Assembly (NCBI GenBank): GCA_012271205.1 | Contig: JAAXGT010000075.1 | Location: 1-62,269 of the forward strand | Direction of reading: 5' to 3' | DNA: 62,269 nucleotides | DNA from: Rhodothermales bacterium | Lineage (GTDB): Bacteria > Bacteroidota > Rhodothermia > Rhodothermales > Bin80 | Shown here: piece by piece, positions 1-62,269 of the stretch | Layout: the number at the start of each line of letters is the position of its first letter | Numbering within the stretch: position 1 is the stretch's first letter | Notes under the pieces: generated by a model | Databases searched by the model: none | The model's input: the letters and a program-made list of their open reading frames with translations, nothing else | What the model was told of the DNA's origin: nothing | Made by a program: the position numbers and the translations under genes

Positions 1-171
1 GGCTATAACCGTGGGAATATATTCATACGTTCACAAAATAGATGCCATCGAACGGTATTATGTTGGCTGTAGAGGCCATTTTCACGTAGAACGCCTCCGA
101 ATTGTGCACCCACCAGACGCCCCGTGGTAATTCAGGCTAGTACCACGGGTGGGCAGGCAATCGGCAGATGA

Positions 172-1371
172 TCACAATAATTTATGCCAACCCCGAGGAA
201 CGCGTAAGTCGTCGGCTCCCAAAAAGGTGGCCAGGCTCGCCAATGAATCTCGGAGGCCGCCGACAAACGAGTGGTCCTGCTGGAATCCTGGTTCCAGGTG
301 CATGTGCCTGATCTCGAGTACGTTGCGGTCGCGATACAATTTTGGATCCAGTCGACCCACCAGCTTGCCGTTATGCAGGATAGGGAGAACGTAGTACCCA
401 TATTTACGCTTGGAAGGAGGGACGTAGATTTCAATTCGGTAACGAAAATCCAAGAGATCTTCGGCCCGCTGACGCTGCCACAAGAATGAGTCGAACGGGC
501 AGATCAGGGTAGTACCCCACGGTTCGGGGATTTGCGATAACGTGTCCATGTGTTCGATAAGCCCGTAATAAGTTCCGTCCATACCCGGCACGTGGCATTC
601 CGCAATTCGACCCGCCTTTAGGTTACGTGCGAGAATGTGCTTGCGCAATTTCGCATTGGGAGCAGGGGCTGTCCAGTAGTTCATCAGGTGTTTTTCGCTG
701 GCGATGCCGTTTCCAGAGAGACCGATGAGGAGCCAACTGTCCTCGAATGCCGCGCTACTTGCCGGCGTGGCTTCCGGATAGACACGTTCTGCCAGATCGT
801 ATACTCTCCGAAAATGTCGCCGACGTCGTACGGCCACTCTCCCGGCATGCCATAGAACCTGCAGCGCACGTTTGTCCTCCTTGGGAATGCCCCAACCAGA
901 GCGATCCGACGGCCTCCGCTCAAAATCAGCACTCTCAAGCGGGCCGTCCTGCCGAAGCCGTTGCAGCACTCGCCGTTTCACAGCCGGCGGAGCGTTGTAA
1001 CGCTCCCACCAAGCGGCATTGCGCCAGTTTTCCGGTGGAAATCGGCGCATACGTCTGAGTCCGAAAGGCAGATGTGAAATCGGCAGAATTGATGCCTCGT
1101 GTCCCCAGTACTCGTAGGCTATACGATCGTCATAGATCCAGCCATCGATTTGTTCACGCTTGAACGGACCAAAGCGGCTCCACAACGAAAGATAATGCGC
1201 TCGATCAGTGACGTACACACTATCAAGCTGCAAGGCACCTGTCCGTGTCAAATGATCAACGACGGCGTCTTGGGTAATGGGAACGGTACCTCTCGGACTG
1301 GTCAGCCCCTGTCGGAGGAGCCACAATCTAACAATTGTCTCGCGGCTGATGGTCACTGTTCGCTTGGGCAT
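172..1371 (-). CDS. ycaQ: YcaQ-like (HTH_42/AlkZ superfamily) interstrand-crosslink DNA glycosylase
   Basis: ALQLDSV (QxD motif of the YcaQ branch), YEYWGHEAS, RVYDLAERV, CPFDSFLWQR and YRIEIYVP..KRKYGYYVLPIL..GRLDPK motifs. Confidence 0.85.
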   Translation of the reverse strand: MPKRTVTISRETIVRLWLLRQGLTSPRGTVPITQDAVVDHLTRTGALQLDSVYVTDRAHYLSLWSRFGPFKREQIDGWIYDDRIAYEYWGHEASILPISHLPFGLRRMRRFPPENWRNAAWWERYNAPPAVKRRVLQRLRQDGPLESADFERRPSDRSGWGIPKEDKRALQVLWHAGRVAVRRRRHFRRVYDLAERVYPEATPASSAAFEDSWLLIGLSGNGIASEKHLMNYWTAPAPNAKLRKHILARNLKAGRIAECHVPGMDGTYYGLIEHMDTLSQIPEPWGTTLICPFDSFLWQRQRAEDLLDFRYRIEIYVPPSKRKYGYYVLPILHNGKLVGRLDPKLYRDRNVLEIRHMHLEPGFQQDHSFVGGLRDSLASLATFLGADDLRVPRGWHKLL

Positions 1372-1728
1372 AGTAATCTTTGGTTCGTGTTTCCTTTAGC
1401 TGGAATTCTCCCTATCCTGGTACTAACATAATTGAGCCACCATCCGGACACTATCCCTCGTTATTGGATGGAATGGGGATGTGTCTAAAGCACTTGAAGA
1501 GCTCAGGGGTTGCGGTATTTTCACCAGGTGCACATCTGCGATGGAATTGCATCCGGTCAAGGGGTAACAGCAAGCCATTCGACTTCCCGGGCTGCGGTAG
1601 ACGTTATCACTGAATTCCTCTTGAAGAGTGTGTCACACGCGCATGCCATCTTCGCAGGCGGCTATTTTTCAAGACCGACCGGAATTTCCTCATTGACTGG
1701 AGAATATGCACGTCAGGTATTGGAACGA

Positions 1729-3243
1729 ATGAATTCTACACAACGACACATTCTGATTATTCTGGATGGCTACGGCATTGCTGAGGATCGGTCTGTAAGT
1801 GCGATTGACCACGCACGCAAACCGTTTCTGGATGGACTGTTCGCCCGGTATCCTCACGGGCGGCTGGAGGCCTCGGGCCGCCCGGTCGGGCTTCCCCCAG
1901 GCCAGATGGGTAATAGCGAAGTTGGGCATATGAATCTGGGTGCCGGGCGAATCGTGAACCAGGAAATCACGCGTGTGGACTTGGCGATTGAGAACGGCTC
2001 CTTCTTCGAAAACGAAGTACTGGTGCGTGCAGCACGTCATGCCAAGGGCGGCCGCCTCCACCTGATGGGCCTCTTTTCAGATGGAGGTGTGCATAGCCAC
2101 CTGGGGCACCTTGTAGCACTTTGCGAACTTGCCCACAGGGAAGGGCTCTCGCGTGATCAGGTGTGTGTGCATGCCTTTACAGACGGCCGTGATGCCGATC
2201 CGCATGCGGGGGTAGCTTATGCGCGCACCTTTGAAACACGTGCCGGTCACATGGCTCGCATTGTGTCCGTAATTGGACGGTATCATGCCATGGATCGTGA
2301 TAAGCGCTGGGACCGTACAGAAAAGGCCTATCGCCTGTTGACCGAAAATGCTGGAACGCATCATGTGAGTGCAGTTGACGCGATGGGAGCCAGCTACGCA
2401 GCCGGCATAACCGATGAATTCATTGAGCCATGTGTCGTGGAGTCGGTCAAAGTGGAGAGCAGCGATGCGGTTGTTTTCTTCAATTTTCGGGCGGATCGAG
2501 GTCGCCAACTTGTGAGGGCTTTCACACAGCGGACGAGCGGAGCCCCATTCGATGTCATACCCTTCGAAAACCTGTTTTTTGCCACGCTTACGCCGTATGA
2601 CAAGACATTTGCGCTGCCCGTCGCGTTCGATAAATTGGATCTGAGCGGCACGATGGGAGAAGTCTTGGCTGCGCGCGGGTTGCGGCAGTTACGTGTTGCG
2701 GAAACCGAAAAGTATCCGCATGTCACGTACTTCTTCAGTGGCGGGCGTGAGGAGCCTTTTGATGGGGAAGACCGCATCCTGGTGAATTCGCCCAAGGTTG
2801 CAACTTATGATTTGCAGCCGGAAATGAGTGCACCGAAGGTCGCCCGCAGGTGTGCGGCAGCCATAGCCTTGAAGACTCATCATTTCATTTGCCTCAATTT
2901 TGCCAACCCGGATATGGTGGGGCACACCGGTGTTTTTGAGGCGGCAGTAAAGGCTGTGGAGGCGGTAGATGATGCGACCAGGGTCGTAGTAGAGGCTGCC
3001 CGCACACATGGCTTCGGCGTGACGGTCATTGCAGATCACGGGAATGCGGATCGTATGCGCAATCCGGATGGGTCGCCACACACCGCTCACACGACTGCCT
3101 TTGTGCCGCACCTGATTATCAAGGAGAGCTATACCGGGAGTGTCGCCGATGGGAAGCTGGCTGATGTCGTTCCGACCATACTGCATCTAATGGGGGAGTC
3201 GATCCCAGACGCCATGACGGGGTGCGTGCTGACAGATACCTGA
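1729..3243 (+). CDS. gpmI: 2,3-bisphosphoglycerate-independent phosphoglycerate mutase
   Basis: ILDGYG, GQMGNSEVGH, DGGVHSH, AETEKYPHVTYFF, NPDMVGHTG and ADHGNAD motifs; start placed at ATG 1729 rather than track start 1510. Confidence 0.97.
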   Translation: MNSTQRHILIILDGYGIAEDRSVSAIDHARKPFLDGLFARYPHGRLEASGRPVGLPPGQMGNSEVGHMNLGAGRIVNQEITRVDLAIENGSFFENEVLVRAARHAKGGRLHLMGLFSDGGVHSHLGHLVALCELAHREGLSRDQVCVHAFTDGRDADPHAGVAYARTFETRAGHMARIVSVIGRYHAMDRDKRWDRTEKAYRLLTENAGTHHVSAVDAMGASYAAGITDEFIEPCVVESVKVESSDAVVFFNFRADRGRQLVRAFTQRTSGAPFDVIPFENLFFATLTPYDKTFALPVAFDKLDLSGTMGEVLAARGLRQLRVAETEKYPHVTYFFSGGREEPFDGEDRILVNSPKVATYDLQPEMSAPKVARRCAAAIALKTHHFICLNFANPDMVGHTGVFEAAVKAVEAVDDATRVVVEAARTHGFGVTVIADHGNADRMRNPDGSPHTAHTTAFVPHLIIKESYTGSVADGKLADVVPTILHLMGESIPDAMTGCVLTDT

Positions 3244-3307
3244 ACGCTGACTTGTGGTGCCCCGTGTGATTCAAAGATCGAGGGTCAGGCGCAAGCGGCT
3301 GTGGGTG

Positions 3308-5083
3308 CTACCACAACTGGAAGTCCCAGGGCATTCGAGCCAAGGGCTCCCGCTGCATGTGTGAGAGCTCCTCAAGGAGCCGTGCCTCCTCTCGCAGTTT
3401 CGTTTTCCAGGGTGATTCGAAGAGCATGCGCGATCGCACCATCAGCACATCGGTGAATTCTTCCAGAATCGTCTTGGGTTTTGGCAACCGGAAAATGCGG
3501 TATTGATCTTCTTCCAGGCTGGCCATTTCTGCAGCCAGGACAATCGCCGTATCCAATTCTCCCATTACGTCGGCCAAGCCCAACTCGTATGCGTCTTGGC
3601 CGGTCCAGATACGGCCCTGGGCAAGTTCCTCAATACGTTCGATGCTCATGCTGCGACTGGCCGCCACCTTCCGGACAAATTCTGTATATGTTTCGTCGAT
3701 TGCTCCTTCCAAAAGCGCTCTTTCACGGGCATCAAGCGGTGTCATGCCGGAAAACATATCGGCAAAGCTGCCGGTGGCCACGATGTCGGATGTTATACCC
3801 AGCTTCGATTCCATCATCTGTCCCAAACTGAAGTGGATACCGTACACACCAATGGAGCCTGTTATTGTTTGGGGGGATGTGACGATGGTGTCACCGGCCG
3901 TGGCCAGCCAGTATCCCCCGGATGCAGCCAGGTCACCCATCGAAATGACTACTGGTTTCTCGGCTGCGGTCAAGTCAACAGCGTGCCACATGGCATCGCT
4001 GGCGGTTGCACTTCCGCCCGGGGAGTCAATCCGTACAACAACAGCCTTGATCCTGTCATTCTCGCGAACGCTGCGCATGGCCTTTTCGAACGTTGATGAT
4101 CCGACGTTGCCGGCCCGGGTCGAGCTTTCGCCGCCAGTAATGATCCCGGACGCGTAGACGACGCCGATGGCACCTGCGCTTCCGCTACGGCTATCTGCTC
4201 TGGAGGAGGCGACATACTTGTAAGACTGGAGCCGAATGCGGCGCATATCCCCGGAGCGGCCGATTGCTGATTGAATGCGATCCTGAATCTCGTCATTGTA
4301 AAAGAGGCCATCAAGCAGGCCTTGTTCATGCGCCTGGGAGGCCGTGATCAAGGCCTCTTCCACCATCAGTTGTGACACTTCCTCTTCCGTCAGCTTTCGG
4401 CTGTCCGCTATTGTGCGTGTCAGCAGCCCGTACCACTGATCTACAAGTGCCTGTAACTGCTCGCGATTTTCCTCAGATAGGTTTTCTCGAAAAAACGGCT
4501 CCACGGCCCCCTTGAATTTACCCGCGCGCAGGATTGTAGGCTCAATCTCGAGCTTGTCTAATAGCCCTTTATAAAATGTTACACCAAGATAAAGGCCGTT
4601 GAACTCGAAGAATGTCCCGGGAGCTGAATAAATGCTGTCGGCTGCGCTGGCCAGGAAATAGTCGGCCTCATTCATGCCGTAGTCCCCCCCGGAGGCGTAC
4701 AACGGTTTGCCGCTCGACTTGAATTCAACGAGTGCTTTTCGGATTTCATCCAGCGTGGCCCATCCTGCCTGAACGCCCTGCGGACGTATCCATACGGCTT
4801 CGATTTGTGGATCTGATGTGGCTTCACTTAACGATTGTTTAATGTCGTGCAGCCCAAAACCGGGCCTTGCATCAATCAAATTCAAAAAGGGATCGTCGAT
4901 GGTTAGTTCGGGCACTGGGCCAGACAGGTCCAAGACAAGCACGGACCCGGTTTGGACGGAAGGAGTAGTAGACGTGGAAGATGCCACAATAGCTATCACG
5001 AACAGGGCACCAAGAATAAGGAGCAGACCCAGCGCTATGAGAGTGCCCAAAACGCTCGCAACCAGCACAGAAAAGAATCGCAT
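3308..5083 (-). CDS. sppA: Signal peptide peptidase SppA, 67K type (protease IV)
   Basis: N-terminal TM helix, two S49 domains, GKFKGAVEP, RIDSPGGS, SMGDLAASGGY and TITGSIGV. Confidence 0.95.
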   Translation of the reverse strand: MRFFSVLVASVLGTLIALGLLLILGALFVIAIVASSTSTTPSVQTGSVLVLDLSGPVPELTIDDPFLNLIDARPGFGLHDIKQSLSEATSDPQIEAVWIRPQGVQAGWATLDEIRKALVEFKSSGKPLYASGGDYGMNEADYFLASAADSIYSAPGTFFEFNGLYLGVTFYKGLLDKLEIEPTILRAGKFKGAVEPFFRENLSEENREQLQALVDQWYGLLTRTIADSRKLTEEEVSQLMVEEALITASQAHEQGLLDGLFYNDEIQDRIQSAIGRSGDMRRIRLQSYKYVASSRADSRSGSAGAIGVVYASGIITGGESSTRAGNVGSSTFEKAMRSVRENDRIKAVVVRIDSPGGSATASDAMWHAVDLTAAEKPVVISMGDLAASGGYWLATAGDTIVTSPQTITGSIGVYGIHFSLGQMMESKLGITSDIVATGSFADMFSGMTPLDARERALLEGAIDETYTEFVRKVAASRSMSIERIEELAQGRIWTGQDAYELGLADVMGELDTAIVLAAEMASLEEDQYRIFRLPKPKTILEEFTDVLMVRSRMLFESPWKTKLREEARLLEELSHMQREPLARMPWDFQLW

Positions 5084-5259
5084 TGTTTTATGGGAATTTG
5101 TAGTGCATTACGCTTTCGAGCATAGCCGGTTGCGGATCAAGCGAAACCGCGCTATTGGCCACGGGTAAATCCTGTAGTCCAAGTGGCCATTATGGCAGCT
5201 TGTGCCGCATTGGCCTGCGTTGAACTACACGGCAAGGCTTTTGCATATTACTCATTGTC

Positions 5260-6339
5260 GTGACTCCATCCGGATCCACATATAGCCCACATCAAGTGCT
5301 TTCCCAACGGGAACAGTTAATTCTGAGCCTTGTGGTGCGCAGCTTTATCGATACGGCCGGGCCGGTCGGATCCCGTACGTTGGCGAAGAGCTATCCGCTC
5401 GGCCTGAGCGCGTCTACGGTCCGAAATACCATGGGTGATCTGGAGGTTTCAGGCTATTTGCGCCACCCCTATACGTCTGCAGGCCGAATGCCGACACAGC
5501 TGGGGTACCGGGCATTTGTGAATGGACTCAAGGATACACACGAACTCTCGGCGGTCGAAAAGAAGTTACTTAAGGCAAAACTTGACCGGCTAATGCGTGA
5601 TGCCGACGATCTTTTTCGGGAGAGTTCCAAGTTGCTCGGCCGGATGTCCAACCTGTTGGGAGTCGTGCTCAGCCCGAAGATGTCAACGGGTGTGCTGGAA
5701 CGGCTGGATGTAGTGCCCTTGTCTTCACCCAGCGTCATGATCGTGATCAGCGTGCGCAGCCGGTTGGTCAAGACCATCATCTACGAAACAGAAGTAGACC
5801 TGAAACGGCGCGATTTGGATCGAATCGTGTCCATCCTAAACGAAAGACTGGCCGGACTCCGGCTCGATGAAATTCGCCGCACTTATGCAACACGTACCAA
5901 GGATATCGATGATGATCCAACTGGTATTGTTCAGTTGATCCTGAATGAATCATCACAGTTGTTTAGTGATCCTGTGGTCGGCCGTGTCAGCCGTGCGGGC
6001 ACGCAGGGTCTCTTGCGGCAGCCGGAGTTTCAGGATTCGCGAGAAGTGCAACAGCTCATCCAAGTTATTGAAGATGAGGGATATGTTGTGCAGCTCTTCG
6101 AGCGTGCCCAAGAATCGGGGGACGGCAAGCAGGGCCGGGCTGTGGTCACTATCGGAAGCGAGTTGCGCGACGAGTCAGCCAAAACCTATTCCATAGTCAC
6201 GGCCCGCTACAAGGTGGGCGGAAGCACGGGAATGGTTGGCGTGCTTGGGCCTATGCGAATGGATTACGAGCGGGCGATTGCACTGGTTGAAAGCATGGCC
6301 TCACTGCTAAACCGGTCCATCTTGTCTTCGCCACAATAG
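5260..6339 (+). CDS. hrcA: Heat-inducible transcription repressor HrcA
   Basis: PVGSRTL, SASTVRNTMGDLE, PYTSAGRMPT.LGYR and GVLGPMRMDY; upstream of grpE-dnaJ. Confidence 0.96.
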   Translation: MTPSGSTYSPHQVLSQREQLILSLVVRSFIDTAGPVGSRTLAKSYPLGLSASTVRNTMGDLEVSGYLRHPYTSAGRMPTQLGYRAFVNGLKDTHELSAVEKKLLKAKLDRLMRDADDLFRESSKLLGRMSNLLGVVLSPKMSTGVLERLDVVPLSSPSVMIVISVRSRLVKTIIYETEVDLKRRDLDRIVSILNERLAGLRLDEIRRTYATRTKDIDDDPTGIVQLILNESSQLFSDPVVGRVSRAGTQGLLRQPEFQDSREVQQLIQVIEDEGYVVQLFERAQESGDGKQGRAVVTIGSELRDESAKTYSIVTARYKVGGSTGMVGVLGPMRMDYERAIALVESMASLLNRSILSSPQ

Positions 6340-6352
6340 CAAACCAAAACGT

Positions 6353-6988
6353 ATGGTAGAAAGCAGCATGACAGAGGATTTAGAGGACGACGCTGGTCTT
6401 GAGGTTGAGGCGTCGTCGTCGACTGATTTGGAAGAACCTGACTTGACAGATCAGTCTGCCAATAGAATTGCCCAATTAACTGAAGAGCTTAAGGCCGCCA
6501 AGGATCAGCACTTGCGCCTGGCGGCAGAGTTTGAAAATTTCCGGCGGCGAATGGATCGGCAGCGGGCTGAATGGCCACAGCGTGCCCGAGGGGAAGTAGT
6601 TAAGGTTATGTTGCCTGTGCTAGACGATTTTGACCGATCGCTTGATGCAGCGGCTCAAGTGGACGTTGGAGGGGCCGCATTTTCAGCGCTTCGTGAGGGC
6701 GTAGATTTGGTGCTGAAGAATTTTTGGGAACGGCTTGAAAAGTTGGGGCTCTCGCGAATAGATGCGGAAGGACAGCCCTTTAACGAGGAGCTGCATGAAG
6801 CGATCATGCAAATGCCCGCGCCGGACGGCGTCGATGTCGGCACGGTGCTGAAGGAAGTGCAGCGGGGGTATCGCATGGGGGCACTCGTATTACGCCATGC
6901 ACAAGTTATAGTGGCCGCTGTACAGGAGGAAGATTATGAATCCGGGAGCGAGTCAGAGAATGTCCCGGCGGAGGTGGAGGTTCAATGA
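6353..6988 (+). CDS. grpE: Nucleotide exchange factor GrpE
   Basis: [32 protein letters not shown] and [16 protein letters not shown]. Confidence 0.97.
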
Positions 6989-8154
6989 GAGATTACTACG
7001 AGGTGCTCGATGTTCAGCGGGATGCTACGCCGGAGGATATTAAGAAAGCGTACCGCAAGAAAGCCCTCCGCAATCATCCCGATCGTAATCCTGGAGATAA
7101 GGAGGCCGAGGCGCGCTTTAAGGAGGCGGCTGAGGCCTACGAGGTCCTCAGCGATAGTGACAAGCGGGCACGCTATGACCGTTACGGCCATGCGGGATTG
7201 CGTGGTGGAGCCGGGGGCGGGCCCGGATTCACGGACATCAACGACATTTTCAGTGCGTTCAGTGACATTTTTGGCGGGGCTGCTGCTGGCCGGGGTGGGT
7301 CGGTGTTCGACAGTTTTTTTTCCGGTAGCCGTCAGCATACTCGCGAGCGGGGGCAGCGCGGTGAGGCACTCCGCATGCGGCTGCCGCTGACGCTGGGAGA
7401 GATTGCGGAGGGCGTTGAGAAGCGCATCAAGGTACGTCGCTTTGTGTCATGTGAGGAATGTGGTGGCAGCGGTGCGGAAGGTGGATCTGATGCAATGAAG
7501 GCGTGCATCGTCTGCAACGGGTCCGGTGAGGAGCGGCGCGTTCGCCAGAGTCCGCTTGGTCAGTTTGTAAGTGTGATCCCATGCCGTCATTGTCGTGGTG
7601 AAGGTCAAGTGATCGAAAATCAGTGCGTGGCATGCAAGGGGCAGGGCCGCGTGGATGGCGAGCCTACGATCAAGATTAACGTGCCGGCTGGTGTAGAGGA
7701 GGGAATGACGATTAACTTGCGTGGTCAGGGCAATGCCGGTGTTCGTGGCGGCTCTGCAGGCGATCTGCGTATTGAGATTGAGGAGTTGGCGAATGAGCAT
7801 TTTGTTCGCGATGGTAACGACCTGTTGTATGATCTGTACATATCGTTCCCGGATGCGGCACTCGGTGCGGATGTTGACGTGCCCACGTTAAAAGGGCGTG
7901 CACGTGTTCAAATTGATCCGGGCACACAGTCCGGCAAAATTCTGCGAATGCGTGGACGCGGTCTGAGCGGGCTGCATTCCAGCCGGCGAGGCGACCAGTT
8001 GGTGCGAGTGCACGTGTGGACACCTCGTAATCTGTCTGACAGAGAAAAGAAGGCACTGGAAGATTTTCGAGAATCGACCGCGTTCAGTCCGAGCGGAGAA
8101 CGCCAGCGCGAGAGTAAATCGATTTTTGATCGTGTGAAAGACGTGTTCACCTGA
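6985..8154 (+). CDS. dnaJ: Chaperone DnaJ
   Basis: J domain with HPD, G/F-rich region and four CxxCxGxG zinc-finger repeats. Confidence 0.98.
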
Positions 8155-8178
8155 GCAATCACGGGCACAAAGTTCGTA

Positions 8179-8697
8179 ATGAGTTCAGAAGTGGATGGCG
8201 AGGCCTTGCGACAGGTCATGCGTTGGGTGCCGTCGCCGGTGACGGTGGTGACGGCTGCGACACCTGATGAGATTCGTGGTATTACGATAGGCTCCTTTAC
8301 CAGTGTCTCACTCGATCCACCGCTTATTTGCTTCAATGTGTCCGACACCTCGCGCATGCATCCGGTAATCTGCGAGGTGGAGCGGTTTAATGTGCATGTG
8401 TTGTCGGACCGGCAGGTCAAGCTTAGCACATCGTTTGCCGAGCCGGAACGTGGTGGCAAGGAACAGTTCCAGGATGTGCAGTACACCCTGGATCCGTATG
8501 GCATTCCTGTTCTGCAGCGTGTGGTTGCACAGTTAGCGTGCAAGTCGCACGCGGTCTATCCGACCGGAGATCACGTCATGGTAGTGGGTCGCGTATGCAG
8601 CATCAAGGTCGATGAGCGGCGCAGGCCATTAGTCTTTGTGCAACAGGGCTACTTCAGACTGGGCCAACGCATCGCCGCGGGCAAGCAGCTCCTTTAG
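8179..8697 (+). CDS. Flavin reductase (HpaC/RutF-like) family protein
   Basis: SFTSVSLDPPL and GDHVMVVGRV motifs. Confidence 0.9.
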   Translation: MSSEVDGEALRQVMRWVPSPVTVVTAATPDEIRGITIGSFTSVSLDPPLICFNVSDTSRMHPVICEVERFNVHVLSDRQVKLSTSFAEPERGGKEQFQDVQYTLDPYGIPVLQRVVAQLACKSHAVYPTGDHVMVVGRVCSIKVDERRRPLVFVQQGYFRLGQRIAAGKQLL

Positions 8698-8721
8698 GTC
8701 ACTACGACTATTTGTAACAGA

Positions 8722-10105
8722 GGCTTTTCCTCCAATCGAGTGGGTTTAGTGGTAGATTGAATAGCACCTGCAATGGGCTGGATGGGATTCTTAGCCGTGT
8801 CCGGTCTGTTTTGGGACATCCTAACGCAGTTGTTCACCGTTGAGCATCCCCTCTACGATAGGTCCGTGCGAGCGAAAGATTTTAGCCGACTCTGAGGTCT
8901 CCCGGCGCCCGGGGAGGTTTCGGAGATAACGCGGGCCCCTAAGGAGCGAGCCGTCCCGGTTTACGGGACCGGCATGGACGGTGCGGCGCGGACCGGTCCA
9001 CCGTGTAGCGTCGTTGGTCCACGCTACGATCACCGCCGTCGGCCATGCGTCACCGGGACCGGTGCGCCTACCGGACCCTGGTCGTGGCGGACTTTCCTCG
9101 GGTAGACGGCCCGACGCCTAGTGGGCACACGGGGCCCCTTCCAAGGGTGGAGGCGAAGTCGCGGTTCCCGATGGAGTTGGAGTCTTTGGTGATGGATGGG
9201 CGGCCGGAGGCGAGTGGGTCGGCGGGGGCCCGTCTGAGGGGGGGAGCTGGACGGCCCTAGACCGGATCAGGCAGCAGGCGGGGCCACGGGGGCTGGCGGG
9301 GAGCCCGGCGCTCACCTTGGCGTAGACGAGACATCGTTCCGTAAATGGCCTGATTAGGTCACCCTTGGGTCCGATGCTCAAGTGGGCCCCGTGCTGCATG
9401 GGGGGTAGACCGGACGAAAGCCGCCCTTGCGCAGGGGTATACCGGTCTCACGTCGGAGCAGCTGGAGAACATCGAGCGGGTTCGCATGGATAGGTGGCCG
9501 GCCTCGATCAACGCCACGCTGGAGCCTGGGCTTGGGGCCCAGCCGAAGGGGGCGTTGGACCGGTTCCACGGGGCTCCATGTCTGAATGCGGCCGTGGACC
9601 AGGGGCGGCGTCCGGAACACCGGGCCTGGATGAAGCCCGGACGGCCCGATCTCAAAGGGACCCGATAGGACGGGTGGACCCACCCGGCCCACCGGCCGAC
9701 GGCCCGTTTCGAGCCGTGGCGTACCCGTACGTTGAAGACGGCCCGAGCGGGGGGCCTCCAAGATCGGGCCCAGCCGTGGGGGTACGATGCGTGCCGCCCC
9801 GGGGCCCGCCAAGACGGGGAGAGCAAGTGGTCCGGGGTGATGCGGGGCCGACTGGAGCCGATCAAAGCGGCGGCCCGGACCATCCAAAGACACCGGGGGG
9901 GTATCCTTAATGCGAGGGCCCTCAAGGGGAGCCAGGGTCCGGCGGAAGGCCTCAACCGCCGGATCCAAACCATCAAAGTGCGTAGTAGCGGCTTTCGTAA
10001 CCAAAGCCGGTTGGCCCACGCCATTTACTTTCACCTTGGAAGTCTCGATCTATACCCCGAAAGCGTCCACAGGTAAACGTACCCACTTAAAACCAACGAA
10101 GAACC
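8722..10105 (+). mobile_element. ISL3-family insertion sequence, degenerate (about 1.38 kb)
   Basis: Left end GGCTTTTCCTCCAATCGAGTGGGT (8722) and right end, read in reverse complement, GGTTCTTCGTTGGTTTTAAGTGGGT (10105) form imperfect inverted repeats; ISL3 transposase remnants lie between them; no target duplication visible. Confidence 0.85.
8866..10076 (+). pseudogene. ISL3 transposase pseudogene (stops, frameshifts, heavy substitution)
   Basis: Fragments match ISL3 motifs: RYDHR..RH(L)D..C, PRV.(C)P, LKTARA(W), RLEP and GILN..S.GPAEGLN..I..IK.RS.GFRN..AIYFHLG.LDLYP; in-frame TGA at 8893. Confidence 0.88.
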
Positions 10106-10629
10106 AAGCAAATGGCAAGTTAGCCCAATTTCCACGAAATTCCGTTTGGCCACGCACGAGCAGTTGATGGAAGGTCGGTCAGGATCATGCTGGTATCGGC
10201 TCCACGTGGCCAGAATCCGATGTCTGTGTGGACGTTTAGATGTAGAACCAACTGCTAGGAAATCCGTGTGGCAAGTGCCGTATACGCTACTCCAGTCGGG
10301 CGCAATACTGTCGGGTTAGGCGGTCCTGCGACGACAGTCAGCATTTCAAATCCGGGGAAACGTGCTTGAGTCGCCGTTTCAAGACGCGGTGTCTTCTGTA
10401 AATTAAGGGAGGCTATCAGATTCCCCTGACCGGAAAGCGAAGAAATGGGGCTCATGCGAGCCACGACTTGCCCGCGACCACGAATACTAATGAGTACGAA
10501 GGCCCGGAGAAAACTCGATACAAGGACGGCTATTCCCATGCACTTTTTCGATTCTTCGCTGCTTGGGTACGTTCCAGTTGTACGCCAACGTCGTAGATTT
10601 GGGTGATTCGTAGAGCACAGCGACGGAAA

Positions 10630-13224
10630 ATGGCCACCTATCCATTCAAGGCGATCGAAAGCAAGTGGCAGACCTACTGGGAATCGCACAAGACCTTCCA
10701 TATACCAGTGGAAGTCGACACTTCCAACCCAAAATTCTACGTGCTCGACATGTTTCCCTATCCCAGTGGATCGGGGCTGCACGTCGGCCATCCTGAAGGA
10801 TATACAGCCAGTGACATCGTAGCCCGCTACAAGCGCATGCGCGGTTTCAATGTGCTGCATCCTATCGGCTGGGACGCATTTGGATTGCCCGCCGAACAGT
10901 ACGCCCTGCGCACAGGCACGCATCCACGCATCACGACCGAGAAGAATATTTCGCGGTTTCGTGCGCAACTGAAATCCCTTGGGTTTTCATACGACTGGGA
11001 TCGCGAAGTGGACACGACCGATCCAGACTATTTCAGGTGGACACAGTGGATCTTCCTACGCCTGTTTGAACGTGGACTGGCCTACGAGGCTGAAGTGCCC
11101 GTCTGGTGGTGTGATGCATTGGGTACTACGCTGGCCAATGAGGAGGTTATCGACGGCAAGAGTGATATCGGAGGCCATCCCTGTGAGCGGCGAAAGCTGC
11201 GCCAGTGGGTTCTCAGGATTACCAGTTACGCGGAGCGTTTGCTGCAAGGGCTGGAGGAAACCGACTGGCCGGCGAGCACCAAGGAAATGCAACGCAATTG
11301 GATCGGGCGCAGCGAAGGCGCAGAAATCGATTTTCCGATCCAAGATCATGCGGACCAAGCCATTCGTGTTTATACGACGCGGCCGGATACGATATTCGGC
11401 GCCACGTATATGGTGCTCGCCCCAGAACACTCGCTGGTTGGAGTGATTACAACACCGGAGGCGCTGGACGGCGTAACAGCGTATCAATCACAGGCGGCGC
11501 GCAAGAGTGATCTCGAGCGCTCGGAACTGCAGAATGAAAAGACCGGTGTTTTCACGGGGGCCTATGCCCAAAATCCCGCAACCGGGAGCCTAATTCCGAT
11601 TTGGGTCGCGGACTACGTATTGGCCACGTACGGAACAGGTGCCATCATGGCGGTACCTGGGCAGGATGAGCGGGACTGGGAATTTGCAGAACAATTCGGC
11701 CTTCCCATACGACGCACGGTACAGCCGCCGGAAGATTTTACGGGGAATGCCTTCACTGGCGACGGACCGGCCATCAACAGCGAGTTTCTGAACGGATTCC
11801 ATGTGGCAGAGGCCAAGTCTTGCATTATCGACTGGCTGGAATCCGAAGGCAAGGGGACACGAAAGATAAACTACAAGCTGCGCGATTGGCTGTTTTCACG
11901 CCAGCGCTACTGGGGGGAGCCCATTCCAATCGTGTTCGAGGATGGAGGCGCGCATGCGCTGCCCGATGATGCCTTGCCCATCACACTGCCGGAATTGGAA
12001 GAATTCAGGCCAAGTGGATCTCCTGAAGGTCCGCTGGCACTGGCAACCGATTGGCTCCACACAATCAACCCGGCCACCGGCCGCCCTGCCAGGCGCGAAA
12101 CCAACACCATGCCTCAGTGGGCCGGCTCTTGCTGGTATTTCCTGCGCTATATCGATCCGCACAATACGGATGTACTAGTCGATCCCGGCCTCGAAAAGTA
12201 CTGGATGCCCGTGGACCTCTACATAGGTGGTGCAGAGCATGCCGTGCTCCATTTGCTGTATGCCCGGTTTTGGCACATGGTGCTCTATGATGCAGGCATT
12301 GTATCCACGTCCGAACCCTTTGCCAAGCTCGTACATCAGGGCATGATCTTGGGCGAGTTGGAATACACGGCTTGGCGCAATGTAAACACTGGAGCGTGGG
12401 TGTGTGCCAGTAAAGTTATGGATGGCCGTGAGCGGGATTCCGGTGATGAGGTTGAGAGTGTGCGTATCGTGGAGGAAGTCGCCGAAAAGGTCAGTGACCA
12501 TTTTGTGTTAAAAGAAGCGCCGGATATTCGGCTGGACGTGCGTGCTTTCAAAATGAGCAAGAGCCGCGGCAATGTCGTCAATCCGGACGAAATAATCGAA
12601 CAGTATGGGGCGGACGCGTTTCGCCTCTACGAATTGTTTATGGGCCCGCTTGAACAGGTCAAGCCATGGAGTACGCGCGGAGTCCAAGGTACTTTCCGCT
12701 TCCTGCGTCGCGTCTGGATGCTCTTAACAGAACGGAAGATTGACGATACTTCACCCTCTGTCGAACAACTGCGCGTGCTGCACAAGACAATAGCACGAGT
12801 GTCTGAGGATATCGAAAGCCTTAGGATGAATACGGCTATCGCAGCGCTGATGGAGTTTGTCAATGCAGCATACAAGTGGTCTAGTGTGCCGCGTGCCATT
12901 GCTAAACCGTTTGTTTTGCTGCTTGCGCCTTTTGCACCGCACATAAGTGAGGAGTTGTGGGAGCAGCTGGGGCATTCGCAGTCTCTGGCCTACGTGCCAT
13001 GGCCGGAATCGCAGGCGCAATACTTGGTGGATGAGTTTGTTAAAGTTCCTGTACAGGTCAATGGGAAAGTGCGGGCAACGATTCAAGTCGCCCCCGATGC
13101 CGACAAGAACCAAGTGCTGGAATTAGCCAAGAGCAACAAGAATGTGCAGCGCTTTTTGAATAATAAGCCACCCCGTCGCGAGATCTATGTCCCCGGCCGG
13201 ATAGTCAATCTGGTAGCCGCATAA
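10630..13224 (+). CDS. leuS: Leucine--tRNA ligase
   Basis: MFPYPSG.GLHVGH (HIGH), editing domain, KMSKS and [19 protein letters not shown] at 10630. Confidence 0.98.
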
Positions 13225-13979
13225 TGAATACGCCACCACTTGATGTACTGGCTATAGGAGCGCACCCGGACGATGTAGAGTTGGCGGCGGGAGGAACGAT
13301 GCGGCTGTGTGCAATCTCTGGATATCGCACGGGTATTATTGATCTGACGCGCGGAGAACTCGGCTCGAGGGGCACTCCGAAGCTACGGGCTCAGGAGGCA
13401 CAGGCTGCGGCGGAGATTCTGGGTCTTTGTATACGTGAAAATCTCGGACTTCCGGACGGTAATATTTCCAGAGACGCGAGCTTGCATGTGGTCCGCGCGT
13501 TACGCAGGTGGCGTCCACGCGTCGTGCTGACGCACCCCACACAGTGCCGCCACCCCGACCACGTACATACGGCAACACTGGTAGTGGAGGCGTGCTACTA
13601 TAGTGGGCTTCGAAAGCTGGTGACACGTAATGCCAGTGGTGAGGATCAAGCCCCCTGGCGGCCGCAGCATGTATTGCACTTTGCCGAAGTGCTTCCGTTT
13701 GAGCCCACCTTTGTTGTCGATGTTTCGGATACATGGTCGGATCGAACGCGTGCATTAAGCTGTTATGCTTCTCAGGTGCACGACCCCGACTATGTGGCGC
13801 ATGAAGAGGAGCCGGAAACCTATATTTCCAATCCCGATTTCTTTCAATGGATTGAAGCCCGGGCCCGCACGTACGGGCATGCCATTGGTGCAAAATTTGG
13901 TGAGCCGTTTATTTACCGGGGAGCTTTCGGAACAAAAGACTTGATGGCGCTTCTCGCCCATGAGACGGCATTTAAGTGA
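13224..13979 (+). CDS. bshB1: Bacillithiol biosynthesis deacetylase BshB1 (PIG-L family)
   Basis: AHPDDVEL, DLTRGELGSRGT, RHPDH and CYYSGLRK; start overlaps the leuS stop (TAATG). Confidence 0.85.
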   Translation: MNTPPLDVLAIGAHPDDVELAAGGTMRLCAISGYRTGIIDLTRGELGSRGTPKLRAQEAQAAAEILGLCIRENLGLPDGNISRDASLHVVRALRRWRPRVVLTHPTQCRHPDHVHTATLVVEACYYSGLRKLVTRNASGEDQAPWRPQHVLHFAEVLPFEPTFVVDVSDTWSDRTRALSCYASQVHDPDYVAHEEEPETYISNPDFFQWIEARARTYGHAIGAKFGEPFIYRGAFGTKDLMALLAHETAFK

Positions 13980-14343
13980 AAGCCGAATCCAAGCGGGCCC
14001 GAGTTCAACATTGGCCAGACAGGATTCGGCGGCTGGTCCGCCTCTTGGAATGGCGGATCATGCCCGTGGCCCCGATTCGCCTTGTTGTACCGCAGTGCGT
14101 GGACGTTCAGGATATCTCGTCCAGCACGGCCCGGTTTTGCAGGCCCCGGCAAAGCTGCAGCGCGCCGCAAATGCTGGTAAAGCTGTGCGGCTAGTTATTG
14201 CTGTGCTCACCTGAGAGGTTCAGTGGGGTATTTGCTACCCTGTGGCACCATCCAAAACGTTCAGCCTAAGCATCGCAAACAGCCCCGGACTCCTTGTGGC
14301 AAACTGTTTTGGTCCTGTCTGGAAGGACGCAGGTATCAATTCT

Positions 14344-15327
14344 CTACTCCGAGCCGGAATCGACGGCTTCGCTTTCCATACGGAGCTTGTCGAACCGCCT
14401 TTGTTGATCAGTTCCCGGGGGTATGTCATAGGGGTGGGCCGGCAGCGTTACACGCTTGAGCACAGGATAGCGCCGGCCGAGTTGAAATGGCTCCGGTTTC
14501 CCGCGTGGTTCCTTGCCGATAACCAGTACAGTTGTACCCTGCTTGAGTATACGTGCCCCGACAGACGCAATACCGTCTGAACTGCTGGTGGTCGTCCAGG
14601 TGTCCCCCCAATTATACACCCACTCTGCATCTGCGTCCACCAAGCGTACGCAGCCGTGACTCATGGGTCCGCCAGTAGGCATTTCGTACTGGTGCACGTG
14701 CATGCCGTTTTCATGAAAATTCATGACCCAGTACATCTCCCACGGTTCGTCCTCCGGGCTCTCTGATGAAATACGGAATTCCTCGCGCCAGTTAAAATTG
14801 TAGCGTCCATTTGGCGTGGGAGACTCATCCGGATTACCGGTATTGATGATACCCCAGCGCATCAGGCGACCGTATTCGTAGGCCGCGAAGGCCTGGATGG
14901 TCTTGTCCATAATGAACAGTTTGTCGAATTCGCGTCCACCGGTATAGTATCGCGGGAATGGCGAAAACGCCCTGAAATCCAGCTCGAACTGTGTCGGGAC
15001 AATGATCGTGTCGCCGACAACAAAGGTCTGCATCAGGCGGCGATTGAGCATTTGGACAAGTTCGGATCGCGCACGCCCCCTGTAGGTATCCCCGTCGCCG
15101 ATGTCCCTGTAAAATGCATTGCGGGCCAGTGCTCCGTTACCCCGGTCATTTTCGAGGACGTAGTATTCGTAGAATACCTCGGGAATATCTTCGAGGCTCT
15201 CAAAGCGCAGATTCAACAGGTCTGCGACGGCTTCCTGGTCAATGTAGCCGCCCGACTGGGCGGCCGCTGAATGGTAGAATGAAAGACCAAGTACTAAAGA
15301 AGCACCAAGTACCAGAAGATGTTTCAT
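14344..15327 (-). CDS. L,D-transpeptidase (YkuD family) with signal peptide
   Basis: INTG...PTPNG, HVHQY and PMSHGCVRL catalytic motif. Confidence 0.88.
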   Translation of the reverse strand: MKHLLVLGASLVLGLSFYHSAAAQSGGYIDQEAVADLLNLRFESLEDIPEVFYEYYVLENDRGNGALARNAFYRDIGDGDTYRGRARSELVQMLNRRLMQTFVVGDTIIVPTQFELDFRAFSPFPRYYTGGREFDKLFIMDKTIQAFAAYEYGRLMRWGIINTGNPDESPTPNGRYNFNWREEFRISSESPEDEPWEMYWVMNFHENGMHVHQYEMPTGGPMSHGCVRLVDADAEWVYNWGDTWTTTSSSDGIASVGARILKQGTTVLVIGKEPRGKPEPFQLGRRYPVLKRVTLPAHPYDIPPGTDQQRRFDKLRMESEAVDSGSE

Positions 15328-15344
15328 GGCCTGTATAGTGCGGG

Positions 15345-16409
15345 TTAGGCGCTGATTCTAACATCTGGAGTGCCATGAGGGCTGCATCCCAAGTTTACTA
15401 GGCGATGAATCATTTGGTTGCTTCCGATCACGATCAGGATATCGCCCGCCGCAATACGGTCATGTGGCCCGGGATTGAAGTGCATTTCCGAATGTGGACT
15501 CTTGATGATGCAGGTTACGATTGCCTCAAAATGCTGTCTGAACCGGGCTTCGTTCAAGGTTTTGCCCGCGAGGAATGACCCGGCTTCAACACTCACCTGC
15601 TCTATGACCAGTCCAAAATCATCTACTCCCAGCACACGTGATATAAAACGGTCCACGTGGGGACGTAAGATGACCTGCGCTATCCGGGTGGCACCTACGT
15701 GCGCGGGTGCTACAACTTGCGAGGCTCCAGCCTGTAAGATTCGGCGGCGGCTGGCTGGGTCATTGGCCCGGGCAAGGATGTAGAGGTGGGGATTCAGCTC
15801 ACGGGCGACGAGCGTAACGTACACGTTGAGACTGTCTTCGGGCAGCAAAGTTATTAGTCCACGGGCGCGCATTATGCCAGCCGATCGGAGCACGGAATCA
15901 TGTGTAGCATCGCCGTGGACGACAGTTAAGTCCGTATTTCGAGCCTGATGTACACGTTCGTCGTCTAATTCCAGCACAACCAAAGGTTTGTTGGCATCGT
16001 GAAGTGCTGCGGTCACATCCGCACCAACACGTCCATAACCACAGATGATGTAGTGATCCTGCATGCGTCTGATTTTCCAGGCTCGTTGCCGTTCGCGAAT
16101 TATGGATCCGGCGATCAGTACAGTAGCCCACCGGGCCAGTACGAAAGCTACGCAGCCAATTCCAACTATCGCAAAAACGATTGTGAACAATCGACCTGTT
16201 GTCGAGAGGTCATGGACTTCATTAAATCCAATGGTTGTAAGCGTGATGAATGTCATATAAAATGCATCTATCAAGCTCCATTCCTGCTCCAGTACGGAGT
16301 AACCCAGCGTGCCCAAGGCCAGCCAGCAGGTTAGAAATAGCGTGCCAAAAATGATTTCGCGCTGCTCTGGCGTCTTGTTTCGGAACCAGTAGTGAGGCGA
16401 GGCAGGCAT
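15345..16409 (-). CDS. Potassium channel family protein (two TM/pore plus RCK TrkA_N/TrkA_C)
   Basis: DAFYMTFITLTTIGFNEV pore helix and filter, ICGYGRVG RCK motif and TrkA_C domain. Confidence 0.9.
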   Translation of the reverse strand: MPASPHYWFRNKTPEQREIIFGTLFLTCWLALGTLGYSVLEQEWSLIDAFYMTFITLTTIGFNEVHDLSTTGRLFTIVFAIVGIGCVAFVLARWATVLIAGSIIRERQRAWKIRRMQDHYIICGYGRVGADVTAALHDANKPLVVLELDDERVHQARNTDLTVVHGDATHDSVLRSAGIMRARGLITLLPEDSLNVYVTLVARELNPHLYILARANDPASRRRILQAGASQVVAPAHVGATRIAQVILRPHVDRFISRVLGVDDFGLVIEQVSVEAGSFLAGKTLNEARFRQHFEAIVTCIIKSPHSEMHFNPGPHDRIAAGDILIVIGSNQMIHRLVNLGCSPHGTPDVRISA

Positions 16410-16430
16410 TGCAGTGTGTGGCGGATCGAT

Positions 16431-16964
16431 TCACCCCGCCGGCTGCGCCACTCGGAACAAGCGCGCGTAGCAAGACTTGGCCAGCGGCCTTTCAAATTGC
16501 CCGGCCAGCAATTCCCGAAGCATAGTCAAACCCAGATTAAAGACAAGGGTGTCGCCGGTCACCATTTGCTCTTGGATCAGTTGCCGGAATGCGGCCCGGG
16601 GCACTTGGTGAATTGCACCATCATTAGCGCGATAAAGGACACGCATAGGCGAGATCAACTGGCACTGTGCGCTTTCAACAGCTTGTTGGACCGTATTGGT
16701 CAAAGCGTCCATGCTACATCCGCTCAACGCACCACCAGGAATGTGACCGCTCACGATCAAGAATCGGTTTTCCAGAAGCGCGCAAGTTGCGGTTACGGTA
16801 CGACCATGGGATAGCCACCCAATGATATATTTTCGAACGTGCTTCAAAACGGAACGCATATCCGTCGGGCGACCCTCGAGTGCAAATATCCACATGCGTG
16901 CATAATCCGGCATTCCGGGAAACAGCAGCTCCGGATCAAGTTGGATTTGAGTGTTGGCAGTCAT
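16431..16964 (-). CDS. Conserved hypothetical protein (Bacteroidota-type, W.SHG and SGCSxD motifs)
   Basis: 177-aa ORF co-oriented between xseB and the channel gene; ARMWIF, WLSHG and SGCSMD recall a conserved family of unknown function. Confidence 0.7.
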   Translation of the reverse strand: MTANTQIQLDPELLFPGMPDYARMWIFALEGRPTDMRSVLKHVRKYIIGWLSHGRTVTATCALLENRFLIVSGHIPGGALSGCSMDALTNTVQQAVESAQCQLISPMRVLYRANDGAIHQVPRAAFRQLIQEQMVTGDTLVFNLGLTMLRELLAGQFERPLAKSCYARLFRVAQPAG

Positions 16965-16977
16965 GGTGTATTGGAGG

Positions 16978-17241
16978 CTAGGGCCAACTCGTAGCCGAAC
17001 CAGACGGGCGGGGCCCTTTGGCGTTCATGACCTCGGACTCCAAGGATTCCTTTAGATCGGTGACACGCTGCTCCGCGGACTCAAGGCGCGAAAGACACTC
17101 CTTGGCCAACTTCAGCCCCTCTTCGTAGCGGGCGAGTGCAACCTCGAGGCTTCCTGAATCCTTCGACAGGCCATCTGCAATTGATGCCAGCTGCTGCAGC
17201 AGTGACTCAAATGTGGCTTCTGCAACCGGTTTCTCTTTCAT
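16978..17241 (-). CDS. xseB: Exodeoxyribonuclease VII small subunit
   Basis: TFESLLQQL..I...L, SLEVALARYEEG..L...C...LESAEQRV. Confidence 0.9.
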   Translation of the reverse strand: MKEKPVAEATFESLLQQLASIADGLSKDSGSLEVALARYEEGLKLAKECLSRLESAEQRVTDLKESLESEVMNAKGPRPSGSATSWP

Positions 17242-17331
17242 GAGCGAATAATCTGAAAAATCCTCCTTTTGACAGTTTGCAGACCGCTAGTGCCGGCTTA
17301 TATTCGGTTAAACGCTCAATTTAGCATAAAG

Positions 17332-18108
17332 ATGGATCTGGGGCTGCAGGGCAAGGTAGCAATAGTAACGGGGGCCAGTCGTGGTCTCGGCAGGGCCATC
17401 GCATTAAGACTGGCTCAGGAAGGCTGCCATTTGGCCATTTGCGCCCGCGGTGCTGAAGCATTGGGAAAGGCCCAGTTCGAGTTCGAAACCTGCGGCGTAA
17501 AGGTATTGGCCCTACCGCTCGACCTGTGCGCGCCGGGTGCACCAGAGCAGCTGATCGAGCGGGCTTGTGCGCAATTTGGACGCATGGACTTGTTGGTGAA
17601 CAATGCCGGAGGCAACCGCCGTGGTCATTTTACGGAGGTGACAGATGAGGACTGGGAGACCGTTTTGGAGCTTAACCTAAAGGTGCACCTGCGTGCGAGT
17701 CGCGCTGCCATTGCGCATATGCGTACGGCAGGTGGCGGTGCGATTCTATTCATCACTTCGATCTTTGGCAGAGAGGCGGGTGGTCCGGGCCTTTCGGTGT
17801 ACAATGCGACCAAATCAGCCCTTATCAGTGCCGCGAAGATAATAGCCTTGGAGGTGGCACCGTACGGCATTCGCGTTAATTCGATGGCGCCAGGTTCGAT
17901 TCGATTCCCGGGCGGGTCCTGGGATCGGCGAGTGAGGAGCGATCCGGAAGGTATGAAAGCCTTTGTTGCACAGAATTTGCCCATTGGCCGCTTTGGCACA
18001 GCGGAGGAAATCGCCGACGTGGCCGCCTTTCTGCTTTCGGAACGTGCGAGCCTTGTGACAGGCGCTTGCCTGAATGTGGACGGTGGTCAGTCGCGATCCC
18101 TGATCTGA
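17332..18108 (+). CDS. SDR family oxidoreductase (FabG-like)
   Basis: TGASRGLG, NNAG and YNATK catalytic motif; ATG at 17332. Confidence 0.93.
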   Translation: MDLGLQGKVAIVTGASRGLGRAIALRLAQEGCHLAICARGAEALGKAQFEFETCGVKVLALPLDLCAPGAPEQLIERACAQFGRMDLLVNNAGGNRRGHFTEVTDEDWETVLELNLKVHLRASRAAIAHMRTAGGGAILFITSIFGREAGGPGLSVYNATKSALISAAKIIALEVAPYGIRVNSMAPGSIRFPGGSWDRRVRSDPEGMKAFVAQNLPIGRFGTAEEIADVAAFLLSERASLVTGACLNVDGGQSRSLI

Positions 18109-18114
18109 CCGGAT

Positions 18115-19245
18115 TCAAGAGAAGCGGATCAGGCGAAAGATTAGACGACGCACCCTTGGATTCGGGCGACGCCACTGGATTAGTATGGGGCTCTGATAGG
18201 TGCCAAGCACGACCGATCCGGACTTCTCTCCGTCATTCGCATTCACAAGCAGATTTATACTACGCCCCAGATTCATCCAGCGGGCTTCAGATGGGGCGGC
18301 CAGCCGGTCAATGATGTGCTCCAGAATTGGCAGATGCCAATCGAGTCGCTCCACCATGCGCTCAAGCGCCGAAACATTGCGGCTTGCTGTGCTCAGGACC
18401 TCCCGAACAACTTGCTTTAGTTCGTAAGTCAAGAAGCGACGCGCTTTTCCTGGAAGTGAGAACGGATCGCGAACGAGCTGGGGAGCTTTGCGAACCATGT
18501 ACTTAAGTGGATCGAGCAGGACCCCCGTGATATCCTTCTCCACCAGCAGCGTTTCAAATTCATTGACGGTCAAGCCCGCATGTTGTTCGTCATCGTCCAG
18601 CTCCAGTGTGACCAAGCCCCTTTGTATTGCATGCTTTGCAATAAGTGCGGGGACTTGCTCAGCCAAACCGATGCATGTGGTGCCAAGGTTTACAGCGGCC
18701 ACATGGTTGTTGGGAGCTAGAAATTCGATGGTCTTCTTGTGGACGCATTCTGCCCGGTTATAACCAATGACCAAAGATGTGCGTTTTCGGGTTACGCCTT
18801 CGTGGATCCCGTCCAGATCAATCAAATAAACAGGCGTGGTCGGCTTGCTGCGGTAGGTGACACAGTTGGCTAGTCCCAGGCTGATAAAGGCCAGATGTGC
18901 ATCTGCATTCAATGGCTCGTGCTTACGCTGCTCTTCGGACAGTTCGGTACGCAACTCCATGCGGTCATGCCAATACGGGGCCCCCTTGGGGAAAAGGCGC
19001 TGTGCCGACCGCACGAACGACTCCACCGAGTCTCGCTGATGCCCTAATTTAGCGGCCAGAGACTGTTGCAGAAAACCCGCAGTGGTGTGGAGTGAGCAAT
19101 ACAGCAAGTCCTCAAAGTCTTCAAACTGACCGTTGCAGGCAAGGGTGGCCTCGCGCGCGACATCTATGATGTCTAGGCGTAGCTTGGATGAAAACGCAAT
19201 AGAGGCTGCAGTAGTAGAGGAGTGACTCATTGATGAGTCGCGCAA
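18115..19245 (-). CDS. Hypothetical protein with two tandem YjbQ/UPF0047-like domains
   Basis: Domain 1 has HTTAG, P..PYWHD, EPLNADAHL and IDLDG..RKR; domain 2 has HAGLTVNE, LGRSINL and VLGTYQ. Confidence 0.7.
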   Translation of the reverse strand: MRDSSMSHSSTTAASIAFSSKLRLDIIDVAREATLACNGQFEDFEDLLYCSLHTTAGFLQQSLAAKLGHQRDSVESFVRSAQRLFPKGAPYWHDRMELRTELSEEQRKHEPLNADAHLAFISLGLANCVTYRSKPTTPVYLIDLDGIHEGVTRKRTSLVIGYNRAECVHKKTIEFLAPNNHVAAVNLGTTCIGLAEQVPALIAKHAIQRGLVTLELDDDEQHAGLTVNEFETLLVEKDITGVLLDPLKYMVRKAPQLVRDPFSLPGKARRFLTYELKQVVREVLSTASRNVSALERMVERLDWHLPILEHIIDRLAAPSEARWMNLGRSINLLVNANDGEKSGSVVLGTYQSPILIQWRRPNPRVRRLIFRLIRFS

Positions 19246-19290
19246 CGTCTGATGCGCGAATTTACGAATTATAGTGTAGAGAGCTACTCG

Positions 19291-20496
19291 TCAGGATTCA
19301 ATCGTCGCTTCCCGCTTGCAATCGATAAAGTGGAGTGAAACACGGTCCCCCGGAGAGAGCCAGACTCCGTTAAGTACGGGCATTCCGTCGCGTTCAACGC
19401 GCACGAGACCCTGTCGGAGTCCACGCTGTGGGTCCAGTGCCTCCATTCGTTGGATGAAACTTTCCACGGCATGTCGGCGATGATGTGTCTGTTCGCGCAT
19501 AGCAGCATGCAGCGTTTCGACGAGGTCGCCCAATTCCTGGCTTGATTCTCGAACGCGTTGAACGGGAGTATTGAACTCATACGATCCTGCAATCTGGCGC
19601 ACTTGCTGGCGCAAGGTTGCAATCCTGTGCTTTAATTGAGTGTGCAGTTGCTGGCACCAATGGAGTGTCGTACGGTGCAATTCCCTATGGTCTGGTACGG
19701 AAATTTGCGCTGCATGTGACGGAGTGCTCGCTCGCACATCCGCCACAAGGTCGCTTATGGTTATATCCGTTTCGTGTCCGACACCACTAATAATCGGGAT
19801 TTCGGATTGAAAAATAGCCTCGGCTACCTCCAGTTCATTAAAGGCCCAGAGATCTTCCAGCGAGCCGCCGCCGCGACCAATGATAATCACATCAGGGCGG
19901 AGCTCACCTTGATATTCATTGAGTTGCCGAACGGCTTCAGCGATTTCGGGGGCAGCGGCCATGCCCTGCACGCGTACGGAATATATTCCGATACCCGACA
20001 GCGGAAAGCGTTCGCCCAGTATTTGAAGCATATCCTGGTATGCGGCGCCTTGGCTGGAAGTGACAATGCCGATCAGGCGCGGAAATTTAGGCAACGGCTG
20101 CTTGTGTGAGAGACTGAACCAACCCTTGGCCTCAAGCTCCGCCTTTAGGGTTTCGAAGGCGGCTTGCAAGTCTCCGTCCCCGGGAAGCAATTCCATTCTG
20201 CGGACGTCAACCTGGAGGCGTCCGCGTTTGGAATACACGTTCGGGCCGCCGAACAGTTTGACGCGGAGGCCCGGCTCTGGACGAAAGTCAACCCCGTGGT
20301 TGTAAGTGCGCCACATGACGCAGTTTAACAGTGCAGATTCGTCCTTAATCGAAAAGTACCAGTGACCACTACGTGCCGAATGCTGTGATAACTCACCCAC
20401 AATCCAACACCGGCCGAATCCTTCAATGTGGCGCTTCAGCAGGTCTACGTATTCACTTACCGGAATAATCCTGCCTTCACCATATTTTTCCATCAT
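19291..20496 (-). CDS. xseA: Exodeoxyribonuclease VII large subunit
   Basis: SGHWYFSIKD, IGIVTS..GAAYQD, RGGGSLEDLWAFN, SGVGHETD and RASTPS; start placed at ATG 20496. Confidence 0.96.
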   Translation of the reverse strand: MMEKYGEGRIIPVSEYVDLLKRHIEGFGRCWIVGELSQHSARSGHWYFSIKDESALLNCVMWRTYNHGVDFRPEPGLRVKLFGGPNVYSKRGRLQVDVRRMELLPGDGDLQAAFETLKAELEAKGWFSLSHKQPLPKFPRLIGIVTSSQGAAYQDMLQILGERFPLSGIGIYSVRVQGMAAAPEIAEAVRQLNEYQGELRPDVIIIGRGGGSLEDLWAFNELEVAEAIFQSEIPIISGVGHETDITISDLVADVRASTPSHAAQISVPDHRELHRTTLHWCQQLHTQLKHRIATLRQQVRQIAGSYEFNTPVQRVRESSQELGDLVETLHAAMREQTHHRRHAVESFIQRMEALDPQRGLRQGLVRVERDGMPVLNGVWLSPGDRVSLHFIDCKREATIES

Positions 20497-21305
20497 TCTT
20501 CGGGTAGCACAAGTAAACGCTGGCGCTATCCGAAAGATCAGGCGTAGATCCTGATCCCCAGCGACTGATTGCGCAATGTCGTTCAGAATCGCACGCGTGC
20601 GGTTCACCGATTAGCTTAGCACACAAGGTTTGAGACCAACAAACATGGTGAGCATAGTTGTCCATCTCTGCGGAGTGAGCCATGGCATCAGCCGGCGAAC
20701 CTTGCATTATACACCCACTATTCGTGTCGTGTGACAAACGTCGAAGAGGCCTGTTGCTCCCCGAAAACACCACTCAAAAGCTATAAGCGATTGGGTTACC
20801 GTTCGGCACACGGCATGTCTGACGCCTCACGCCTCACGCCGAAGCCTAGGACTCAGCAGAGAGTACTCCAGGGTCATTCCGTGGCTTTCTCAGAGTCTGG
20901 CCGCGGCACCAGCTTGAAACGGATGCGACAACCCGAACTGGTTGTCGAGTCTCACAGCTATAGGTGGGGCAATGTGGGCAAACACACACGCATGGAGCGG
21001 GAAACGGAAAGCGCACGCTCTCTAAAGCGTGGTAAGACTCATCCTGACGGAAATTTGCCTTTCTGAATGGTAATCTGGCGAATCAGATCTCGATCGAGTG
21101 GTTTCCGCCCGCCAATTTGCGATTTGAGTAGTCAAGTCTTAATCTGCAGTACAATGGAGACTTGACTTAACAGAAAGCGCAAATCGACAAAGTGGCACTG
21201 GTAGCGATCGGACGGAATTCTCTTTCTGCACCGAGAGACAAGACAGTCCAAAGGTTGTCCTCCGGCTCTGCGGGGATGCCTCGTTCGAAATCCGCAGATC
21301 AAGAA

Positions 21306-21806
21306 TTATTGATCTTCAGCGGTGAAGGTCGTTGTATTGGTTTCAGCTGCTGAATCCATTCCTTTTAACTTGAAACGGATTGGCAAAGTCGTTCTGACCT
21401 TCACGGGCTGGCCATCTTGAACTCCAGGCTTGAATTTGGTTTTTCTGATGACCCTCAGTGCCTCCTCGTCGCAGCCAGCACCAATACCACGTTCGACTTG
21501 CGCGTTAAGGACATGGCCAGTCTCGTCTACCACGAAAGAAACAACCACACTGCCTTCGACGCCGGCTTTCCTGGCAATCTCGGGATACCTGATTTCCTGT
21601 GCCAATGCAGCCAGACCGTCTGCGGGCGTGGGTTGCTGACTAACTATTTCGTAGACGTCTTGGAGATCCTGAAACTCGTGGGGGTCAGATGCAAGCGCCA
21701 ATTCTCTAGTGTCGGGTTCTTCGGCGATTTCTTGAGTAATGTTGACGTCCATGCAGGCTGTCAGCATCAAGAGGGTGGACGCGGCAAGGAAATGACGAAT
21801 TTGCAT
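21306..21806 (-). CDS. TonB C-terminal domain protein with lipoprotein-like signal peptide
   Basis: MQIRHFLAASTLLMLTAC (lipobox-like), IRYPEIARKAGVEGSVVVSFVVDETG and GCDEEALRV. Confidence 0.85.
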   Translation of the reverse strand: MQIRHFLAASTLLMLTACMDVNITQEIAEEPDTRELALASDPHEFQDLQDVYEIVSQQPTPADGLAALAQEIRYPEIARKAGVEGSVVVSFVVDETGHVLNAQVERGIGAGCDEEALRVIRKTKFKPGVQDGQPVKVRTTLPIRFKLKGMDSAAETNTTTFTAEDQ

Positions 21807-22132
21807 GGTTACGGGGCTATGTGAGTGAGTTTGTTGCGTTACAGAGCAAATATCGTGCCTGCTTGCAGATTGCTTCCAGGCTGCACGAAAGCAGAAGTAG
21901 CGGTAAGGCAATTGGGAATGCACTCAGACCGTACTTCCATCAGTTCTGACCGCATCTCCCTGCTGACATTTCAGGCAGACCGACCGTACAGGCCCCATAA
22001 AAAGTGAATTGCCAAGCTCTAAGAGTGTATTTGTGAGCACGACACCACCGGGTCGGGGCTATTGACAAGCAAAGCCCTGCAACCAGCTGGTTACGGGGAC
22101 GGGGCTTGAATACTTGGCACCAACCGAGTTTC

Positions 22133-22795
22133 TTACCGGAGTCTGAACCTGATCGGTAATGACATTCTAACCTTGACTGCCCGACCGCGCTGACGTCCGG
22201 GTACGAATTTGGCTTCACTGATGACACGTAAGGCTTCTTGGTCACATCCGGCTCCGATGCCGCGTGAGACCGTGGGGTTGAGCACATTTCCGTTTTCGTC
22301 CACAATGAACTGTACGATAACCTGCCCTTCAACATTCGCTTTACGCGCGATTTCGGGATAGCGGATCTTATTGTTCAGTGCAGCCATGCCTCCGATTATT
22401 GTAGGCTTCTCTTCCACAATTTCGAAGATCTCCTGCTCCGGCTCCTCTTCGGGTTCATCCGGTGGAGGGGGGGGGGGAGTTGCAATTATCGGATCCTCCA
22501 AATCCAAGGATGCGTCAAGATCCAGATCATCATCCTCCAGGATTTCGTCGTTGGGCACCTCGATCGGCACAGGCGGACGCGGTGGCGGCGGCGGCTTTTG
22601 GATCTGCTTCGTCTGCTGGATGTCTTCCATTTCGACGATTTCCTGCTCCATGACCTCAATATCCATGCCCTCGCCGCGTTCCAGATTCATGTTGAAGGCC
22701 AAGATCAAGACCAATAGCGATGCGATTATGCCGACTTGGACAAAAAAGCCGTAAGTCCGGCGAAGATCTGCCTTGGGGTTCTTATGTACTGCCAT
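22133..22795 (-). CDS. tonB: Energy transducer TonB
   Basis: KNPKADL N-terminus, single TM helix, Pro-rich linker and YPEIARKA.VEG TonB_C domain. Confidence 0.93.
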   Translation of the reverse strand: MAVHKNPKADLRRTYGFFVQVGIIASLLVLILAFNMNLERGEGMDIEVMEQEIVEMEDIQQTKQIQKPPPPPRPPVPIEVPNDEILEDDDLDLDASLDLEDPIIATPPPPPPDEPEEEPEQEIFEIVEEKPTIIGGMAALNNKIRYPEIARKANVEGQVIVQFIVDENGNVLNPTVSRGIGAGCDQEALRVISEAKFVPGRQRGRAVKVRMSLPIRFRLR

Positions 22796-23705
22796 GACTG
22801 AAGAGGTTTTTGAGTGAGATGGTTTGTCCGGTTACCGCGGTAATAAGCCCATGGCTTAGAAACTAACAAAAATTCGTAAGCCCGGTACAACTCCATTAAT
22901 TGCGGGGATTGCTCCAAGTTCCATTTTGCCGGAATTCAACACGTCTTTATGCAGATTTGAATGCATGGTTAAGAATCCTAAGCTGGTTCCACCTCCAAGG
23001 CGCATGCTCATCCCACGCTGGAAATACGACCAGGAAGCTTGGCCGAACTTGGGATGGCATGAATCGATGCCACCGCCTTAAAGGCTAGGTTTGCAAGTGT
23101 AGCCCGAAGAAAGGTCGACTCAAAAATCGCGCCTTTTAGCGTGGCCTGTTACAAAAGTGCTCAATAGAGGCTTCCAAGCTTATTCGCCGTCGTGCACACG
23201 ACACTCCAAGATCAGTCCGTAGACAAGTGGCGATCGTTTAACAAGCCCAATTTCTTGTGTTCAGGTGCGGCTTGTGAGTCCTATGGGAACGCAATCAACA
23301 CACACCGCTGCCAGTATTCCACCATAGATAGAGAAAGCAGTAGCGAATGAGATGAGGAAGATGCACAGACGCACAACAACCGGTCCAAGGTGTGGCAACC
23401 TTAATTGAGCCTTGCAGCCAAGGATTAATATCTTGTGTGGTACTTGGCCCGGGGACATTGGATTACGTGCAGTCCAAGGATGCATCGCAGACATGGTGAA
23501 AGCCCGTCGCGGCATAATTCGCCAAGGGGTCCACAATCTTTTTGGCCGGAACTTGGGACAGCTACACGGATCGAGTTATGGTGGAGTGGGGATAACGAGA
23601 GTGTACCTGTGGGACCTCGCTGCTCTTGTTGTTCGGAAAGCCTGTACGGTTCAAGGTGACTGGCTTAGACTGCTGCCCCCATGCCAGCTCTGTGTCCAAT
23701 AATGG

Positions 23706-25310
23706 TCAGGCTTTGGACGCAGCAATTGCTTTCAGGGCGGGCGGTACTTCGCGAAGCATGTCGGTCGCTACCATCGTGACCTCCGGATTCCGCGCTGTGT
23801 ATCGGTTCGCAGCGGCGCCGCCAATATGCAGGCCGCATACGGCGGCTTGCAGTGGTGAATTACCCTGTGCCACCAGGCCTGCGATGAGTCCGGACAACAC
23901 ATCGCCTGTACCTGCCGTGGCTAGCGCAGGATTTCCGGTGCCACAGATGAACGGATCACCATCCAGTGATCCGATCACGCTGGGCAAGCCCTTCAAAACC
24001 AGCGTGCAGCGCAGCTTGTGGGCCCAAGCCTGCGCAACGTGCAACCGGTCGCTGATTTCAGCTTCCGGAGCGGCAAGACGCTTGAATTCGCCGAGATGAG
24101 GAGTCAGGATCCAGCGTCCGTTGGATTGATCTGCAATTTCGTCGCGGGAAAGCGCATATAATCCATCAGCGTCCACAACCGTCGGCATATCGGCCGCTTG
24201 GGCCAGCAGTCTGCGGACAAACTTTTGTGTTGTCTTATGCCGTCCCAATCCGGGACCTATAAGCAAGGCACGGGCTTTGGCGAGCCACGGTTCGAGTGCT
24301 GCCAGTGCAGCAGTTATTTGAATCACACCGTCGGCAGAGGTGGGAAGGCCAATGGTCGGGATTTCGATTAGCTTCTTTGCGATCACTTGCTGCACATCTT
24401 GCGGCACTGCACATGCGACGTATCCTGCGCCGATGCGTGCAGCGGCTTCCGATGCCATGACGGGCGCGCCGTAATAGCCTCGAGAGCCGCCCACAACCAG
24501 TACCATTCCGGCGCTGTATTTGTGCGCGTCTATAGGGCGCGATGGAAGCCATGCGGCTACGCCTTCGTCAGTGGTTCGCCAGCTACGATCAGTTATGGCC
24601 GGATCATTCAACAAAAAGGCGGGAATCCCAATATCAATTACTCTAATCGTACCTGTGCACTGCGGCCCGGCACCGAGCAACAGGCCAGGCTTTAAGGCAC
24701 CCATGGTCACCGTTAGACGGGCGCGGACAGCTTCGCCCCATACTTGGCCCGAGTCCGCGTCCAGACCACTAGGTATGTCAACTGCAATTACGGGTGCTGC
24801 TGATGTGGTCAGTTGGGCTACGAATCGGGCTGCGGGACCTTCAACCGGGCGGCTAAGGCCCGTTCCAAAGAGTGCGTCGATGTACAAATCACCGGATGGG
24901 AGTGCTGTCTTGGATTCGCTTGTGTTTGTTAGCTCCAACTGCCCGGATGAATCATGCTTTTTCAACGCTTCCAGTAGCCGCAGATTCAGTGCAGATTCGA
25001 GCGAAGACGGTTCGCCTAACGCAACCACGTGTACGTGTGCTCCTAGCGAATGAATCACGCGCGCGATCACGAATCCGTCTCCACCGTTATTGCCGCGACC
25101 GCAGCAGATGACAATGCGCCTGTTTCGAAGCGGACCGAAGTGTTTGGCAATTGCGCGCACCGTGCCACGCCCGGCGTTTTCCATGAGAGTATGCGCAGGC
25201 AAACCGAATTTTTGAATAGCCAACCGATCAATGGTCCGTCGTGCTCTTCCCCTGAGCACGCGATCCATCAGCGCGGATACGCCAGTGAGGTGGATCTGAT
25301 TAGTATCCAT
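23706..25310 (-). CDS. nnr: Bifunctional NAD(P)H-hydrate epimerase/dehydratase (NnrE-NnrD)
   Basis: LMENAG, GRGNNGGDG, DALFGTG, AVDIPSG, IGPGLG, TPHLGEF and ATAGTGDVLSG. Confidence 0.95.
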   Translation of the reverse strand: MDTNQIHLTGVSALMDRVLRGRARRTIDRLAIQKFGLPAHTLMENAGRGTVRAIAKHFGPLRNRRIVICCGRGNNGGDGFVIARVIHSLGAHVHVVALGEPSSLESALNLRLLEALKKHDSSGQLELTNTSESKTALPSGDLYIDALFGTGLSRPVEGPAARFVAQLTTSAAPVIAVDIPSGLDADSGQVWGEAVRARLTVTMGALKPGLLLGAGPQCTGTIRVIDIGIPAFLLNDPAITDRSWRTTDEGVAAWLPSRPIDAHKYSAGMVLVVGGSRGYYGAPVMASEAAARIGAGYVACAVPQDVQQVIAKKLIEIPTIGLPTSADGVIQITAALAALEPWLAKARALLIGPGLGRHKTTQKFVRRLLAQAADMPTVVDADGLYALSRDEIADQSNGRWILTPHLGEFKRLAAPEAEISDRLHVAQAWAHKLRCTLVLKGLPSVIGSLDGDPFICGTGNPALATAGTGDVLSGLIAGLVAQGNSPLQAAVCGLHIGGAAANRYTARNPEVTMVATDMLREVPPALKAIAASKA

Positions 25311-25573
25311 TCTTAGAAGCAGAGAAGATTCGGGATTGGCCAGCTGTTATGCAAAAAGCCTGCTGTGGTTCAAGCTTGTCTGTACGAAGGCTTCTTCGCT
25401 GATGGGGGCAGGTCAGCAAACACCTTGTGCAAGAAGGAATCCGTTCGAAAGACCACAAAGCGTGCCAAGGCTACCAATACGCTCTGGTATTTGCCTTCGG
25501 CCACACATATCTGATCTCGTTCGTGGCCTCACACGCCAGACGTTCCGAATAAGAACAAGGCTCGAAGCCAGCC

Positions 25574-27232
25574 TTAGTGTACGGTTAATTCAGGTGAAGC
25601 CGCGAGTTCGGGATACAGGTGCAGCGTATCCCCCAAGGCCGTATCCCAGCGGGGACGGGCTCTAATCACATCAGGAAACCACGTAATTGGTTCGGCGGGT
25701 ACGAAGGGGACAAGCTGGCCGCCATCCCACTTTCCATTACCGTTGCTATCAGCAAACATCCGAATCATATAGGCGTCCTCCGGCAAGTCATGAAACACAA
25801 ATCTACCTGCGGAATCCGGATGGGACTGCACCATTGTCTGGCTCTCTTCTGCTCGATGCAAGGCGATGACAATACTATCGCCAGCTGGCATGGCAATGCC
25901 GCTCAAAGTACCCAGCTCACGGTCGGAAAGACGCCGGAACCGGCGCTCGTGTAGGCTGTCTGGCTGGGTTACACGAACCACTGCAGCTTTGCCTCGGGCT
26001 AACGGAAGGATGAGCTTGTACACCGTTCCATTATGTGTGGTTGATGTGAGTGCAAGCGGGTTGCCTGACGTGTCCGATGCGCTTACCAGTACTTGGAATA
26101 AACTGTCGGATACTACCTGATTGAACATTATGCTTGGCACATCATGCGGTCCAAGATCGGAATTGTCGGCCGGCAAGAATCCCTGGAATCGCACCAGCGT
26201 CGTGTCTGGGCGGTTGCGTCCCGCAAAATAGATCGTATCCACTGCAAGCATATTGCCGCTGGAGTCAGCCAATTGTGCGTCGGGCACCAATTTGTAAGTC
26301 CGCTCATCCAGCTCATCCGTTCGGAGATAGACAGCCCAAGGTTCGTGTGGCAGCGCATAGACTTCCTGTACGCCAACTTGCGTGCCCGTGATTGAATCAG
26401 ACAGCACCCAGGCCTCCGGGTTGCGTGAAGGCATTAAGACTGCCTCTGAAAACCGCGCGGCCACACGGCTCTTGGACAAAGCTCGCGTGCGGTCAATTCT
26501 GGGGGCGATTGTGTCCAGGCTGCTTATGATCCAGTGCTTACGGAGTGCCAAGGTGTCGGGAACGGCCAGTATGGTCTGCTCTGGTGGCGTCGCATAGCTC
26601 TCGGCTGCATCCGGATGCTGGTTGCGGTTAAGATCCTGCAGTGCTACTACGAAATACTCTATTTCGCGCACGTGACTTAGATCAAACTGCCCATCCTCAC
26701 CCGTCTGTGTGCGGTAGGCCGGGTTCTCCGGCCAGCCCTGTGCCAGGTCACTGGCTGGATATGCAAACACGTCATAACCACTCACAGGATTGCCACGAAC
26801 CGGTTCCACCAGCCGTCCGCGAAGCCGTCCCCGATCTATTTCGGGGCCGGTCGCAAAAGCAATCGTAAGGGGGCGTCTGAGATTCACGCCCCGCATGTCC
26901 CGGAGCCGGGTGTCCAGCGTAATCAGATACGTGGTCGAATCTCGAAGCATCCCGGGAAGCCGGATGCTTACCGTGCGCTTACGCCACCGGAAGCGCAACC
27001 GTCCATCCAAGGCCGGAGTGATGGAGAACGCCTGCACAAAGGAGGACTGATCCACATACTCTGTGAACACCAGCCGGATCTCGGCCAAAGTTACGTTTAC
27101 AGCTTCATTTTCCGGCACCGACATCTCCAGTTCTGGCGGTGTCTTGTCGGCGGGTCCCCCGGCTGGCGGGCGGGGGTCAGCGCAGCCGAACACGAGGAGC
27201 ATCGCCGCGAAGGCGCCACTAAGAGTCCGCAC
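25574..27232 (-). CDS. Ig-like (Big_5) domain lipoprotein
   Basis: Lipobox VFGC followed by PPAGGPADKTPP; D.N.N Ca-binding-like loops and DSNGNGKWDGG; architecture conserved in Bacteroidota. Confidence 0.85.
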   Translation of the reverse strand: MRTLSGAFAAMLLVFGCADPRPPAGGPADKTPPELEMSVPENEAVNVTLAEIRLVFTEYVDQSSFVQAFSITPALDGRLRFRWRKRTVSIRLPGMLRDSTTYLITLDTRLRDMRGVNLRRPLTIAFATGPEIDRGRLRGRLVEPVRGNPVSGYDVFAYPASDLAQGWPENPAYRTQTGEDGQFDLSHVREIEYFVVALQDLNRNQHPDAAESYATPPEQTILAVPDTLALRKHWIISSLDTIAPRIDRTRALSKSRVAARFSEAVLMPSRNPEAWVLSDSITGTQVGVQEVYALPHEPWAVYLRTDELDERTYKLVPDAQLADSSGNMLAVDTIYFAGRNRPDTTLVRFQGFLPADNSDLGPHDVPSIMFNQVVSDSLFQVLVSASDTSGNPLALTSTTHNGTVYKLILPLARGKAAVVRVTQPDSLHERRFRRLSDRELGTLSGIAMPAGDSIVIALHRAEESQTMVQSHPDSAGRFVFHDLPEDAYMIRMFADSNGNGKWDGGQLVPFVPAEPITWFPDVIRARPRWDTALGDTLHLYPELAASPELTVH

Positions 27233-27839
27233 GACTGCTTCTCAAGTTGAAGAACAAAAAGGCGGCTAGGGCTGTCGCCATACCCAGCACTGCAGGCTCC
27301 AAATAGCGCCTTGGCCAGCTTGCAGGTGGTGCCTCGGCGTGTGTTTCAGGGTATGCCACTGTTTCGAGTGCAGCCAGTTGATCGCGCGGCACGACATCGT
27401 CGTACTGTTGTCGGCACACATCATGCTCGAGTATTTGTCCGGAGGCCGAGGCCATTGTAAATCTGAGGTCAAGATTCACGGTGCGCGTGACCATTTTGCG
27501 TGGCTCTCGCACGTAGCTTACCAAGGCACGCTCTATTCTCCAAGACAAAGCTGGCAGGGCCGCGTTCACCTTTACCAGCGTGCGGTCAAAAACAACGCGT
27601 CCCTCCTTCTGCCAAAGCGTAAAGAGTGCTCCGGTCAGGTAGGGCATGTTGGCCGGCGGTGCGACGATCAGTGAATCCCCTTCATCTGCGAAAGACCCCA
27701 GGCATTGGGTGGCCAGTTGCTGGTATACAGCAAGATTCGACGATAATTCTTGGGCAATTATCGGACGCACGCAAATCGAAATACTGATCCAAAGACACAG
27801 AGCATGCGCCCACCCGATCCTGGCACTCAAACGTAGCAT
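27219..27839 (-). CDS. Hypothetical exported protein with C-terminal TM anchor
   Basis: Signal-like N-terminus and C-terminal LEPAVLGMATALAAFLFFNLRS; operonic position; start placed at ATG 27839. Confidence 0.7.
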   Translation of the reverse strand: MLRLSARIGWAHALCLWISISICVRPIIAQELSSNLAVYQQLATQCLGSFADEGDSLIVAPPANMPYLTGALFTLWQKEGRVVFDRTLVKVNAALPALSWRIERALVSYVREPRKMVTRTVNLDLRFTMASASGQILEHDVCRQQYDDVVPRDQLAALETVAYPETHAEAPPASWPRRYLEPAVLGMATALAAFLFFNLRSSRADS

Positions 27840-27849
27840 GGCACTGGTA

Positions 27850-28344
27850 CTAGTGCTTCCGGAGTTCACCCGCCAAGTGGGCTGTCTGTGGCAAAATGAG
27901 TCTGTCCATGGCAAGTCGGACAGCACTGGGTGATCCAGGCATGACAAAAACTATCATGTCGCGGTAGAGCCCAGCTATCGCCCTGGAGAGCATAGCCGCA
28001 GCACCAATCTCATCGTATGAAAGCGCCCTAAACAGCTCACCGAACCCACTAAGCGTTTTTTCAAGAAGCTCGCTTACCGCTTCGAATGTGCGGTCTCGCC
28101 GGCTGATTCCGGTGCCTCCACTCAAACAAGCTACATCGGCTTTGCCTACAAGGTCTTGAAGCAAATACTTTATTGTGGCAGGTTCATCCGAAATAATTTC
28201 ACGAAACACGACATTGTGCCCCGCGATTTGTGTCATCTCTTGCATCACGCGGCCACTTTCGTCGTTCTCCAGGGTGCGCGTGTCGCTGACCGTTATCAGA
28301 GCGAAGCGCTGTGGTTGGTTTAGGGTATGTACATGTGCGGTCAT
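27850..28344 (-). CDS. moaB: Molybdenum cofactor biosynthesis protein MoaB/MogA family
   Basis: [33 protein letters not shown] and PGS. Confidence 0.9.
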
Positions 28345-28595
28345 ACCGCGGGGATTCCATCGTCTTCCTTCGGCTCCCCAAACCAGCGTGGCGGATCATA
28401 GCCGTGACGGCCCCAAGGAGTGCAACGCAAGAGACGCCATCCCGAAAGGAGGCAGCCCTTGAGCGCGCCGTATTGGTCGATCGCCTCAATAGCATAACTT
28501 GAACATGAGGGTGTATATCGACACGCAACCGGTATGTGCGGCGATATTATTAACTGGTATGCTCGAACGAGTGCTGTACAGAAGCGTCCAACCAT
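28341..28595 (-). CDS. yidD: Membrane protein insertion efficiency factor YidD
   Basis: [17 protein letters not shown] and [12 protein letters not shown]. Confidence 0.93.
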
Positions 28596-28664
28596 TTTTG
28601 TGAGGCTGCTAAGTGCTCCTACACACAGGCAGCTTAATTGTCCCCAAAATGCTACAGCCAACGA

Positions 28665-29000
28665 ATGAACATGGCGGCTACGCTCGAGGATGTAAGATTT
28701 GATGTACAAGGCCTGGTAGTGGCTATTGCGCAGGATCACCTGACGCGCGAATTACTTATGGTAGCCTACATGACGCGTGAGAGCCTGATCCAAACCTTGG
28801 AAACCGGCCTCATGACTTATTGGAGCCGCTCACGGCAACGTCTATGGGTCAAAGGGGCTACCAGCGGGCAGTTGCAGGAAGTGAGGCACGTGCGTCTGGA
28901 CTGCGACGGCGATGCACTGGTGTTCGAAGTTAACCAGTGCGGGAGCGGCGTCTGCCACACGGGGGCCACCACGTGCTTTCACCGAAACCTGATGCCTTAG
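28665..29000 (+). CDS. hisI: Phosphoribosyl-AMP cyclohydrolase
   Basis: [28 protein letters not shown] and CHTG..TCF. Confidence 0.96.
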
Positions 29001-29006
29001 TTGACC

Positions 29007-29744
29007 ATGCGATTCTGGCTGTTGCTCTGTGTCATTTCAGGTATTTCCGGATGCATGCCGCCACAAGCATCGCTGGTGCCTGACTGGATTGTGGATGATG
29101 CGGAGGTGCTGACAACGCAGGAGGAGTACGAGCTCGTGGAACTGCTTATGGCCTTTTACGAGCGAACGACGGTCGAGCTAGTTGGCGTTACGATCGAGAG
29201 ACTGCATGGACAGCCGGTGGTTGCGTTTACTGAGACCCTGTTTGACGAGTGGGATCTGGGGTCCCGTCAAACCAATAATGGGATCATGGTTCTGTTAGCC
29301 TTGGAGGAACGTCAGGTGCACATTACGCACGGCTCCGGGATGGCCTTGCAGTTGCCGCAGAACCGGCTGGATTCGATCATGGTCGCGATGGCGAAAAGAT
29401 TCGGCGATGGTGAGATCAGTGCGGGCTTCAAGACCGGATTCACTGAGATAATGGCTGTAGCCGAAACCGTGACCTGGACGGTGGATTATGCCAGCCTGAG
29501 TGCAGTAGCCGCGGATAGCATGCGGGCTGCGGGCAGAATTGTGTCGACAGATGCCGTGATAACGGGATTTGATGATGACCACGCTATAATCAGCGATTCG
29601 GACGGCATATCGGCCACTTTGCGTCTTCCCCTGGATACTCCCATGCTCGCTGTTGACGACCTTTTGGGCGTGCATGCCCGTGTTTTGCGGATTGTACCAT
29701 TGGAATTGATAGCGCTCAGTGTGGAGGTAGACGTTCCCTTTTAG
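29007..29744 (+). CDS. TPM domain-containing lipoprotein
   Basis: Lipobox ISGC, IVDDAEVL and LFDEWDLG...NNGIMVLLA..ERQVHI..G.G. Confidence 0.8.
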   Translation: MRFWLLLCVISGISGCMPPQASLVPDWIVDDAEVLTTQEEYELVELLMAFYERTTVELVGVTIERLHGQPVVAFTETLFDEWDLGSRQTNNGIMVLLALEERQVHITHGSGMALQLPQNRLDSIMVAMAKRFGDGEISAGFKTGFTEIMAVAETVTWTVDYASLSAVAADSMRAAGRIVSTDAVITGFDDDHAIISDSDGISATLRLPLDTPMLAVDDLLGVHARVLRIVPLELIALSVEVDVPF

Positions 29745-29754
29745 GGCAGGGTCG

Positions 29755-29787
29755 CAGCTAGGGGTGTCTGTCCCCTCCGCCTAGCTG
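29755..29787. terminator. Hairpin downstream of the TPM gene (possible terminator or processing stem)
   Basis: CAGCTAGG...CCTAGCTG 8-bp inverted repeat; no clear U-tract. Confidence 0.3.
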
Positions 29788-29988
29788 AATGCAGTTGCAG
29801 GGGATCGGCTTTAGGGGCCGCGCATGATGCGGAGTTCGGCGCGATCATTCTGATTGCCTGCCAGTCGCGCCATTAGCAGCTACACTCTGCCTTGGGCACC
29901 ACGTGCTTGGCGCCCTTCCTGTTTCCAGCGTCGTACGGCATATCTTCGGCGTTGCGTGTAACGTTGTAAGTGCAAGATCTCCACTGAT

Positions 29989-31386
29989 ATGTCTCAACAG
30001 GATCCGGCGCAGTCGCTGCGGCAAGAAATCGTCAGTGTGCTGCGCGGGTACGAGCGAGACTATACCCGTGGAAGCATTTTCAGAGCCATTGTGCTTTTGG
30101 CCATTCCGATGGTTCTGGAGATGCTCATGCAGTCCATCTTCGAACTGGTGGATGCATACTTCGTCGGCAAACTTGGAGCAGAAGCCTTGAATGCGGTGGG
30201 GGCTGGTGCCTCCCTCATTATTTTGGTGCTGGCGATCGCTTTCGGGATGACTATGGGGGTGACTGCCATGGTTGCGCGCCGCATAGGCGAAAAGGATCCT
30301 GAGGGCGCCGGCCGGGTCGCGTTTCAGGCCATTGCCGTTGCGGTGGGCATTTCTGTTCCCATTGCAATTCTGGGCATTCTCTTTGCGCCGCAAATGCTTC
30401 GTGCCATTGCAACGCCGGAAGCAGTGGTAGAAATCGGCTCCGGCTACTGTGCCATTCTCTTTGGCTCGAATCTGGCCATTTTGCTCCTCTTCGTGATCAA
30501 CGCCATCTTTCGTGGTGCCGGCGACCCGATGCTGGCTTTGAAGGCCCTGGCCCTGGCAAATTTATTCAACATAATCTTGGATCCTCTCCTGATTTTTGGT
30601 TGGGGACCGGTGCCAGCCATGGGACTTAAGGGAGCAGCTTGGGCGACTGTCATTGGCCGCAGCATCGGCGTGGTGTACCAGATATCGCTGCTGCTTCGGC
30701 AGCAGAGTCGGGTAAGAATACGCGTGCCGAAATTGGATTTTCAGATAATGGCGCGGTTTGTGGTGATTTCGACACCGGCAGTCATTCAGATGTTTATCTC
30801 GACTGCATGCTATTTGGCGCTATTCGTTCTGATCAATACGTTTGGCGAATACACTGCGGCGGCGTACACCGTGTCCGTTCGTATTATCGTATTCGCACTG
30901 CTTCCGGCCTGGGGATTGGGCAATGCAGCGGCCACGCTTGTCGGACAAAACCTGGGGGCGGGTGAGCCCGGGCGCGCAGAGCGCAGCGAGTGGATAACGT
31001 GCTTCATCAACAGTGGCTTCCTAGGGCTGGTGGCCATCGGTCTGAATTTGTTTGCGCAGCCGCTCATGGAAATCTTTACCCAAGAAACGGAGGTGGTGGC
31101 CATTGGGCGTGACTGCATTCGAATTATCAGTTACACCTATGTGCTGTTTGCGTTTGGCATGGTAACCACCCAAGCGTTTAATGGCAGTGGAGATACTTGG
31201 ACACCCACCTGGATTGCATTCGTGTGCTATTGGTGCATACAGTTGCCGCTTGGATGGGCACTGGCCTATCCAGCGGGATACGATGCACAGGGAATCTTCG
31301 CTGCTGTAGCCATTGCGCAAGCTATACTGGCTGTTGTTGGCAGTGTCGTTTTCCGCATGGGGCGATGGAAACTCAGGGCCGTGTGA
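29989..31386 (+). CDS. MATE family efflux transporter
   Basis: About 12 TM helices; LAIPM, D.YFVGKLG, FRGAGD, NIILDPLLIFG and LVGQNLGA. Confidence 0.95.
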   Translation: MSQQDPAQSLRQEIVSVLRGYERDYTRGSIFRAIVLLAIPMVLEMLMQSIFELVDAYFVGKLGAEALNAVGAGASLIILVLAIAFGMTMGVTAMVARRIGEKDPEGAGRVAFQAIAVAVGISVPIAILGILFAPQMLRAIATPEAVVEIGSGYCAILFGSNLAILLLFVINAIFRGAGDPMLALKALALANLFNIILDPLLIFGWGPVPAMGLKGAAWATVIGRSIGVVYQISLLLRQQSRVRIRVPKLDFQIMARFVVISTPAVIQMFISTACYLALFVLINTFGEYTAAAYTVSVRIIVFALLPAWGLGNAAATLVGQNLGAGEPGRAERSEWITCFINSGFLGLVAIGLNLFAQPLMEIFTQETEVVAIGRDCIRIISYTYVLFAFGMVTTQAFNGSGDTWTPTWIAFVCYWCIQLPLGWALAYPAGYDAQGIFAAVAIAQAILAVVGSVVFRMGRWKLRAV

Positions 31387-31453
31387 TCTGCCATTTGGAT
31401 CAAAACCACAAGTTGTGGCTACTACCAGAAAATAATAGGTAGCAGATTGACGC

Positions 31454-34063
31454 ATGCCCAGATTAATTGCAATTCCAGCTTTGGCATTTGGTTTAATTGT
31501 ATTTAGTGGTTATGAGGCACGAGCTCAAGGTACGGCCACATACAGAGTGACGTTTACAGCCACTTGGAGTGCTGACACCCATCCGCAGGACTTTCCGCCG
31601 AATCCACATTTTTCCGGGCTAATCGGTGCTACACACAATTCAGCGGTTGTTTTTTGGGCCCCTGGAGAATTGGCATCCCTAGGTATCAAGAACATGGCGG
31701 AGCTTGGCAACAAAAGTGCTCTCACAAGCGAAGTCCGTCAGGCAATGGACGCCGGAACAGCCGACCAGGTGCTGGATGGAGGGAGCATTGGGAGTTCTCC
31801 CGGTTCCCGGCGCATGACGTTTGAAATCAAGCCCGAGTATCCGCTGGTAACGCTGACCTCCATGATTGCGCCAAGTCCGGACTGGTTTGTAGGGGTGCGC
31901 GGACTGGCGTTGCTGGAAAACCGAAACTGGGTCGACAGCCTCACCATCGATTTGTTTGTTTACGACGCCGGTACGGATAGCGGGCCCACTTTCACGTCTC
32001 CGAATCAACCCACGAATCCCCCGGAGCTAATTGCCCGCATAGAGACCGGGCCGTTCTTGGTAGCCGGCAGCGTGAGGGCTGTGGGAACGTTTACATTCGA
32101 GCTGCAGAGCGTCGATTTGGACAGCGACGGATACTACACGATATCCGGACTGGAAATCCTTGATCCGCAAGGGCAACCCGCGATGATCAAAGGAGTCGGC
32201 TTGGGCGGATGGCTTATGCCAGAAGGTTACATGCTCCACATTAATGCTCCCCACGGCGGCGGGCCGACGGCTATTCGGAACCAGATGATCGATCTGATAG
32301 GGGAAGCTGACACCGAGCGTTTTTTCGAACTCTACACGAAGAATTATGTGCAGGAAAAAGACATAAAGCAGATAGCAGAGTGGGGATTTGACCATATCCG
32401 CCTACCATTCCACTATAAACTGTTTTATGATCCGGATGCCGACCAATTCGAGTCGGATGGCTTTGAGCTACTGGATCAATTCCTGCTCTGGTGCAAGATG
32501 TATGAACTTGGCGTCATTTTGGATATGCATGCTGCTCCCGGTGCTCAAAACGAGGGTGGCATTTCCGACAGTGACGGCACAGCTCGCCTCTGGACGGAGC
32601 CTGACAAGTACTGGCCGCAGACCATACGCATCTGGCGGGAAATTGCGCGCCGCTACAACGATGAGAAAATCATAATCGGGTACGACCTCATCAACGAACC
32701 GGTTATCCCAGCCGGTGTGGAGACGGTCGAATTGCGCAACCTCTACCAAAAGATCATCGAGGCCGTGCGCCCGCTGGATCCGCAACATATCCTGTTTCTT
32801 GAGGGCAACTATTATGCGACCACGTTTGGTGATCTGGAGCCTCCGTTGGATGAAAACATGGTCTACGCGTTTCATAAGTACTGGAATGGCACAGCGGTGA
32901 ATTCCATCCAATACCTTCTGGACTTGCGCAACCGCACTGACAAACCGCTGTGGCTCGGCGAAACTGGTGAGAACTCCAACCCTTGGTTCTATGCTGTGAC
33001 ACGCCTCATGGAAGACCACGGAATCGGAGCAAACTGGTGGACACACAAAAAGATTGAGACGACTACCAGCCCTTTGAGTGCGCCGTTTTCGCCAGGCTAT
33101 CAGGCCGTAGTGGATTACTGGCGTGGTCAAGGGATTAAACCCAGTGAGGAGGATGCGGAACGGGCGCTATTCGGTATGGCGCAGAATCTGGATCTGGATT
33201 CTTGCCGTGTGAACCCGGGGGTCTTGGCGTCCATCTTTGATCCAGACTTTGGATCCCTGCGGCGCCCGTTTAAGGAGCACACGATTCCAGGCCAAATAAA
33301 TGCAGCCGACTATGACATCGGCAATCAGGGAGTGACCTATTCCGACAGTGATGTCATGGCGACTACCGGAGCGCCAGGTGGCGGCAATAACGGTACCAAA
33401 TATCGGAATGATGGCGTTGATATTGAGTCCTCCACAGATTCTGAAGGATTTGAGTACAATGTCGGCTGGACGCAGCGGCTGGAGTGGATAACGTATACGG
33501 TCCAAGTTGCCCAAGACGGGCGGTATGATGCAGAAATTCGTGTGGCCAGCCAGCCAGGCGGCGGGGTATTTCGATTGCTGCTGAACGATGAACAACTGGG
33601 CGATGACGTTACGGTTAGCAGCACGGGAGGCTGGCAGAATTGGCGAACCGCGACGCTACAGAATCTGGAAATAAATGCGGGCACGCATATTTTGAAAATC
33701 CTGATTGTCGAGCCGAACGCGAACATTAATCGCCTGACGTTCAAGCCTTCTTCACCGACAGCGGTCGATGAGCACGACGAACTGTTGGTGGAACCCGCCA
33801 TAGTGTCCACGTATCCGAATCCGTTTACTGATGCGGTCCGCATCAATTTTACTACGCCGCAGCCTTCCAACGTGCATGCAGAGTTTTATGATGTGCTCGG
33901 GCGCCGCGTCTTTGAGACCGCAAAAGCCGGCTACAGGGAGGGCGAACATACGATGACACTCCAGCCTGAACTGGCACCAGGCGTGTACATGTTCCGGCTG
34001 ATAGTGCAGCAGGCCGGCGAAGCGCCGCGGACATTTACTCGCTCACTGGTAATCACGCGATAG
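31454..34063 (+). CDS. Secreted Spondin_N + GH5 glycoside hydrolase + CBM6 + T9SS C-terminal domain protein
   Basis: Signal peptide; spondin motifs YRVTFTATWS..THP, HFSGLIGATH, MIAPSPDWFVG and YDAGTDSG; GH5 motifs LINEP and WLGETG; CBM6 motifs YRNDGVDI and TGGWQNW; CTD YPNPF...YDVLGR...GVY. Confidence 0.88.
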   Translation: MPRLIAIPALAFGLIVFSGYEARAQGTATYRVTFTATWSADTHPQDFPPNPHFSGLIGATHNSAVVFWAPGELASLGIKNMAELGNKSALTSEVRQAMDAGTADQVLDGGSIGSSPGSRRMTFEIKPEYPLVTLTSMIAPSPDWFVGVRGLALLENRNWVDSLTIDLFVYDAGTDSGPTFTSPNQPTNPPELIARIETGPFLVAGSVRAVGTFTFELQSVDLDSDGYYTISGLEILDPQGQPAMIKGVGLGGWLMPEGYMLHINAPHGGGPTAIRNQMIDLIGEADTERFFELYTKNYVQEKDIKQIAEWGFDHIRLPFHYKLFYDPDADQFESDGFELLDQFLLWCKMYELGVILDMHAAPGAQNEGGISDSDGTARLWTEPDKYWPQTIRIWREIARRYNDEKIIIGYDLINEPVIPAGVETVELRNLYQKIIEAVRPLDPQHILFLEGNYYATTFGDLEPPLDENMVYAFHKYWNGTAVNSIQYLLDLRNRTDKPLWLGETGENSNPWFYAVTRLMEDHGIGANWWTHKKIETTTSPLSAPFSPGYQAVVDYWRGQGIKPSEEDAERALFGMAQNLDLDSCRVNPGVLASIFDPDFGSLRRPFKEHTIPGQINAADYDIGNQGVTYSDSDVMATTGAPGGGNNGTKYRNDGVDIESSTDSEGFEYNVGWTQRLEWITYTVQVAQDGRYDAEIRVASQPGGGVFRLLLNDEQLGDDVTVSSTGGWQNWRTATLQNLEINAGTHILKILIVEPNANINRLTFKPSSPTAVDEHDELLVEPAIVSTYPNPFTDAVRINFTTPQPSNVHAEFYDVLGRRVFETAKAGYREGEHTMTLQPELAPGVYMFRLIVQQAGEAPRTFTRSLVITR

Positions 34064-34280
34064 AACCCGTCACAAGGGCATGCCGAGTAAATGCTCAATA
34101 ACACGGTCCCGATACTAACGGGTGTGCTGTAGCAGCGGCACGGTGTACGGCGGCCTGCACTGAACGTACCCCTCACCGCCAAGGCATACTTTGTCGGCAA
34201 GCAGCGTCTTCGCGCCCGGACTTGTAGTCCCACTTCCGACCGGTTGTCTCCAATTACGACCAAGCTTGGCCGCAGCGCGT

Positions 34281-36473
34281 TCAATACTGAAATGTATGCG
34301 TGTACTTGATAAGCACGGTCTGCACGTCTACGGTCGGCAAGTGCGGCAGAACGCGATCCCGGTCAGTATTCATGTTTAAGTTATACACCAGCCAGAGGTC
34401 GTTACCTTCCCTGAAATTGTAACGCACGCGCACATTGCCGCTAACCACATGCTGGATGCTGTTGAGTTGGACAAACGCATTTGCACTGAACTTTGCATTC
34501 AAGGCGCTACCAATTCGGAGGCGTCCCAAATGTGCCAGAAAGGTATCGTTGCGCGAAGGAAAGCGGATGCGGGTCAGCCGATAGGAGGCTGACAACTCCA
34601 GATGCTTGGACACATACCAGACGGGCGATGCCCCCACAGCCATCTGCCAGCCGTCGTAAAACGTGCCGGTTTCAACACGGGGACGCACTTGGAAGAGGCG
34701 TGTGTGGGAAACATGATAGTCTGCCCCAAACCGGAAAAAATTGTATTGGCCACGGGGAATCTGTATCCGGTCTGAAAGTGCAAAGGGGGTCTCCAAGAGC
34801 TCCGACTGTAGCTTGAGTTCAGCGCTACCGCCCGCGCCGCTCTTGGCAGAAAAATCCCACTCCGGACCTATTTCGGCCGTTTCAATCTCAAAAGACGGGT
34901 TAAAGAATGCAAACCCGCGCAAGCCAGCCCGGTGCCAAATCAGAGGGGAAGCAGGGCCTTTGACCCAAGTGTACGATGTCGTGTGATCCACAAGGACATA
35001 GTCCCTTCGCTGTGTAAATCCTATGCCAGGGTCGTACATGGGGCCGGCCCATTCCACGATCGAATTGTAGCCCCAGTTGCGCCGCCGTCGCCGCTCAGCC
35101 GCAATGGCAATGCGGATGTTGTCAATCAGGCGGCCATCTGGCGCACGATGATCAATGGATTGGGCCCATTGGTAGATCAGAAAATCTTCGCCCTTCAAGT
35201 GAACTATACCATCTAGGCCGAAGGCTAGGTTGTACATGCCGTGTGGCCCTAGTCTGCTCGTAAACATGCCTCCCAGGCGGCTGAGGCCATCGCGCATTTG
35301 GCGCCGCATACGCAGCACACTAAAGTTTTCTGACGGGTGTGCGTCGCTTTCAGCAGTCTGCAAGCCCATCAGCCCCATATCCCACGTCCCGATGCGCCCA
35401 ACCACGCGCCCGCCACCCCAGATCTTTACGGGCTGACCAGCCTCATCGAGACCGATACGTCGACTGTGAAAAAGTCGGCTTTGAGTTCCAACGCGAAAGT
35501 CAAACAGTCCGGCTCGCTCCTGAAAGAACTGCCGCTTTTCGGGATAGAAAAGCGAAAATCGCGTCAGATTTACTTGCTGATCATCCGCTTCTACTTGGGC
35601 GAAGTCAGTATTGAAGGTCAAGTCAGCAGTCACATTGTTGGTTAATCCGTATTTGAGATCCAGCCCACCCCGCTGTGAATATGTGTGTGGTTCCTGCGGG
35701 GTACCCGGCTGCTCTTCGGCCCCTCCCAAGCCGTAAGCGGTGATATACAGCGGCCTTTCAGACTTGATGTCCTCCAGCACAATCTTCTGCGCCATGGATG
35801 GTTTGAGAAAAGCCCAGTTGGCGATCGAAGGTACGGGAGGAAACACAACGCGTTCGGTCTTGCGCGCAATCTTGCGCTGCAATGTGATGCCCATTTCCAC
35901 GGCGCCCTCTGTGTCTTGGAAGCGCAAACTGCTGATCGGAACACGGATCTCGGCGAACCATCCTTCGTGGTTGACGGTTGTGGCTACATCCCAGTACGTG
36001 TTGAAATCTCCGTTTATCCAGTTGCCGGTAGCAAGCCCGCCTCCACTTGCATCATTGGAAATGGCGGCATCCTTACGTATACCGGCCGGTGTCGTTGTAA
36101 AGAGTAAGGCGGTTTCGCTGTCGTTAAACGTATCAAGAAGGATTTCAAAATGGTCATCCCCGCTCAGTCGGTCGCGGTACAACGTATTGGCGCGAAGCCC
36201 ATCGGGATCGCTGTCAAAGGCGCGGAGAGCGAGGTACACATAACGGTCATCGTAGGCTACCAGGAACTCAGTTCGCTCGGTCGCCGGCGCCCCATTGTCG
36301 GGTTCGTATTGGACGGGGATCCAAGGCGTAACCGGATCCCATGCGGCCTCGGTGCTGAGGCCGTCCAAAGTGACGGGATCAGCCACGCGCGGAATGGTCA
36401 GTGGCAGACGGGTTTGGGCCAGAGCACCGGCGATCGATCCGGAAAGGACTATAAGAAAGAGAATGCGGCGCAT
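34281..36473 (-). CDS. CBM9/DOMON-like + DUF5916 outer-membrane-associated protein
   Basis: LDG..EAAW, DTFND, GWFAEIRVP.SSLRF and NTDFAQVEAD...NLTRFSLFYPEKRQFF.E; terminal aromatic residue; start placed at ATG 36473. Confidence 0.85.
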   Translation of the reverse strand: MRRILFLIVLSGSIAGALAQTRLPLTIPRVADPVTLDGLSTEAAWDPVTPWIPVQYEPDNGAPATERTEFLVAYDDRYVYLALRAFDSDPDGLRANTLYRDRLSGDDHFEILLDTFNDSETALLFTTTPAGIRKDAAISNDASGGGLATGNWINGDFNTYWDVATTVNHEGWFAEIRVPISSLRFQDTEGAVEMGITLQRKIARKTERVVFPPVPSIANWAFLKPSMAQKIVLEDIKSERPLYITAYGLGGAEEQPGTPQEPHTYSQRGGLDLKYGLTNNVTADLTFNTDFAQVEADDQQVNLTRFSLFYPEKRQFFQERAGLFDFRVGTQSRLFHSRRIGLDEAGQPVKIWGGGRVVGRIGTWDMGLMGLQTAESDAHPSENFSVLRMRRQMRDGLSRLGGMFTSRLGPHGMYNLAFGLDGIVHLKGEDFLIYQWAQSIDHRAPDGRLIDNIRIAIAAERRRRRNWGYNSIVEWAGPMYDPGIGFTQRRDYVLVDHTTSYTWVKGPASPLIWHRAGLRGFAFFNPSFEIETAEIGPEWDFSAKSGAGGSAELKLQSELLETPFALSDRIQIPRGQYNFFRFGADYHVSHTRLFQVRPRVETGTFYDGWQMAVGASPVWYVSKHLELSASYRLTRIRFPSRNDTFLAHLGRLRIGSALNAKFSANAFVQLNSIQHVVSGNVRVRYNFREGNDLWLVYNLNMNTDRDRVLPHLPTVDVQTVLIKYTHTFQY

Positions 36474-36565
36474 GTGTTGTAAGCGAAGCCGAGCCAAATT
36501 AGCCAAAACCGAGAGCCCGAATGCCCCGTCTACGAACGCTCGCTCTCCCGCAGCGTACTTATCAG

Positions 36566-38155
36566 ATGAGACAAGTAAACCTGGCGGAAAGTGTGCGTAA
36601 ACTGCCGCAGCATGATGCATGCTTGTGTGTGGTTGGCGAAGAAGCAATGCGCCTTGGCATCGAAGCGTATGCCGTAGGCGGCTTTGTCCGGGACCTCCTG
36701 CTTCAGCGCCCGACATCGGACATAGACTTTGTTACAGTCGGGCCTGGCACGGGTATTCGCTTGGCCCGGGCCACAGGGAAACGTTTGGGCGGACGCTTGG
36801 CGCATGTGTATGAGAATTTCGGTACGGCGGCCGTGCGACTGGATGGCTGGAAACTGGAGTTTGTAGCTGCACGGCGTGAGAGCTACCGCAAACAGTCGCG
36901 GAAGCCGATCGTGGAGGACGGCACTCTTCAGGATGACCTTCTGCGACGAGACTTTACAATCAACACGTTGGCCATGCACATGGCGCGTGAAGCTTTTGGT
37001 GACCTGATTGATCCGTTTGGCGGCAGGGCACATCTCGAGGCACGATTGATCTGTACCCCGCGTGCTCCGGTGCAAACCTTTGCGGATGATCCGCTGCGTA
37101 TGCTGCGAGCGGCTCGCTTTTCGGCCCAGTTGAACTTTGTGCTTGGACCCAATGTGCGCCGGGCCATGCATCGGCAGGCGCATCGGGTAAGCATTGTCAG
37201 CCAGGAACGCCTGACGGAGGAGTTGGAGAAGATCATGGCCTGCTCGAAGCCTTCGATCGGGCTCCGCATTCTGGAGGAGGGTGGTGTAATGGCGCACATC
37301 TTTCCTGAGTTAAGTGCATTGCGTGGGGTGGAAACAATTGGACGTCAGCGACACAAGGACAACTTCTACCACACGCTTCAAGTAGTGGACAATGTGGTGC
37401 GTGCTGCTCCTGACAAGTACTGGCTGCGATGGGCCGCACTATTGCATGACATTGCCAAACCGTTAACCAAGCGTTTCGCCCAGGGAACCGGCTGGACGTT
37501 TCATGGCCACGAGGATCGCGGAGCCCGCATAATACCAAGACTCTTCCGGGCATTACGTTTGCCTGTGGATGAGCGAATGGTGTACGTACAGCGTCTGGTG
37601 GCCCTGCACCATCGCCCGGTTGCGCTGGTGGACGACGAAGTAACTGACTCAGCTGTGCGTCGCCTGCTCTACGATGCCGGTGATGATATAGATGATCTGA
37701 TGACGCTTGTGCGGGCGGACATCACGTCCAAGAATCCCCAGCGGGTACGACGCTATCTAAAGGCGTTTGATCATGTAGAGCGAAAGTTTGCCGAAGTCGA
37801 AGCAAAGGATCATTTGCGCAATTTCCAGCCCCCGGTTGGCGGTCAGGAAATCATGGATGTGGTTGGGATCCAGGAAGGGATCGCGGTAGGTATCATCAAG
37901 GAAACGATCCGTGAGGCAATTCTGGAGGGCGAGATTCCAAATGAGCACGCTGCGGCCTTTGCGCTCATGATGCGAATAAAGGATGATGCGCTACGCCGCA
38001 GCCGCCTCTTTGAGGAGATAATACTGCAGCTCAAGGGGACGGAGCGCCGGGCAGCCCAAGCGCTTAAGCAAGAGATCGTTGCGGGCAGGCTTCCGGAGGA
38101 CCATGAGGCAGCAATGGCCCACCTGAGGGCTATGAAGGAACAGTTGCTGCGCTGA
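36566..38155 (+). CDS. cca: CCA-adding-type tRNA nucleotidyltransferase with HD domain
   Basis: VGGFVRD..L...DIDF, DLLRRDFTIN, DDPLRMLRAARF and ALLHDIAK. Confidence 0.9.
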   Translation: MRQVNLAESVRKLPQHDACLCVVGEEAMRLGIEAYAVGGFVRDLLLQRPTSDIDFVTVGPGTGIRLARATGKRLGGRLAHVYENFGTAAVRLDGWKLEFVAARRESYRKQSRKPIVEDGTLQDDLLRRDFTINTLAMHMAREAFGDLIDPFGGRAHLEARLICTPRAPVQTFADDPLRMLRAARFSAQLNFVLGPNVRRAMHRQAHRVSIVSQERLTEELEKIMACSKPSIGLRILEEGGVMAHIFPELSALRGVETIGRQRHKDNFYHTLQVVDNVVRAAPDKYWLRWAALLHDIAKPLTKRFAQGTGWTFHGHEDRGARIIPRLFRALRLPVDERMVYVQRLVALHHRPVALVDDEVTDSAVRRLLYDAGDDIDDLMTLVRADITSKNPQRVRRYLKAFDHVERKFAEVEAKDHLRNFQPPVGGQEIMDVVGIQEGIAVGIIKETIREAILEGEIPNEHAAAFALMMRIKDDALRRSRLFEEIILQLKGTERRAAQALKQEIVAGRLPEDHEAAMAHLRAMKEQLLR

Positions 38156-38542
38156 CTAAGTGGGCCGGACGTCCCAGAGCAGCATCTGCTCAATATCGGC
38201 GTAATCCTCCTCGCCGTCCTCGTCTGTAAATTTGTAGTCTCCCGTAGTGGCTTTCACCACTACGCTCATACGCTCCCAAGCCACACCCTCTTGGTCAGTA
38301 AATCTGTCTGGAAACGGGCTCGGCACCACGTAGGATGGATGGTACGACTTGTAGGTCTTGTGGGCCTGGTACAGTGCTGCACGCCGCGCGCCTGGACGAG
38401 TTGTGCTCACGCCGGTTACTTGAAACGGAGTTATGTCAATCAGGGCCTGGATCATCCCGTCATCTATCTCCTCATACTCCGGCCGCATAACCTCGAAATC
38501 ATTCGGCTTCGGATAAGCACTGCGTTCGCCGGGATCAAACAT
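38156..38542 (-). CDS. Hypothetical protein (128 aa)
   Basis: Clean ATG-start ORF abutting the cca stop, with protein-like composition. Confidence 0.7.
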   Translation of the reverse strand: MFDPGERSAYPKPNDFEVMRPEYEEIDDGMIQALIDITPFQVTGVSTTRPGARRAALYQAHKTYKSYHPSYVVPSPFPDRFTDQEGVAWERMSVVVKATTGDYKFTDEDGEEDYADIEQMLLWDVRPT

Positions 38543-38931
38543 GTGTGAACTGTCGGTAAATGGTCGATCCGGTTCAACGATCTGGCATAGAACTGGATTC
38601 CGGACTTACTTTCGTACATGCGGTATTCCCTGCGCAACATGGATCAGGAAATTTTCGTTGATAACTTGCCCATTGTTGAAAGATTGTGGAATAACGGATA
38701 TACATGTTGCCCGGTTATCCCAAAATGCCCCAAAATTGACCGTGAGATGCAATTTGGGCTTGTTTGAATCGTAACCATCGATTTGTGTCCATTGCGGAAT
38801 ATTATCATAAAATAATGGTCATACCTCTTTACAAAGTGCTTTGAGTGCTGTACCATGTATGCTGGTTGTCAGCCCATTTTCGATTTTGCGGGACTTGGAC
38901 TGACCACCATCATTTTCTTGACGCTGTCGAC

Positions 38932-41922
38932 ATGACCGAATCTCAGATACTCAACAACACTGCAGAAGACACAGGTGCGAATTCCTCCCCCCCGGTAAAG
39001 GGCCTCACCATTGACCGGGTCTTTTCGATCGAGGGTGTGAATCCCTTTGATTCCATGGTATGGGAGCTTCGAGATGCCGTGATCAAGAACCCGGCCGGGG
39101 AGGCGATCTTCGAACAGAAGAACGTCGAGTTCCCGACGGACTGGAGTGCGTTATCGACCAATGTTGTGGCTTCCAAGTACTTCTATGGGGACCGGGCCTT
39201 GGGCCATCTGGATCCGGACGAGGGTGGAAGGGAGCATTCGCTTCGCCAGCTCATTCACCGCGTAACACGCACAATCACGGATTGGGGCCGAAGCCAGCAC
39301 TATTTCGCCTCCAAGGCGGATGCCGACCGCTTCTATGACGAACTCACCTGGCTGTGTGTCAACCAGTACGGGGCCTTCAATTCGCCTGTCTGGTTCAACG
39401 TGGGTTTGAACCACTGCTATGGCATTGAGGATACCGGTAACAAAACCATACACGGTTGGGATGCGGAAAAAAGAGCTGTCGTTGATGTGGATCCTTACGA
39501 GCGGCCGCAAGCCTCCGCCTGCTTCATTATTTCGATCGAGGATTCGATTGATAATATTTGGCAGCTCATGAGCGAGAGCGCCCGCCTGTTCAAGTTTGGA
39601 TCAGGCGTCGGTGCAGACTGGTCCAAGCTGCGTTCCACCAAGGAGGCACTGTCGGGGGGAGGGCAGCCGAGCGGGCCAGTAAGCTTCATGCATGTGCAGG
39701 ACGCTACAGGCGGTACCATTAAGAGTGGAGGCAAGACGCGCCGTGCGGCCATTATGCAGACCCTCAAGATCTGGCATCCGGATGTGCTGAAGTTTATTGA
39801 TGCGAAGCAGCAGGAGGAGCGCAAGGCTTGGGCGCTTATCGAGCAGGGATATGACGGCTCGTTCAACGGGCCCGCTTACGGTTCGGTATCATTTCAGAAT
39901 GTGAACCAGTCTGTACGCGTTACGGATGAGTTCATGCAGGCTGTTGAAGGACGCAAGCTGTATGAACTGCGCAAGGTAACAACAGGAGAGCCCGCTGAGC
40001 GTGTAGAAGCGACCAAGCTCTTGCAGCGTGTTGCCGATGGTACCCACGTGTGCGGCGACCCCGGATTGCAGTACGAGGACACTATTCAGCGCTGGCACAC
40101 TTGCAGCCATTCCGGGCCGATCAACTCGAGCAATCCTTGCTCCGAGTACATGTTTTTGGACAATTCTGCGTGCAACCTGGCCAGCCTCAACTTGCGCAAG
40201 TTTCAGCAGGAAGACGGCCGGTTTAATGTGGAACACTTCCGCGCCGCAACGCGGATCTTCATCACGGCGATGGAGATTCTCGTAGACAATGCGGGCTATC
40301 CCAGTGAACGCATTGCCGAGAACAGCCACCTCTACCGCCCGCTGGGGCTGGGGTTTGCCAATCTGGGAGCCCTGATCATGGCCATGGGCTTTCCTTATGA
40401 CAGTGACGAGGGTCGCGCCGTTGCAGGTGCCATTATGGCCATTGAGCATGCGGAGGCCTATGCGCGCAGTGCGGAAATAGCGGCGAATCCACGTATTGGG
40501 CCCTTTGAAGGATATGCCAAGAACAGCGCCAGCATGTTGAACGTGATGCGCATGCACCAGGCGGCCACAGACGGGATCCACGAGAGCTGCCCGGACTACC
40601 TGCTGCAGGCGGCCCAAGAGTCCATGGCGAAAATGGTGGATTTGGGAGAGCGGTACGGCTATCGCAATGCGCAGGCTACAGTGCTGGCTCCAACCGGGAC
40701 TATCGCGTTTATGATGGACTGCGATACGACCGGCATTGAGCCGGATATTGCACTGGTGAAGTACAAGCTCTTGGCCGGCAAGGGAGAGGGGATGCTCAAG
40801 ATCATCAATCGCACGGTACCGGAAGCCTTAAGCCGGCTGGGGTATGACGAGAAGGCCACACAAGCCATTTTAGCTTATGTGGACAAGCACGATATGATAG
40901 AGGGGGCGCCGGGCCTTGAGGAGGAGCACTTGCCCGTATTCGATTGCGCATTCAAGCCATTCAAGGGTTCGCGCAGTGTGCACTTTATGGGGCACATCCG
41001 CATGATGGCAGCCTGTCAGCCGTTCGTGTCGGGAGCTATTTCCAAAACAGTAAATATGCCGGAGGATGTGACCTCGGATGAGATCGCGGAGGCTTACATG
41101 GAGGGGTGGCGGCTGGGGCTGAAGGCTCTCGCCATTTACCGGGAAAATTCCAAGCGCAGCCAGCCGTTATCCACGTCAAAGGGCGGCAATACGAAAAACA
41201 GGACCACGCTTGAGACCTCGGGAGACGGGATGCCTGACGAGCATGAGGGCGTCGAAAAGATTGTTGAGCGTATTGTGTACAAGCCTACGCGAAAGCGGCT
41301 TCCGGACGAACGCCCGGCCTTGACCCACAAATTCAGTCTGGCGGGCCACGAGGGCTACTTGCATGTGGGGCTATACCCCGATTCCAAAATGCCGGGTGAG
41401 ATCTTTATCAGAATGGCCAAGGAGGGCTCTACGATATCCGGGCTCATGGATGCGTTTGCCACCAGCATTTCGATTGCGTTGCAGTATGGTGTGCCGCTGG
41501 CAGATTTATGTGCGAAGTTCAGTCACATGCGCTTTGAGCCGAGCGGATTTACCAACAATCGCACCATTCCGTTGGCTACGTCCATCATGGACTACATCTT
41601 TCGTTACCTGTCACTGAAGTTTCTGGACGAGCCCCCCCTCCCGAAGCAGAATGAAGATGACGATAACTTTCCGAGTGTCGTGGCCAAGAGTGGACCTGCG
41701 GTAGATCAGGAGCAAATGTCGATCCCGTTTGGGGAGCACACGATCAGTACCAAGTCCGCCTTTACACCGAAGATGCACGCTACCGCGGTAGCCGTCAGTG
41801 GTGATGGAACGTTCCGGAATCAGGAGGACGCGCCACTGTGCTCCACCTGTGGTGCCATCACAGTCAGAAGTGGTGCGTGTTACACGTGCACCCAGTGTGG
41901 CAGCTCCAGTGGCTGCGGCTGA
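38932..41922 (+). CDS. nrdJ: Adenosylcobalamin-dependent (class II) ribonucleotide reductase
   Basis: QASACFI, SNPCSEY, ACNLASLNL, APTGTIA, TSCPD-like domain and C-terminal CxxC...CxxC; no intein evident; start placed at ATG 38932. Confidence 0.95.
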   Translation: MTESQILNNTAEDTGANSSPPVKGLTIDRVFSIEGVNPFDSMVWELRDAVIKNPAGEAIFEQKNVEFPTDWSALSTNVVASKYFYGDRALGHLDPDEGGREHSLRQLIHRVTRTITDWGRSQHYFASKADADRFYDELTWLCVNQYGAFNSPVWFNVGLNHCYGIEDTGNKTIHGWDAEKRAVVDVDPYERPQASACFIISIEDSIDNIWQLMSESARLFKFGSGVGADWSKLRSTKEALSGGGQPSGPVSFMHVQDATGGTIKSGGKTRRAAIMQTLKIWHPDVLKFIDAKQQEERKAWALIEQGYDGSFNGPAYGSVSFQNVNQSVRVTDEFMQAVEGRKLYELRKVTTGEPAERVEATKLLQRVADGTHVCGDPGLQYEDTIQRWHTCSHSGPINSSNPCSEYMFLDNSACNLASLNLRKFQQEDGRFNVEHFRAATRIFITAMEILVDNAGYPSERIAENSHLYRPLGLGFANLGALIMAMGFPYDSDEGRAVAGAIMAIEHAEAYARSAEIAANPRIGPFEGYAKNSASMLNVMRMHQAATDGIHESCPDYLLQAAQESMAKMVDLGERYGYRNAQATVLAPTGTIAFMMDCDTTGIEPDIALVKYKLLAGKGEGMLKIINRTVPEALSRLGYDEKATQAILAYVDKHDMIEGAPGLEEEHLPVFDCAFKPFKGSRSVHFMGHIRMMAACQPFVSGAISKTVNMPEDVTSDEIAEAYMEGWRLGLKALAIYRENSKRSQPLSTSKGGNTKNRTTLETSGDGMPDEHEGVEKIVERIVYKPTRKRLPDERPALTHKFSLAGHEGYLHVGLYPDSKMPGEIFIRMAKEGSTISGLMDAFATSISIALQYGVPLADLCAKFSHMRFEPSGFTNNRTIPLATSIMDYIFRYLSLKFLDEPPLPKQNEDDDNFPSVVAKSGPAVDQEQMSIPFGEHTISTKSAFTPKMHATAVAVSGDGTFRNQEDAPLCSTCGAITVRSGACYTCTQCGSSSGCG

Positions 41923-42462
41923 TCAACATAAGCAGGGTTGCATACGGCTGGCCAATCAATCATTGGCTCGAACTTCGGCAAATGACCACAAGGAAGCTGG
42001 GACACGGGCCTTCAGATGAGGGGCGGACTGCGAAGCTGGAAAAGAGGACGGCATGTCTTTCTCCGGGTCCTGCCGCCACGCTTGGCCAATCGGCAACCCA
42101 TGCGTTGCGGATGGCAAATTGTAACGGTGATACGCATCAGGGACACTGAATTTTTCCCACGGGATTTGATACAAATCAAGAAGGCCCGGCTGAAGTCGTA
42201 CCCATCTAAGACAAGCCCGATTTGACTCAGTCGGCCGCAAGAATCCCCAAGTGCTGCTGGCCATGATAACTGTAACTAGGCCGGCCCGTTTGGGTCCTTG
42301 GAATTGCCCACCACTCCGGCGCAAGATAGGTGGCTTTCGGCCGAGGCCATCACTCAGCCAACTGCAATCCGGCAAACATGCCGCATGCCTGCGGCTGTGG
42401 GTCAGGGGTCCTGCTCAACCCTGAACGCTTTGTGTCCTTCGCACACCGTCGATCCGTGCGAC

Positions 42463-44289
42463 TTATTGCGTATTGCGGAAGAAGAGCAGGCCCCCACCCA
42501 AACCGCCGCTAAAAAGGTCGAGGTCGCCATCCATGTCAATGTCGACCAGCGCCGGGGCTGCATATATCGGTGCTGGAATGGCCAGCGTGCCCGACTCCTC
42601 GAAACTGGGCTCCCTAGGGCTACCAACATTAAGGTAGATGGCCACACCATCGTATTCGCGACCGAGTAGCAGGTCTTGGTCGCCGTCGCCGTCCAAGTCA
42701 GCAAAGCGCGGCACGCTCCGTCGACCGGCATCAATTCCTCCGAACTTGTCGCTGACCAGCTCAAACTTTGGTTCTGTGGGCGTACCGGTATTGCGGTAGA
42801 AGTTCAAATCCCCCGATGATTCTCCAGCGAACAGGTCCAGATCTGCGTCCCCATCAATATCCACCAAGGCCGGGGCGGAATTGCTGCCGCGTGTCAAGGT
42901 GACGGTCATGCCATCCACCTGCACAAAGTCCGGATTTTCAGGTGTGCCCTCATTGCTCATGAGCATCATGCCCTTGTTCCAGGTCCCTAGGAGCATATCC
43001 AAGTCTCCGTCGGCATCCAGATCACCCAGAGCCGGCGCAAAATGAAAATGCCCCTCAAACTCCATGGGCCCGCGATGCTGGAAAGTCACTTCACCCTCCT
43101 CTGAAAGATTTTCGAAGTAATGTACTTGTCCTGTATCAAAGTCAAACGTCGTAATCTTGTTGGCGAGCAGCAAATCTTGGTCGCCGTCGCCATCCAAATC
43201 AGCAAAAGCCGGGTAGGTCTCAGCCCCGACATCGATACCTGTGATGAAGGCCTGGCTACGCAAATCAAGTCCGTTGTCGGTGTACTCGTAGTGATAAAAG
43301 TTGTCTGCCGCCGTTCGGATTGGATTAAAGGCGCCGCCCAAAACACCCAGGAAGAAATCCTGATCGCCATCACCATCCAGATCCGTGAAGAGCGGCGCAT
43401 TATAGCCGCTCGTTTCCACGGGATCGAGTAGCGGGAAAGGAATCGGCTGATTGCGCAAATTGGGAGCAGCGCAAGTGCCGGTGTTTGGTATAAGCAGCAC
43501 GCCCGGCTCAAAGAAATCACCCCAGAACAGGTCCGGATCTCCGTCACCTTCAACATCATGAAACGTAAGCGCGTTGGCACCGTGCAGCGAGACAAACTGG
43601 TTGACAATCTCGATATCCTCGAAGCGCCGGGTCACGAGCTCGAACTGCGGCAGCCCCTGATCGTCGGTCCCCACAGATTCGTACCGCAGCACCGTACCAT
43701 CAACGCGGCCAATGAAGAGATCAAGCAGGTCATCGCAGTCCAGGTCCGTCAGACTCGGAATATTCTGCCGGTCCGCAAATAGCGGAATGCCCTGTGCGTC
43801 CCTCAGTGAATCTATCGCGGTCCTGAAAGCCGGCACAGTTGGCGTCCCCTCATTGCGAAACAGGCGAATATAACTGTAGCGCGTTTCGCCCAGGAGATCG
43901 AAATCTCCGTCACTGTCCAGATCGAAGAATCGGTACCACTCGCCTACATCCAGCCCACCGTAATGGTCACTGCGCCATACAAACTTGGGGGCTTGCGGCG
44001 AACCGGTATTCTCGAAATACTTGATGTGGCCAGTCACCTCCTGTACAAACAGGTCGGGATCTCCATCACCATCAATGTCGACGAACTGTGGGCGTGGAAG
44101 GTTGAAGCCGCCATAGAAGGGATGCTCCAGCGGGGCTCCCTCTTCATTAAGAACGGCAAACGGATAAATCTCCTGCTCAAATACGGGTGGATACACGGGT
44201 TGCGTTTTCAGCCCCTGCCTGGACGAGGTGCAGCCGGCAGCCATGAACACGACGATCCCCAGATGCAATAACGTGCGCTTTCGGACCAT
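42463..44289 (-). CDS. FG-GAP/VCBS repeat lipoprotein (Ca-binding beta-propeller)
   Basis: Lipobox MAAGC and about ten P.F.D.DGDGD.DL repeats, each followed by Y..N.GT...P.F. Confidence 0.9.
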   Translation of the reverse strand: MVRKRTLLHLGIVVFMAAGCTSSRQGLKTQPVYPPVFEQEIYPFAVLNEEGAPLEHPFYGGFNLPRPQFVDIDGDGDPDLFVQEVTGHIKYFENTGSPQAPKFVWRSDHYGGLDVGEWYRFFDLDSDGDFDLLGETRYSYIRLFRNEGTPTVPAFRTAIDSLRDAQGIPLFADRQNIPSLTDLDCDDLLDLFIGRVDGTVLRYESVGTDDQGLPQFELVTRRFEDIEIVNQFVSLHGANALTFHDVEGDGDPDLFWGDFFEPGVLLIPNTGTCAAPNLRNQPIPFPLLDPVETSGYNAPLFTDLDGDGDQDFFLGVLGGAFNPIRTAADNFYHYEYTDNGLDLRSQAFITGIDVGAETYPAFADLDGDGDQDLLLANKITTFDFDTGQVHYFENLSEEGEVTFQHRGPMEFEGHFHFAPALGDLDADGDLDMLLGTWNKGMMLMSNEGTPENPDFVQVDGMTVTLTRGSNSAPALVDIDGDADLDLFAGESSGDLNFYRNTGTPTEPKFELVSDKFGGIDAGRRSVPRFADLDGDGDQDLLLGREYDGVAIYLNVGSPREPSFEESGTLAIPAPIYAAPALVDIDMDGDLDLFSGGLGGGLLFFRNTQ

Positions 44290-44290
44290 C

Positions 44291-45643
44291 CTAACGAGTT
44301 CCCAGCCCGGTGGGGTTGGGTCCAACCTCAAGCATCTTTTCTATGCTGTGCGTCTGGGTATTGATAACCGCAATGGCACCGGGCATCAGGTCACTCTTCC
44401 ACTGATAGCGCCCTTTGAAAACCCCGTTCAGGTTATTGTTGGAGATGTATACGTAGTGTCCGTCCGGGGATATAGCCGCACCATGAGGCTGAGCCAATCC
44501 TTCCACGACTCCAGCCACGCGACGTTCAATGATGTCGACAACCGTAGCTGTTCCGGCCATTTTGTTGCCAATCCAAACTTGCGTGCCATCCGGGCTGAAT
44601 ACCGGATGCCATGGAGCAGCGCCTATCTTGATGGATTCCATCAGGACGGGTACCTCGGGAGCCGAGGTGTCAAAGAAAAAGAACTGTCCCGTGAGTTGTC
44701 CTCCCACTACCATGGTGCGGCCGTCCGGCGAAATCGCAAACTGCACCAGCGTGTGTGTCTCCCCTTCAATGGAGGTCAACTCCAGGTTCTCCGTTTCGTG
44801 ATTCAACGTGGCCATGCTGTTCTGGGCCAGGCTGCCTACGTACACATAGGTGCCCAAAGGGTGGATCGCCAGCGCGTGCGGGCGCGGGAAGAACACGTCG
44901 ATCTCTTCGATCTCCATGCTTGTACGGTCGATTCGCCCGATCCGCTGCGGCGGGTTGACCGCCTTCATGGATCGCCCCACAAACAGCAGATTCTGATCCT
45001 GATGCACAGCCACCATGCCCGGTCGTTCAAAGTTCGTACGGCCAACGAGTTCGTTTTCGCGGTTGAATTTGAGCACGACGTCATCGCCAATAAGCGACAC
45101 GTAGAAGGCCGACCCGTCTGGTTCCACCGCTACATGGTGCGGCCTGGAGTCCGCCGTAAAGCCCAATTCCTGCAAGTCAATGGTCCGAATGACCACATTG
45201 GCATCCATATCGATCACCACTACTGTTGCAGCGCCCTGAATGCAGGCATACAACAGGTTGGTGGCGTCAGCATAGGCTATCGAGCCATCGTCGCTGGGTG
45301 CCCCGCTGTCTATCCATTGTCGCACGGCAGCCATGTCGGCTTCCGACAACTGTGCCGCACGGATCCGCAGCGGATCCGTGTCCGCCAGTTGTGTGGTCAA
45401 TCGAATCAGCAGACTACGATCCGCATCATAGGGGATTACTACTTCACCATGATTGGAACCCGCCATAAGGGCATCCCAAGAGTCGAGATCGAGGCCGGTT
45501 TCGCGTTCCAGTAGCGGGGCAAACTTCTGCTGCAGAATTGGCAGGATATCCTGACTGAAAACGACAGGCTGGCTCTGGGCTACAGCACCCGCGACCGGAA
45601 AAAGCAGGTATGCCGCGAGAGCGGTAAATGCGATACGCATCAC
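44291..45643 (-). CDS. YncE/YVTN-like beta-propeller with N-terminal PSCyt1-like domain lacking CxxCH
   Basis: Signal peptide; VVFSQDILPIL...GLDLDS...G..VIP.D...SLL...LS..D...V..WID.GA; propeller repeats PHHVAVEPDG, PHALAIHP, FSPDG and PHGAAISPDG. Confidence 0.8.
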   Translation of the reverse strand: MMRIAFTALAAYLLFPVAGAVAQSQPVVFSQDILPILQQKFAPLLERETGLDLDSWDALMAGSNHGEVVIPYDADRSLLIRLTTQLADTDPLRIRAAQLSEADMAAVRQWIDSGAPSDDGSIAYADATNLLYACIQGAATVVVIDMDANVVIRTIDLQELGFTADSRPHHVAVEPDGSAFYVSLIGDDVVLKFNRENELVGRTNFERPGMVAVHQDQNLLFVGRSMKAVNPPQRIGRIDRTSMEIEEIDVFFPRPHALAIHPLGTYVYVGSLAQNSMATLNHETENLELTSIEGETHTLVQFAISPDGRTMVVGGQLTGQFFFFDTSAPEVPVLMESIKIGAAPWHPVFSPDGTQVWIGNKMAGTATVVDIIERRVAGVVEGLAQPHGAAISPDGHYVYISNNNLNGVFKGRYQWKSDLMPGAIAVINTQTHSIEKMLEVGPNPTGLGTR

Positions 45644-48009
45644 GTGTCTACACTTCGCTTTTTGACAATGAACAAGCCCTCATTCCCACTCGTGACTACA
45701 ATGGAGCCGCTGGGGAAGTACGGATAGTTGCTCCATGATCCGCCAAATCCGGGCTTGTCCGGACCGTGCGGTACGGTGTCGAAAAAGCCAACTTCGACCG
45801 GATTGGCTACATCGCTGATATCCAGAATGCGCAGGCCGCTTTCGTAGTTGGACTGGTACATCAAATCGCCCAAAATGTACAGGTTGTGGTCGCTGGACGG
45901 GTTTTCTGACAAGTGCTCCTTTAGCAGCTGCGGATCGTCAAGATCCGACACGTCCCAGATAAGGGTGCGCGTGTTTTCAACGCCGCCTTGGAGCTCATCA
46001 AGCTCGTCATTCATAAAGAAGTACGCCTGATCTTCGGTAAGCCACCCCTGGTGCGCGTAGGCCACGTTTGGATAAGAGGCATTGGAGAGGGCAATTGTGT
46101 TGTCCTTGTCCGTTACGTCCGAAATGCTTAGCGCGGTTTCGTTCGAATTAAAGCAAATCTCACGGCCGCTATAATCCGTGTCCGGGCCGTTGTAAATGAC
46201 ACACTGGGCATCATGGGAATAGCCAGTACCATTTCTTCCAGTACCCGTGTCGGCGAAGCAGCCTGAGAACGAGGGATTCAGGGGATCCTGAATCCTGATT
46301 ATGTGCAGTCCGCCGCCGCAAGTTTCACCGCCGCCGTTGCTGCCGACTGCGAATGCATAGCCCGTGTCTTCATTAATAACGATGTTGTGGGCACTGGCTA
46401 TCCCGTCATAGAGGGCACTGGCAGAATAAACGGCGGGTTCGTCAGTCATCTCGCGCAACTGCGTCAAATCAAAAACCTGCATGCCGTGTTCGCCCGCGCC
46501 ATCTGCTACTATGAAGGCATAGTTTTGATAGACCTTGATATCTCGCCAAACGGCGGGATTTGCTCCTTCTGTCAGTGGTAAGTCGCCTTTGAGTACGGGG
46601 TTGGCCGGATCGGTGATGTCAACAAACGAGGTTCCGTCGTTACGTCCGACCAAGGCATACTCTCGGCCTGACTCCAGGTCGGTCCAGCCCCAAATATCAT
46701 TGGTGCGCGAGGATTCACCACCCCCCAAATCGGGCACCGTCATAAATGAGAGCAAATCCACATTACTGCAATCGAAATGGGAGGCCATACCCTCTGTACA
46801 GTCCACTGAACCAGAGGACTCGAGTACTATAGGAGGACCGGTGCTGGATATGGCGGCTTCTCTGGATAGTTCACCAGTTTCCGGATCCAGCGTAACCAAA
46901 GAGACGGCACCCTCGCCCGAGTTGGCAGCAGGCGCACTGATAATTGCAATGTTATCCGAAAGCGACAACACCATGCCAAATGCCTGTTCTCCAGAGTTCG
47001 CGCCAATCTCTCCAGTCATCGTCCACTGTCCGCTGCCCATATCGAGGGCATAGCTGTACGCAGCGCCAGAAAACGCATTGGCTCCGGCGGCTCCTACTAA
47101 AAGGTGATGGCCGTCCAGTTCAAATGAAAAGCCATATAAATCAATATTGCCAGCCGGCCCGGATAACACCTGAAGCGCCTCCATACCGTTATCGGTGACC
47201 TGCGCCCAGACTACGTTGCCGGGGGGAGGTGGTGCTGTGGGCTGCACGTTCGGTGCGAGCCCAGGTGCGCCCACTAGAACCTGGTCACCATTGAGCGCTT
47301 GTATTTTAACGCCGAATGCGGTCCCAGCCAAGGCCAGAGGTGTCGGGTCCAGTATTTGTGTCTCTACCCATTCTTCGTGCGGCATCCGGAAAACATGCAC
47401 GACCCCTGCACCCTCATTGCTGCCCGGTGCGCCGACATAAATCGTCTCGCCGTCTGTTGAGGTGCTGATGCCAAACAAGCTGCCTTCCTGGATTTCTGCC
47501 GGTGCGAGGCTACCAGATTGCATCCAACCGTCGGCGTCGTGTGTGAAAACGACGACCGGTGCGCCTCCTCGCATACCGCCACTGGCGATGAAATCAGGGC
47601 CAACCGCCAGGTTGGCACCAATCTGATCGGCCTCTCCGGCTGTCAATTTGGCGGTTTCGGTCCAGCCGCCGGTCCGCATGTCCCGCTCAAATACGTATAT
47701 GGCCCCTGCGCCGGCTTCCAAGGACGGTGCACCAACGACCAGCCGGTTATTCCGGACGTTCAGCGCATATCCAAACCAATCGCCCTCTGTGCCGTCAGAA
47801 GCAGTGAGTTCGGCCGCGACATTCCACTGGGAACCAGCCAGGGATCGCTGAAAAATGAACACGGTACCCGGTTTGCCAAAAGGGGCAGGATGGCCCACGA
47901 GCAGGTTGTCACCACTGATGCCGGTTGATAACCCGAACGCATTGATCTGCGCTTGCGCGGCAATTACCGGACAAGAGAAAAGAAGAAGTAGCGGGATAAG
48001 GCGCTTCAT
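45640..48009 (-). CDS. Choice-of-anchor B family protein (FG-GAP N-half + LVIVD-like C-half), copy 2
   Basis: NDIWGWTD, WRDIKVY, HGMQVFDL, AHNIVINE, GGLH, YSHDAQCVIY.GPD, YAHQGW, DHNLY and WSNYPYF. Confidence 0.88.
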   Translation of the reverse strand: MKRLIPLLLLFSCPVIAAQAQINAFGLSTGISGDNLLVGHPAPFGKPGTVFIFQRSLAGSQWNVAAELTASDGTEGDWFGYALNVRNNRLVVGAPSLEAGAGAIYVFERDMRTGGWTETAKLTAGEADQIGANLAVGPDFIASGGMRGGAPVVVFTHDADGWMQSGSLAPAEIQEGSLFGISTSTDGETIYVGAPGSNEGAGVVHVFRMPHEEWVETQILDPTPLALAGTAFGVKIQALNGDQVLVGAPGLAPNVQPTAPPPPGNVVWAQVTDNGMEALQVLSGPAGNIDLYGFSFELDGHHLLVGAAGANAFSGAAYSYALDMGSGQWTMTGEIGANSGEQAFGMVLSLSDNIAIISAPAANSGEGAVSLVTLDPETGELSREAAISSTGPPIVLESSGSVDCTEGMASHFDCSNVDLLSFMTVPDLGGGESSRTNDIWGWTDLESGREYALVGRNDGTSFVDITDPANPVLKGDLPLTEGANPAVWRDIKVYQNYAFIVADGAGEHGMQVFDLTQLREMTDEPAVYSASALYDGIASAHNIVINEDTGYAFAVGSNGGGETCGGGLHIIRIQDPLNPSFSGCFADTGTGRNGTGYSHDAQCVIYNGPDTDYSGREICFNSNETALSISDVTDKDNTIALSNASYPNVAYAHQGWLTEDQAYFFMNDELDELQGGVENTRTLIWDVSDLDDPQLLKEHLSENPSSDHNLYILGDLMYQSNYESGLRILDISDVANPVEVGFFDTVPHGPDKPGFGGSWSNYPYFPSGSIVVTSGNEGLFIVKKRSVDT

Positions 48010-48083
48010 AATCCAATTTTAAATTGTTAGGATTGGGTTAAACAGTACAGATAAACGGGACGTGCCTCAAAAGGATGCAGCGT

Positions 48084-50453
48084 TCAAATGTCTACATCTT
48101 GCTTCTTGAGAATGAAGAGGCCTTCATCAATGCTGGTGACCACGATAGTTCCGCTCTCAAAATAGGGATAATTGCTCCACGAGCCGATGAATCCGGGGGA
48201 ATCGGGGGCCACCGTAATTGTGTCGAAGAACCCAACTTCCACCGGGTTTGTCATGTCGCTGATATCAAAGATGCGCAGACCACTTCCATAATTGGACTGG
48301 TACATCAGATTGTCGCGAATGTACAAGTTGTGATCGCTCGAAGTATTCTCGGCCAAGAACTCGCGGGCGAGTTGCGGGTCATCCAAATCTGTGACATCCC
48401 AGATTAAGGTCCGGGTACGATCAGCCACGTCACCGAGCTCGTCAAGCTCGTCATTCATGAAGAAGAAGCTGTGGTCTTCAGTCAGCCATCCTTGGTGGGC
48501 ATACCGGACATTGGGGTACGAGGCATTGGAAATAGCTGCCGGATTCTCCTTATCGGTTACGTCCGAGATACTGAGTGCGGTTTCATTCGAGTTAAAGCAG
48601 ATTTCTTTGCCGCGGTAGTCGACATCCGGACCATTGTAAATCACGCACTGAGCATCGTGAGAGTAGCCCGTGCCGCCCCGTCCGGTATCCACATCTGAAA
48701 AACATCCCTCAAAGGTCGGGTTGGCTGGTTCCTGGATATTGACCATGTGCAGGCCACCGCCACACGTCTCGCCATCACCGCTGGCCCCCACGATAAATGC
48801 GTATCCTGTGGCCTCGTTAATGACGATGTTGTGTGCGCTCCCTACACCATCGTAGGTCGTGAGAGCTTCAAACATAGCTGGGGGCGAAGACACGTCGCGC
48901 AGCTGCGTCAGATCAAATACCTGCATGCCATGAGCACCGGCGCCGTCTGAGACTACGAATGCATGGTCGTTGTAGACTTTGATGTCACGCCATGTACTCC
49001 GCTGGGCTCCTTCGGTCAGGGGCAGATCACCGATGAGCACCGGCGCGGACGGATTCGAGATATCGACAAAGGCCGTGCCATTTGTTCTTCCGACGAGCGC
49101 GTACTCAACGCCGGTTTCGGGATCTGTCCATCCCCAGATATCATTGAGGCTGATGCCGGCCTCGCCGCCCAAATCGCTGATGGGCATAAAGGCCAAGAGG
49201 TCTATATTGCTGCAACCAAAGTGCAGTACCGTTCCTGCTTCACAGTCCACGCGTCCTGATCGCGTCAGCGTTATTTCCTCCACCAGAGCCATGCGCCCGG
49301 TCCGGTCTGCGCCATCATCTGTGATGGTAAAAGCCACGATCGCGCCCTGATCGTAATTTTCTCCCGGTGCCAGCGCCGCCACATGATTGCCATTCAGAGC
49401 CACAGTTGACCCGAGTCCACTTTCATTCTCCGCCGCTTCGACTTCGAATGTCAGAACCCAAGAAGATGTTGTTGCCTGACGGGTATAAATCTGAACCTTG
49501 GGGCCACCGCCCGGCAAACCGATCAGAAGCCGTTCGCTACTTAAGGCCATGGGGATTTCTGCATTGTATTGGAGAGAGCGATCACGAAGGCTGTCGATCA
49601 CGATAGTCTGCGTCCACATGCCGGCATCATCGAGCGAGAGTTCGAAGATTGGGCCAGAGGCAGGGATGTTGCTAAATCTGATTTGTCGCACTCCAGCGTC
49701 GAAGAGCTCCTGAATGCTGAGTCCCGGCGCAGGTGCGAGTACTAATCCCGGTGCATAAGCGTATAGTGCTTTTCCGAACCCCTTTTGTCCGGGTGCGTCG
49801 AGCGTAGCCTCATGTGCAAAACCTGATTCGGACGGACGGAAGACGTAAACGGCCCCTGCCAATGAGTCGCGACCCGGTGCCCCTACATAGATACGTTCTC
49901 CATCGTAAGCGACCGCTTCGCCGAAGCGATCGCTTACGGCGAGACCGTCGGCCGTAAGGCGCTCAACCGTTTGGGCCTCAGCGCCGATATTTTGTACGAC
50001 CAGTACGGTATTGATACCTGGTGCGCCCGCCAGTAGCGTAGTCCCATGCAGATCCACCGCCATGCCCAGCCGCGCACTGCTGTCCGGGACAGCCAGCCGG
50101 TCCAGCGGTGCCCACTCACCTGAATCCGACTCACGTATGAACAGATATACTGCACCACGGCCGTCATCCGCACCTTCGGCCCCCACAGCCAGCATTTCGC
50201 CTTCCAGATCCATAACGGACGCGAATGAGTCGTCTGGCCCCACCCCATCCACGACATGCGTGGCAGCCAGTTCCCAGCCGTCATTCGAGGGTCGGAAAAC
50301 ACGCAGCGCGGCGGCCGATTCGCTGTAGACGGGCTGGCCGGCAATGATTTCACCGTCTCCCATTACAAGGGCGGATCCAAGCTCCGTGCTGGTTTGCTGG
50401 GCTCCCGTTGTAGCGGCGCATCCGCAAAGGCAAAAAATGAGGAGAAAACGCAT
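48084..50453 (-). CDS. Choice-of-anchor B family protein (FG-GAP N-half + LVIVD-like C-half), copy 1
   Basis: Same motif set as the neighbouring paralogue; signal peptide; VGAP FG-GAP repeats. Confidence 0.88.
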   Translation of the reverse strand: MRFLLIFCLCGCAATTGAQQTSTELGSALVMGDGEIIAGQPVYSESAAALRVFRPSNDGWELAATHVVDGVGPDDSFASVMDLEGEMLAVGAEGADDGRGAVYLFIRESDSGEWAPLDRLAVPDSSARLGMAVDLHGTTLLAGAPGINTVLVVQNIGAEAQTVERLTADGLAVSDRFGEAVAYDGERIYVGAPGRDSLAGAVYVFRPSESGFAHEATLDAPGQKGFGKALYAYAPGLVLAPAPGLSIQELFDAGVRQIRFSNIPASGPIFELSLDDAGMWTQTIVIDSLRDRSLQYNAEIPMALSSERLLIGLPGGGPKVQIYTRQATTSSWVLTFEVEAAENESGLGSTVALNGNHVAALAPGENYDQGAIVAFTITDDGADRTGRMALVEEITLTRSGRVDCEAGTVLHFGCSNIDLLAFMPISDLGGEAGISLNDIWGWTDPETGVEYALVGRTNGTAFVDISNPSAPVLIGDLPLTEGAQRSTWRDIKVYNDHAFVVSDGAGAHGMQVFDLTQLRDVSSPPAMFEALTTYDGVGSAHNIVINEATGYAFIVGASGDGETCGGGLHMVNIQEPANPTFEGCFSDVDTGRGGTGYSHDAQCVIYNGPDVDYRGKEICFNSNETALSISDVTDKENPAAISNASYPNVRYAHQGWLTEDHSFFFMNDELDELGDVADRTRTLIWDVTDLDDPQLAREFLAENTSSDHNLYIRDNLMYQSNYGSGLRIFDISDMTNPVEVGFFDTITVAPDSPGFIGSWSNYPYFESGTIVVTSIDEGLFILKKQDVDI

Positions 50454-50676
50454 GGAATGGTTTGTAATGTTCTGTGGATAATGGCATTAGAGCACCGGGC
50501 AACAATCAACAACAACAACCCCGCATGGATCCTCATGAGGTCATAGCAGACTATTCGACTTCAAGTAAATAACGTTCGAGTGCGGTGGCGCGTTGCAATG
50601 CACCTGCCGGCATTGAAGGTCACCGGCCACGGTAACCTGCGTGAAACGTTTGTGCACGCGCGGCCAAGGTCGACAG

Positions 50677-52575
50677 CTACACTTCGAGCTCAAGAAAAAG
50701 CACGGAAAGGGGAGGCAATGTGACGGCTATGCTGGCGGGTTGATTATGATAGGGAATCGGAGCACCCTCAACACGCCCCAGGTTGCCCATTCCACTTCCG
50801 CCATAATGGGTTGCGTCGCTATTAAGCCGCTCCCGCCACCAGCCGTTCTGAGGTACGCCAATCCGGAAATTCATGCGCGGCACCGGCGTCAGGTTGAGAG
50901 CCACGATGAGTGCACGGTTGGCTGCTCTTCGCTCATAAATGAGTACTCCCTCGTCAGCATGTTCGCCCACCCATGCCCAGCCCTCGGGACGGTCATTCCA
51001 GAGGGCACTGCATTCCCGATACAGGGTGTTCAAATCTTGCACCCAGCGCATCAGGCCGGCATGCAGTGGATCTTCCAGCACGGTCCAGTTGAGCGTCAGG
51101 TCGTGATCCCATTCATCCGGCTGCCCAAATTCGCTGCCCATAAAGAGAAGCTTTTTGCCGGGATGGCCATACTGATGGCCCAGCAGCAGCCTTAAGTTCG
51201 CGGCTTTCTGCCATTTGTCCCCCGGCATACGACTCCATAGTGATCCTTTGCCATGCACGACTTCGTCGTGCGAAAACGGAAGTACGTAGTGCTCCGAAAA
51301 CGCATAGGTGAAGGAAAAAGTGAGCTTGTTGTGGTGATACTTGCGGTGCACGGGCTCCTCACGCATGTATGCGAGCACGTCATGCATCCAACCCATATTC
51401 CACTTGTACAGAAAACCCAGCCCGTGATCGTAGGTGGGCTTGGATACACCGTGAAATGCGGTGGACTCCTCGGCAATTGTAATAGCCCCGGGAAAATGGG
51501 AATAAATGGTCTCGTTGGTCTTCTTGATCAGATCGATGGCTTCCAGATTTTCCCGTCCGCCAAACCTGTTCGGGGTCCAGTCCGGTCGGGAGTAGTCGCG
51601 ATACAGCATGGACGCGACCGCATCCACACGCAGCCCGTCCACATGGTACTTGTCGAGCCAGAAGAGCGCATTGGAAACCAGAAAATTCTGCACGCCCGGC
51701 TTGTTGTAGTCAAATATGTACGTCCCCCAATCCGGATGATACCGCAATTGCGGATCGTCGTATTCGTACAAAGTGGTGCCGTCGAAAAAGACCAGCCCCT
51801 GCGGATCCGTGGCAAAGTGGGCCGGCACCCAGTCCACAATCACACCGATGCCACGCTGGTGCAAGGTGTCAATGAGATACATCAAATCATTGGGGGCGCC
51901 ATACCGGTACGTCGGGGCATAATAAGCAGCCACTTGGTAGCCCCAGGATCCGTAGTAGGCGTGCTCGGCCAGCGGCAACAACTCCACATGTGTAAAGCCA
52001 AGCTTTTCGACATGGTCGGCCAACGGTTCTGCAATGTCGCGGTAGGAAAATGATGCTGACTGCTCCCGGTGACGCCAGGATCCGAGATGGATTTCGTAGA
52101 TGGATACTGGTTCCTTTAACGTACCAGGTCCGGTTCGACTGTTCATCCAGTCGCTATCGTGCCAGGTATACTTCAGAGGATCCAGGATCGAAGAGAGACC
52201 CTGAACACTGCTGCCTGTCATGACCGGCGGCTCTAGCCGGAACGCAAAGGGGTCCGTCTTGTCGGCTGAATGGAGTCCATGCCGAATGCGATACTTGTAT
52301 CGCTGTCCGGCCTTTGCACCACGGACATATAGTTCCCAGCAGCCGCTGCCCGTACGGTGCATGGGATGAGCTGCCGGATTCCATGCATTAAAATCGCCCA
52401 GTATGCTCACCTGGTCCGCATTTGGTGCCCAAACGGCAAACCATGCGCCCCCCCGTCGCACGTGCCCCCCCAGCTTTTCATATGCTTTGGAAAGAGTGCC
52501 CTGACCCCAATAATACAGATCTTCGGACGTGAGCCATATTGCTCTTTTTCCGGTACGCGATTTGGATTTTTCCAC
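50677..52575 (-). CDS. glgB: 1,4-alpha-glucan branching enzyme (GH13)
   Basis: [48 protein letters not shown] and SHDEVVHGK. Confidence 0.97.
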
Positions 52576-52581
52576 GATTAG

Positions 52582-54555
52582 TCAACTGTAGTAGTCAAAG
52601 TCAGCCTCTGTGCGCAAACGCTGCAAGATCCGGTAGATGCGTGCCGGCATAACATTTGGATCCAGACGTACCGTATAGTGCTGGTCCTGCCAGATATATC
52701 GTTCGCCACCCAGCAGGTCATGCATCTGGAAGGGTGTATCTTGCGGCAGTCCCAATGCCTCCAGCGGCAATGTCATGACTCCTTCCTGCACCTGAAACGG
52801 ATCCAGGTTCACGACACATACTATAATATTCGATCCACTCTGCTTGTAGTACGCCAGCATATGTGGATTCTGAATGTCCAAAAAACGCAGCATGCGCAGT
52901 TGCTGCAAGGCCGCATTTTCCCGGCGAATACGGTTTATCCGGCGGAAAAGCGGCTGCAATGAACCAGGGTCATTCCAGTTCCAAACCCGGATTTCGTACT
53001 TCTCGTTGTCCGCGTATTCCTCGCGCTCCGGATGCTGGTTGCAAACCACGTGCTCATAGGGGGGACCATATACACCATACACTGGAGAAAGCGTGGCTGC
53101 AAGCACATAACGCACAATATGGGCTGGCCTGCCGCCACTGGCCAGATACTCGTGTAATATGTCCGGCGTGCTGGGCCAGAAGTTTGGCCGAAAGAACTCA
53201 ATCAGGGGTGTGGTGGTGAGCTCCTCCATATACCCGCGCAATTCTTCTTTTGTATTGCGCCAGGTGAAGTAGGTATAGGAATTGTTGAAGCCCAGTCGGG
53301 CCAGCGCATACATCGTTTTCGGTCTTGTAAAGGCTTCTGCCAGAAAGATGAGCTCCGGGTTCTTGGCGCGAAGCCGGCCTATACACCACTCCCAGAAAGC
53401 GAGCGGCTTGGTATGTGGATTATCTACCCGGAATATGAACACGCCGCGCTCCATCCAGAACTCAAAGACACCCTTGAGCGCTTCCCAAAGCGTGCGCCAG
53501 TTCTCACATCCAAGATCAAACGGATAAACATCCTGGTATTTCTTGGGCGGGTTTTCCGCATAACGTATTGTGCCATCAGCCCTTTTCTTGAACCATTCCG
53601 GATGTTCCTTAACCCAGGGATGATCCGGCGAGCACTGGAAAGCTATATCCAGTGCGACCTGGAGCCCCAAGTCGCTGGCGGCCGCCACAAAGCGATCAAA
53701 AGCAGCTAGACCGCCAAGCTCACGATGTACGCTCATGTGGCCGCCATCTGGTGCGCCAATGGCCCATGGACTGCCTGGCTCGCCCGGCTTGGCTTCAGGA
53801 GCATTGTCCTTGCCCTTACGGAATTGTGTCCCCACCGGATGTACCGGTGGCAAATAGACGATATCAAACCCCATGTCTCGTATACCGGGCAGCCGCGCAG
53901 CGGCATCGTCCAGCGTTCCATGCACCCAAGCTACATCCGAGCTTGAGCGCGGGAAGAACTCATACCAGGCTGCGAACCCGGCCAAAGCCGGGTCTACTTC
54001 CACGCCAACGGGCGCACTTTCGACAGCACCTCTTTGAGGATCATGCTTGCGGGCGAGTCCAAGGGTTTCCGTGTCAAGTGCGGCCTTGATATTGCCTTCT
54101 CGGAGAGCATTGGCATACGCCAAGAGTTGTGCCCGCTCGGCCTGAGGGACATTGACGGCGAACTCTTTGAGCAATTTGGCACCATCAAGCAATTCGATGA
54201 GCAAAACCGATTCTGGTGCACCTCCTGCCTTGCGGCGTCTAAACTGGTCTTGCCAGGAGCCGAAGCGGTCAACCCAAGCACGTACGTGGTACGAATAGCG
54301 GCCAGGGGACTCCGCCACGAATGCAGCTGTGTACTCGTCATTGAATTGCGGCGTCATGGGCAGCGTCATAGTGGCGCCACCTTTGCGGGTAACCTGCAAT
54401 TCTGCACTCAGCTTATCATGGCCATCCACAATGATGCCAGCGAGGACAGCGACCGTTTCGCCGGCTGCACGTTTGATGGGCCAGTCGCCTTCTTGCACTC
54501 GAGGCTCCACGGAGGTGATGACGACACGTGCCCAGCGGTCGGAGGCGGATTTCAT
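52582..54555 (-). CDS. glgE: Alpha-1,4-glucan:maltose-1-phosphate maltosyltransferase
   Basis: WYEFFPRS, RKGKDN, PGSPWAIG, YAENPPKKYQD, FRVDNPHTKP, LAEAFT and TPDIL. Confidence 0.96.
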   Translation of the reverse strand: MKSASDRWARVVITSVEPRVQEGDWPIKRAAGETVAVLAGIIVDGHDKLSAELQVTRKGGATMTLPMTPQFNDEYTAAFVAESPGRYSYHVRAWVDRFGSWQDQFRRRKAGGAPESVLLIELLDGAKLLKEFAVNVPQAERAQLLAYANALREGNIKAALDTETLGLARKHDPQRGAVESAPVGVEVDPALAGFAAWYEFFPRSSSDVAWVHGTLDDAAARLPGIRDMGFDIVYLPPVHPVGTQFRKGKDNAPEAKPGEPGSPWAIGAPDGGHMSVHRELGGLAAFDRFVAAASDLGLQVALDIAFQCSPDHPWVKEHPEWFKKRADGTIRYAENPPKKYQDVYPFDLGCENWRTLWEALKGVFEFWMERGVFIFRVDNPHTKPLAFWEWCIGRLRAKNPELIFLAEAFTRPKTMYALARLGFNNSYTYFTWRNTKEELRGYMEELTTTPLIEFFRPNFWPSTPDILHEYLASGGRPAHIVRYVLAATLSPVYGVYGPPYEHVVCNQHPEREEYADNEKYEIRVWNWNDPGSLQPLFRRINRIRRENAALQQLRMLRFLDIQNPHMLAYYKQSGSNIIVCVVNLDPFQVQEGVMTLPLEALGLPQDTPFQMHDLLGGERYIWQDQHYTVRLDPNVMPARIYRILQRLRTEADFDYYS

Positions 54556-54680
54556 AAGCGGGAACGATTCCTTATTCTTGATGCCCCTTCTGGCCAGAGG
54601 CGCGAAGTGACAACTTCATTTGCAAGGACGGAAAACTACATATCACCGTGCTATGACACGATATACGCCGGTTTTGGGGC

Positions 54681-56753
54681 ATGTTAGCAAATCCTGACGG
54701 ATTGGGTGCCATCTGGGATGGTTCGGGCGTGAGATTTGCCCTGTTCAGTGCACATGCCAAGCGTGTTGACCTCATACTTTTCGACTCAGATCACAATCCC
54801 GTACGAACGATTCCTGTTACCGGACGCACGGGCCAGGTGTGGCATGTGTACGTTGGGGGGATCGCACCGGGTCAGCGGTACGGTTATCGCGTACATGGTC
54901 CGTGGGAACCGAAGGCGGGTCACCGCTTCAACGCAAAAAAAGTACTGCTGGACCCGTATGTGCGTGCAGTCAGCCGCATGCCGATTTGGGACCGCAGCCT
55001 GTATGGTCATGACACTGGCGTGGACGACCTGGTAATCAGCGGAAAAGATAGCGCACGGAGTGCACCGATAGGTGCTGTAGTGGCACTTAATCGCGCTCCA
55101 CGCACATTTGCGAAGATTCCTTGGTCCGATACCATTATATATGAGACACACGTCAAGGGCCTCTCTATGCTGCATCCCGAGGTTCCGGCGAAGCTGAGGG
55201 GCACCTATATGGGTGCCGCCTCTGAGCCCGTACTTACCCATCTGCAAAAGCTGGGAGTGACCACGATTGAGTTTTTGCCCGTGCACGCTGCTGTTCAGGA
55301 TGAGCGGCTGGTGCGTGCAGGTCTGTCGCAGTACTGGGGTTACAATACTCTTTCATATTTCGCCCCGGATCCCAGATTCGCGACTGGAGACGGATTATCG
55401 GCGCCCGACGAATTTAGGGCTATGGTTGATGCCTTTCATGTGGCGGATTTCGAAGTGATTCTGGATGTTGTCTACAATCATACGGGCGAAGGTGACCATT
55501 TGGGTCCTACGCTTTCCTTTCGGGGGCTGGACAACGCTTCCTATTACATGCCGCTGCCCGAAAATCCCCGGTACCTGTATGACAGTACCGGGTGTGGAAA
55601 TACGCTGAACGTAAGCTGTGCATATGTAAAGCAGCTTATCATGGATAGTCTGCGCTACTGGGTAGAGGTTATGCACGTGGACGGGTTCCGTTTTGATTTG
55701 GCAACCAGTCTGCTACGCGACGCGCAAGGTGTGAACCTGCAAGCCGGCTTGCTCCAGATGATTCAGCAGGATCCCGTGCTTTCACGGGTCAAATTGATTG
55801 CCGAGCCTTGGGATTTGGGGCATGGCGGCTACCGTCTGGGCGCGTTTCCTGCACCGTGGCGGGAGTGGAATGACAAGTATCGCGATACAGCACGCCGCTT
55901 CTGGTGCAAGAAGGGATTCGTTGCAGGCGAATTTGCCACAAGACTTTCCGGATCCAGTGACCTTTTTGCACACGGGCACCGACAACCTTCTGCTTCCATC
56001 AACTACGTCACATGTCACGACGGATTCACGCTTGAGGACTTGGTCTCTTACAATACCAAGTGCAATGAAGCCAATGGTGAGCATGGTCAGGATGGTTCAA
56101 ATATCAACTACAGTACCAACTGCGGAGTGGAGGGCCTCACTGGGGAGATTGCCATCCTGGCCCGGCGTGATCGTTTGAAGCGCAGCTTGCTTACGACTCT
56201 GTTTATGTCCCAAGGTGTTCCGTTGCTGCTCGGAGGTGACGAATTGGGTCGCAGCCAGCAGGGGAACAATAATCCATACTGCCAGGACAATGCCGTGTCG
56301 TGGTATAGTTGGGAGTTTGGTGTTCGCGAAAGGGCCATGCTTGAATTCGTTCGTGCATTGATAGCCTTTCGGAAGGCACATCCGGGGCTGCGGCGCACGT
56401 GTTTCCTCACGGGAAAACAAGACAGCGGTGGTGCAAAAGATGTCGTTTGGTGGCATCCGAACGGCCGCGAAATGAATTCTGAGGACTGGCACCGGACACG
56501 GGCCTTTGCAATGTGGCTGGCCGCGCCGGACATGTTGCTGATGTGCTTCAATGCCACTGGCATAGAGCATTTCTTTACACTACCGGATGTTGAAACACGT
56601 GGCGGATGGTGGGGCGCCATTGGCATGGATCCGGCTCCGCTGGGGTCACGTGTACAAATACCGCCGCAGTCCGTGGTCGTGGCTACGGCGGGTCCGTGCA
56701 GATCAGCGAAGGCGTTCGGTGCCTCGGGTAAGCGTGTGCAGGTGCCGGCCTGA
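54681..56753 (+). CDS. glgX: Glycogen debranching enzyme
   Basis: YETHVKG, YWGYNT, DVVYNHTGEG, DGFRFDLA, IAEPWD, CHDGFTL and GNNNPYCQDN. Confidence 0.96.
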   Translation: MLANPDGLGAIWDGSGVRFALFSAHAKRVDLILFDSDHNPVRTIPVTGRTGQVWHVYVGGIAPGQRYGYRVHGPWEPKAGHRFNAKKVLLDPYVRAVSRMPIWDRSLYGHDTGVDDLVISGKDSARSAPIGAVVALNRAPRTFAKIPWSDTIIYETHVKGLSMLHPEVPAKLRGTYMGAASEPVLTHLQKLGVTTIEFLPVHAAVQDERLVRAGLSQYWGYNTLSYFAPDPRFATGDGLSAPDEFRAMVDAFHVADFEVILDVVYNHTGEGDHLGPTLSFRGLDNASYYMPLPENPRYLYDSTGCGNTLNVSCAYVKQLIMDSLRYWVEVMHVDGFRFDLATSLLRDAQGVNLQAGLLQMIQQDPVLSRVKLIAEPWDLGHGGYRLGAFPAPWREWNDKYRDTARRFWCKKGFVAGEFATRLSGSSDLFAHGHRQPSASINYVTCHDGFTLEDLVSYNTKCNEANGEHGQDGSNINYSTNCGVEGLTGEIAILARRDRLKRSLLTTLFMSQGVPLLLGGDELGRSQQGNNNPYCQDNAVSWYSWEFGVRERAMLEFVRALIAFRKAHPGLRRTCFLTGKQDSGGAKDVVWWHPNGREMNSEDWHRTRAFAMWLAAPDMLLMCFNATGIEHFFTLPDVETRGGWWGAIGMDPAPLGSRVQIPPQSVVVATAGPCRSAKAFGASGKRVQVPA

Positions 56754-58199
56754 ATTGTGTTCCAAAGCCTCCATTTGATCGGATGTCAGGCGCCACTGCC
56801 AGTTTCCATCGACGGTGCCGGGAGTATTCATTCGAGCCTCGCTGCCCAGGCTGAGTACGTCCTGTACCGGCGTGATGACCAGATTGGCCGGTGATTCCAT
56901 CACTTTTTGGAGCGCCACCAACGGGAAATCTTCGTCACGGATGAGGTTCAGGTAGCTCCGCACAAAGGCCCGGACGCACTCCGGGCTGGTTTGCATCCAG
57001 CCCGACAGCGTGTCGTTGTCATGCGTTCCGGTATAGGCAATCTGATTCGGTCTGTAATTGTCCGGCAAGTGCGGGTTTTGGTGGTCGGAATCAAACCCAA
57101 ATTGCAGCACCACCATGCCGGGGAAGCGATACTGGTGCATAATTTGTCGCATGGTGGTCGAGTCGACCCCTAAGTCTTCTGCGATAAAGGGCAGCTCGCT
57201 GAGCGTGTGCTTGAGGCTTTCGAAGAGTGCACCCTGTGGTCCCTCAATCCATCGCCCGGTTTGGGCCGTCGGGGCGCTGGCCGGGATTTCCCAATAGCCT
57301 GCAAATCCTCGAAAATGATCCAGCCGGACGATGTCAAATAACTCCAGCGCGCGCTTCATACGCCGCTTCCACCAAGTGAATCCGTCCCGGGCCATTTCAT
57401 CCCAGCGATAAATGGGGTTTCCCCACCGCTGTCCGGTTTGGCTGAAGAGATCTGGTGGCACGCCCCCAACGACGGTCGGTTCACCGGATTCATCGAGTTG
57501 GAACTGCTCCGGATTGCGCCACACATCGACGCTGTCATGGGCAACATAGATAGGCAGATCTCCAATGATTCGAATGCCGTGCTTGTGGCAATAGGTGCGG
57601 AGCCGCATCCACTGCTGCTGGAAAACGTACTGTTCGAACAAGTGGAAATAGAGGGTGGCTTGGTCTTCCAGATCCTGTAGTGACTGCGCGTGGCTGAGCA
57701 TACGCGCTTCCTTTTCGGGCCACTTGGTCCACACGCGGTTCGCGTATTTTTCCTTGAGCGCACAGAATCCAGCATAGCCCAGGACCCAGTCCTGCTGCTT
57801 GGCGATAAAGGCTTCAAGATTTGACTGCCATGACCATTTCAGGAACTTGGAGAACGCCAGCATCAAGAGCCGTCGCTTGTATTCGTGCACAGTGGAAAAG
57901 TCCACCCTGTCAGCAGGCCAATCCGGCACATCAGTCAAATCATATTCAGAAAGCCATCCGTCGCTTACGAGCAAGTCCGGGCTGATGAGCAAGGGATTAC
58001 CGGCAAAACTGGCCGGACTGGCATACGGCGAATAGCCATGGCCTGCGGGACAGACCGGCAGCATCTGCCAGAATGTCTGGCCGCTTCGCGCACAGGCATC
58101 GACAAATCGGTACGCAGGGGGGCCCAGATCACCAATGCCGTACGGGGAGGGGAGGGAAGAAATATGCAGCAGCAGGCCACTGGCACGGGCAAACTCCAT
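56703..58199 (-). CDS. malQ: 4-alpha-glucanotransferase (amylomaltase, GH77)
   Basis: LHISSLP..GIGDLG, SPY..S.FAGN, GDLPIYV, RLDHFRGF, IAEDLG, YTGTHDNDT and RMNTPG; start placed at ATG 58199. Confidence 0.96.
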   Translation of the reverse strand: MEFARASGLLLHISSLPSPYGIGDLGPPAYRFVDACARSGQTFWQMLPVCPAGHGYSPYASPASFAGNPLLISPDLLVSDGWLSEYDLTDVPDWPADRVDFSTVHEYKRRLLMLAFSKFLKWSWQSNLEAFIAKQQDWVLGYAGFCALKEKYANRVWTKWPEKEARMLSHAQSLQDLEDQATLYFHLFEQYVFQQQWMRLRTYCHKHGIRIIGDLPIYVAHDSVDVWRNPEQFQLDESGEPTVVGGVPPDLFSQTGQRWGNPIYRWDEMARDGFTWWKRRMKRALELFDIVRLDHFRGFAGYWEIPASAPTAQTGRWIEGPQGALFESLKHTLSELPFIAEDLGVDSTTMRQIMHQYRFPGMVVLQFGFDSDHQNPHLPDNYRPNQIAYTGTHDNDTLSGWMQTSPECVRAFVRSYLNLIRDEDFPLVALQKVMESPANLVITPVQDVLSLGSEARMNTPGTVDGNWQWRLTSDQMEALEHNSGRHLHTLTRGTERLR

Positions 58200-58272
58200 G
58201 TCGCCGGGCAGGGTCGTAGTTTTGGAGCAGACAATATACCACCAAGGACTGGCGGACGAGGGAATTACAGCC

Positions 58273-58719
58273 ATGCAAATCGAGATCGGTTCGGCGCAGG
58301 ACCTGGAGGCCATTTCTGTGTTATTTAATGCATACCGGCAGTTCTATTGCCAGCCGTCAGACTTGGTGGGCGCGCAGGGCTTCATCCGCGAACGGCTGGC
58401 GAGGCAGGATTCGCGTATTCTGGTAGCACGCGCGGAATCGGGCGAACTCGTGGGATTTACGCAACTTTATCCGTTGTTCTCTTCCGTGCGCATGCGCCTG
58501 TGCTGGCTCCTGAATGATTTATATGTGGCCCCCGAATGGCGCAAGCAGCGAGTAGCGCGTGCGTTAATGAAGGAAGCCGAAGAGCGGGCTCGCCAGGCTG
58601 GGATTGCGGCATTGTGGCTGGCAACAGAAAAGAACAACACAGTCGCCAAGCGGCTCTACGAAAGGCTTGGCTACAGGATGGATATCGTCTTTGACCACTA
58701 TGAGTTGAACTTGCTGTAA
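58273..58719 (+). CDS. GNAT family N-acetyltransferase
   Basis: LFNAYRQFY, GFTQLYP.FSS, LNDLYV..R.Q.VA and N..A..LYE.LGY. Confidence 0.92.
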   Translation: MQIEIGSAQDLEAISVLFNAYRQFYCQPSDLVGAQGFIRERLARQDSRILVARAESGELVGFTQLYPLFSSVRMRLCWLLNDLYVAPEWRKQRVARALMKEAEERARQAGIAALWLATEKNNTVAKRLYERLGYRMDIVFDHYELNLL

Positions 58720-58752
58720 CCGTCCTCAGGGGCGGTTCGTCTATTGTGAACA

Positions 58753-59502
58753 GTGAAAGATGTTGATGGCATGCAGGAAATCCTAAGACCGCTTACGCTT
58801 CAGGACTACCGGTTTCTCATTGGTGTCATTCGAGGTCCGCTCAATCCAGCCCGCTCATTGCGGGAGCGGCTGGAGGAACTGGAGCAGGAGGGAGCAGCAG
58901 AGCGGCGTGATTTGCTGATTCAGGAGTTGGAACACGAAATCCGCTATCTGGGCAGCAGTGACTTGGCGTACATTATGCGTAAGGCGGTGAACAAGGAACC
59001 GGGCGCGAGCTTCCGGTTGATCATTCGAGACACGGCGCGTCATCTGAAAGTGCCGCTACCGAACTTGGGCACCGAACGCGAAATGCTGGCCCTGCTGGCT
59101 CAGGATTATGCAACGCAGCAGTTTGGGCGCCTTGCGCCAGAACAGCAGCAACAGGTACTGGAAGATCTGGGTGTCGAGCGGGATCGTGCGGCGGCCTTTT
59201 TGAAGAAAGCCGCGGGTGTTTTTGCAGCGCCAGTGCTCATCGAAGCGTTTGGCCTCATTGTCGTGCAAGGACTTATCAAGACTGTGATCTTTGGCCTGGT
59301 TACACGTGTTGTGGGCCGGCAGTTGGCCACACGGTTTTTTGCGTTTATCTTTTCACGCGTGCCTTGGTGGGCGAGTTGGATATCGCCCGCAGCCTGGACG
59401 GTTTCACTCGGCTGGGCCGCTTTTGACTTGCAGGGCCCGGCCCGTCGCAAGACCATCCCTATTGTTCTGTACCTTGGACTCTGCGCGGTCCGCGATCGTT
59501 AA
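58753..59502 (+). CDS. YaaW/UPF0174-like protein
   Basis: E.E.RYLGS, F..I.RD.A..LKV and C-terminal DLQGPARRKTIPIVLYL resembling the YaaW GPAYRVTIP motif. Confidence 0.65.
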   Translation: MKDVDGMQEILRPLTLQDYRFLIGVIRGPLNPARSLRERLEELEQEGAAERRDLLIQELEHEIRYLGSSDLAYIMRKAVNKEPGASFRLIIRDTARHLKVPLPNLGTEREMLALLAQDYATQQFGRLAPEQQQQVLEDLGVERDRAAAFLKKAAGVFAAPVLIEAFGLIVVQGLIKTVIFGLVTRVVGRQLATRFFAFIFSRVPWWASWISPAAWTVSLGWAAFDLQGPARRKTIPIVLYLGLCAVRDR

Positions 59503-59519
59503 TCAGCGCAGGATACCGA

Positions 59520-59970
59520 ATGATGGGCGCACGCACGGGATTTGTCCGAGTCCTGACCTATGCCAGTGCCCTCGTGGTTCTGATCTTCCTGCTGTTGGCT
59601 TCGTGCCTCAATAGAGGCTTGGGAAGATGTGGTGTTTATGGGCATGCCTGCGCTACTGACCCCAGTACTCTTAAGACTGTTAAGGCACCGTGGGGCTACG
59701 CATCATTTGTGCCGTGTGTTGTACGTCTTGCCATTTTGATGGGCTGGCGGGCTTTGCATCAATGATGATGCTTTTGCTGTTCTATTACTGGACGCCTCGG
59801 ACCGCCATACCGGAGGCCCTCTTTGCCTGGTTGACGCTGCCAGTCTTCCTCATTGGTTCTGCCATCACGATTACAGCGGTTCTTGTACTTGTCGTACGTA
59901 CCGATCATCCAGTCGTGGCCTTGTGCGGCATAGCTAACGGCGCTCTGGGGATCGTAGCGACTCACACGCC
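59520..59970 (+). pseudogene. Possible fragmented membrane-protein gene
   Basis: Hydrophobic segments split across frames (ORFs 59520-59765 and 59690-60148); no family recognised. Confidence 0.3.
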
Positions 59971-61130
59971 ACAGCTCCAAGCCAATGTCTTGGCCTGGCC
60001 TCTGTCGTTTCGGTTGCTCCAAGTATTTCGACATCAGCCAGTCCCACATCGACGGAATAGGAGTGGTAAACCTTCCCGCCCCGTTTGCGGCCAAGCCCCC
60101 GTGTACAGTGCAAGATCGAACAGGTGTTGCGCTTCGGCTTTTTCGTAATGGCTGGTCAGAGACTGCATGATGGTTTCATAGGAGACGCCGCTATCCGGCG
60201 CGCTTTCGACCAGCGGTAAAGTAAGTGCTTGGAGTTGCTTCTCCGAGAAGTCCGCTACTCGCCCCTTATAGTATCTGATCCGACTTTTTCGCCCCTCCTT
60301 GAGTACGTCGCTGAATCCCTTGTCAGTCATTACCCCTGCGTCATCGTACAGCTGTGTCACAGCGGCATGCACATAGGTCATGATGTGCTAGGGCCAGCCG
60401 TAGATTTCACTTGTGATCGAATTGGTCCATGGTGCCGTGTCGCCTTTAGCCCCACCGTCTTGGTCAGCCAGTCCCGGATCACGCCCTGCTCCGCATCCGG
60501 GGACAGCCGCCCCAGTTCCGCAAAGCATCTTTTTAAAACCGAGAGATGCCCAGCTCCCCAAATACCTTCCCTGACGTTCCCAGCCCTCCGGCCAGAAGCA
60601 TGACTCGACGACCCAGCTCGCTGTTGTGAATGCAGTTTAACCCCTCGCGTAAAGCCCTGGTCTCCTGCGCATCTCGCACTTGGCTAACGCCAATTTCCTG
60701 TGCCTCGTCCAGAACGAGGAGCAGTTTTCCCTCCTAGAGCGCTTGAGCAGTTTGACCGTCGTCTGTGAACGGGGCGTCTTGATGGTTTCATAGTGGGCCA
60801 CCTGGGACGACCCGGGCTGGAGCGACTTCTCCTTGGGCTGATATTTCTGGCGCGGTTTGAGCTCGTCCACCAGCGTGTCGGGGTTCCATAGGGTATCCGA
60901 ATTAACCCTTGCGATCTGCCATCCCTCGCTTTCTGTCCGCCTGGGGCACTCTGCAAGCAGGGCCGTCTTGCCCGCCCCCGGCGCCCCCTGCACCAGAAAG
61001 ATGGTGCCTGCACGATAATTTCTCCGCATGCCGGCATTCTTGTGTGAAGTTCGCCAAGATCTGGGTCCGTCCGTGAAAATACTCCGCCGGCCCACGATCG
61101 CGCACCTTACTCCAAAGGCGGTCACATGGC
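59970..61130 (-). pseudogene. P-loop (AAA-like) ATPase pseudogene, multiply frameshifted
   Basis: Pieces stitched across frames: RDRGPAEYFHGR / IFLVQGAPGAGKT (Walker A) / LLLVLDEAQ (Walker B) / LLAGGLG...GISRF / GWP*H (TAG 60388-60390) / PIPSMWDWL; boundaries approximate. Confidence 0.8.
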
Positions 61131-61417
61131 AGTGTTGCAGGTTGGTCACGTCTTTGGACACGGCAGGTGCAGCAGGGTTTCTGCAGCACGCACGGAGATT
61201 GGAATTCCGAGGTGATGTGGGCGTTGATTGAGGCGCTCAGGGCAATGCGTGTGTGGATGTATTAAAGCGGCTGAAGCCGAAACGGCCGGCCCGTAGCAAG
61301 GTGTAGCTGGCGGTGCAGCGAGTGTTGGGGCCGGAGATCGTGCGAAGTCGCTGCGTGTTGAGCAGTAGTGGGAAGCCCGCAGCCAGTACCGCGGACTGGA
61401 ATTGTAGCGTGCTCGCT

Positions 61418-61856
61418 CTTGACTAACTTCCATGATTGCAAGCTCAGAATAGCTCACGATAATCATCGGTTCTTGCACGTAAAGCCCCCAAACCGGGGGT
61501 TGGGGGCCGGAGAGGCTCTAGTCCGTACGGGCAGCAATGGCCTATTTGAGCCGTACGTCCAGAAGGTTGAAAGCTTGGATTGACTTCTTGGTTGGCCGGC
61601 CCAAGATCATGATCTGTTCCTCACCGGTCCGCTTGTAAACCAGTTGTTGTTTGGTCAAAGCAGCCAGATGGTCCATGAGTTCGGCAAAGCTGAGGGGCCG
61701 GTCCCCGTCCGATGGGGTTTGGGTTCACCCCTTCCGCTCTTTAGTGGCAGACCGCCGGGCCAGGGTCACCCCACCTTTCCAAGTCGCTGTCGCTCCGCCC
61801 GGATCCTCCTACGCAGAGAGCATCGGCCCCGTGGCCGTTTCATGTGCCAGAGCACT
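61418..61856 (-). mobile_element. IS1634-like element, 3' remnant (transposase C-terminus 61856-61542 plus probable right end)
   Basis: Reverse strand reads VLWHMKR/..PML.A*EDP..ARRS..K.*T...DG..PLSFAELMDHLAALT...PT....AFNLLDV*, matching IS1634 C-terminal motifs; internal TAG and TGA. Confidence 0.65.
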
Positions 61857-62269
61857 TAGTGTCCTGAACGTAATGGTGGTTATGCAGAAGCGGCGGCCAG
61901 TGCCGGCCGGCTCCGCTCGACTTTCTGGAGCATCTCGTCGGCCGGCTTCGTCCAGACCAGGGGCCGGGGATGCTCGTTGCAGGTTTCGAGGCAGTCTTGG
62001 AAGGGCCGCTCCAGATCCGGCCCGGAAGGGAAGGCGCCACGGCGAAGCCGCTGCTTGGTCCGCGGGCTGAAGCCTCGCTCGACCCGGTTCCGCCCCGACG
62101 CACGAGTCGGCGTAAAGGGCCGGAAGAGGTGCTTCGGCCGCTCGATCCCGTCCAGGACCTTGGGGGGCTTGGGGGTCGCGTAGTGATCCAGGATGAGGGG
62201 GATCTCTGGGCTCTGGGGCCCGCCTTTCTCCACTGGGCGAAGGCATGTCAGCCCCTCCGGGTGGCGAGG
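61857..62269 (-). mobile_element. IS630-family element, 3' part (runs off window), with degenerate transposase 62269-61880
   Basis: LILDHYATPK, FTPTRASGRNRVER.F, RLRRGAF.S..DL and PRP.VWTK.ADE match the IS630 DDE C-terminus; end reads ...GGACAC-TA with TA target at 61857-61858. Confidence 0.88.

Follow-up and report, generated by a model that had tools for sequence, protein, structure and literature searches.

A:T>C:G transversion at CA/TG steps in dead, repeated mobile elements of a Rhodothermales bacterium

Bacterial DNA that has lost its function is expected to become richer in AT, through transitions and deletions. In Neurospora and other fungi, repeated DNA is mutated by RIP, which targets any two-copy duplication of several hundred base pairs and makes C>T transitions via the C5 methyltransferase-like RID/DIM-2 during the sexual cycle. 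Diversity-generating retroelements use a template repeat and their own reverse transcriptase to introduce A>N changes on one strand. A study of pneumococcal hyper-recombination is said to have dealt with MutY processing of recombination heteroduplex, and Cordaux in 2009 reportedly described an endosymbiont whose dead IS copies undergo gene conversion. The latter case resembles ours in that dead IS copies exchange sequence; it differs in that the outcome was homogenization, and we found no report of a directional A:T>C:G bias for it.

A:T>C:G change itself has been described in several settings. In mutT mutators of E. coli and P. aeruginosa it is almost pure and strand-symmetric, with TTC/GAA raised (PMC10995721, PMC12318082), as in the genome studied here, where, however, the change lies inside elements only, CA/TG stands far above GAA, and a MutT-like domain is kept as in unaffected relatives. 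Oxo-dGTP mutagenesis by Pol IV (DinB) in P. aeruginosa likewise yields A>C transversions that are uneven along the genome and Ala/Gly-producing, but it prefers GAC/AAC (PMC12318082) where our genome shows CA, and no Y-family polymerase was found in the latter. A model for Helicobacter pylori has MutY act on G:A mispairs in recombination heteroduplex and predicts short-patch, one-way A>C change at A:G mispairs (PMC2582958); it concerns transformation between strains and not a long-term ratchet within IS families. The signature SBS17, T>G from dUTP, UNG and translesion synthesis, offers an alternative chemistry without oxidized dGTP (bioRxiv 10.64898/2026.08.21.746158), but it is human, genome-wide and dependent on translesion polymerases, which were not found in our genome, and TT is the coldest context in ours. 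No description of a process like the one reported below was found for bacteria in the open-access full-text literature, subscription papers lying outside the scope of the search; on that literature the process is new for bacteria, in agreement with a sequence-only reading that knew of no bacterial equivalent.

The window, the whole stretch of 62,269 nucleotides that was analyzed, is contig C179 of genome G000 (3.34 Mb in 224 contigs, 92% complete, 56% GC); C-numbers denote contigs, X-numbers sequencing runs, and G001, G016 and the like relatives. Four of the eight sequencing runs that contain the window stretch are labeled coral reef metagenome. At 8722-10105 (+ strand) lies a dead ISL3 element of 1384 bp, of which 905 positions (65%) are G or C, with ends placed by alignment with the C17, C110 and C107 copies and with intact copies. 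Pfam detects DDE_Tnp_ISL3 (PF01610, E=1.4e-13) at 9732-10073, a tblastn-level transposase match runs along the gene, and identity to intact ISL3 elements of relatives is 70-72%. In the transposase pseudogene (8860-10076, + strand) the start ATG reads AGG, frameshifts occur, and W>G, C>G, V>G, L>R, H>P and Q>P replacements are many. A TGA stands at 8893 as had been noted, but its proposed origin from TTA is uncertain, intact relatives having TTG or TTC at that codon. The left terminal inverted repeat (8722-8746, + strand), where loose ends of reads begin at 8722, is imperfect against the reverse complement of the right end, and the right repeat (10081-10105, - strand), recognized by comparison with the left, is eroded; both begin with GG. 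ISL3 elements make an 8-bp target site duplication; the two flanks of this copy differ and gave no match, and the duplication may be eroded.

Both neighbors of the element are intact. On the left is a flavin reductase gene (8179-8697, + strand; PF01613) and on the right leuS (10603-13224, + strand), in which A:T>C:G is not raised: at codon positions 1 and 2, 3 of 584 conserved A/T sites have it. The two genes directly adjoin each other in the loci of 10 relatives, so the ISL3 element inserted into a core locus of the lineage. The end of a second mutated element, of the IS630 family, occupies 61857-62269, with 22 of 42 CA/TG sites changed. Elsewhere in the window (45640-50453), two tandem paralogous ORFs of 789 aa, about 69% identical in DNA to family members, show transition-rich ordinary divergence.

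Substitutions in the ISL3 element were counted at columns invariant in eight intact copies from five relatives. A:T had become C:G at 93 of 318 A/T sites (41 A>C, 52 T>G), against five AT>GC changes (A>G 3) and three AT>TA changes (A>T 2); the 418 G/C sites carried 38 GC>AT, 13 GC>CG and only 2 GC>TA. The dominance of A:T>C:G that the sequence-only reading had left to an alignment with intact ISL3 is therefore borne out, at 93/318 versus 2/418 for the reverse class. Its hand counts of G and C (47/60 at 9241-9300, 46/60 at 9661-9720 and 24/60 at 21121-21180) were exact on recount, and the peptides that it quoted, VMDGRPEASGSAG and TIQRHRGGILN, are both present in the + strand translation. Its estimate of 30 to 40 sites concerned real changes but undercounted the 93 in the alignment, and its phrase "few exceptions" understated the 38 GC>AT changes, about half of which the C17 copy has in common with the window copy (20/39). 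The C17 and C110 copies had A:T>C:G at 55/267 and 15/82 sites, whereas ISL3 loci of 11 further relatives, some of them decayed, showed 0-19 AT>CG versus 5-63 GC>AT. Within the window copy, forward change at CA/TG reached 53/103, and the reverse, GG>TG/CC>CA, 0/52. The densely mutated interior (8860-9950) holds 87 of the 93 sites; five follow 9950, and one precedes 8860, a region with few invariant columns. Per 100 bp, the last two bins had 6/40 and 4/40 sites changed and interior bins 5-12 of 25-35.

Context was assessed for T>G (or A>C on the other strand) in ISL3 and IS630 copies where both neighbors were conserved. TG changed at 172/336 and all other contexts together at 46/595, counts of copy-sites because the copies are not independent. 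Among the other contexts, TA gave 12/99, TC 32/364 and TT, the coldest, 2/132; GAA/TTC (22/99) was the sole raised context outside CA. Over all mobile matches to G016, the four NTG contexts were changed at 24-41%, compared with 1-4% in non-mobile genes. A C>G excess at CG in IS630/ISL3 (19/258) was not repeated in a larger set. Neither extended context, local GC, DNA folding nor clustering along the element predicted which sites were mutated.

The signature extends over the genome's mobile DNA. G000 contains 91 GC-rich segments (87 kb), 80 of them repeated elsewhere in the genome, and Pfam assigns its mobile segments to ISL3, IS4/5, IS630, IS110, IS1595, IS21, IS66, IS1182-like and group II reverse transcriptases; in dead elements of many unrelated families, among them ISL3, IS4/5, IS630, IS110, IS21, IS66 and group II intron remnants, one-third to one-half of CA/TG steps have become CC/GG. 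Single non-synonymous differences were tallied in alignments of G016 proteins, from the 2.4 of 3.6 Mb fetched, to G000; segments below 50 codons or 38% identity were left out of the comparison of mobile and non-mobile segments. The mobile set comprised 134 queries, Pfam-named ones chosen among broken or strongly biased matches and extended by BLAST; remnant scoring added 8 further queries, several lacking a Pfam match. The 201 mobile segments had 2857 AT>CG versus 689 reverse changes, and 1307 intact non-mobile segments 16060 versus 12009; CA/TG accounted for 53% of AT>CG change in mobile segments and 17% at baseline. Across 90 element ends, the CA+TG index was 0.48-0.52 in the flanks, 0.41 in the first 50 bp and 0.31-0.34 beyond 200 bp.

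Of 377 windows with an index below 0.25, 346 were mobile or repeated. Ten remaining mutated-like regions were scanned: three match an IS3-type integrase, IS66 or DUF7146, one is a HEAT-repeat gene, and six have no match, so that seven lack a transposon or primase match; two of the matchless six align to G016 proteins, one of these being an IS110 transposase. The DUF7146 remnant (C45:1-900, L206), which we take to be primase-associated, is partly repeated and equally low in the CA/TG index; mutation may thus extend to mobile DNA other than IS. At C42:3345-6200, an oxidoreductase pseudogene is split by an unnamed element (AT>CG 16 versus 3, only 2 in CA/TG; for some query-contig pairs the pseudogene context counts include additional segments). 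An AT>CG excess also occurs in LRR-subtilase and TonB paralogs, which were rejected as targets, with 5-6 of 41-57 changes in CA/TG. GC4 minus GC2 was uninformative as a test, being 0.10 in both G000 and G016. Overall, the process is very probably confined to mobile repeats, as had been proposed from the window alone; it spares non-mobile pseudogenes, element flanks, fourfold sites and non-coding DNA that is unique.

Which elements are mutated was examined in 104 of 163 remnants, each with at least 12 scorable sites. The median CA/TG change rate was 0.35, and 18 remnants lay below 0.10, the between-genome background being a few percent. With A:T>C:G transversions excluded from the computation of identity, the rate rose with identity to the nearest copy, from 0.14 where there was none through 0.21-0.23 below 90% and 0.43 at 90-95% to 0.49 above 95% (Spearman rho 0.57, n=96). 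This correlation may be an outcome of conversion or of element age and not a requirement. Present copy number had a weak effect (0.30 to 0.43), and stops per kilobase did not correlate with the rate in the 104 remnants. Divergent IS1595 and old IS5 copies are unmutated although neutral. The IS1595 copies at C206:18313, C67:12428, C31:19251, C119:3174 and C163:5431, which are 77-83% identical to one another, had 0/30, 1/32, 3/40, 0/25 and 0/16 sites changed. Among 16 near-identical non-mobile gene pairs, we counted 95 A:T/C:G transversions (46 in CA/TG) versus 265 transitions; mobile pairs had 1117 (668 in CA/TG) versus 1573. Non-mobile duplicates of 87-97% identity kept a synonymous CA/TG value of 0.384 versus 0.399 genome-wide, whole genes being counted. 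The CA/TG signal in non-mobile duplicates is thus at most mild, and some of the pairs may be strain variants or very young.

Mutated sites are largely the same from copy to copy. The IS630 comparison used 16 copies and four outgroup loci; a within-family majority consensus cannot polarize the changes because the majority is itself mutated. Scripted reversal of A:T>C:G in IS630 restored a stop-free frame of 385 codons, in support of the polarity. Variants were present in at least two copies at 58 of 69 CA/TG sites, compared with 24/114 for GC>AT, 2/27 for AT>TA and 1/18 for GC>TA, and 86 of 107 TG sites were mutated in at least one copy. Between the C10 and C34 copies, 50 sites were mutated in both, 15 and 4 in one only and 34 in neither, while 3 transitions were common and 18 and 22 private. 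In four long copies, 29 of 62 interior sites were mutated in all and 9 in none; 2000 shuffles, which modeled independent hits with rates specific to the 5' base, gave 14 and 0.9 (maxima 21 and 4). A further pattern, 11 of 75 sites mutated in three of the four, is not predicted by a single mutated ancestor. The C132 copy groups with C10/C101/C126/C179 by other changes (four informative splits) and lacks 6 mutated sites common to all six other copies. Identical 8-mers occur among always-mutated and rarely-mutated sites alike. Together with the C132 copy and the four-copy agreement, this indicates that the history of a site matters and not context alone. Much of the IS630 sharing outside CA is explained by a neighboring G in the copies. 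In 8 other families, polarized by one distant outgroup, sharing outside CA (30/73) was no higher than in other classes. Polymorphism between samples was too low for use, with one single-copy difference listed in 20 kb.

From the spectrum, its context, the confinement to repeats, the spared ends, the dependence on similarity, the sharing of sites and a MutY gene that reads as intact, all observed, we infer a homology-dependent process at work. The reading that we put first, tentatively, is a one-way conversion ratchet, in which copies would pair and MutY would resolve A:G to C:G. Near-identical copies of multi-copy IS and group II intron remnants would form the paired DNA, MutY would take out the adenine of A:G mispairs in it, leaving C:G, and A>C alleles would then be passed on between copies, a single site at a time; the net result would be CpA/TpG turned to CpC/GpG on both strands. 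For the first mutations, a possible source is misincorporation of G or 8-oxo-G across from A at positions where C follows as the next base of the template, an error that repair synthesis in repeats would probably make more frequent. Such a next-nucleotide effect would suit the CA context of these mutations. We favor pairing and a putative role of MutY because they predict a single direction of change, spread by individual sites with no co-conversion, spared element ends, and immunity for sequence that is single-copy or divergent; the direction matches MutY, and only A:T>C:G is driven. MutY and recombination genes appear, by sequence, to be present and intact in G000.

The ratchet has weak points. 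Relatives carry the same MutY-NUDIX, and G016 also has one DnaE and no DinB or MutM, yet they are unmutated. At a background transversion rate, an estimated order of 100 copies per family would be needed, and the assembly has 4 ISL3 and 16 IS630 copies. The sharing pattern is weaker in the 8 single-outgroup families, and we know of no CA preference of MutY. No signature was seen in ISL3 copy sets of five relatives (35, 13, 3, 5 and 5 copies in G013, G005, G001, G016 and G009) or in 31 broken G016 copies, the copies compared in relatives being mostly younger and only 4 G016 copies equally diverged. Mobile loci of 13 family genomes ranged from 0 to 7%, and 42 outside ISL3 loci (31 metagenome, 11 GTDB; 41 aligned) showed at most 5/21, both without the signature. 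On account of the unaffected relatives and the shortfall in first mutations, a dedicated RIP-like enzyme stands close behind.

Such a system, possible but on balance doubtful, would recognize repeated or mobile DNA and strike each copy anew, at the adenine of CpA or the thymine of TpG; the base might, for instance, be modified or cut out and the position then refilled with mis-templating. It would have no supply problem and would suit a sharp dinucleotide preference, heavy change in few-copy families (ISL3 55/120 sites; the C143 intron remnant 46 versus 5) and a restriction to one lineage though its repair genes equal those of unaffected relatives. But independent hits fail to predict the site-by-site agreement unless there is an unseen determinant, none appeared within ±6 bases or in folding, non-mobile duplicates of 87-97% identity keep synonymous CA/TG, and the families searched (Piwi, DinB, PolX, PrimPol/LigD and MPG) yielded no candidate. 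In its broadest form, a patchily distributed bacterial RIP analogue that detects multi-copy DNA by homology, turns CpA to CpC and sterilizes IS and group II intron populations, the idea is rather unlikely to be right. Likeness to RIP is considerable: the process is repeat-confined, stronger in more similar copies, active on both strands at CpA/TpG and lethal to transposases, and it acts on repeats of many unrelated families in proportion to identity. In G000, however, adenine changes by transversion, GC rises, the driven change is not C:G>T:A, and two-copy gene duplicates appear to be hardly touched. The process works like RIP but is not RIP. Of the RIP analogy drawn earlier, the dependence on copy similarity and the CpA target stand; a dedicated anti-transposon defense is more speculative: no responsible enzyme was found in the families searched, ordinary gene duplicates are at most weakly affected and the sharing of sites fits biased conversion better.

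Nothing in the list of repair genes searched distinguishes G000 from G016. A MutY-NUDIX fusion (C215:8026-9102; L168:817-1893) carries at its C terminus a complete Nudix box that exceeds the TIGR00586 MutT cut-off; it is the sole MutT-like match in G000 and in 4 relatives, none of which has a stand-alone MutT, and both MutY and the MutT-like domain appear intact. Motif searches and tblastn recovered MutS, MutL, RecA, UvrD, two UDG-like proteins and one DnaE; HhH-GPD, DnaE and UvrD are the same as in G016 and not discriminating. DinB, Piwi, dGTPase, MutM, PrimPol/LigD, MPG and PolX gave no match in G000, which is 92% complete, or in the 4-5 relatives searched. About 680 G000 proteins had no match in the fetched part of G016. 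The DnaE (C93:47505-51728) is about 125 aa longer than its G016 ortholog, at residues 843-967, and the surrounding sequence presumably resembles an intein. A C5 methyltransferase beside an MzaB-like HATPase gene (C130:5690-9052, L298) has a 67% ortholog in unaffected G016, and two N6/N4 methyltransferases lie on C161 and C174. Adjoining tpiA is an intact Drt1a of 1247 aa, a reverse transcriptase-nitrilase defense protein (C90:5-3745, L297); of 25 relatives, G004 and G008 have it too, with no mutation in the IS loci sampled from them, so that it does not discriminate. A diversity-generating retroelement was likewise rejected, as A>C 41 and T>G 52 fall on one strand and the four RVT_1 matches are three broken intron reverse transcriptases and Drt1a.

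An improbable explanation is that a small number of progenitor copies were mutated in one short episode, while transposing or while carried on an error-prone replicon, and that these dead copies were then multiplied in trans or homogenized by unbiased conversion before the transitions accumulated. Many changes are common to all copies, inactivating ones (W135G, C137G) included, lightly mutated copies form nested subsets (C83 has 7 changes in common with C10 and 0 of its own), and spared ends would leave elements mobilizable. It does not account for the 6 otherwise universal changes missing from C132 or for the 11 three-of-four patterns, and the families affected move by unrelated mechanisms (DDE, IS110 recombinase and reverse transcription).

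A genome-wide mutT-like mutator, visible only where selection is absent, is very improbable. The substitution class is that of mutT (PMC10995721), GAA/TTC is raised, and young non-mobile duplicates have a mild CA/CC excess (46/95 transversions). Yet at 371,507 fourfold sites of unique genes the frequency of A was 0.399 after C, 0.321 after G and 0.358 after T, and that of T before G was 0.393, without depletion. Relative abundance of CA was 1.16 in unique genes, 1.14 in unique non-coding DNA (543 kb) and 0.91 in non-coding repeats, and 0.85 in the window ISL3 versus 1.22-1.32 in intact relatives. These figures are incompatible with a genome-wide episode that changed half of CA sites. Eleven non-mobile segments with at least 2 internal stops stood at 93 AT>CG versus 62 reverse changes, against a baseline of 1.34, with stops per codon no lower than in mobile segments (31/2416 versus 175/26,973), and 18 of 104 mobile remnants are unmutated, some with several stops. 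G000 has 5 NUDIX domains, its relatives 3-4. The top context also differs from that of P. aeruginosa mutT strains, GAA 3.2 followed by CAA 1.6, with CAG 1.2 (PMC12318082). A genome-wide mutator is thus largely refuted, and the earlier argument that mutT would have acted everywhere is upheld by neutral single-copy DNA without the signature.

We give almost no credence to Illumina T>G errors in collapsed repeats: the assembly is a short-read metagenome of 224 contigs with many mutated elements at contig ends, but independent contigs of two studies have the same letters over 8153-9376, private transitions and indels tell the copies apart, and other multi-copy IS in assemblies of relatives are unaffected. 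Logan contigs with 0 differences to the window cover 8153-9011 (X1), 8651-9131 (X2), 8710-9076 (X5) and 9074-9376 (X7); they are contigs and not raw reads, and one of the two studies may be the source of the assembly. The consensus is matched without a difference at 8153-9376 and, in the 3' half of the ISL3 element, is covered only by variant copies in the contig pieces examined. At 9302-9468, runs X1, X5 and X6 contain a less mutated ISL3 relative, about 86% identical, with ancestral A/T at several mutated sites and, in each of the two studies, a depth 3-5x that of single-copy DNA; it could stem from an intact family of the G000 organism that is missing from the assembly, or from another organism. 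At 9521-9811, runs X1, X6 and X8 contain a variant copy that the assembly lacks; it has 9 additional bases after 9690, only 2-4 substitutions and mutated letters in common with the window copy. A variant copy that changes to C17-type sequence at 9753 was not taken to prove conversion, since the contig could be a chimera joined within an identical stretch of 38 bp.

Contrary to the expected drift, about 100 kb of mobile DNA in this organism moved toward GC through a single rare transversion at a single dinucleotide, with the element ends as the border. The A:T>C:G change hides dead elements from Pfam, as in the 7 of 10 mutated-like regions lacking a transposon or primase match. A simple index, CA+TG versus CC+GG in IS and at fourfold sites, is applicable to all genomes to trace the cause, and the case offers a direct test of GC-biased conversion in bacteria. 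Whether made by a dedicated enzyme or as a by-product of recombination and MutY, the change would be a general route by which many transposon families are inactivated together.

Follow-up and report, generated by a model that had tools for sequence, protein, structure and literature searches.

In the genome of a marine bacterium of the Rhodothermales, repeated mobile DNA is hypermutated from CpA to CpC, while single-copy DNA is spared. The pattern is real, large, and specific. We analyzed a window of 62,269 nt, which is the entire contig C179 of the genome assembly G000 (3.34 Mb in 224 contigs, completeness 92%, contamination 0.06%). The leucyl-tRNA synthetase encoded in the window is 70–76% identical to Rhodothermales proteins, and the sequencing runs containing DNA of this genome include reef metagenomes. 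An A>C/T>G bias in insertion sequences of the window had been noticed earlier (the original prediction); the CpA context, the dependence on repeats, the five kinds of affected elements, and the controls within the genome are new.

The IS630 fragment and its neighbors in the window

The window ends inside an IS630 element, the 3′ third of which occupies positions 61857..62269 of the reverse strand, is truncated by the contig end, and is hypermutated by A>C/T>G changes, mainly CpA>CpC. It comprises an open remnant of the transposase frame (61880..62269, reverse strand, 129 codons, stop codon at 61880-61882) and the inner part of the right terminal inverted repeat (61857..61884, reverse strand), the outermost bases of which are present in other copies and missing here. 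CpA/TpG sites close to this right end are mostly unchanged. In a full-length copy on contig C10, the terminal inverted repeat is 34 nt long and 91% complementary. Matches related to the window copy are found on ∼20 other contigs, the genome contains at least 14 close copies, and the IS630 homologues carry the PF13358 domain.

As a reference, we used an intact relative of 364 codons from another genome of the same family (locus L007 of G001), whose transposase scores 247 bits with the IS630 family model NF033545 (cut-off 100). The window copy is 77% identical to it, with 93 substitutions over 410 nt and zero gaps; the frame remnant aligns gaplessly with 54 amino-acid differences, 38 of which contain A>C or T>G. 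The spectrum comprises 28 A>C and 13 T>G, compared to zero C>A and two G>T, so that the predicted bias amounts to 41 changes vs. 2 in the reverse direction. All codon changes that had been named in advance (H>P, N>H, W>G, L>R, S>R, T>P, and I>M) are present in the alignment, and a recount of positions 62041-62100 gave the same 45 G+C among 60. The proposed excess of substitutions over indels holds not only for the window copy, but for 15 alignments of 14 copies taken together (1697 substitutions, 25 gaps). Intact IS630 homologues lack the mutant residues and the spectrum is strongly biased, contrary to both observations that the original prediction had named as evidence against itself. In the window copy alone, 30 of the 51 CpA/TpG sites are changed vs. 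11 of the 106 A/T sites in other contexts (odds ratio 12, P = 3e-10).

The second IS family that was said to carry the same signature 52 kb away and on the opposite strand is an ISL3 relic (8722..10103, forward strand; Pfam DDE_Tnp_ISL3). Aligned to an intact relative from G001, it has 71 A>C, 76 T>G, 6 C>A, and 10 G>T changes (147 vs. 16 reverse), with 93 of 197 CpA/TpG sites changed. The adjoining leucyl-tRNA synthetase gene (10603..13224, forward strand) is an unmutated host flank. Beside the IS630 end lies a remnant of another repeated element (61416..61715, reverse strand), which has a 77% identical copy on contig C28 and presumably resembles the end of a different transposase. An internal control is provided by a fragmented paralogue of a P-loop ATPase (60031..61161, reverse strand) from a family of 13 loci about 72% alike: it shows 23 A>C/T>G vs. 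35 reverse changes and lacks the signature. This fragmented gene adjoins two IS relics.

CpA hypermutation is confined to repeated mobile DNA

To describe the spectrum, we considered 14 IS630 copies, counted only at sites with a supported ancestral base and excluding more distant IS630 matches. In these copies, A>C/T>G changes affect 11–34% of A/T sites, with 670 changes vs. 29 reverse ones, and both strands are mutated in all 14. By the 5′ base, A>C changes were counted in 555 of 934 observations after C, 49 of 331 after T, 46 of 594 after A, and 68 of 1076 after G, the counts being non-independent due to the common ancestry of the copies. In all hit repeats pooled, the changed fractions are 14.5% after C, 5.5% after T, 2.4% after G, and 1.7% after A, and the 3′ neighbor has almost no effect on the A>C rate. 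Outside CpA, A>C is also elevated in the IS630 copies (6–14% vs. about 1% for A>T). Templating by the next base is not a general rule in these copies, as neither A>G after G nor A>T after T is elevated. The C>T rate at CpA (31/884, 3.5%) is the lowest among the four contexts. On the IS630 coding strand, G>A is more frequent than C>T (7.0% vs. 3.8%), and T>C more frequent than A>G (3.3% vs. 1.6%), possibly due to common ancestry.

At the genome level, we calculated CA/(CA+CC) as an index over both strands and considered regions with an index of at most 0.30 as depleted. G000 has 123 depleted regions with the total length of 108 kb. Another copy within the assembly exists for 112 of them, and 11, one being an IS110 relic, are partnerless in this assembly of a 92% complete genome. 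The element kinds identified are IS630, ISL3, IS110, IS4-like elements with a DruA domain, and group II introns. Nearly all annotated depleted regions are mobile elements, and several of the sampled ones have no Pfam match.

In single-copy DNA the index is 0.50, both in 2.27 Mb of long ORFs and in 713 kb outside them; it is 0.33 in repeats whose best partner is 80–95% alike and 0.48 in old paralogues at 60–70%. At four-fold codon sites, A/(A+C) is 0.39 after C vs. 0.32–0.36 after other bases, and A after C and T before G are retained at these sites no less than in a 400-kb sample of G001. Broken genes follow the same division: the index is at least 0.44 in 20 of 21 rows for genes without a close partner and at most 0.38 in 20 of 20 rows for genes with one (four loci listed twice). 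Comparisons of intact and broken host paralogues are symmetric, with A>C/T>G vs. reverse ratios such as 30:26, 29:39, 24:30, and 22:21; one pair of subtilase paralogues is skewed (109:56) but shows no CpA preference. The index is normal (0.43–0.62) in a single-copy IS3-type element that has an open frame of 355 codons, and partnerless broken IS4-like DNA is unhit.

The growth of load with the IS copy number, which the original prediction had proposed as a check, held only in part. The index decreases from 0.41 with one partner to 0.33 with two, but the further classes (0.33, 0.30, and 0.37) are flat. The proposal of a host process acting on both strands rather than a quirk of one element is supported, as at least five unrelated kinds of elements are hit, every one of the 14 IS630 copies is mutated on both strands, and the same element types are clean elsewhere; however, the process is not genome-wide but limited to repeats, and CpA is its preferred context.

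A weaker trace is present in young host-gene duplicates. In four of them, the CpA excess is 25/612 vs. 23/1311 at other sites (P = 0.004), and in the two intact genes beside IS relics the CpA changes are mostly synonymous. Five young pairs have 56 A/C-type vs. 11 other transversions. A 1.4-kb host pair with 92% identity has little CpA bias (8 of 112 differences). These host-gene pairs could be strain alleles.

Element edges, sibling copies, and relatives

The signal stops at element boundaries and rises over the first 100–150 nt: the index is about 0.46 outside the edge and 0.37, 0.34, 0.29, and 0.28 in successive 50-nt steps inward. In the IS630 copies, the changed share of CpA sites is 50–88% in the interior, but only 37% over the first 60 nt and 0–35% over the last 130 nt.

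The load varies among sibling copies. In a second IS630 group it ranges from 0 of 19 up to 18 of 41 CpA sites, in IS4-like siblings 23–55% of CpA sites are changed, and an intact IS4-like copy on contig C42 is unhit although its siblings are 72–80% alike. This copy (G000:C42:627-2927, L250) encodes an intact protein of 766 amino acids, a DruA domain fused to an IS4-type transposase, and related elements occur in 22 of 38 genomes of the family. The overlap of changed sites among IS4-like copies is just 1.0–2.0 times that expected by chance, and transitions overlap more in most pairs; some change sets are nested, with 29 of 32 changes of the copy on C212 also present in that on C93. An ISL3 family of four copies carries as much load as the large IS630 family, and so do partnerless relics. 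Relics of group II introns are also hit, and such introns presumably could not have moved after this damage. The mutation has occurred in place, in this lineage.

Relatives are clean. When compared to L007, G001's own IS630 copies have 0–2 A>C and 1–3 T>G changes per alignment. In metagenomes, at most 17% of CpA/TpG sites are changed in the 19 of 21 IS630 loci that aligned. For the IS4-like element in 21 other family genomes (30 alignments), 6–14% of CpA sites and 7–17% of sites elsewhere are changed, with no preference. Hence, no mutated relative was found among 21 family genomes and 19 metagenome loci. IS630 matches were also found in 4 of 13 genomes reached through loci, with no CpA preference in the four loci that were aligned, and a phylum-wide sample of 401 yielded 3 matches.

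Several features of the relatives were noted in passing. An IS4-like copy in G008 (contig C257, L262) has 26 A>C/T>G vs. 8 reverse changes without CpA preference. G001, G002, G005, and G009 carry a heavy load of group II introns (26–34 reverse-transcriptase matches each), and G000 has only damaged relics. In G002, the C-terminal portion of a C5 DNA methylase has about 40 matches scattered over the chromosome; most lie in frames of 82 codons, and they resemble a repeated element.

Possible mechanisms and known systems

We consider it probable, with moderate confidence, that a host process uses homology to recognize duplicated DNA and mutates this DNA in place, converting A to C mostly after C. 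Recognition by homology, possibly through pairing or recombination between copies, is suggested by the need for a partner, the spared edges, and the clean flanks. Against it stand the 11 of 123 partnerless regions, the unhit copy on C42, the load that is flat beyond two partners, and the little-biased host pair with 92% identity.

As for the chemistry, we tentatively propose misinsertion of G opposite A during repair synthesis, fixed by MutY. Repair synthesis in the paired region would place G opposite A, with dGTP templated by the next C or with oxidized dGTP; the intact MutY would then excise the A, fixing C:G. Fixation of A:T>C:G by the MutY of E. coli is described in PMC4041421. With repeated rounds, CpA sites would saturate, and transposases and intron ribozymes would be killed, an outcome similar to that of fungal repeat-induced point mutation (RIP). 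This scheme is weak: no error-prone polymerase was found, there is no general next-base rule, and the signature is missing from relatives that share the repair genes and have many IS copies, so that MutY alone cannot explain it.

The repair gene set of G000 is similar to that of its relatives. MutY is intact and fused to a MutT-like Nudix domain (G000:C215:8005-9099, L210), a fusion also seen in G001; this domain scores 96.5 bits (cut-off 97.9) with an intact Nudix box, and the Nudix set equals that of relatives. Judging from these sequences, loss of MutT function is not supported. The genome has a single DnaE, and MutL is present. MutM was not found in any of the five family genomes searched, and Y-family polymerase, trimeric dUTPase, Piwi, and archaeo-eukaryotic primase were not found in G000 and four relatives. 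The X-family palm domain was found in 0 of 21 genomes, a search with a weak control (0 of 14 over the cut-off). No MUG/TDG-type glycosylase was found, the only two UDG hits being common to relatives, and a motif screen of G000 yielded no deaminase motif. The adenine-methylase motif screen gave seven ORFs, of which one is BREX-type, one Hma-type, one RsmD-like, and four are false hits. The sole C5 methylase found lies beside vsr in an MZA-like defense locus (G000:C130:5690-11733). The responsible enzyme was thus not found among the repair, polymerase, and modification families searched. G000 also has a BREX-type locus (C43) and a type I CRISPR-Cas locus (C38); despite the latter, a crude finder revealed no CRISPR array. 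Reverse-transcriptase hits comprise three broken relics and one protein of 1248 amino acids beside housekeeping genes (G000:C90:2-3745, L213); G004 and G008 have open frames of comparable length.

The pattern resembles fungal RIP, which, as the relevant portion of PMC12543289 describes it, changes the C of CpA to T in repeats on both strands. The shared features are that repeats are hit and single-copy DNA is spared (with exceptions in both directions here), that both strands and CpA/TpG sites are involved, that the effect depends on the identity and length of the partner, and that copies decay to 80–94% identity (PMC12543289). By contrast, RIP produces C>T (PMC12543289), while here the change is A>C and C>T at CpA has the lowest rate of the contexts; moreover, the bacterial host has no premeiotic stage, no RID-like gene was identified in it, and the one C5 methylase found sits with vsr. 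That we observe a bacterial counterpart of RIP, a dedicated homology-sensing defense that would rewrite CpA to CpC by an undescribed adenine-to-cytosine chemistry and so destroy transposons and group II introns, is a speculative possibility.

The main rival to homology-directed mutation, which we find unlikely, is biased gene conversion. With an ordinary or mildly raised A>C rate, MutY would turn heteroduplex A:G into C:G, and C alleles would sweep through the families without any added mutagenesis. Conversion needs repeats and spares edges; MutY is present, about half of the informative site pairs among IS630 copies are incompatible with a single tree, and nested change sets are seen in IS4-like copies. 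On the other hand, long identical tracts are scarce, as 7 of 56 IS630 copy pairs have a longer identical run than shuffled ones (P < 0.05), the longest being 74 nt, with short-read assembly limiting the detection of tracts. Transitions shared by at least two IS630 copies, at 15 sites vs. about 11 expected on a star tree, roughly fit independent hits. The fully loaded four-copy ISL3 family and partnerless relics also argue against conversion, as do the CpA preference, which it does not give by itself, and G001, which has MutY and many copies and lacks the signature. Recurrent mutation accounts for most of the homoplasy between copies.

Still less likely, in our opinion, is a mark on mobile DNA placed independently of homology, either by a base-modifying or base-excising enzyme that is guided or recruited to it or by the transcription or transposition state of the element, with the mark at CpA/TpG resolved as A>C. 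This would accommodate the 11 partnerless hit regions, the unhit sibling on C42, and the fact that annotated hit regions are nearly all mobile elements, and it has precedents. Human TDG excises specifically at TpG/CpA in the repair reaction covered by PMC4041421; the dinucleotide context of this aberrant repair is shared, but the enzyme is human, the outcome is CpG (PMC4041421), and no MUG/TDG homologue was found here. Targeting without homology is exemplified by the alga Bigelowiella natans, whose TpA hypermutation of integrated viral DNA is, as summarized in 10.64898/2026.01.13.699255, also local, dinucleotide-specific, A:T-erasing, and aimed at invading DNA, but consists of transitions at TpA, occurs in a eukaryote, and targets foreign rather than repeated DNA. 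The unhit single-copy IS3-type element and the partnerless broken IS4-like DNA speak against such a mark, as does the weak signature in host duplicates; in addition, no Piwi or TDG/MUG homologue was found in the genome, and the adenine methylases found in it belong to the BREX- and Hma-type loci.

It is very improbable that the elements acquired their mutations elsewhere (in a donor of the mutT type, a plasmid, or a phage) and were already damaged when they arrived or spread, mobilized in trans via intact ends. The ends are indeed spared, 39 of the 82 well-covered CpA sites are changed in at least 70% of IS630 copies, and the IS630 group from contigs C10, C101, C179, C126, and C200 is 91–94% alike. 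But the damage extends to five unrelated kinds of elements, among them introns, whose mobility requires the RNA fold; sibling loads differ down to zero, and no mutated relative is present among the 21 family genomes or the 19 metagenome loci. Further, the mutT context that 10.1101/2022.10.21.513255 reports in its pertinent part is set by a 3′ template A (5′-AA), while here the 3′ neighbor hardly matters.

A genome-wide mutator of the mutT type, visible only where selection is absent, is largely refuted and hardly credible. A:T>C:G is the textbook mutT class, and the host-duplicate pairs have an excess of A/C-type transversions, but the signature is missing from four-fold sites, from single-copy DNA outside genes, and from broken paralogues of host genes, the Nudix set is that of relatives, and the MutT-like domain on MutY is intact. 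The mutT/8-oxo-dGTP mutator of E. coli, in the portion of 10.1101/2022.10.21.513255 concerned with it, similarly produces A:T>C:G on both strands with few indels, yet it acts genome-wide and at 5′-AA, compared to the confinement to repeats and the 5′-CA context here. Loss of mutT was rejected due to this confinement, the differing context, and the unchanged Nudix set.

Diversity-generating retroelements cause adenine-specific hypermutation of one strand, from A to any base, in a short target beside a reverse transcriptase. Here, both strands are affected, the change is A>C only, and it extends over 108 kb of unrelated repeats; such an element is ruled out by the two-strand A>C pattern, the reverse-transcriptase hits being the broken relics and the 1248-amino-acid protein.

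Illumina sequencing commonly miscalls A>C and T>G, and in a short-read metagenome assembly single copies may be mosaics. For the signature itself, a sequencing or assembly artifact is rejected, since the mutated sequences are reproduced in three samples: contigs from these samples, coming from two studies, show zero differences from hit regions over 217–440 nt, although one of the three may be the source of the assembly, and the host flanks are error-free. The window alleles were recovered at most listed sites, with invariant host flanks. The 20 differences listed between samples are all located within mobile elements, while about 5 kb of host DNA has none; ten are A/C-type, six of these at CpA/TpG. 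This hints at recent activity, although the contigs may derive from other copies. The TG>GG context is also the opposite of the GGGT>GGGG hotspot at G runs described in the part of 10.1101/2022.10.28.514265 considered here. These bacterial T>G hotspots share the influence of a neighboring G, but there a G run lies 5′ of the T and the effect is genome-wide (10.1101/2022.10.28.514265), while here one G lies 3′ of the T and only repeats are affected.

Repeat-directed mutagenesis is known in fungi (PMC12543289) and hypermutation of invading DNA in an alga (10.64898/2026.01.13.699255), as far as the relevant parts of these sources go. No bacterial case of repeat-directed mutagenesis was found in the literature searched, in which subscription journals were thinly covered. 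If homology-directed mutation is true, a prokaryote permanently disabling every multicopy element would represent a new layer of bacterial genome defense; it would also explain why some host-associated genomes contain GC-rich relics of elements, and would imply that A>C transversion can be targeted in vivo. If the process is a by-product of repair, CA/TG depletion confined to repeats is still a clean, measurable signature that can be screened across all genomes, so as to trace the responsible gene by its presence and absence.
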